Assembly: GCF_043235035.1 (NCBI RefSeq)
Contig: NZ_JAZAQF010000042.1
Coordinates: 90,909 to 114,908, forward strand
Length of the DNA: 24,000 bases
Direction: 5' to 3'
From: Limnothrix redekei LRLZ20PSL1
Lineage (GTDB): Bacteria > Cyanobacteriota > Cyanobacteriia > CACIAM-69d
Position 1 is the stretch's first letter; each line of letters begins with the position of its first letter. Below, in pieces: positions 1-24,000 of this stretch. The notes under the pieces are model-generated. The model saw only the letters and a list, made by a program, of their open reading frames with translations. It made no database searches and was not told where the DNA came from. A program made the translations under genes and the position numbers.

Positions 1-828
1 CCCGATCGTGGGGCGATCGCCCGTTTCCGCAATCACTGTATGGGCCGCCTGCTGCACTTCTAAGGCTCGGGCAAATTCCCCCAATTGCAGATAAACATTG
101 CCCAACTGCACCTGGGTTTTGGCCAGCCGTGAGCGATCGCCCAAGGCCTGGTACTGGTCGCGCGCCTGTTGCAACTGGGCGATCGCCTCGGGCCAATTGC
201 CCTGGTCGATCGCCGCCTGGGCCCGCGCCGTCAACGGGGCCCCCGGATCCTCAAACAGACAAACCGTAATCGGCCGAAACGGGCAGGCATGTTGCCGCAG
301 GGGGTTGCCCAACAAAATCAGCGATCGCAACCGGGCCAACCCCGGCTGCTGGGGCAGCGCCGTGATCTGATTGCGGGTCAGATCCAGCATTTCCAACTGG
401 TTCAGGTCTTTCAGGGGCGACAGATCCTGCACCTGATTGAACCCCAAAATTAATTGGCGCAAGGACGACATCCCCGCCAAGGGTCGCAAGTCCCGAATTT
501 GGTTCCCCGGCAGCGACAGGGCCCGCCAATGGTTGAAGGCGGCGATCGGTTGCAAATCCTGAATGTTTTGGTTGGACAAATCCAACATTGACAGGTCTGC
601 CAAGTTGCGCCAAGCCTGCTCACAATTCTGGGTTTTGGCCACCCGCAACAAGGCTCCCACCGTGTGCCGCGCCGCTGGATCCAGTCGATCGCGCTGCCGA
701 CACCAATCGGCAAAATTCACCAGTCCTTGGGACGATCGGGAGTCTTGGGCGATCGCCGGCTCGATCGCCATCCCCAGCCCGCAGCCCACCAGCACCACCA
801 GCAGTCTCAGCCGCCCTCGATCGCCCAT
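1..828 (-). CDS. Secreted leucine-rich-repeat plus TPR-like protein, partial (3' end runs off the left edge)
   Basis: Manual minus-strand translation from ATG at 828-826. It starts MGDRGRLRLLVVLVGCGLGMAIEPAIAQ (signal-peptide-like). About 22-aa LRR units follow (LSMLDLSNQNIQDLQPIAAF / WRALSLPGNQIRDLRPLAGM / LRQLILGFNQVQDLSPLKDL / LEMLDLTRNQITALP), then TPR-like AIDQGNWPEAIAQLQQARDQYQALGD...LGNVYLQLGEFARALE. The frame is open to base 1. It is absent from the ORF track because there is no stop in the window. Confidence 0.7.
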   Translation of the reverse strand, partial: MGDRGRLRLLVVLVGCGLGMAIEPAIAQDSRSSQGLVNFADWCRQRDRLDPAARHTVGALLRVAKTQNCEQAWRNLADLSMLDLSNQNIQDLQPIAAFNHWRALSLPGNQIRDLRPLAGMSSLRQLILGFNQVQDLSPLKDLNQLEMLDLTRNQITALPQQPGLARLRSLILLGNPLRQHACPFRPITVCLFEDPGAPLTARAQAAIDQGNWPEAIAQLQQARDQYQALGDRSRLAKTQVQLGNVYLQLGEFARALEVQQAAHTVIAETGDRPTIG

Positions 829-931
829 GGTGTTTTTCCCAAACCAGCGCTTCCAATCTAGATCGCTTCGTTGGGAACGCCATCCGGCAGGGTTTTGTTG
901 ATCGGTCAGCCTTTCAATAGGCAGAAAATTC

Positions 932-1807
932 TTAGAACCAGCAGCCCACCAGCATTCCGGCCAGGAGCACAAACCCGATCGTCACGTTTTCCGCAAACAT
1001 TTTGCTGTAGGCCGCGCGGGACAGTTGCCGATCGCTCAGACGCAGGTATTGCTGCACCCAGAGGCTGATCGCCCCGAACAAGGTGAACCAAAACCCAATG
1101 TTTAGCTCCAGGGCCAAGGCCGTGTAGGCCAACAATAGGGCCGTGCCCGCATAGAATCCCCCGATCGCCTGGGGAGCCAAATCGCCAAAGAAGAGGGCGC
1201 TGGAATGGATGCCCAGCCGGCGATCATCCTCCCGATCGGCCAAGGCATAAACCGTATCAAAGCCCAGCGTCCAGAGCACCACCGCGCCCCACAGCAACCA
1301 GGCCGGCAAGTCCAAACTGGGCGGGTCGATCGCCGCGCTCCAAGGAATTAGCACCGCAAACCCCCAGGCGATCGCCAGCACCAATTGCGGAACCGGAAAC
1401 ACCCGCTTGGCTGCGGGATAGAGCGCAATCACCGGCACAGCCGCCACGGAAAGCAGCACACTCAAGCCATTCAAAAAGGGCAACAGCCCGGCCGCACAGA
1501 GGGCCGCCACCAGCATCACCCCCACGCCCACTTTCACCGAGAGCGATCGGGCGGCCAGGGGCCGTTGTTTAGTGCGTTCCACCTTGGGGTCAATGTTGCG
1601 ATCCCACAGGTCATTCACCACGCAACCGGCGGCACTGGTGGTGATTGTGCCCACCACCACCACCAACACCAGCAAGGGATGGGGCCGGCCATCACTGGCC
1701 AACACCAAGGCCCACAGGGCCGGAATCAGCAGAATCAGCCGCCCCGCCGGTTTGTCCCAGCGCAGCAACCGCACGATCGCCCGCCCTGTTTGCTGAAGGT
1801 TGCCCAT
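932..1807 (-). CDS. ubiA: 4-hydroxybenzoate polyprenyl (solanesyl) transferase, UbiA family
   Basis: 291-aa ORF with ATG at 1807. It has the UbiA-type Asp-rich motif VNDLWDRNID and a second ALADREDD motif. It is polytopic and hydrophobic throughout. The N-terminus RLLRWDKPAGRLILLIPALW is typical of 4-HB prenyltransferases. Confidence 0.85.
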   Translation of the reverse strand: MGNLQQTGRAIVRLLRWDKPAGRLILLIPALWALVLASDGRPHPLLVLVVVVGTITTSAAGCVVNDLWDRNIDPKVERTKQRPLAARSLSVKVGVGVMLVAALCAAGLLPFLNGLSVLLSVAAVPVIALYPAAKRVFPVPQLVLAIAWGFAVLIPWSAAIDPPSLDLPAWLLWGAVVLWTLGFDTVYALADREDDRRLGIHSSALFFGDLAPQAIGGFYAGTALLLAYTALALELNIGFWFTLFGAISLWVQQYLRLSDRQLSRAAYSKMFAENVTIGFVLLAGMLVGCWF

Positions 1808-1831
1808 GGGTGAATGTGGGAATGGGTGCGT

Positions 1832-2086
1832 TTAGGCAATTTCGATCGAGTAGTTTTCGATGGTGGGGTTGGCCAACAGGCGATCGCACATTTCATCCAC
1901 TTGGCTGCGGGCCGCTTCTGGATCCGTCGCCGCCACGGTCAGCTCAATGTATTTGCCAATGCGGACAGAATCCACCCCTTCATAACCCAACTGCTTCAGG
2001 CCGGACTGCACCGCCACACCGGCCGGATCGAGCACAGAGGGACGCAGGGTAACGTGGATTTTGGCGCGATATTGCTGGGTACTCAC
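1832..2086 (-). CDS. purS: Phosphoribosylformylglycinamidine synthase subunit PurS
   Basis: YRAKIHVTLRPSVLDPAGVAVQSGLKQLGYEGVDSVRIGKYIELTV...ANPTIENYSIEI is PurS-like. The track ORF extends to a TTG at 2188 (118 aa). A GTG at 2086, preceded by GAGG about 11 nt upstream, gives the expected ~84 aa. The start is uncertain. Confidence 0.8.
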   Translation of the reverse strand: MSTQQYRAKIHVTLRPSVLDPAGVAVQSGLKQLGYEGVDSVRIGKYIELTVAATDPEAARSQVDEMCDRLLANPTIENYSIEIA

Positions 2087-2343
2087 GGGGCTAGAAACCT
2101 CTGGGATGGCGACGATCGAGTTGGGGGAACCAAGGGTGATGCTAACTTTTGGGTTGGGATTGAGCAACCACGGCAATCCAACGATCAAGACACTATCTTA
2201 AAGCGAGGGGGGCCGGTTCCAGCAGCTAGGCTGCGGGAGTTCCCTCGGGAGCCAGATTCCGCCAGGAACCGGCTGAAAAACCTGATTGAATAGGAAAAGA
2301 ACCACCCCGATCGAGCCAGCATTCTTCGGGGTCTGAGATCGCC

Positions 2344-2949
2344 ATGAAACGACCCCTGACCCGAAACCAAGAGCGTGTTTTGCAGGTGCTGCAAACCATT
2401 GAAGGCGAAATTTCCGCCCAAGCGCTCTACATCAAACTGCGCGATGTGGGGCAAGGCATGGGGCTAGCCACGGTTTATCGGGCTCTGGAAACCCTGAAGC
2501 TGAATGGGGCGGTGCAGGTACGGATGCTGGGCAGTGGTGAATCGCTCTACAGCTTTATCAAAAAAGATCGCCACCACTTAAACTGTATCCAATGTGGGCG
2601 ATCGCAACCGATTCATGAATGTCCCGTGCAGGATTTGACCCAGCGATTGAGTATGGAGCACCGGTTTCGGGTGTTTTATCACACGTTGGAGTTTTACGGC
2701 TTGTGCGATCGCTGTAGTGCGCGGGAGGAGGGAACGGGCGATCGGGGTCATGGCGATCCGGCCCATGGCGATCGCACCAATCACCAAGAGAATCACCCAG
2801 AAGGTCACCCAGAAAGTCACCCAGAACCAAACTTGCCCCAGGTGGATTGTGCCTGCCATCCCACTTCCTTGGCAGACCCATCTAGCCCGATGCACCTCAG
2901 TGCTTTGGGCGATCGCTTCGATCTGGGGGCCGGTCAAGGGGGGGTCTGA
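2344..2949 (+). CDS. Fur-family metalloregulator (Zur/FurB-like) with ~70-aa His-rich C-terminal extension
   Basis: ATG at 2344. Winged-helix region ATVYRALETL. Motifs DRHHLNCIQCG and FYGLCDRCS give two CxxC pairs typical of the Fur family. The ORF then continues: GHGDPAHGDRTNHQENHPEGHPESHPEP... Confidence 0.85.
   Translation: MKRPLTRNQERVLQVLQTIEGEISAQALYIKLRDVGQGMGLATVYRALETLKLNGAVQVRMLGSGESLYSFIKKDRHHLNCIQCGRSQPIHECPVQDLTQRLSMEHRFRVFYHTLEFYGLCDRCSAREEGTGDRGHGDPAHGDRTNHQENHPEGHPESHPEPNLPQVDCACHPTSLADPSSPMHLSALGDRFDLGAGQGGV
2791..2826 (+). repeat. In-frame 12-bp tandem repeat x3 (NNTCACCCAGAA) encoding (N/G/S)HPE units in the Fur tail
   Basis: aatcacccagaa ggtcacccagaa agtcacccagaa, read directly. 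An imperfect 15-bp duplication (catggcgatc core) lies just upstream at ~2745-2775. Confidence 0.9.
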
Positions 2950-3114
2950 ACGGATGTCTGAAAAGGACTTTTTGGCACAGGTCAAGCACTCATCGTCGTT
3001 GGGGCAAGGGGCTGAAGACCCTTGTTTTCGTGGATCGATCGGGCAAGTTGCAGGTCAGTAGACCTCTTTCACAAAAACCCCTTTCCTCCAGATCGGCCGA
3101 GCAACGATCATTTT

Positions 3115-3198
3115 GTAGGTTGGGTTGAGGCACGAAACCCAACAACAGCAAGGTTCGTAGTGATCAAGTTGGGTTTCGCAAAGCTCAACCCAACCTAC
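3115..3198. repeat. 84-bp nested palindromic element (MITE-like or structured repeat)
   Basis: Outer 15-bp perfect inverted repeat GTAGGTTGGGTTGAG (3115-3129) / CTCAACCCAACCTAC (3184-3198). Inner 11-bp inverted repeat CGAAACCCAAC (3133-3143) / GTTGGGTTTCG (3168-3178). Each arm can also self-fold through GTTGGGTT/AACCCAAC. It is intergenic. Confidence 0.8.
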
Positions 3199-3225
3199 CG
3201 GAGAACCAAGCATTTGAGCGTTTTG

Positions 3226-3259
3226 TCAGTCAATCAGTAATCTCAGTCAATCAGTAATC
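3226..3259. repeat. Perfect 17-bp tandem duplication (TCAGTCAATCAGTAATC x2)
   Basis: 3226-3242 and 3243-3259 are identical, read directly. Confidence 0.9.
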
Positions 3260-3349
3260 TTGGAAAGGGATTTAGGATCAGAGTCGTGATTGATGCAAGA
3301 GGTCTAGTTTTGGTCGTGGAGACAGCTTCTCGGGTCTAGATGCTCGGAA

Positions 3350-4288
3350 TTAATTTGATGCATTTTGGTCTAGGAAGGCCGTCAGCTCTCCGGCATTGGG
3401 CAGGGCGGATTGGGCCCCCGATCGGGTGGTTGTGAGCGCGCCCGCCGCCGCCGCCCGTCGCACGGCCACCGAGAGGGGTTGCCCCGCCACCAACGCCGCC
3501 GCCAGCGCTCCATTAAACCCATCACCCGCCGCCACAGAGTCGATTGCCCTGACCGGGAAGGCCGGTTGCCAAAAACAATCAGTCGGCCCAGCCACCCAAG
3601 CCCCTTGCTCGCCCAGGGTCACAATGACCCCCTTGGCTCCCAACTCCTGGAGCCTGGTGGCCGCGCGGGCCGCATCCTCGGGGGTTTGCACCGGGAAGCC
3701 CACCAGTTGGGCCGCTTCCGTGGCGTTGGGAGTGATCCAATCGATCGCGGCCCAAAGTTCCGGGGGGAGGTGCTCGGGAGCCGGGGCCGGATCCAAAAGA
3801 ACGATCGCCCCGGCCGCTTGACCCGCTTGGGCCGCAGCCACCACGGCTGCCAAGGGCACTTCCAGTTGCAATAACAGGGCGATCGGGCGCGGCGCACTGC
3901 CCAAGGAGCGCTGGAGGCGATCGACCTCAGCACCGCCCACCGCCTGGTTAGCCCCGGGCAGCACGATAATTTGGTTTTGGCCCAGGCCATCCACCGCAAT
4001 CCAGGCCTGGCCCGTGGGAGCCAAGGAGTCGATTGCCACCCGGCTGACATCAACCCCACTGGTTTGCAGATCTTGCAACAGGATTTCCCCGATCGCGTCT
4101 TCACCCACGCGGCCAATCAGAGCCGTGGCCACCCCCAACTTGGCCGCCGCAACGGCCTGATTCGCCCCTTTGCCGCCGCTGGCCTCCCCGATCGCCCCAG
4201 CCAAGACCGTTTCTCCCGGTTGTGGCAACTTGGCCACCGCCACCGTGCGATCGGCGTTGATGCTCCCCAAAACCCAAACCTGTGCCAT
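3350..4288 (-). CDS. rbsK: Ribokinase (PfkB family carbohydrate kinase)
   Basis: 312 aa, ATG at 4288. N-terminal VLGSINADRTV, GGKGANQAVAAAKLG and C-terminal DSVAAGDGFNGALA(A)AL match ribokinase/PfkB signatures. Confidence 0.85.
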   Translation of the reverse strand: MAQVWVLGSINADRTVAVAKLPQPGETVLAGAIGEASGGKGANQAVAAAKLGVATALIGRVGEDAIGEILLQDLQTSGVDVSRVAIDSLAPTGQAWIAVDGLGQNQIIVLPGANQAVGGAEVDRLQRSLGSAPRPIALLLQLEVPLAAVVAAAQAGQAAGAIVLLDPAPAPEHLPPELWAAIDWITPNATEAAQLVGFPVQTPEDAARAATRLQELGAKGVIVTLGEQGAWVAGPTDCFWQPAFPVRAIDSVAAGDGFNGALAAALVAGQPLSVAVRRAAAAGALTTTRSGAQSALPNAGELTAFLDQNASN

Positions 4289-4351
4289 AACCTGCCCCCC
4301 GATCGATAACAGGAAACTCCCGTGGGCGAATTCCCCTGATTTGGGGCCAGT

Positions 4352-5266
4352 TTACGGCTGGACTCGGGTTCCATACACATCCAACTCAACCGGCCCCGCC
4401 ACGACTCCAATGCCCATTGCTGTCCAAGCCGCTTGCATGGCTTCACCCACGGCCGCCGCCTTGTCTCGGTGGGCCAAGGCCAGCAGGGTTGGCCCCGCTC
4501 CGCTAATCACCAACTCATAGGCTCCCGCCTCGATCGCCGCCTGCCGTACCGCCTCAAAGCCGGGAATCAGGGTCATGCGATAGGGTTGGTGAATCCGATC
4601 CTGCATGGCGGTGGTCAGCCAATCGCCGCGCCCTTCGTTGATGCCCCGCAACAACAATCCCAAGTGAGCCGCATTGAAAATGGCATCGGCCCGGGAATAG
4701 CTGGGGGGCAACACGCTGCGAGCCGCTTCGGTGGATAGCTCAAAGTTGGGAACTGCGATCACCGGTTGAATCGAGGAATGCCAAGGCACTTCGCATTGGG
4801 TCCAAATCCCTTCGCGATCGGCCGCTAAGCGACAGCCCCCCAACAGGGCCGGCACGATGTTATCAGGATGGCCTTCCGTTTCGATCGCCAGGGCCAACAC
4901 CTGGGCCGGCGACAGCGCACCCCCTAACAAATAGTTTGCTCCGGCAATGCCCGCCGCGATCGCCGTGGCCGAGCTGCCCAATCCTCGGGCCAAGGGCACA
5001 CCCAAGCCAATCTCAATCCGCACCGGATAGGGCGTTTCCTGCGCCAGTTCAAACACCTTGGCATAGGAGCGGTAAACCAGGTTGGTTTCATCCCGCGAGA
5101 CGCGATCCGCCTCCGTGCCGTTGGGAATAATTTCTAAGCCCGACTCAATTCGGGTGAAGCGAAATTCGTTGTACAACGCCAACGAAGCCCCCAAGCAGTC
5201 GAAGCCGGGGCCCAAGTTGGCGGTGGTGGCAGGAACGGTGACGGTAACGGCGTTCAAGGAGGTCAT
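4352..5266 (-). CDS. thrB: Homoserine kinase
   Basis: [18 protein letters not shown] and [12 protein letters not shown] (GHMP kinase motifs). I place the start at ATG 5266 (MTSLNAVTV...). The track's 29 extra N-terminal residues (to 5353) overlap the 3' end of the upstream gene and look non-coding. Confidence 0.9.
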
Positions 5267-5334
5267 GGCTAAAGAATGGCAATCGGCGGGCGGCGATCGC
5301 GGCTGCGGTCGATCGCGCCCAGAGCCACTACACT

Positions 5335-5991
5335 TTACCGCCGGTTTAGCCACAGGGCCCGCAGCCCCGCCGCTGTGGCCCCTTGGTAGTCATCCTCCAA
5401 GCTGTCGCCAATGTGCCAAGCGGCCGCCGGTTCACAGCCATGCTGGGCCAGGGCCGCAACAAACACGGCGCGATCGGGCTTGGCGGCTCCCACCTCCGTC
5501 GAGAGGGTGAAACTCTTGAAATAGCGCGTCAAGTCCAACACATCCAACACGCGATAAAGCCGCGTATCAAAATTTGAGAGAATTCCCAGCTCAATGCCCA
5601 GCCGCTGCCACTTGGCTAAGGTGTCATGCACTTCTGGATACACATACCAAGGGGCCGCCGTGGCAAAGCGATCGTAAAGCGCTGCGAAATAGTCCGCGAA
5701 ATCCGGAATTTCGGAAAATAATTCCGCTTGCGTAAACGTTTGTTCTGCCAGACTTTCCCACCATTGATATTCCAGGTAGGGTAATTGATCGCGATCAACC
5801 CCTGGAAAAACACAAGGATCTGCCGCCTTAAAGCAATCGTAAAAGGCTTGATTCAAGGCTTGATCATCGAGTTGCAACCCAAAGAGTTGATTCGCCATTT
5901 GGGCATATTGCTGACCCACACTTTCCGCCACGCCAAATAGCGTTCCCACGGCATCGAGAAAAATCACTTGAGGATAGTTTTTTTGATTCAT
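5335..5991 (-). CDS. HAD-superfamily hydrolase (subfamily IA-like)
   Basis: [11 protein letters not shown] (DxxGT motif I), ILSNFD (motif II) and [13 protein letters not shown] (motif IV). The track start at 6000 is GTG. ATG at 5991 (MNQKNYPQ...) is more likely. Confidence 0.8.
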
Positions 5992-6028
5992 GAGCTGCAC
6001 AATATTTTGGATGAATTCTCATTCTAAA

Positions 6029-6118
6029 TTGTTCGATTGAGTATTATTTAATTGAGTGTTGTTTGATTAAATATTGTTTGATTGAGTATTGTTCGATTGG
6101 ACGCTGTTCGATCGCGCC
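6029..6118. repeat. Degenerate 15-bp tandem array, about 6 units (consensus TTGTTYGATTGAGTA)
   Basis: Units are ttgttcgattgagta / ttatttaattgagtg / ttgtttgattaaata / ttgtttgattgagta / ttgttcgattggacg / ctgttcgatcgcgcc. The array spans the stop codon of the lipid kinase gene (tail ...NSVQSNNTQSNNI) and runs into the intergenic region upstream of the HAD gene. Confidence 0.8.
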
Positions 6119-6999
6119 GCTGGCACAAAAACATTCAGTTGAGCGGGCAGCACTCGAAATTCAGCGGGCGTGGTGGTTGATAGTTCCCCATCAGTGTTGA
6201 TGGACTTGGGGCGACTGGTAATGATTTTTAGGGATGTGGCCTCGATCGTCCGCACATTCACACAATCATTGAGACGACCGGCGTGCATTGCAGGCAAAAG
6301 CGGCAACATTTGCCACCAATGGGCAATTTCCAGGCTGTATAAATCTAACCGTTGATCATCAATGGAAGCATCCCAAGCCACGCTTAAGCCGCCACCATAA
6401 TAGCGACCATTGCCCACCGCAATTTGCACCGTTTTGACCGTCAGCAGTTCACCATTCACTTCAATTTTTGCGGTAAAAGGACGCGATTTCCAAAGGGCTT
6501 GGATTGCAGTGATCGCGTAGGCAAACACACCCCATCGCTTTTTGATTTCACCGCTCAATTGGCGAGTGATGCTGACACTTAACCCCAGGCTGGCCACATT
6601 GAAAAAATAGCGATCGTTCACTTGCCCCACATCGATCGCCTTGGTTACCCCTTGGGCCACCACTGCGCAGGCCTGTTTCAAGTCTGCCGGAATTGCCAAC
6701 GTGCGCGCCAGGTCGTTGGCGGTTCCCAGGGGCAAAATGCCGAGGGGCAACCGGGTTTCGATCAAGGCTGGCAGGGCCGCATTCAGGGTTCCGTCACCGC
6801 CGCCAATAATCACACAATCGATCCGGCTGGCATATTGCCGAATCAGATCGCGAAAATCGCTCGATCGCTTGGTGCTGCGGAAAATTAGCTCGAACCCCAT
6901 TTCATCCAAAATGGCGATCGCCCGGCCGAGCAGTTGCCGCCCTCGGCGCGATTTGGAATTCACTAGCAGCAAGGCCCGCTGAGGAGCAACGGAGTCCAT
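6067..6999 (-). CDS. Lipid kinase, diacylglycerol-kinase catalytic domain family (YegS/BmrU-like)
   Basis: 310 aa, ATG at 6999. Motifs LLVNSKSRRG, VIIGGGDGTLN and LGILPLGTANDLAR are hallmarks of the DAGK catalytic domain. Confidence 0.8.
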   Translation of the reverse strand: MDSVAPQRALLLVNSKSRRGRQLLGRAIAILDEMGFELIFRSTKRSSDFRDLIRQYASRIDCVIIGGGDGTLNAALPALIETRLPLGILPLGTANDLARTLAIPADLKQACAVVAQGVTKAIDVGQVNDRYFFNVASLGLSVSITRQLSGEIKKRWGVFAYAITAIQALWKSRPFTAKIEVNGELLTVKTVQIAVGNGRYYGGGLSVAWDASIDDQRLDLYSLEIAHWWQMLPLLPAMHAGRLNDCVNVRTIEATSLKIITSRPKSINTDGELSTTTPAEFRVLPAQLNVFVPAARSNSVQSNNTQSNNI

Positions 7000-7024
7000 A
7001 ATGCACCCGCGATCTAAAAAGGAA

Positions 7025-7044
7025 AACGGTTTCTAACGGTTTCT
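7025..7044. repeat. 10-bp perfect tandem duplication (AACGGTTTCT x2) in a divergent promoter region
   Basis: 7025-7034 and 7035-7044 are identical. They lie between the kinase start (6999, minus) and the cupin start (7187, plus). Confidence 0.85.
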
Positions 7045-7186
7045 ATTGTGCCATTGCCGCCCCCACTGTTTGGACAGGGCGATCGCGATGGGGCATTCTT
7101 TGTGAAGCAAGGGCCGCTAAACTCCTAGGCTAAAACTGGAGAATCGATCGATTCACATCCCTTGCGCGATCGCGCCCAGCAACTCC

Positions 7187-7657
7187 ATGGAACCTAACCC
7201 GATTACGGCCAACAATGTGCCCGCCCAGCGTGGCCAAACCATCTATCCATCACCCTATGACGCGGTGGTTAAGGGTCGATTAAAGCGAAAATTGGGCGAT
7301 TACTTTCAATTGTCAAACTTTGGGGTGAATTTAACCGAACTTGCGCCCGGTTCCGCGTCGGCTCTTGCCCATTGTCACTCCAAACAAGATGAATTTATTT
7401 TTGTTTTGGCGGGAACGCTCACTCTCATTGTGGGCGATCGGGAATTTGAGTTGCATGCCGGTGATTGCTACGGCTTCAAGGCGGGAACTGGCATTGCCCA
7501 TCAACTGATCAATCGATCGCCTGAAGATGCGGTTTATTTGGAAGTGGGCGATCGCACGGCGGGCGATGAAGTGACTTATCCGAACGATGATTTAAAAGCT
7601 TGTCAACAAGTAGATGGCTCTTGGGCTATCTATCATCGAGATGGTCAACCCTATTGA
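7187..7657 (+). CDS. Cupin-domain protein
   Basis: 156 aa. HCHSKQDEFIFVLAGTLTL...HAGDCYGFKAGTGIAHQLIN fits the two-motif cupin beta-barrel pattern. The region contains HIP1, so it looks native. Confidence 0.7.
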   Translation: MEPNPITANNVPAQRGQTIYPSPYDAVVKGRLKRKLGDYFQLSNFGVNLTELAPGSASALAHCHSKQDEFIFVLAGTLTLIVGDREFELHAGDCYGFKAGTGIAHQLINRSPEDAVYLEVGDRTAGDEVTYPNDDLKACQQVDGSWAIYHRDGQPY

Positions 7658-7702
7658 GATCCCCTAAAATTTCAGGCGATCGACTCAATGAGGAAAAACT
7701 CA

Positions 7703-8062
7703 ATGCTGACTCAATCCCAGGCCCAGGAATTTGCGCAAGAGTGGGTGGCGGCTTGGAATAGCCACGACCTCGATCGCATTTTGAGCCACTACGAGGAAGA
7801 TGTGGTGTTGATTTCCCCGATCGCGGCTCGGCTCTTGGGTGACCCGACGGGAAGGGTACAAGGAAAAGCTGCCCTTCGTCGCTATTTCCAAAAGGGGTTG
7901 GAAGTCTATCCCAATCTCAAGTTTGAGCTGTTGGATGTGATGTGGGGTATTGAAAGTTTGGTGCTTTACTACATCAATCAACAGGGCACGCAGTCGGGTG
8001 AGTTGATGAAACTCAACAGCACGGGCAAGGTCTCCCAGGTGATCGCTCACTATAATAGTTAG
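7703..8062 (+). CDS. SnoaL-like / NTF2-fold protein
   Basis: AQEFAQEWVAAWNSHDLDRILSHYEEDVVLISP is a typical NTF2-like N-terminus. ATG 7703 has GAGGA about 9 nt upstream. The track start is ATG 7688. Confidence 0.6.
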   Translation: MLTQSQAQEFAQEWVAAWNSHDLDRILSHYEEDVVLISPIAARLLGDPTGRVQGKAALRRYFQKGLEVYPNLKFELLDVMWGIESLVLYYINQQGTQSGELMKLNSTGKVSQVIAHYNS

Positions 8063-8069
8063 GGAGTCC

Positions 8070-8107
8070 TGTTAGATCGGTCAGCCGCAGGCATGATCGA
8101 TCTAACA
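8070..8107 (+). terminator. Putative hairpin after the SnoaL-like gene, at the left edge of the AT-rich islet
   Basis: TGTTAGATCG (8070-8079) pairs with CGATCTAACA (8098-8107). That is a 10-bp perfect stem with an 18-nt loop. There is no U-tract, so terminator function is uncertain. Confidence 0.4.
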
Positions 8108-8141
8108 AGATCCATCAAATCATTGATTTTCATTACAGATC

Positions 8142-10211
8142 ATGACTTCAGATAATAGCTCAAAAGGTGCTAACGCTCATATTGAAGAATATTTGGATTA
8201 TTATTGCAACCTTTCTAATCCTAAGTTTGCCGTGTTATTGAAGGGTTCATGGGGTTCAGGAAAAACATGGCTAATCAAAAAATTTATGAAGGATTTTCAA
8301 GCCAGAAAAGATTCTGGCCTCTCGAAGAGTCCTTGGAAAGCAGTAAAAATGTGGTTAGCCGGAAACGTTCTGCGGCATTTTAAGCTTAAAAAAACTTCTA
8401 ATTTATCATCAAGAAATACTTATTTTTTATATGTCAGTCTATATGGAATGCAGACATTAGAGGAAATTGAGCGCGAGTTTTTAAGGCAGTTGCATCCTGT
8501 ACTGGGATCGCATGAAGTAGAGTTCTTAGCTAAATCTATTAGCACAGTTATACCATTGCATCTGAATTCATTTTTAGATAACCTCAGGGTAAAGTCAGGG
8601 TTGACACTGAAAAATCTTCCTGGATATCTCAAAAATGTGGGTCAAAGAATCTTAGTCTTTGATGATCTAGAGCGTTGTCATGTGAACATAAATTATGTTC
8701 TGGGTTACGTCAATAGTTTCGTTGAGCATAAGTCTGCCAGGGTTATCATAATAGCAAATGAAGAAGAATTGCATCAAAGCTATGGCGATGAAAGTCAGAA
8801 TCAAGAACGCAAGCATCAATATAAATGTATAAAAGAAAAAATCATTGGACAAACTCTTGAAGTCAAATTTAGTTTTCAAGAAACCATTGAATCCTTAATG
8901 AGAGATTTATGTAAATATGAACTAATAAAAAATGAAGAAATAGAATTTTTCATCAAAAGCCAAAGTGAAACTATCGAAATAATATATCAACATGCAGAGT
9001 ACAAAAATATTCGTACTTTGAGAAAAATCATATTGGACTTTAATCGTATTTGGGTATCTTTGCCAGCCAATGTCATTCAAAAAGAAGAAGCCATTCAAGA
9101 AATTTTTAAATTATTAATAATATTTTCAATTGAAATTTCTCTGGGAAATATAGATTTTATAGACCTTGCTAAAATTTGCGATCAATATGAAAAATTTCAC
9201 ATGCAGAAAAGAATGTCATCAGGTTCACATGAACCAAAGACAAAAATTCATAAACTAATTAAAAAATATAATTTTCTTCATCAAACTCTCTCTTATGGAA
9301 ATAATCTATTTCCAATTGATAGTTGGTGGGTAGAATTCCTTGGCAAGAGCACTCTTAATCAAGAATATCTTAATGACTCGATAAAAAGGAGTCGGTACTT
9401 TAGAGATGAGACAACTCCTGCTTGGTTAAAACTTTACTCCTATCAGGAACTTCAAGATTATGAATTTTCTCAAATTCTACAAGAAGTAGAAGATCAGTTT
9501 TTGGAACAAAAAATTCATGATCTCGGCGAAGCTATCTATATCTTTGGAGTAATTCTAGAGCTGTCTAATCATAATTTAACAGATATATCATTACAAGATC
9601 TTCAAAATTCCATGATCAGTTTTATAGATAAATCTAGAGAGAATGGATGCTTCTTAGATTTTGCAAGATGTTTTACGAGTGGAGATTTTGAACGACTCGG
9701 CTTGAGTATTCGAGGAAAGAGCCATGATGGGTTTAGAGAAATTGATGAATACATCACTCAGTGCAAAAAAAAAGATGAAGAGATTTTCTTCAAAAAGAGT
9801 GCTGAAGAACTTTTAGAAATGATGATTTCGCAAAACAACGAATTTCACTCGCAGCTCATTGCATTTATTAAAACAATAGAAAATCCTTCATCAACAGCTT
9901 ATCGCAGTGTTCCTATTTTAAAATATATAGATACACAAGAATTTACAATTGCTTTTGTATCCCTACCTCCATTGGAACAATCAAAAGTTCTTAATACAAT
10001 TATTAAAAGACACGACAATGACCGACATTCAGAACTTTTGCGTGAAGAGTATGAATGGATAGAGAAAGTTATAACATCTCTCAAGAACGAACAAGAGAAG
10101 AGACAAAAAGACAGGCTTTTGAGTGGCTTATTACTTTCTGAAGTGATCGAGAATTTTGAAAAAAATATTGAAATATTAATTTCTTTTCAGCAAGGAAAGC
10201 CGAGCCTATAG
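8142..10211 (+). CDS. KAP-family P-loop NTPase, soluble, with an uncharacterised ~350-aa helical C-terminal region
   Basis: 689 aa, ATG at 8142. Walker A is GSWGSGKT (aa 35-42, nt 8244-8267). Walker B is ILVFDDLERC (aa 170-179, DD at nt 8661-8666). VIIIANEEEL and KEKIIGQTLEV follow, in KAP-typical order and wording. The insert between Walker A and B has no hydrophobic 20-mer. Confidence 0.85.
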   Translation: MTSDNSSKGANAHIEEYLDYYCNLSNPKFAVLLKGSWGSGKTWLIKKFMKDFQARKDSGLSKSPWKAVKMWLAGNVLRHFKLKKTSNLSSRNTYFLYVSLYGMQTLEEIEREFLRQLHPVLGSHEVEFLAKSISTVIPLHLNSFLDNLRVKSGLTLKNLPGYLKNVGQRILVFDDLERCHVNINYVLGYVNSFVEHKSARVIIIANEEELHQSYGDESQNQERKHQYKCIKEKIIGQTLEVKFSFQETIESLMRDLCKYELIKNEEIEFFIKSQSETIEIIYQHAEYKNIRTLRKIILDFNRIWVSLPANVIQKEEAIQEIFKLLIIFSIEISLGNIDFIDLAKICDQYEKFHMQKRMSSGSHEPKTKIHKLIKKYNFLHQTLSYGNNLFPIDSWWVEFLGKSTLNQEYLNDSIKRSRYFRDETTPAWLKLYSYQELQDYEFSQILQEVEDQFLEQKIHDLGEAIYIFGVILELSNHNLTDISLQDLQNSMISFIDKSRENGCFLDFARCFTSGDFERLGLSIRGKSHDGFREIDEYITQCKKKDEEIFFKKSAEELLEMMISQNNEFHSQLIAFIKTIENPSSTAYRSVPILKYIDTQEFTIAFVSLPPLEQSKVLNTIIKRHDNDRHSELLREEYEWIEKVITSLKNEQEKRQKDRLLSGLLLSEVIENFEKNIEILISFQQGKPSL

Positions 10212-10688
10212 GCAATGAATTTCTTGGAAGGTAGCAGCTTGCCCGTAGGGTTGACCCGCTTCATCGACTAGGTTCCAAATCAGCCCATCGAGGATCCGAA
10301 ATCGACGACCCGTTTTGGAAATTCGCACCCCTTGATAGTTGCTGATATAGCCCCGATCGGCTGCTTCTGCTAACATTTTGGCTCGCTCTTCGCGGGCGAT
10401 CGGCTCGGCACTCAACCGAGATGGTAATTGCACAAACTCATCCCAACTGAATTCCCACAACTCGATCGCCCGTTGGTTGGCATAGTTAAAAATCGGGTCG
10501 GCTTCCGTGCCGTGGGACACCACCACAAAAGGCGCGTGAAAAATCTGACGTGATCGCTCGATCGGGTCGAGATCCGCCGGTAAATCCCCCAGCGATCGCC
10601 CCACCACCTGCTGGAAACTGACCCAGAGGCGATCGACATGGCGCACCACCGCCGGATCCTGCCAAATTTCGATCACCCGATCGCTCAC
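10206..10688 (-). CDS. MEKHLA-domain protein (PAS-like)
   Basis: APFVVVSHGTEADPIFNYANQRAIELWEFSWDEFVQLPSRLSAEP...GYISNYQGVRISKTGRRFRILDGLIWNLVDEAGQPYGQAATF matches the MEKHLA domain pattern. The start is probably GTG at 10688, overlapping the trhO stop (GTGA). The track's longer form (GTG 10766) overlaps trhO by 82 bp. Confidence 0.75.
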   Translation of the reverse strand: MSDRVIEIWQDPAVVRHVDRLWVSFQQVVGRSLGDLPADLDPIERSRQIFHAPFVVVSHGTEADPIFNYANQRAIELWEFSWDEFVQLPSRLSAEPIAREERAKMLAEAADRGYISNYQGVRISKTGRRFRILDGLIWNLVDEAGQPYGQAATFQEIHCL

Positions 10689-11488
10689 GAGGCATCTCCC
10701 AAACTGGATTGGCAGTGGGGGCAGGTGTCGAGATCGCGATCGACCGGCCGACCACAGGCACGGCACATCTGATACGTCCCCGGTTGCAAACCATGTTGCA
10801 GTGCCACCCGCTCATCAAACACAAAGCATTCGCCCTGCCAGGCACTTTCCGCCGGGTCAACGGTGGCTAAGTAATTGAGAATGCCGCCCTCTAGTTGATA
10901 AACCTGCTCGAATCCTTGGGCCAACAGGTAAGCGGAAGCCTTCTCGCAGCGGATGCCGCCCGTGCAGAACATGGCCACCTTGCGATCGCGCTGGGGATCC
11001 AGCAACCGTTCCACCGCGTCGGGAAATTCCGTGAAGGTCTGGGTTTCCGGGTCGATCGCCCTCTGAAACGAACCGATCGCCACTTCAAATTGGTTGCGCG
11101 TGTCGATCAGCTTCACCTCCGGATCGGCGATCAGCGCGTTCCATTCGGTCGGGGCCACGCGGGTTCCCGTCCGCTCCGTGGGGGCCACCGGTTGGTTGAA
11201 GGTGACAATTTCCCGCTTCAGTTTGATTTTTAGCCGCTGGAAGGGCATAGCCGGGGCGATCGACTCGCGCGCGCTCAAATCCGTGAGGGCCGGGTGCGAT
11301 CGCAGGGCCACCAACATCTGGTCGATCGCCTCGCGAGTACCCGCGATCGTGCCGTTAATTCCCTCTTGGGCCAGCAGCAACGTGCCACGAATTCCCAAGG
11401 CTCCGGCGCGATCGAGCCACTGCGATCGCCAATCGGCCCAATCATCCACCGCCACAAACTGATAGAGCGCGGCCACCACCACCGTCAT
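10685..11488 (-). CDS. trhO: Rhodanese-domain tRNA U34 hydroxylase (TrhO/YceA, UPF0176)
   Basis: 267 aa, ATG at 11488. AALYQFV..., LLAQEGINGTIAG and the rhodanese active-site loop MFCTGGIRCEKAS. C-terminal Cys cluster CRACGRPV...CPHC. Confidence 0.85.
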   Translation of the reverse strand: MTVVVAALYQFVAVDDWADWRSQWLDRAGALGIRGTLLLAQEGINGTIAGTREAIDQMLVALRSHPALTDLSARESIAPAMPFQRLKIKLKREIVTFNQPVAPTERTGTRVAPTEWNALIADPEVKLIDTRNQFEVAIGSFQRAIDPETQTFTEFPDAVERLLDPQRDRKVAMFCTGGIRCEKASAYLLAQGFEQVYQLEGGILNYLATVDPAESAWQGECFVFDERVALQHGLQPGTYQMCRACGRPVDRDLDTCPHCQSSLGDAS

Positions 11489-11516
11489 CTTCTCTCTCCG
11501 TTAGGAATCCAGGATC

Positions 11517-11963
11517 TTAGGAATCCAAAATCAAGGTCACTGGGCCATCGTTGTCGATTTGGACTTGCATCATTGCGCCAAACCGGCCGGTTTCCACGCG
11601 CAATCCACTGGCCCGCAGCAATTCCACAAAGCGATCGTACAGGGCCTCGGCCCGATCGGGCGCGGCGGAGCGATCAAAACTGGGTCGCCGCCCCTTGCGC
11701 CCATCGCCATAGAGCGTGAACTGACTGATCACCAGCAGTTCGCCGCCAATCTCAGTGACCGACAAATCAAACCGAGGATTCGCCGCCGCTGGATCGGGAA
11801 ACAGCCGTAAATCCAGACATTTACGCGCCATCCACTGCAACTCCGCCTCCGTATCGGTCGCGGCGATCGCCACCAACAGGTTCAACCCCCGGCCAATTTG
11901 CCCGACGGTTTCCCCCCCGATCGCCACACGAGAAGCCGTCACCCGCTGAATTACAACCCGCAT
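11517..11963 (-). CDS. dtd: D-aminoacyl-tRNA deacylase
   Basis: MRVVIQRV..., [17 protein letters not shown] and [20 protein letters not shown] are classic Dtd motifs. ATG at 11963 is preferred over the track's GTG at 11972. Confidence 0.9.
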
Positions 11964-12004
11964 TGTGCCCACATCTCAAAACTGATAAGCCTGGCATCGA
12001 AAAC

Positions 12005-12035
12005 TTATGAAAATCAAAAATTTATGAAAATCAAA
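12005..12035. repeat. Direct repeat of 14 bp (TTATGAAAATCAAA x2, 17-bp register)
   Basis: 12005-12018 and 12022-12035 are identical. They lie between the endonuclease stop and the dtd start. Confidence 0.85.
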
Positions 12036-12135
12036 GTTCCAGAGCTGCAATGACTCGTCCCAACAGTGAAACCATAAACCCTCGAAACGTCAATTCAGGC
12101 TCTGGCTGATCATAGATTTTTGATTCTGTTCCCAT

Positions 12136-12717
12136 TTAAGGAGCAGTTAAAAAGCAAGCAGAATCATACAATCGAGAGCGGATTAGCTTGATGAGTAGTT
12201 GCTGATATCGAGTGACATAAGAAGCACCTTGAAATTCCTCAAAGACTGAAAAATGAGGCTCCTTGATTGAAACTTGTCGATGAGCAGCTTCAGCATCTTC
12301 AAGCAAAAGAAAATAGCCTAACCAGGGACGTGGTGAAGGATAGAATGCTCCTTTTTCGTAGGCATTCCATAGATCAGTTGCACTACCCAACGCTTCTTCA
12401 GTTCGGTTGTTAAAATTATTCCCAAAAGACCCAACCTGGGATTTAAATTCAATTGCAGCAACTAACCGATGATTGATAATCACTAATAAGTCCCAACTTT
12501 TTTCCGCACGAAACCACCCTGGCAGCTCTGTATCTTGTTTCCAGTAAATGCAACTCTCCTCAACGCCAGCCGTGATTAAGAGGCTAGCAACTAATTCACG
12601 AAAATCATCAAGATGCTTTCCTGAACGAACTGCTTGAGCAGACTCAGAGCGTATTTGCCAAAACCGTTGAACAGCAGCAGCCAGCCTAGTATCCAGATCT
12701 TGGAGTACATTTTGCAT
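12136..12717 (-). CDS. Type II restriction endonuclease, PD-(D/E)XK fold (XhoI/PaeR7I-like by recollection)
   Basis: 193 aa, ATG at 12717. WDLLVIINHRLVAAIEFKSQVGSFGNNFNNRTEEALGSATD contains a D...E-x-K catalytic arrangement. The FGNNFNNRTEEA block is what I associate with the XhoI/PaeR7I family, but I have not verified this by search. It sits directly downstream of a DNA methyltransferase gene. Confidence 0.7.
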   Translation of the reverse strand: MQNVLQDLDTRLAAAVQRFWQIRSESAQAVRSGKHLDDFRELVASLLITAGVEESCIYWKQDTELPGWFRAEKSWDLLVIINHRLVAAIEFKSQVGSFGNNFNNRTEEALGSATDLWNAYEKGAFYPSPRPWLGYFLLLEDAEAAHRQVSIKEPHFSVFEEFQGASYVTRYQQLLIKLIRSRLYDSACFLTAP

Positions 12718-12750
12718 TTCAGTTATTTTTAAACACTAAGATTTTAGTGA

Positions 12751-13760
12751 TTAGCGATCAGAATGCAGCATCACCGTAGTTTTGCTGAACAGGCTCGTTA
12801 GTTCCTGGGCTAAACGGTCATAGGATTGTTTTAGGTATGTGGGGTCAATTTCATAGCCAATGCTATTGCGTCCACACTGAGCAGCCGCGAGGGATGTTGT
12901 TCCTGTGCCAGAAAAAGGTCAAGCACCACATCACCCACAAACGAGAACATTTTAATTAATCTTGTGGCTAATTCTAGGGGATAAGGAGCAGGATGATGAC
13001 GTGTTGATGCACCTGGAATATCACTCCAGATTTGTTGAAACCAAGTGCGGTGATCTGTTTCTGGAATAATACTCAATAATTTAGTTGTTAAGTTCACTTT
13101 TCGATATCCCCCTGGCTTACGCTGCATCAAAATAAATTCAATATCGTTTTTGATAATTCCGTTGGGTTCATAGGGTTTACCCATAAAAATCGTGCCATTT
13201 CCCTTTGATTCTAGGGAAGCGTTGGCGATTTTGTGCCAAATAATGGAAGAAAGATTGTCGAAGCCAATTGTTCTGCAACTTTCTTGAATGGAAGCATGAA
13301 GAGGGAATACGGAATGGCGGCCGTTATTTTTCCGTCGAGATAAGCAAACATCACCCACAACGCAAATTAATCGACCACCGGGAGCGAGTAGTTGAAAGCA
13401 CTGCTCCCAAACTAAATTGAGTTCATGAATAAATTGATCATAATCGTCAATTTCTCCCATCTGTCCTTGAATTGAGTTGTAAGACTTTAGGTTCCAATAG
13501 GGCGGCGAAGTCAGAATGAGATGGACACTTTCGGGTGGAAGATTCAGGCTTGTTCGGGCATCAGCCAGATGAAGATGATGTTCACTAGGCCAATCAGCAA
13601 CCTGCTCTTGGATGAGCTGCATGAGCCGAGTGTCTTTCGCAATTCTGGGAATTGCAGTCTGAATATTACTCAAATCGCCAAGGGCTGATAGCAAGGTGCT
13701 AGTTAGTTTTGGCTGCTCTTCCAAGGCATTGAAAGGGCTGGTGACCGGAGCGGAGATCAT
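12751..13760 (-). pseudogene. Beta-class N4-cytosine/N6-adenine DNA methyltransferase, disrupted by a 1-nt frameshift in motif I
   Basis: ATG at 13760 (MISAPVTSPF...). Motif IV is LILTSPPYWNLKSY, and HPAPYPLELATRLIKMFSFVGDVVLD follows. At 12911-12920 the frame breaks. The current frame reads LFLAQEQHPS... and stops at 12831. The frame entered by restoring 1 nt reads FSGTGTTSLAAAQCGRNSIGYEIDPTYLKQSYDRLAQEL... and stops at 12751-12753. Confidence 0.8.
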
Positions 13761-13768
13761 GTTAGTAC

Positions 13769-14248
13769 CTAACTCAAATCCAGCAAGTCGAAAAAGGACT
13801 CGTCTAGGTCGTAGCCCAGCATTTGCGCCATGCCCTGAAGCCGCGATCGCGTGCCAATTCCTTGGGTTTTCAGCCAGTTGGCTAATACAAAAATCTTGCC
13901 CATCACGAATAGTTCCAAGGCTTCGGGATTGAACTGAATTCCGTCGGTGGGATGGAATTGGTGGGGAACCAGCATGGCCGCATAGCGACCGAGTTCGCCT
14001 GCTTTCCAGTCCAAAACAAAGGGTAACCAAGGATAAACCGCGTCTGCCCGCAGAAACCAAAGCCGCACTTCGGGAATTTCCGACAGCTCGCGGGGGTCGG
14101 TGGGGTCGCGGGGCAGGTCAATGGTGAGTTGCACTTGTTGTTCGGCGGCGGCAATGCCACTGGCCAAGAGCGGCTCGATCGCCCGTTGGATGGGGCTGAG
14201 GTCTAGGTTTTGGAGATGATCCGCTGCGATCGAAATGGTGATTGTCAT
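13769..14248 (-). CDS. CRR6-like protein (chlororespiratory reduction 6 / NDH-1 assembly factor family)
   Basis: DPRELSEIPEVRLWFLRADAVYPWLPFVLDWKAGELGRYAAMLVPHQF...GIQFNPEALELFVMGKIF...MAQMLGYDLD matches my recollection of the CRR6 (former DUF1817) family. ATG at 14248 (MTITISIAADHL) is preferred over the track's TTG at 14269. Confidence 0.6.
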   Translation of the reverse strand: MTITISIAADHLQNLDLSPIQRAIEPLLASGIAAAEQQVQLTIDLPRDPTDPRELSEIPEVRLWFLRADAVYPWLPFVLDWKAGELGRYAAMLVPHQFHPTDGIQFNPEALELFVMGKIFVLANWLKTQGIGTRSRLQGMAQMLGYDLDESFFDLLDLS

Positions 14249-14475
14249 GCCATCTTGCTCTCGGTGCAAATTCTGAGGGCTACATCACAGCAAGTGGTGC
14301 GGGTTTGAGGCCCGGCCATGGTGCAATTTGCCTTTCGTTAGTGTCGCGCGGGGGTGGGCCCTTTTGGCAAACCGGGGCTACAGGACTGCTAATCGTTGGC
14401 CCAATGGCAGCTAATGGCCCATGGGATTGGGGGCGAACTCGCGTCAGAGCAGGATCGAGAACCCATGAGCACCCC

Positions 14476-14582
14476 CTGAATTTGAGCGCTCCTTAAATTT
14501 GAGCCTTGAATTTGAGCCTTGAATTTGAGCCTTGAATTTGAGTATTTCTTTGAGCCTCTTTTGGAGCCTCTCTCTGAGCGCC
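14476..14582. repeat. 13-bp tandem array (TTGAATTTGAGCC, 5 units) with a degenerate tail
   Basis: ctgaatttgagcg (14476-88), ttaaatttgagcc (14493-505), ttgaatttgagcc (14506-18), ttgaatttgagcc (14519-31), ttgaatttgagta (14532-44). Degenerate units follow: ttgagcctc / ttggagcctc / tctgagcgcc. It is intergenic. Confidence 0.9.
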
Positions 14583-14935
14583 GCTTGGCGCGACAATTGG
14601 CAAGCGATTTGGGTTGGGGCGATCGCGCTCCCCACAAGCGGTCAAAGTTTTGATACGCTTTGTTTAGAAAATTGGTAAATCTTGGCCATTTTTGTGCTGT
14701 CTTAGTGGTCATCAACGATGCCTATGGGGATGGGGCCCAAAACCCAGTCACCATCAGCGATCGACAGCGTTTCACCGGCAAATTCCCTCGGCAAAACTCT
14801 TCGGTGAGTCTTCTGGAAATGAAAGCTTTCGATGAGTTGCCCCGGTGAGCTTTTCGCGGTGGAAATTCCCGATGTCCAAGGTTTATCGCCGCTTCATTGC
14901 TCCATTTGTTTGGCTCCAATTGGGAGACACCATCC

Positions 14936-15502
14936 ATGCCCTTTAAGTCTTTTGCCCCGGCTTCGAGTCAGCCGCGCGCCATGTCGCAGCGCTGGGTGCG
15001 TCGCGGGTTGGCAGCCTTGGCCGCGCTGAGTTGCAGTCTGGCAGTTGTGCCGGCGGTGGTGGCGCAGGAGTTGCCTGGATTCACGCTCTTTGGTGGCCCC
15101 CGTCGCGAAAGTCAACTGAGTTTCCGGCTCGATCGGGGTCGTGAAAGCTCCTGGGATCGCTACCGGTTGCGGATTCCGGCTCAGAACCTGGCGATCGCCC
15201 AAATCGCGATCGACTATCCCGACTATTACAAGGGACGTTTCGACACCGATCGCATTGATGTGCGGTACAAGAACGGTGGCGAGAAGGTTGAGCTAGATCG
15301 GGTGGTTTGGAATCCGGAAAACTACACGATCGAGATTTATCCTAAGGAACCGATTCCCTCGGGTAAGCAGCTTGAGGTGGTGCTCAGCAATGTGCGCAAC
15401 CCGGACATGGGCGGGATGTATTACTTCAACTGCCGGATTTTGACCCCCGGTGACACGCCCTTGCTGCGCTATATCGGTACCTGGCTGATTCAAATTACCT
15501 AA
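14936..15502 (+). CDS. DUF2808-like cyanobacterial protein with signal peptide
   Basis: RRGLAALAALSCSLAVVPAVVAQ resembles a signal peptide. YRLRIPAQNLAIAQIAIDYP...GGMYYFNCRILTPGDTPLLRYIGTWLIQI resembles DUF2808 by recollection. ATG 14936 has GGGAGA 9 nt upstream. The track start at 14897 is TTG. Confidence 0.55.
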   Translation: MPFKSFAPASSQPRAMSQRWVRRGLAALAALSCSLAVVPAVVAQELPGFTLFGGPRRESQLSFRLDRGRESSWDRYRLRIPAQNLAIAQIAIDYPDYYKGRFDTDRIDVRYKNGGEKVELDRVVWNPENYTIEIYPKEPIPSGKQLEVVLSNVRNPDMGGMYYFNCRILTPGDTPLLRYIGTWLIQIT

Positions 15503-15559
15503 CGTTCAGCTCCGGTATGGTTCTGGGGAGCCGAGCGCCCCGCCCTTGCCAGCCATTTT

Positions 15560-15593
15560 GAATCCGAAGCGGGCGCGAGTCTGTTTCGGATTT
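15560..15593 (+). terminator. Putative hairpin downstream of the DUF2808-like gene
   Basis: AATCCGAA (15561-68) pairs with TTCGGATT (15585-92), with a 16-nt loop. It is followed by the T-rich tcgctttct. This is a weak intrinsic-terminator candidate. Confidence 0.35.
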
Positions 15594-15670
15594 CGCTTTC
15601 TGGCTCCCCTGATGTCTTGATGTCGATATGGGCTGGCATTCAGTTCGCAAGGGGCTTGTGCTCAAAACCC

Positions 15671-15766
15671 CTAGAAACCCGGAAGCCAAGAAACCTAGAA
15701 CACCTGAAGCATCCGGATCACCTGGATTGCCTGGAAGCTCTGGAAAATCTGGAACATTTGGAACCA
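15671..15766. repeat. Degenerate 9-bp tandem array (about 10 units, C[T/C][G/A]GAANNN) ending 10 bp before the htrA-like start
   Basis: Exact 9-bp phasing of CTGGA/TTGGA at 15722, 15731, 15740, 15749 and 15758. Related units lie upstream: ccggatcac, ctgaagcat, ctagaacac. Confidence 0.8.
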
Positions 15767-15776
15767 AACAACCGCA

Positions 15777-17123
15777 ATGGAATTTAGCGTTATGGGACTT
15801 GGGGCCAATCATCAACAGAACCCACTGAAACGCCTGAAACAACGCCTGAAACAACGCCTGGGTTTAATATCTTTCGGCGGGCAAACGCAACCATCGCCAC
15901 GGTCTCAACTGCAATCGTCGTCATGGCAACCGTCGTCATGGCAACGGGCGATCGGGACGATCGGGCTGGCGGTGTTGCTCTGGGCGATCGCCCTGGTCGG
16001 CCCAATTGCCCCCGCCGTTGCCCTGGTGGATGACAGCGCCACGGCCCAGCGCCCGGCGGAGGTGGCGGCTCCCCGCAGCAACAGTTTTGTGACGGCGGCC
16101 GTGAACCGGGTGGGCGCGGCCGTGGTACGCATCGACACGGAGCGCACCGTGACCCGGCGGGTTGACCCGTTTTTTAACGATCCGCTGTTTGAGCGCTTCT
16201 TTGGGGATGAGTTTTTTCGGCAAATGCCCCGAGAACAGCGCCAACGGATTGCGGGTCAAGGCTCCGGCTTCATTATTGAAGGTGACGGTCTGTTGTTGAC
16301 CAATGCCCATGTGGTGAATCGGGCCGATCGCGTGACCGTGACCCTGAAGGATGGGCGGGAGTTTGATGGGCGCGTGCTGGGGGCCGATGAGGTCACCGAT
16401 TTGGCGGTGGTGAAAATCAGCCCCGGCAATGAGCGGTTGCCAGTGGCTCCCCTGGGCGATTCGGATTTGGTGCAGGTGGGCGATTGGGCGATCGCGGTGG
16501 GGAACCCGTTGGGGCTGGACAACACGGTCACCCTGGGCATTGTCAGCACCCTGAAGCGATCGAGCGTGCAGGTGGGCATTCCTGACAAGCGCCTAGACTT
16601 CATCCAAACCGACGCGGCCATCAACCCCGGAAACTCCGGCGGCCCACTGCTGAACGATCGGGGCGAGGTGATTGGCATCAACACCGCCATCCGTGCCGAC
16701 GCGATGGGGATTGGGTTCGCCATTCCCATCAACAAGGTGAAGAGCATTTTGCCCTTGCTGTCGAAGGGTCAGGCCGTGCCGCATCCGTTCCTGGGCATTC
16801 AGATGCGCACCTTGACTCCTGACTTGGCCCGCAAAAACAACAGCGACCCCAACGCCGCCATCATGCTGCCGGAAGTGTCGGGGGTGTTGGTGGTGAATGT
16901 GATTCCCGATTCGCCTGCGGCCCAGGGTGGCCTACGGCGGGGTGATGTGATTGTGCAAATTGATGGCACGGTGGTCACTAGCGCAGAACAGTTGCAGGGG
17001 CTGGTGGAACGCAGCCGCGTGGGTCAAGCCCTGGCCATGACTGTGCGACGGGGCGATCGGGGTGGCAATCAACAGCTCTCGGTGCGCACTGGGCAAATGC
17101 AGGATTTTGCGGACGATCGCTAG
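15777..17123 (+). CDS. HtrA/DegP-family serine protease with PDZ domain (HhoA/HhoB/HtrA type)
   Basis: 448 aa. Catalytic motifs TNAHVV (His), DLAVVKI (Asp) and GNSGGPLLN (Ser). C-terminal PDZ-like [31 protein letters not shown]/signal anchor [18 protein letters not shown]. The start at ATG 15777 is uncertain because the first ~57 aa are repeat-encoded. Confidence 0.9.
15825..15860 (+). repeat. In-frame tandem repeat (CTGAAACGC then CTGAAACAACGC x2) encoding [12 protein letters not shown]
   Basis: Read directly at 15825-15857, inside the N-terminal region of the HtrA-like ORF. Confidence 0.85.
15915..15944 (+). repeat. In-frame 15-bp tandem duplication (YCGTCGTCATGGCAA x2) encoding [10 protein letters not shown]
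   Basis: 15915-15929 tcgtcgtcatggcaa and 15930-15944 ccgtcgtcatggcaa. Confidence 0.9.
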
Positions 17124-17249
17124 GATTCAACCCCGATCGTCGCCATCCACCTTCTGCGCCAATGGTGCGTCAATAAATGCGTCAATGTTGTGCCAATGGT
17201 ACGCCAACGGTGCGCTAATTGATTGCTCGTTCCAATTCAAAAAACCAGC

Positions 17250-17278
17250 GCCAGGGGTCGATCGATCCCTGGCTTTTT
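17250..17278 (+). terminator. Rho-independent terminator downstream of the htrA-like gene (possibly bidirectional)
   Basis: The stem GCCAGGG (17250-56) / CCCTGGC (17267-73) encloses the palindrome tcgatcga. TTTTT follows (17274-78), and AAAAAA lies upstream (17239-44). Confidence 0.75.
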
Positions 17279-17643
17279 GTCAAAGCCGATTTTTGATGAG
17301 CTGGCAGGCAATTGAACATCGCGTCAGTCTTCAGCAATTAGCACTAAAAAGTTGAGAGTGCTAACAGATTGCAGCCCGTAAAACGACATTTTTGTATCAA
17401 TTGAGTCTTTTGTAACTTGAGACTTTTACAAGATTGTTGCATTCGCCAAGAAATTTCCAAAATTATTGCCAAGCTCAAAAGATTTGCGCTAATACATAAA
17501 GTCAAGAATCAATTCATAACCCCATTCACAGCTCAGAACGAATCCTTTTTCATTCAATTTCATTACTTTCACCGCCTGCAATCACGTTCTTAGTCTTTGA
17601 GACATGCTCTCGGAGAAGATTGTGCATTTATCTTGCAGAAGTA

Positions 17644-17673
17644 CCCTTTGAAGTTTAATGCCCTTTGAAATTT
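17644..17673 (+). promoter_or_regulatory. 13-bp direct repeat CCCTTTGAA(G/A)TTT x2, 17-bp register, ending 13 nt before a start codon
   Basis: 17644-17656 and 17661-17673 differ at one position. GAGAGG (17676-81) and ATG 17687 follow. The function is unknown. Confidence 0.4.
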
Positions 17674-17686
17674 GTGAGAGGTTGCC

Positions 17687-18028
17687 ATGGATTACACATT
17701 TGAAATTGTGGGTGTATCTCCAGTGCTGCACTTTTTTCATGAGCAACAACAGCTAATTGAGCGATCGCCCGCTCCCCCTGTGGAATATATCGGTAGTTTT
17801 CAATGCACGCTGGATGCCACCTTGGAATCGATCGAACCGGTGCTTTGGCGGCATGACTGGTCTTGGAATGATATTTCCGCCACGGTGGTGGATTTTTGGA
17901 TGCAAAATGCTGAGGCGATCGCCTTTTGGAAACATCGCCTCGCGGACGCGGGCCAGGGCAGTTTAATGGTGTCGCGGTTGGGCAATGCGGATGGATTGCG
18001 CCAGGAATTTGAGTCGCTGCTGAGTTAA
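17687..18028 (+). CDS. Hypothetical protein (113 aa), family not recognised
   Basis: ATG with a GAGAGG Shine-Dalgarno-like site. Protein-like composition (MDYTFEIVGVSPVLHFFHEQQQLIERS...). Contains HIP1. No motif I can name. Confidence 0.5.
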   Translation: MDYTFEIVGVSPVLHFFHEQQQLIERSPAPPVEYIGSFQCTLDATLESIEPVLWRHDWSWNDISATVVDFWMQNAEAIAFWKHRLADAGQGSLMVSRLGNADGLRQEFESLLS

Positions 18029-18073
18029 GCCAACTGGAGCTAACTGGAGCCAAAGCCGGTCAGCTTGCGCCAA

Positions 18074-18105
18074 GGTTCCAAGGCAGCCTCGGGGCCTTGG
18101 CTAAC
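18074..18105. terminator. Putative hairpin between convergent genes
   Basis: CCAAGGC (18078-84) pairs with GCCTTGG (18094-100). There is no clear U-tract. A 9-bp direct repeat AACTGGAGC x2 lies at about 18032-18050. Confidence 0.3.
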
Positions 18106-18112
18106 CCCAGGC

Positions 18113-18646
18113 CTAAAGTCGAAAACCCGGTGGCAGTTGGGCCCCGCTCAACTTAGCCCCGTTCAGTTCCGCTAGGGTCAAATCTGCGCCGGTTAAGTCC
18201 GCATTGGTCAGGTCAGCGTTCCTGAGGTTGGCATAAAACAACACGGCGCGATCGAGCTTGGCCCCATGCAAAAACGCTTGGAATAGATTGGCATTGGTCA
18301 AATCAGCCCCGGAAAGGGTTGCACCAATCAGATTTGTCGCCTGAAACTTGGCCTCAAACAACCGGGCCCCCGACAGGTCAACCCCCTCCAAATTCGCCCC
18401 TGTGAAGTCAGCCCCCGACCAATCCGTATTCGCCAACTTCGCCTTCGATAAATTCACCCCCACCAACCGCGCTCCAATAAAGCTGTTGCCCGACAGGTCG
18501 GCTTCGCTGAGGTCGCAACCGCTGCACTCATTGGTACGTCGCAATCGCAGCAGATCATTTTCCGAGAAGGCTCGCACCGACAGGGCCAGGCTACTCAACC
18601 AAGCGCCCACAAGAGCAATGCCGATCGCGCAGTGAACCTTCAGCAT
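18113..18646 (-). CDS. Pentapeptide-repeat protein with signal peptide
   Basis: Long run of A(D/N)LxX pentapeptides (ADLSGNSFIGARLVGVNLSKAKLANTDWSGADFTGANLEGVDLSGARL...). ATG at 18646 gives MLKVHCAIGIALVGAWLSSLALSVRA, a signal peptide. The track's 42 extra N-terminal residues are Cys/Pro-rich and look non-coding. Confidence 0.85.
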   Translation of the reverse strand: MLKVHCAIGIALVGAWLSSLALSVRAFSENDLLRLRRTNECSGCDLSEADLSGNSFIGARLVGVNLSKAKLANTDWSGADFTGANLEGVDLSGARLFEAKFQATNLIGATLSGADLTNANLFQAFLHGAKLDRAVLFYANLRNADLTNADLTGADLTLAELNGAKLSGAQLPPGFRL

Positions 18647-18785
18647 GGGGGTGCAAAAAATGGGGCAGGGAAAAAATGGAACCGGAACTGAAGACAGGGG
18701 ACAAGGCCAACAGCCCCAACAAACCGGGATGCCATCCCTACGATTATTGTAGGAGTTCAGTCCCGGAATCAATCAGGGGGCCCAG

Positions 18786-19373
18786 GTGCGAATCATTGGA
18801 CTTACGGGCGGCATTGCCACGGGCAAAACCACAGTGTCAGACTATTTGGCAGAACGCTATGGATTACCGGTGCTGGATGCGGATCAGTTGGCGCGATCGG
18901 CCGTGGAACTGGGGTCGCCCCTTTTGCCAGCGATCGCCCAGCGGTTTGGTGCTGATGTGATTGGTGCTGATGGCTCGCTCGATCGGCCGCGTTTAGGCGA
19001 AATTGTGTTTCAGCAGCCGGCCGAGCGCCAATGGTTAGAAGCCCAAATTCACCCGATCGTGCGGGCCCATTTGTTGGCTGGAATTGCGGCTCATCAAGGG
19101 CGATCAAACAGCATTGTCTTAGCCATTCCCCTCCTATTGGAAGCCCAAATGACCGATTTAGTCACGGAAATTTGGGTGGTTAGTTGTGAGCCAGCCCAGC
19201 AATTGCACCGGTTAATGGCCCGAAATCATTTGACGGTTGATCAGGCCCAAGCTCGCATCAACAGCCAATGGCCACTGGCACAAAAAATGGCGCGGGCCGA
19301 CGTGGTTTTGCACAACAAGGGAACTTTACCGGAGCTATTTCAGCAAGTAGATCACGCTTGGGAAAGTTGTTAA
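18786..19373 (+). CDS. coaE: Dephospho-CoA kinase
   Basis: (V/M)RIIGLTGGIATGKTTV P-loop, LDADQLAR and IPLLLEA are typical CoaE motifs. The start codon is GTG at 18786. Confidence 0.9.
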   Translation: MRIIGLTGGIATGKTTVSDYLAERYGLPVLDADQLARSAVELGSPLLPAIAQRFGADVIGADGSLDRPRLGEIVFQQPAERQWLEAQIHPIVRAHLLAGIAAHQGRSNSIVLAIPLLLEAQMTDLVTEIWVVSCEPAQQLHRLMARNHLTVDQAQARINSQWPLAQKMARADVVLHNKGTLPELFQQVDHAWESC

Positions 19374-19376
19374 AAA

Positions 19377-19433
19377 GTTTCAGGTTTCAAGATTTAAAGT
19401 TCAAGTTTCAAGTTTCAAGTTCCAAGCTTCAAA
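19377..19433. repeat. Heptamer-type tandem array (TTTCAAG and variants, about 8 units)
   Basis: gtttcag gtttcaag atttaaag ttcaag tttcaag tttcaag ttccaag cttcaaa. It starts 4 bp after the coaE stop and lies upstream of the radical SAM gene. Confidence 0.85.
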
Positions 19434-19462
19434 TTGGATCGTTAGGAAGTTCTAGAAATTTC

Positions 19463-20467
19463 ATGCATAGTCCTGTGATTGCCACCGTTGATTCTCCGCG
19501 TCCTTTTGCCGAAGCCCTTGGTACTTGCCTAACAAAGCGCACCATTCGTGTGTTGCAAATCAACCTTGGCAAACGTTGCAACCTGGCTTGCACCCATTGC
19601 CATGTGGAAGCAGGACCAAAACGCACCGAAGCACTTAGTCCAGAAGTCTGTGAGCAATTAATTGCCATCGTTCAGCAATTTCCACAGATTCAAACGGTGG
19701 ATTTAACGGGCGGCGCACCAGAAATGCACGACGGCTTTCGGGCTTTGGTACAAGCGGCGGCCGCTGCCAAAAAGGAAGTCATTGTTCGGTCAAATTTAAC
19801 CATTTTCTTTGAGGATGGTTTTGAAGATTTGCCAGACCTTTTCCAGAACTATCATGTGCGGGTTGTGGCTTCGCTGCCTTGTTATTTGTCAGAAAATGTC
19901 GATCAACAACGGGGACGTGGTGTGTTTGATCGCTCCATTGCCGCCCTCAAACTCCTAAATCAGCGGGGCTATGGGCGAGATCCAAAACTGCAAATCGATT
20001 TGGTCTATAACCCACCGGTTCCCACAGGGGCTAATTTTTCACTGCCACCAGCCCAAGCGGGACTGGAAGTGGCCTATCGTCAGCGGCTAAAAGCTGATCA
20101 CAACATTGATTTCAATCATTTGCTGACCATCACCAATCTCCCGATCGGGCGGACTAAATTAGCCCTGCAAGCTCGCCAACTGGAAGCCGATTATTGTCAG
20201 TTTTTGGCTCAAAATTTCAATGCCGACACCGTGGCAGGGTTGATGTGTCGTGATCAGCTATCGGTGGACTATCGAGGCTATCTTTACGATTGCGACTTTA
20301 ACCAAATGGAGGAGATCCCAGCCCGATCGCCCGATGGTAAAATGCTGACCCTGGCAGATCTGTTGGCAGCCGGTTCCCTGGATTTAATCCAAACGGTTCA
20401 GACCGATCGCCACTGCTACGGATGCACGGCCGGCGCTGGTTCCAGTTGTGGCGGCGCGTTGCTTTAG
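19463..20467 (+). CDS. arsS: Radical SAM / Cys-rich domain protein, ArsS-like (arsenosugar biosynthesis family)
   Basis: LQINLGKRCNLACTHCHVEAGP (CxxxCxxC), DLTGGAPE, SLPCY...QQRGRGVFDRSI, YDCDFNQ and the C-terminal HCYGCTAGAGSSCGGAL. This matches my recollection of the ArsS / rSAM-Cys-rich family. ATG 19463 is preferred. The track ORF start (19268) overlaps coaE. Confidence 0.75.
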   Translation: MHSPVIATVDSPRPFAEALGTCLTKRTIRVLQINLGKRCNLACTHCHVEAGPKRTEALSPEVCEQLIAIVQQFPQIQTVDLTGGAPEMHDGFRALVQAAAAAKKEVIVRSNLTIFFEDGFEDLPDLFQNYHVRVVASLPCYLSENVDQQRGRGVFDRSIAALKLLNQRGYGRDPKLQIDLVYNPPVPTGANFSLPPAQAGLEVAYRQRLKADHNIDFNHLLTITNLPIGRTKLALQARQLEADYCQFLAQNFNADTVAGLMCRDQLSVDYRGYLYDCDFNQMEEIPARSPDGKMLTLADLLAAGSLDLIQTVQTDRHCYGCTAGAGSSCGGALL

Positions 20468-20652
20468 GCAGCTCCCGTTGATTTCGATCGGTTGAGTTCA
20501 TCCATTCAATTCAGCCAATTTAGTGCATTAGCAGCTAACCAATGATCTTGATGGCGTTGGTTTATTGATACGTTGGTCTATTGAATTGAATTCATTTGAC
20601 TGATCGAATCAATTCAGTGATTGGCAATTCATCCTTTTTCTCTCTCTTTTCC

Positions 20653-21102
20653 ATGGACATTCAATTTCGCGAGTTTGACCCCTTTAATGTTTGGATTTGG
20701 CTGGAGCTGGACACCGTTCCAGGGCGCATGGAGCAGCAATACATTGAAGAGGTGTTTGATTCCTGGTTTTTCTTAGGGAAATTGGGCGGATTCAATGCCG
20801 AAAACGCGCAGGTTCAAGAAGTGGGCTTGGACTTGAGCTATATGGAATATGACAGTGAAGTACTGGATCAATCGATGATGGCCCTGATGCACAACATGGG
20901 CGAAGTGGAGTTTGAAGGAACCCGCGCCCGTTGTTGGTTTGATTTGGGAACCAGTGATGCGATCGCCCTGGATGTGTTGATTAATGCCTTTGCTCAGCTC
21001 AGTCGAGAATTTTTGGAAATTCGCCGCATGAGCATCGGTGGCGAGGATGAAGATTGGCCGATTGATGAAAGCAAACGCCAATCCAGTTCGGATTTCAATT
21101 AA
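20653..21102 (+). CDS. DUF3531-like conserved cyanobacterial/plastid-lineage protein
   Basis: MDIQFREFDPFNVWIWLEL...FFLGKLGGFNAENAQVQEVGLDLSYMEYD...ALMHNMGEVEFEGTRARCWFDLGTSDAIALDVLINA matches DUF3531 by recollection. ATG 20653 is preferred over the track's TTG at 20596. Confidence 0.6.
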   Translation: MDIQFREFDPFNVWIWLELDTVPGRMEQQYIEEVFDSWFFLGKLGGFNAENAQVQEVGLDLSYMEYDSEVLDQSMMALMHNMGEVEFEGTRARCWFDLGTSDAIALDVLINAFAQLSREFLEIRRMSIGGEDEDWPIDESKRQSSSDFN

Positions 21103-21149
21103 TTTAGCTAATTCAGCTAATTCAGCAGCAAGCACTTAATCATTGCCAA

Positions 21150-23873
21150 TCATTGTCCACTGTCATTGCCAGTCAATGGGCCACGAACTACTAAAATTGT
21201 GCCTTGAAATTGCTGGGCGATCGTGGCCGGCAAGTTGCCATGAATGACCTGTTTGAGTAGGCTTTCTCGGCTGGCTCCTAACACAATCACTTGGCTATCT
21301 AGGCTTTCGGCCAAGTGCAAAATGGTTTCAGCCACCTGATCCGCACAGAGAGCCAGCGCCGTGACTGAAGTGGGGCTGGTTTTGGTGAGGCGAGCGGTGG
21401 CCTGATCCAAAAGATCGGTCGTCCAGGGTTGCGCCGCCGATTCGCTGAAGTCTGGTTCCTCACTGGTGGCCACCTTGGGCACGACTTGGCAGAGGGTGAC
21501 GGCGGCCGATCGGGTCAGACCCAACAGCGGCGGCAACAGGTTCAGGGCCCGCTCCACATTGGGCCCACCACTAATCGGCACTAACCAGCGATCGAGACTG
21601 AGCATGGCTTGCACCGCCTCTTGCTGACGGATTCGCGGCCGTTTGAATAGGTCTTCTCCCCATTTCACCAACATGATTTCGCAGGGGGCATCGTTTAACA
21701 GTCGGGCGATCGAGTCGCCAAAAACCGGCAATCCCGGCCGGGCGATCGCCCCTTGCCAACCCATAATCACCAAGTCGATTCGCCGCCGTTGAATCACTTC
21801 CAAAATGGCTTCGGCCGGATCCCGGGCCAAGCAAATTTGGCTATGGATGGGGATGTGCCATTGGCGGCCGGCGCGGGTTGCCCGTTCAAACAGTTTGCGC
21901 ATGGGGGCCACCAGTGCCGGATCGATCGAGGTTTCCGCCGGGGACTGACCCAAAGGAACCAACATCACATGCAAGCATTCCACCTCCGCCTGTCGATCGC
22001 GCGCGATGGCCAGCGCCAACCGCAACAGCCCCAAGGCCGCCGCTGGATTGGCGATCGGCACCAAAATTCGTGATCGCCCCGTGTTGGGCCCCCGGGTTTT
22101 ATAGATGGCATAGGCGGGCCGGCGCGGCTGCTGGGGATTAATTTCTCCCCCCAGTCGTTTGGACTCAACGCGCAACAGATCGCTACGCGTGACAATGCCC
22201 ACCAGCCTTTGCCCTTCCAACACGGGCAGTCGTCCCAGTTTGTAGCGACTGAGCAAAAAGCGAATATCCGACAGCCGATCGTCAATTTGCACCGCGATCG
22301 GCTGGGGAGTCATGGCCGCCGTCACCCGATCGGTGGCGGCCAAATCCTCGGCATCCAAATCCGTGATGTCCGATTGGGTCAAAATGCCCACCAAATTTCC
22401 CCGATCGTCCACCACCGGAAAACCGCGATGGTGAGAATCGGCAAACCGTTGGCGGGCCGTTTCCAGGGTTTGGCTGGCCCGCAGGGTTTCCACCGGATGA
22501 TTCATCACATCCTTGGCTGTTAAATCCGCTAGCAAATCCACATCGGGAATAGGTTCCGACTCCAACCCCTTGAGGGCCAGCAGTCGATCGTATAAAGAGC
22601 CAGAATCCAGGCGATCGGCCACTAAATAGGCCACCGTGGAACCAATGGTGAGCGGTAACACCAAGTTAAAATCCGCCGCCATTTCAAACACAATCGCGAT
22701 CGCCGTGATTGGTACCCGCGACACCGCCGCAAAAAATGCCCCCATCCCGGCCAGAGCGTAGGTGGCGATCGAGGGGGCCCCCACGAGGGCCCCCACCACG
22801 CTGCCCAAGGCAGCTCCTAAAATCAGCGAAGGACCAAACAAGCCCCCCGGCGCACCGGAACCAAAGGCCACCAAAGTCAACAGGAAATGGGCCCCAAAGG
22901 CGATCGCCGCACCCTGCCAAGCCGTCCCCCCCAACACCAAATCTTCCCGCAGCCAGCTATAGTTCCAAAACGCCGCTGGCAACATCGCCATACCCAGGCC
23001 CGTAATTCCACCAGCCAGGGCCATCCGCTCCGGCAACCCCCATTGCAACCGGCGATAAAGACCCAAGCTGGCAATCACCCCCCGATTGAAATTGGCTCCC
23101 AACCAGCCGGCCAACAAACCCAACAACAGATAGGCCGGAATATCCCGTGCCGTAAATTCCGTGGCCACCCGCGATAGGTTCAAGCTCACGGGCAAAATAT
23201 CACCGCCCAAGGACTGTGCCACCACCGCTCCCACAAAGGCCGCCAACAGAGCCGGCCCCAGGGTCAAACCCGATACATCATGCAGCAGCTCTTCCACCGC
23301 AAACAGCACACCCGCGATCGGGGCATTAAACCCAGCCGCCAAACCAGCAGCGGCCCCAGCGGCAATTGTTTGGCGACGATAGGCCGGCGAAGTGGGAATC
23401 CAGCGACTGAGTTGGGCCGCGATGGAAGCGCCCACATGCACCGTGGGCCCCTGACGACCCAGGGTTAACCCAGACCCCAAGGTGAGCGTGGTGGCCAATA
23501 ATTTGACCCAGACGGCCCGCCAATCCAGCAGGATCGGCCCAAAGGCCAGCTTGGCCTTGACTTGCGGAATGCCACTGCCCCCAGCGTCCGGCGAAAAGCG
23601 CTGCACCAACCAACCAGCCAGCCAACAACCCACCACCCCCACCGCCGCCAACGCCAGGGCCGGCACGGGGCTACGGGTGGCGATCGCGATCCGCTGGGTT
23701 CCCACCCAAGCGGCCCCCCACTTCATCAACACAGCCGCCAACCCAGCAATTAGCCCGATCGTGCAAGACTCCAGCAGGGCCAAGGTCTTGGGACGCATGA
23801 ATGGCCGTACCCACCGCAGGGGATGCCATTGCTCGCCAAAGGGGTTATAGCGGCGATACCAATCGTTTGCCAC
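21150..23873 (-). CDS. ClC-family chloride channel/transporter fused to a CBS pair and two USP-like domains
   Basis: 907 aa. ClC selectivity motifs GSGIPQV, GRQGPTVH and GAPGGLFGPSL. Two CBS-like segments follow (DVMNHPVETL...GFPVVDDRGNLVGILTQSDI; ...LGRLPVLEGQRLVGIVTRSDLL), then two USP-like alpha/beta modules (RILVPIANP...DLVIMGW; RWLVPISGGPN...VIVLGASRE). The track start at 23873 is GTG. The first ATG is at 23798. Confidence 0.9.
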   Translation of the reverse strand: MANDWYRRYNPFGEQWHPLRWVRPFMRPKTLALLESCTIGLIAGLAAVLMKWGAAWVGTQRIAIATRSPVPALALAAVGVVGCWLAGWLVQRFSPDAGGSGIPQVKAKLAFGPILLDWRAVWVKLLATTLTLGSGLTLGRQGPTVHVGASIAAQLSRWIPTSPAYRRQTIAAGAAAGLAAGFNAPIAGVLFAVEELLHDVSGLTLGPALLAAFVGAVVAQSLGGDILPVSLNLSRVATEFTARDIPAYLLLGLLAGWLGANFNRGVIASLGLYRRLQWGLPERMALAGGITGLGMAMLPAAFWNYSWLREDLVLGGTAWQGAAIAFGAHFLLTLVAFGSGAPGGLFGPSLILGAALGSVVGALVGAPSIATYALAGMGAFFAAVSRVPITAIAIVFEMAADFNLVLPLTIGSTVAYLVADRLDSGSLYDRLLALKGLESEPIPDVDLLADLTAKDVMNHPVETLRASQTLETARQRFADSHHRGFPVVDDRGNLVGILTQSDITDLDAEDLAATDRVTAAMTPQPIAVQIDDRLSDIRFLLSRYKLGRLPVLEGQRLVGIVTRSDLLRVESKRLGGEINPQQPRRPAYAIYKTRGPNTGRSRILVPIANPAAALGLLRLALAIARDRQAEVECLHVMLVPLGQSPAETSIDPALVAPMRKLFERATRAGRQWHIPIHSQICLARDPAEAILEVIQRRRIDLVIMGWQGAIARPGLPVFGDSIARLLNDAPCEIMLVKWGEDLFKRPRIRQQEAVQAMLSLDRWLVPISGGPNVERALNLLPPLLGLTRSAAVTLCQVVPKVATSEEPDFSESAAQPWTTDLLDQATARLTKTSPTSVTALALCADQVAETILHLAESLDSQVIVLGASRESLLKQVIHGNLPATIAQQFQGTILVVRGPLTGNDSGQ

Positions 23874-23946
23874 AAACGCGCTTCCTGAAAACGATCACGC
23901 AGCATGATCGCGCCGAACGATCCGATCAGTCAGGAGGCGAGTGCCA

Positions 23947-24000
23947 ATGGCCTCACTGCCAGCCGACGATCATTTGAGGGCTATTCAAGTCCTACTGAAT
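23947..24000 (+). CDS. Possible 5' end of an unidentified gene (18 codons, runs off the right edge)
   Basis: AGGAGG at 23932-23937 lies 9 nt before ATG 23947 (MASLPADDHLRAIQVLLN...). It is too short to classify. Confidence 0.3.
   Translation, partial: MASLPADDHLRAIQVLLN

Follow-up and report, generated by a model that had tools for sequence, protein, structure and literature searches.

Locus organisation and composition

The window analysed here, a stretch of 24,000 nucleotides of the cyanobacterium Limnothrix redekei LRLZ20PSL1 (contig NZ_JAZAQF010000042.1), carries a single gene for a P-loop NTPase of the KAP family between a SnoaL-like gene and a convergent MEKHLA gene. It is one uninterrupted open reading frame of 689 aa, with an ATG start 79 bp past the SnoaL stop codon (8060-8062) and a stop codon (10209-10211) that overlaps the MEKHLA gene, whose own stop lies at 10206-10208. 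Given ~7.6% stops among random codons at the base composition of the ORF, the probability that 689 codons in a row stay open by chance works out at ~1e-24. The gene and its parts are:

8142..10211, plus strand: KAP gene, encoding a 689-aa soluble KAP-family P-loop NTPase of the PADLOC candidate family PDC-S49 (ORF, PDLC05031, phrog_4740, AlphaFold2)
8181..9047, plus strand: KAP NTPase domain, aa 14-302 (Pfam PF07693, E = 8.6e-19)
8244..8267, plus strand: Walker A, GSWGSGKT, aa 35-42 (read from sequence)
8301..8411, plus strand: allele-specific hydrophilic insertion, ~aa 54-90, after the Walker A helix and ahead of the next strand (allele alignment)
8649..8678, plus strand: Walker B, ILVFDDLERC, aa 170-179 (read from sequence)
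9132..10208, plus strand: all-helical C-terminal domain, aa 331-689 (separate AlphaFold2 model, pLDDT 83.4)

The composition of the ORF (G+C 0.324, GC3 0.268) differs from that of the window (G+C 0.532) and of the neighbouring genes (G+C 0.49-0.61, GC3 0.46-0.73), and the foreign look that a first-pass annotation had seen in this low G+C and in the lack of HIP1 is real. HIP1 (GCGATCGC) occurs 35 times in the window against 0.5 expected copies and is missing between 7555 and 10592. Within the ORF (0 copies against ~3 expected from the window density, Poisson P(0) ~0.05) its absence, taken alone, is mildly significant; it is likewise missing from the syntenic KAP alleles of two related contigs, L001 and L004. 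The family as a whole is AT-rich in every host, with a G+C of 0.335 vs 0.631 in Aeromonas, for example.

A partner gene was not found at the locus, and promoter and terminator scans near the gene scored no higher than shuffled sequence. No repeats of at least 30 nt involve 8142-10211. A transposon or integrative element is ruled out, as neither flanking repeats nor an integrase or transposase were found near the gene, and no identical copy of the 689-aa protein turned up in the contig index searched. The earlier description of a stand-alone ORF without partner gene, effector motif or membrane helix was borne out.

The NTPase domain and its solubility

The N-terminal domain scores 68.3 bits against a cut-off of 20 for Pfam KAP_NTPase, covering profile positions 5-288 of 293. 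Besides the two Walker motifs it contains VIIIANEEEL (aa 201-210) and KEKIIGQTLEV (aa 231-241), all of them where the first-pass annotation had placed them. Across 55 homologues, G35, W37, G38, G40, K41 and T42 of Walker A and D174, D175, E177 and R178 of Walker B are invariant, and the key residues of both motifs are also intact in all six Limnothrix-type alleles described below. Profiles of related NTPases stay below threshold for the window protein (NACHT 13.6 bits vs a cut-off of 26.7, AAA_16 14.2 vs 32.6).

An AlphaFold2 model of the whole protein has a pLDDT of 81.7 and a pTM of 0.70. The Foldseek matches of the NTPase domain are AAA+-type folds, namely ORC/Cdc6, RdrA and clamp loaders, at E = 9e-4 to 1e-2 and low TM-scores; the resemblance to ring ATPases is weak (TM-score 0.2-0.3). 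Searches of PDB chains by sequence and by profile returned P-loop noise only. The insertion at ~aa 54-90 is a gap or a shorter segment in the other alleles, with a nucleotide identity of 0-36% to any of them, and its modelled confidence is low (pLDDT <50 at aa 74-90).

The membrane helices of classical KAP proteins, which lie in or near the NTPase domain, are absent by hydropathy scan. The best 19-residue Kyte-Doolittle window of the protein reaches 1.67 and contains Glu and Asp, and the longest run without charged or strongly polar residues is 11 in the window protein and at most 14 across the 55-sequence family. With no plausible helix in either scan, a membrane protein is ruled out, and the earlier reading of a soluble KAP protein is supported.

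A family-specific C-terminal half

The C-terminal half found no Pfam family and no PDB sequence relative, and with Foldseek no significant fold in the PDB (best E = 0.18, TM <0.2); the matches listed there are TPR or helical-repeat-like only, all non-significant at E of at least 0.18. No enzymatic or effector domain was detected in it by Pfam, Foldseek or PDB sequence search. An RHDNDRH segment (aa 623-629) resembles the HEPN Rx4-6H motif and was rejected as such, its second His not being conserved even among the six alleles. Of the structural comparison of the two halves that had been proposed earlier, the AlphaFold and Foldseek parts gave a weakly AAA+-like NTPase half and no significant fold match for the C-terminal half.

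A phmmer search with the C-terminal domain returned 817 representatives. Walker A lies within the first 120 residues in 91 of the 93 newly found matches of at least 580 aa, and in the full-length matches listed the C-terminal domain occupies roughly residues 260-720. The short matches checked are split or truncated copies of the gene, which rules against a two-gene variant with a free-standing C-terminal domain. The C-terminal domain is family-specific and is found behind a PDC-S49-type NTPase only. We propose that it is the specificity or sensor module of the protein.

Membership in a predicted defence family

A search of PADLOC-DB v2, one of the checks suggested earlier, matched the window protein end to end to PDLC05031, a PDC-S49 profile (E = 2.9e-154, aa 8-676 on profile positions 3-613 of 624). 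Two other PDC-S49 profiles also match (PDLC05029, E = 4e-133; PDLC05030, E = 5e-77), as does phrog_4740 over the full length (E = 6.9e-77). All tested alleles and distant homologues match PDC-S49 at E = 1e-145 to 1e-249, and none of them matches PifA or QatA. PDC-S49 behaves as a single-gene system: its neighbours differ entirely among Limnothrix, Aeromonas, Scytonema, Trichormus and a P2-like prophage. By its profile matches the window gene is a member of an already catalogued candidate family and represents no unlisted type, contrary to the uncharacterised variant first suggested.

PDC-S49 is one of 145 candidates that Payne et al. predicted via guilt-by-embedding, on the basis of genes lying inside BREX, DISARM and type I R-M systems, and that the authors themselves present as predictions only (bioRxiv 10.1101/2024.01.29.577857). 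The first-pass annotation had counted a described defence family of the same architecture against its own proposal; such a family exists, albeit as a candidate family only. No phenotype or mention of PDC-S49 was found in the literature searched, and the window gene itself is not embedded in a defence system.

An allelic series in one chromosomal slot

A KAP homologue occupies the same slot between SnoaL and MEKHLA in five other Limnothrix-type contigs, making six alleles with that of the window, and the allelic series described here rests on these six. All six are intact ORFs. A database of 5.8 billion proteins places the alleles as each other's closest relatives in a clade of their own, whose nearest outside relatives show 33-36% identity to it along the entire protein and 21-27% within the C-terminal half. 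A metagenome scan with a SnoaL probe returned almost solely distant soil homologues and added no alleles.

The flanking proteins are ~92-98% identical across the Limnothrix-type loci (80-98% for L001, the most distant), whereas the KAP proteins in the shared slot are 46-64% identical, with saturated synonymous sites. Within the set of five closely related loci, the flanks have a dS of 0.04-0.33; for the KAP gene, pS is 0.55-0.68 and dN 0.23-0.46 in all pairs except L004-L008 (pS 0.31, dN 0.08). The divergence is unevenly spread: mean allele identity falls from 87% at aa 1-53 to 63% in the NTPase core and 45-49% in the C-terminal half, and the window protein is 83-92% identical to the other alleles at aa 1-53 and 37-42% at aa 401-689. 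KAP dN/dS is 0.16-0.37 in every region, which shows purifying selection on the alleles. Values below 1 are no direct signature of positive selection, a test that has little power here because synonymous sites are saturated.

The cassette has the following parts:

8063..8141, plus strand: 79-bp leader of the KAP cassette, with a hairpin at ~8063-8113 after the SnoaL stop, on the left recombination breakpoint
8475..9129, plus strand: recombinant mosaic of the NTPase half (60-nt sliding windows)
9336..10200, plus strand: most divergent stretch, with no sampled allele alike (nucleotide identity 33-68% to every allele)
10206..10225, no strand assigned: right border of the variable cassette, flank-level identity resuming at ~10218

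In 60-nt windows, the mosaic is 90-95% identical to L001 at 8475-8685, 92% to L004 at 8715-8775 and 88-98% to L008 at 8835-9099, and the alleles other than the best match are 30-80% identical in the same windows. Long tracts that are 90-98% identical to different alleles are a signature of recombination. The KAP alleles are far older than their flanks and recombine with each other.

The leader hairpin is a conserved part of the cassette. It folds at -32.7 kcal/mol (z = -5.1; 0 of 200 shuffles fold as well) and is present in six of six alleles, with one compensatory change from G-C to A-U and with a loop reverse-complemented from one allele group to another. The KAP-less genome of Limnothrix sp. 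BL-A-16 (L009) lacks the hairpin. In this complete genome and in L010 the KAP gene is missing and the flanks are conserved, so the KAP-less site between SnoaL and MEKHLA that an earlier suggestion had asked for does exist in L009. The C-terminal tail of MEKHLA differs between the window and L009. The locus is a long-standing polymorphic one and not a recent insertion, and the horizontally acquired islet of the first-pass annotation proved too simple a description in view of the shared slot, the older alleles and the recombination.

Distribution and neighbourhood

Homologues occur on 53 IMG/VR viral contigs and on 31 plasmids from many phyla. One of them (L107) is cargo of a P2-like prophage, between the replication module and the tail genes. 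A position in the P2 gpA-gpQ defence hotspot (Rousset et al.) was rejected for it, as its site is flanked by the replication module and gpD and it is encoded on the opposite strand, and it is prophage cargo only. In the loci examined the homologues are always solo, with MazEF adjoining once (in Trichormus), and QatB, QatC and QatD neighbours are absent from all of them. Several homologues stand alone amid housekeeping genes, so a survey of neighbourhoods, as had been suggested, speaks for defence through the prophage and plasmid carriage and against it through these housekeeping surroundings.

Another variable slot, flanked by DTD and Crr6, lies 1.9 kb downstream of the KAP gene (12136..14060, G+C 0.39-0.45) and contains the restriction-modification islet that had been recognised before:

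12136..12717, minus strand: XhoI-family restriction endonuclease (Pfam XhoI, E = 2.3e-65)
within ORF 12831-14060, minus strand: N6/N4 DNA methylase (Pfam N6_N4_Mtase, E = 2.5e-22)

This type II-like XhoI pair is present in L007 and absent from L004 and L001.

A putative anti-phage NTPase

The product of the gene is probably a cytosolic anti-phage NTPase that acts as a single polypeptide and belongs to the PDC-S49 branch of KAP proteins, a reading to which we give a probability of roughly 60%. The defence role proposed in the first-pass annotation is the best-supported one, through the full-length PDC-S49 match, the carriage by prophages and plasmids, and the presence and absence of the gene among relatives. 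We speculate that the N-terminal KAP/AAA+-like P-loop domain would be a conserved ATP-driven switch or motor, and that the helical, family-specific C-terminal half would be a specificity module recognising a phage-encoded component. Recognition would be linked with the binding or hydrolysis of nucleotide and probably with self-assembly, and phage replication would be blocked. Since the protein has no effector fold apart from the NTPase, the output would most likely be the NTPase assembly itself, perhaps by remodelling or sequestering a phage target or by using up nucleotide. A host pathway triggered in trans would be a less likely output. At the population level the locus would resemble an immune-receptor-like allelic series, in which a fixed chromosomal slot retains old, diverged alleles alongside a null state, and homologous recombination reshuffles alleles whose divergence lies mostly in the C-terminal half.

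The composition would also fit a one-off horizontal insertion of a foreign single-gene islet into this strain (G+C 0.32 vs 0.53, GC3 0.27, no HIP1), as would the AT-richness of the family in every host and the one complete Limnothrix genome that lacks the gene. This is improbable and is largely refuted by synteny: in five related contigs a homologue sits at precisely this position, preceded by the same hairpin, the alleles are mutually closest, their saturated synonymous sites stand beside conserved flanks, they have exchanged segments, and there are no flanking repeats, integrase or transposase. Somewhat less improbable, though still unlikely, is a selfish gene that maintains a mobile element rather than serving host immunity, by superinfection exclusion, as an addiction module or as a stranded partition-like NTPase. 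Prophages and plasmids do carry the family, which is also a PHROG family and AT-rich everywhere, and MazEF adjoins it in Trichormus; in Limnothrix, however, no mobile-element genes surround the gene, the slot is chromosomal and stable, and no antitoxin-like partner is conserved. Superinfection exclusion is moreover itself an anti-phage defence and overlaps with the anti-phage reading.

It also seems improbable to us that the protein is a cellular NTPase with no part in defence, such as the signalling or assembly factors that KAP proteins were first taken to be, that it evolves fast under relaxed constraint, and that its PDC-S49 label is a false positive of guilt-by-embedding. PDC-S49 is indeed a prediction only, many homologues lie amid housekeeping genes and an effector domain is absent. 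Yet the gene is dispensable (it is absent in L009 and L010), and relaxed constraint explains neither the saturated synonymous divergence beside near-identical flanks nor a dN/dS of 0.16-0.37 with invariant catalytic residues, nor the prophage and plasmid carriage. Least credible is a system dedicated to diversification, for instance a diversity-generating retroelement (DGR) or local hypermutation, in place of old alleles and recombination. The C-terminal half is the most variable part of the protein, and DGR-targeted putative antigen-sensor proteins have been reported in cyanobacteria in a paper that also names KAP NTPases (10.1101/2023.09.22.558884). Against a DGR target, no template/variable repeat pair and no repeat of at least 30 nt touches the gene, and no reverse transcriptase lies in the ~12 kb read around it. 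The divergence is not confined to a short tract either: it spans ~1 kb or more, at synonymous and non-synonymous sites alike, and the long tracts of 90-98% identity to different alleles point to recombination.

What is new about the anti-phage NTPase proposed here is its population structure, in which near-identical chromosomal backgrounds harbour intact alleles with differences at roughly half of all residues. This divergence lends evolutionary support, independent of gene neighbourhood, to the view that PDC-S49 takes part in an arms race. It also points to the C-terminal domain as the determinant of specificity and offers a natural allelic series for domain swaps.

Comparable allelic series with variable recognition domains are found at plant NLR loci. 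A bolder version of our proposal, which we regard as tentative and rather doubtful, would make the PDC-S49 locus their bacterial counterpart: the C-terminal domain would be a receptor that binds phage components directly, frequency-dependent selection would keep the specificities and the null allele, intragenic recombination would re-assort the specificities onto a shared NTPase engine, and the NTPase assembly would be the effector. If true, the last point would be a new output mechanism that operates without a nuclease, TIR, Sir2, protease or pore domain.

Comparison with known systems

STAND, Avs and NLR proteins and RdrA of RADAR share with the window protein the layout of a P-loop switch with a potentially trigger-sensing helical domain behind it. 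The window protein differs from them in that the NACHT and AAA_16 profiles stay below threshold, an effector domain is lacking and the C-terminal half shows no recognisable TPR, LRR or WD40 array; the window locus has no RdrB partner, and RdrA is among the best matches to solved structures, a weak one. QatA, from the validated anti-phage system QatABCD, also has a KAP-type NTPase domain, but its profile gives no match at E up to 1, and QatB, QatC or QatD accompany none of the loci examined.

The F plasmid encodes PifA, a KAP protein that excludes T7 and is reported to have no membrane helices (PMC13001434). It resembles the window protein in architecture only: both are membrane-helix-free, and PifA is a KAP NTPase of ~740 aa with a long C-terminal region without known domain and is the sole structural gene for exclusion. 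By analogy, the window protein may sense phage proteins and then mount an NTPase-dependent response. In sequence the two are alike only around Walker A: the BLASTP alignment covers 38 residues, and comparing the family profile with PifA by hhalign yields a probability of 41% across 36 columns. Against the PifA profile the window protein finds no match at E up to 1, whereas PifA itself scores 2.9e-290, and PADLOC groups PifA with QatA and PDC-S20, apart from PDC-S49. In the F plasmid the pifC repressor gene lies directly upstream of pifA; in the window this place is taken by the SnoaL gene and the hairpin.

The closest experimentally validated concept, likened by architecture and not by sequence, is the EF_KAP class (PLoS Biol 2026, PMC13552941). 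In that work of 2025-26, KAP NTPases with C-terminal regions without known domain were shown to be single-gene anti-phage proteins, and phage protection of E. faecalis by EF_KAP was lost on Walker B mutation or C-terminal deletion. EF_KAP and three metagenomic proteins share with the window protein an N-terminal KAP domain and a C-terminal region of >300 aa without known domain or fold; EF_KAP is modelled with two membrane helices, whereas the window family has none. The first-pass annotation had found that the protein fits neither known KAP architecture, which overlooked both PifA and these proteins. Its label of abortive infection is not supported either: nothing at the locus indicates it, and EF_KAP, the only KAP protein in which this was examined, was reported not to act in this way (PMC13552941).

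With PDC-S49 itself the window protein shares an end-to-end profile match, the single gene, a length of ~620-690 aa and the same two-part architecture. There is no difference in architecture; in sequence, the Limnothrix alleles stand apart as a divergent sub-clade with 33-36% identity to the rest of the family. As a soluble single-gene family with natural specificity variants, it would be a convenient one in which to address how KAP proteins defend without an effector.

The KAP gene and its setting

The gene for the KAP-type P-loop NTPase (hereafter the KAP gene) starts 79 bp past the end of a SnoaL-like gene, and at its 3' end it meets a convergent MEKHLA gene, the two stop codons overlapping. 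At its composition ~7.6% of random codons would be stops, so that an open run of 689 codons has, by simple arithmetic, a probability of ~1e-24.

Features of the window discussed here
8142-10211, + strand: KAP gene, 689 aa, ATG start
8063-8113: leader hairpin of the KAP gene, immediately after the SnoaL stop codon, -32.7 kcal/mol, z = -5.1
12136-14060: second variable slot, between the D-Tyr-tRNA deacylase gene and Crr6

The first-pass annotation, made by a model from the sequence alone, had located this ORF correctly and had described it as an AT-rich islet free of the host signature HIP1. Both descriptions hold: G+C is 0.324 in the ORF (GC3 0.268) compared to 0.532 in the window and 0.49-0.61 in the neighbour genes, and a scan of the window finds zero copies of HIP1 (GCGATCGC) across 7555-10592, the window as a whole having 35 copies against 0.5 expected. 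The neighbours are cupin, SnoaL, MEKHLA, UPF0176 rhodanese and D-Tyr-tRNA deacylase genes, with an XhoI-family endonuclease and an N6/N4 methylase 1.9 kb downstream; the NCBI product name for the KAP protein in Limnothrix redekei is P-loop NTPase fold protein. Elsewhere in the window, a 15-nt unit in ~6 tandem copies (6021-6110) lies over the 3' end of a diacylglycerol-kinase-like (DAGK) gene, where it codes for a SNSVQSNNTQSNNI tail and runs on into the intergenic region. Unusually strong AT skew (+0.35 to +0.38) in GC-rich DNA marks 1001-1500 and 22501-23500, the latter within a 907-aa ORF (21150-23873, - strand).

Divergent alleles in a conserved slot

The five nearest database relatives of the KAP protein (43-55% identity by BLASTP, 46-59% in global alignment) are all syntenic: on the Limnothrix-type contigs L001, L004, L006, L007 and L008 they occupy the same slot between SnoaL and MEKHLA, in the order cupin-SnoaL-(KAP)-MEKHLA-rhodanese. 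The six alleles, the window's included, have diverged far beyond the genes around them.

Divergence of flanks (window, L004, L006, L007, L008) and of the KAP gene (all allele pairs)
Protein identity: flanks about 91-99%; KAP gene 46-64% (exception L004-L008, 84%)
Synonymous divergence: flanks dS 0.04-0.33; KAP gene pS 0.55-0.68, saturated (L004-L008, 0.31)
dN: flanks 0.003-0.04; KAP gene 0.23-0.46 (L004-L008, 0.08)

In their left flank the window and L006 are nearly the same strain (cupin and SnoaL dS ~0.055), whereas 45% of the residues differ between their KAP proteins. All alleles are intact and uniform in composition (G+C 0.32-0.34, HIP1 absent); their catalytic residues are invariant and dN/dS lies at 0.16-0.37 in every region. 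Mean protein identity between alleles falls from 87% at aa 1-53 to 63% in the NTPase core and 45-49% in the C-terminal half, and aa 401-689 of the window protein have just 37-42% identity to any other allele. The alleles are one another's nearest relatives, the next homologues reaching 33-36% from end to end and 21-27% when the C-terminal half is taken alone; the diversity therefore arose inside the gene pool of this lineage and not by repeated import from distant taxa.

The window allele is itself a mosaic, as its nucleotide identity to the other alleles in 60-nt sliding windows reveals.

Mosaic map of the window allele
8061-8211: nearest allele L004, 95-98%
8475-8685: nearest allele L001, 90-95%
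8715-8775: nearest allele L004, 92%
8835-9099: nearest allele L008, 88-98%
9336-10200: no near allele, at most 68%

Flank-level identity resumes at ~10218, within the last codons of MEKHLA. The flanks of L001 (as of L002 and L003) are mosaic too when compared with the window: dS is ~1.2-1.3 for DAGK and cupin and ~0.19 for rhodanese and the D-Tyr-tRNA deacylase (DTD), and recombination between diverged lineages therefore reaches beyond the KAP gene. A diversity-generating retroelement (DGR) or a transposon does not account for the variability: no repeat of at least 30 nt touches the gene.

Some genomes lack the gene altogether. Limnothrix sp. BL-A-16 (L009, CP166615.1), a complete genome, shares these flanks (92-98% protein identity) and has, at 6481-6735 of L009, ~250 bp of unrelated filler between SnoaL and MEKHLA, including a perfect 28-nt palindrome (GTAGGGGCGTACGGCCGTACGCCCCTAC); the filler may represent a small mobile element or repeat, or the scar of a deletion. 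In Oscillatoriales cyanobacterium PH2015_14S (RDXB01000055.1; about 5980-7442 of L010) MEKHLA abuts the DAGK gene directly, and cupin, SnoaL and KAP are jointly missing. The contrast between gene and flanks, the mosaicism and these KAP-less genomes together point to a long-standing polymorphism and not to a recent foreign insertion: deep allelic lineages and a null state, reshuffled by homologous recombination. The first-pass annotation had read the gene as a horizontally acquired islet; it is better described as a polymorphic accessory locus with ancient, recombining alleles.

The leader hairpin is kept in six of six alleles, with one compensatory change from G-C to A-U, and is missing in the KAP-less L009. 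From one group of alleles to the other the loop switches to its reverse complement (TCAGCCGCAGGCATGA versus TCATGCCYRCTGCTGA), and the hairpin coincides with the left recombination breakpoint; it may act as a terminator, as a regulatory element or as a site of recombination. The second variable slot holds the XhoI-family endonuclease and the methylase in the window and in L007 (9787-11517), is vacant in L004 and carries other genes in L001. With both the KAP slot and this restriction-modification slot variable, there are thus two polymorphic slots within 6 kb of conserved housekeeping genes.

Family and distribution

Membership of the KAP family, already proposed from motifs, is confirmed by Pfam (KAP_NTPase, aa 14-302, E = 8.6e-19); every motif quoted in that annotation is found at the residues named, and the residues of Walker A and Walker B do not vary among 55 homologues. 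The protein also matches end to end the PADLOC profiles of PDC-S49 (best E = 2.9e-154, aa 8-676 against profile positions 3-613 of 624), and a phage protein family annotated without function, PHROG 4740 (E = 6.9e-77), while no other PADLOC model, PifA and QatA included, matches at E <= 1. PDC-S49 belongs to a set of 145 candidates for phage defence that were drawn from genes lying inside BREX, DISARM and type I R-M systems and that their authors label as untested (Payne et al., bioRxiv 10.1101/2024.01.29.577857); the literature searched does not mention PDC-S49 by name. The view of the protein as an uncharacterised variant beyond known architectures has to be given up: the family is catalogued, there is a precedent for a KAP exclusion protein without membrane helices, and the class at large has experimental validation. 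The defence hypothesis put forward with it is reasonable.

Relatives are common in cyanobacteria and occur also in Aeromonas and Methylococcales; 31 plasmids spanning many phyla carry a homologue, as do 53 viral contigs in IMG/VR. One of these contigs is a P2-like prophage (integrase, gpA, gpD, gpU and sheath genes) that carries the homologue as cargo, in opposite orientation, between its replication and tail modules. The homologue stands alone in every context examined (Aeromonas, Scytonema and Trichormus, where it adjoins MazEF), which bears out the earlier statement that there is no partner gene. Family G+C remains at 31-34% across hosts of 41% to 63%; in Aeromonas hydrophila (L005, 10001-11896) it is 33.5% between flanks of 63%, and the homologues on L142 and L143 are likewise low. 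This host-independent composition, which the KAP gene has kept through a long stay in its slot, points to either a constraint on composition or exchange via an AT-rich mobile gene pool. A split family member occurs on L226 (3043-4951): one ORF of 326 aa encodes the KAP NTPase, a second of 316 aa that overlaps it encodes the C-terminal part, and a fragment of a Y1 transposase lies beside them. The split marks either a frameshifted pseudogene or an error of long-read assembly.

Protein anatomy

An AlphaFold2 model built on the alignment of the 55 homologues (pLDDT 81.7, pTM 0.70) shows an α/β P-loop domain followed by helices in the N-terminal half. Among solved structures this half best matches AAA+-type assemblies (subunits of ORC/Cdc6, heptameric RdrA from RADAR, clamp loaders), with E-values of 9e-4 to 1e-2 and TM-scores of just 0.2-0.3, and viral structures give an equally generic picture. 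Model confidence is low in two loops that separate Walker A from Walker B (aa 74-90 and 124-162), the former inside an insertion peculiar to the window allele. As had been expected from the sequence, neither the protein nor the 55 family members contain a plausible membrane helix, the longest run without charged or strongly polar residues being 11 in the protein and at most 14 in the family.

The C-terminal half (aa 331-689), modelled alone, is wholly helical (pLDDT 83.4). Here too the earlier reading, which recognised no effector, is borne out: there is no Pfam family, no significant fold match (best E = 0.18, TM < 0.2; only TPR, 14-3-3 and designed helical-repeat noise) and no relative of solved structure in a search with the family profile. 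As sole query against 1.84 billion representative proteins it yields 817 relatives, and in the full-length hits listed the match falls in the C-terminal half. Since 91 of the 93 newly found hits of at least 580 aa have a Walker A motif in their first 120 residues, and the shorter hits checked prove to be this gene in split or truncated form, the domain is, judged by these searches, exclusive to this NTPase family, with no sign of a shared effector module.

Proposed function

We propose, with a probability of roughly 0.6, that the KAP gene encodes an anti-phage NTPase whose specificity resides in a C-terminal domain. The P-loop half, conserved and under selective constraint, would be the engine; the family-exclusive helical half carries most of the allelic divergence and is the best candidate for recognising a phage component. 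An enzymatic effector fold being absent, the output would be limited to three options: nucleotide-dependent assembly that could itself remodel or sequester a protein or nucleic acid of the phage, the consumption of nucleotide, or a host factor that acts in trans. How recognition would lead to arrest of the phage we can only infer. KAP NTPases with C-terminal regions of unknown function shielded E. faecalis from phages, both Walker B and the C-terminal region being needed, and one of them, EF_KAP, is considered non-abortive because its protection did not differ between low and high multiplicity of infection (PMC13552941). PifA of the F plasmid, a KAP protein described without membrane helices, excludes T7 (PMC13001434). 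By analogy these precedents support a recognition/NTPase logic, without establishing it for PDC-S49. What is new and useful here is the series of alleles and the hypervariability of their C-terminal half, which open the question of specificity to direct tests.

Comparison with known systems

The protein is a KAP family member by profile and motifs, although the membrane helices seen in classical members are missing. It does not belong to PifA, which PADLOC groups with QatA and PDC-S20: the likeness is confined to the Walker A region (38 residues by BLASTP; hhalign probability 41%), and the neighbour pifC is missing. Nor does it belong to QatA, with neither a profile match nor QatBCD neighbours, or to the STAND, NACHT and Avs proteins, whose profiles stay below threshold; an effector domain is absent as well. 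With the EF_KAP class, compared by description only, the likeness is conceptual, and the window protein differs in its predicted solubility. On every sequence criterion tested it belongs to PDC-S49.
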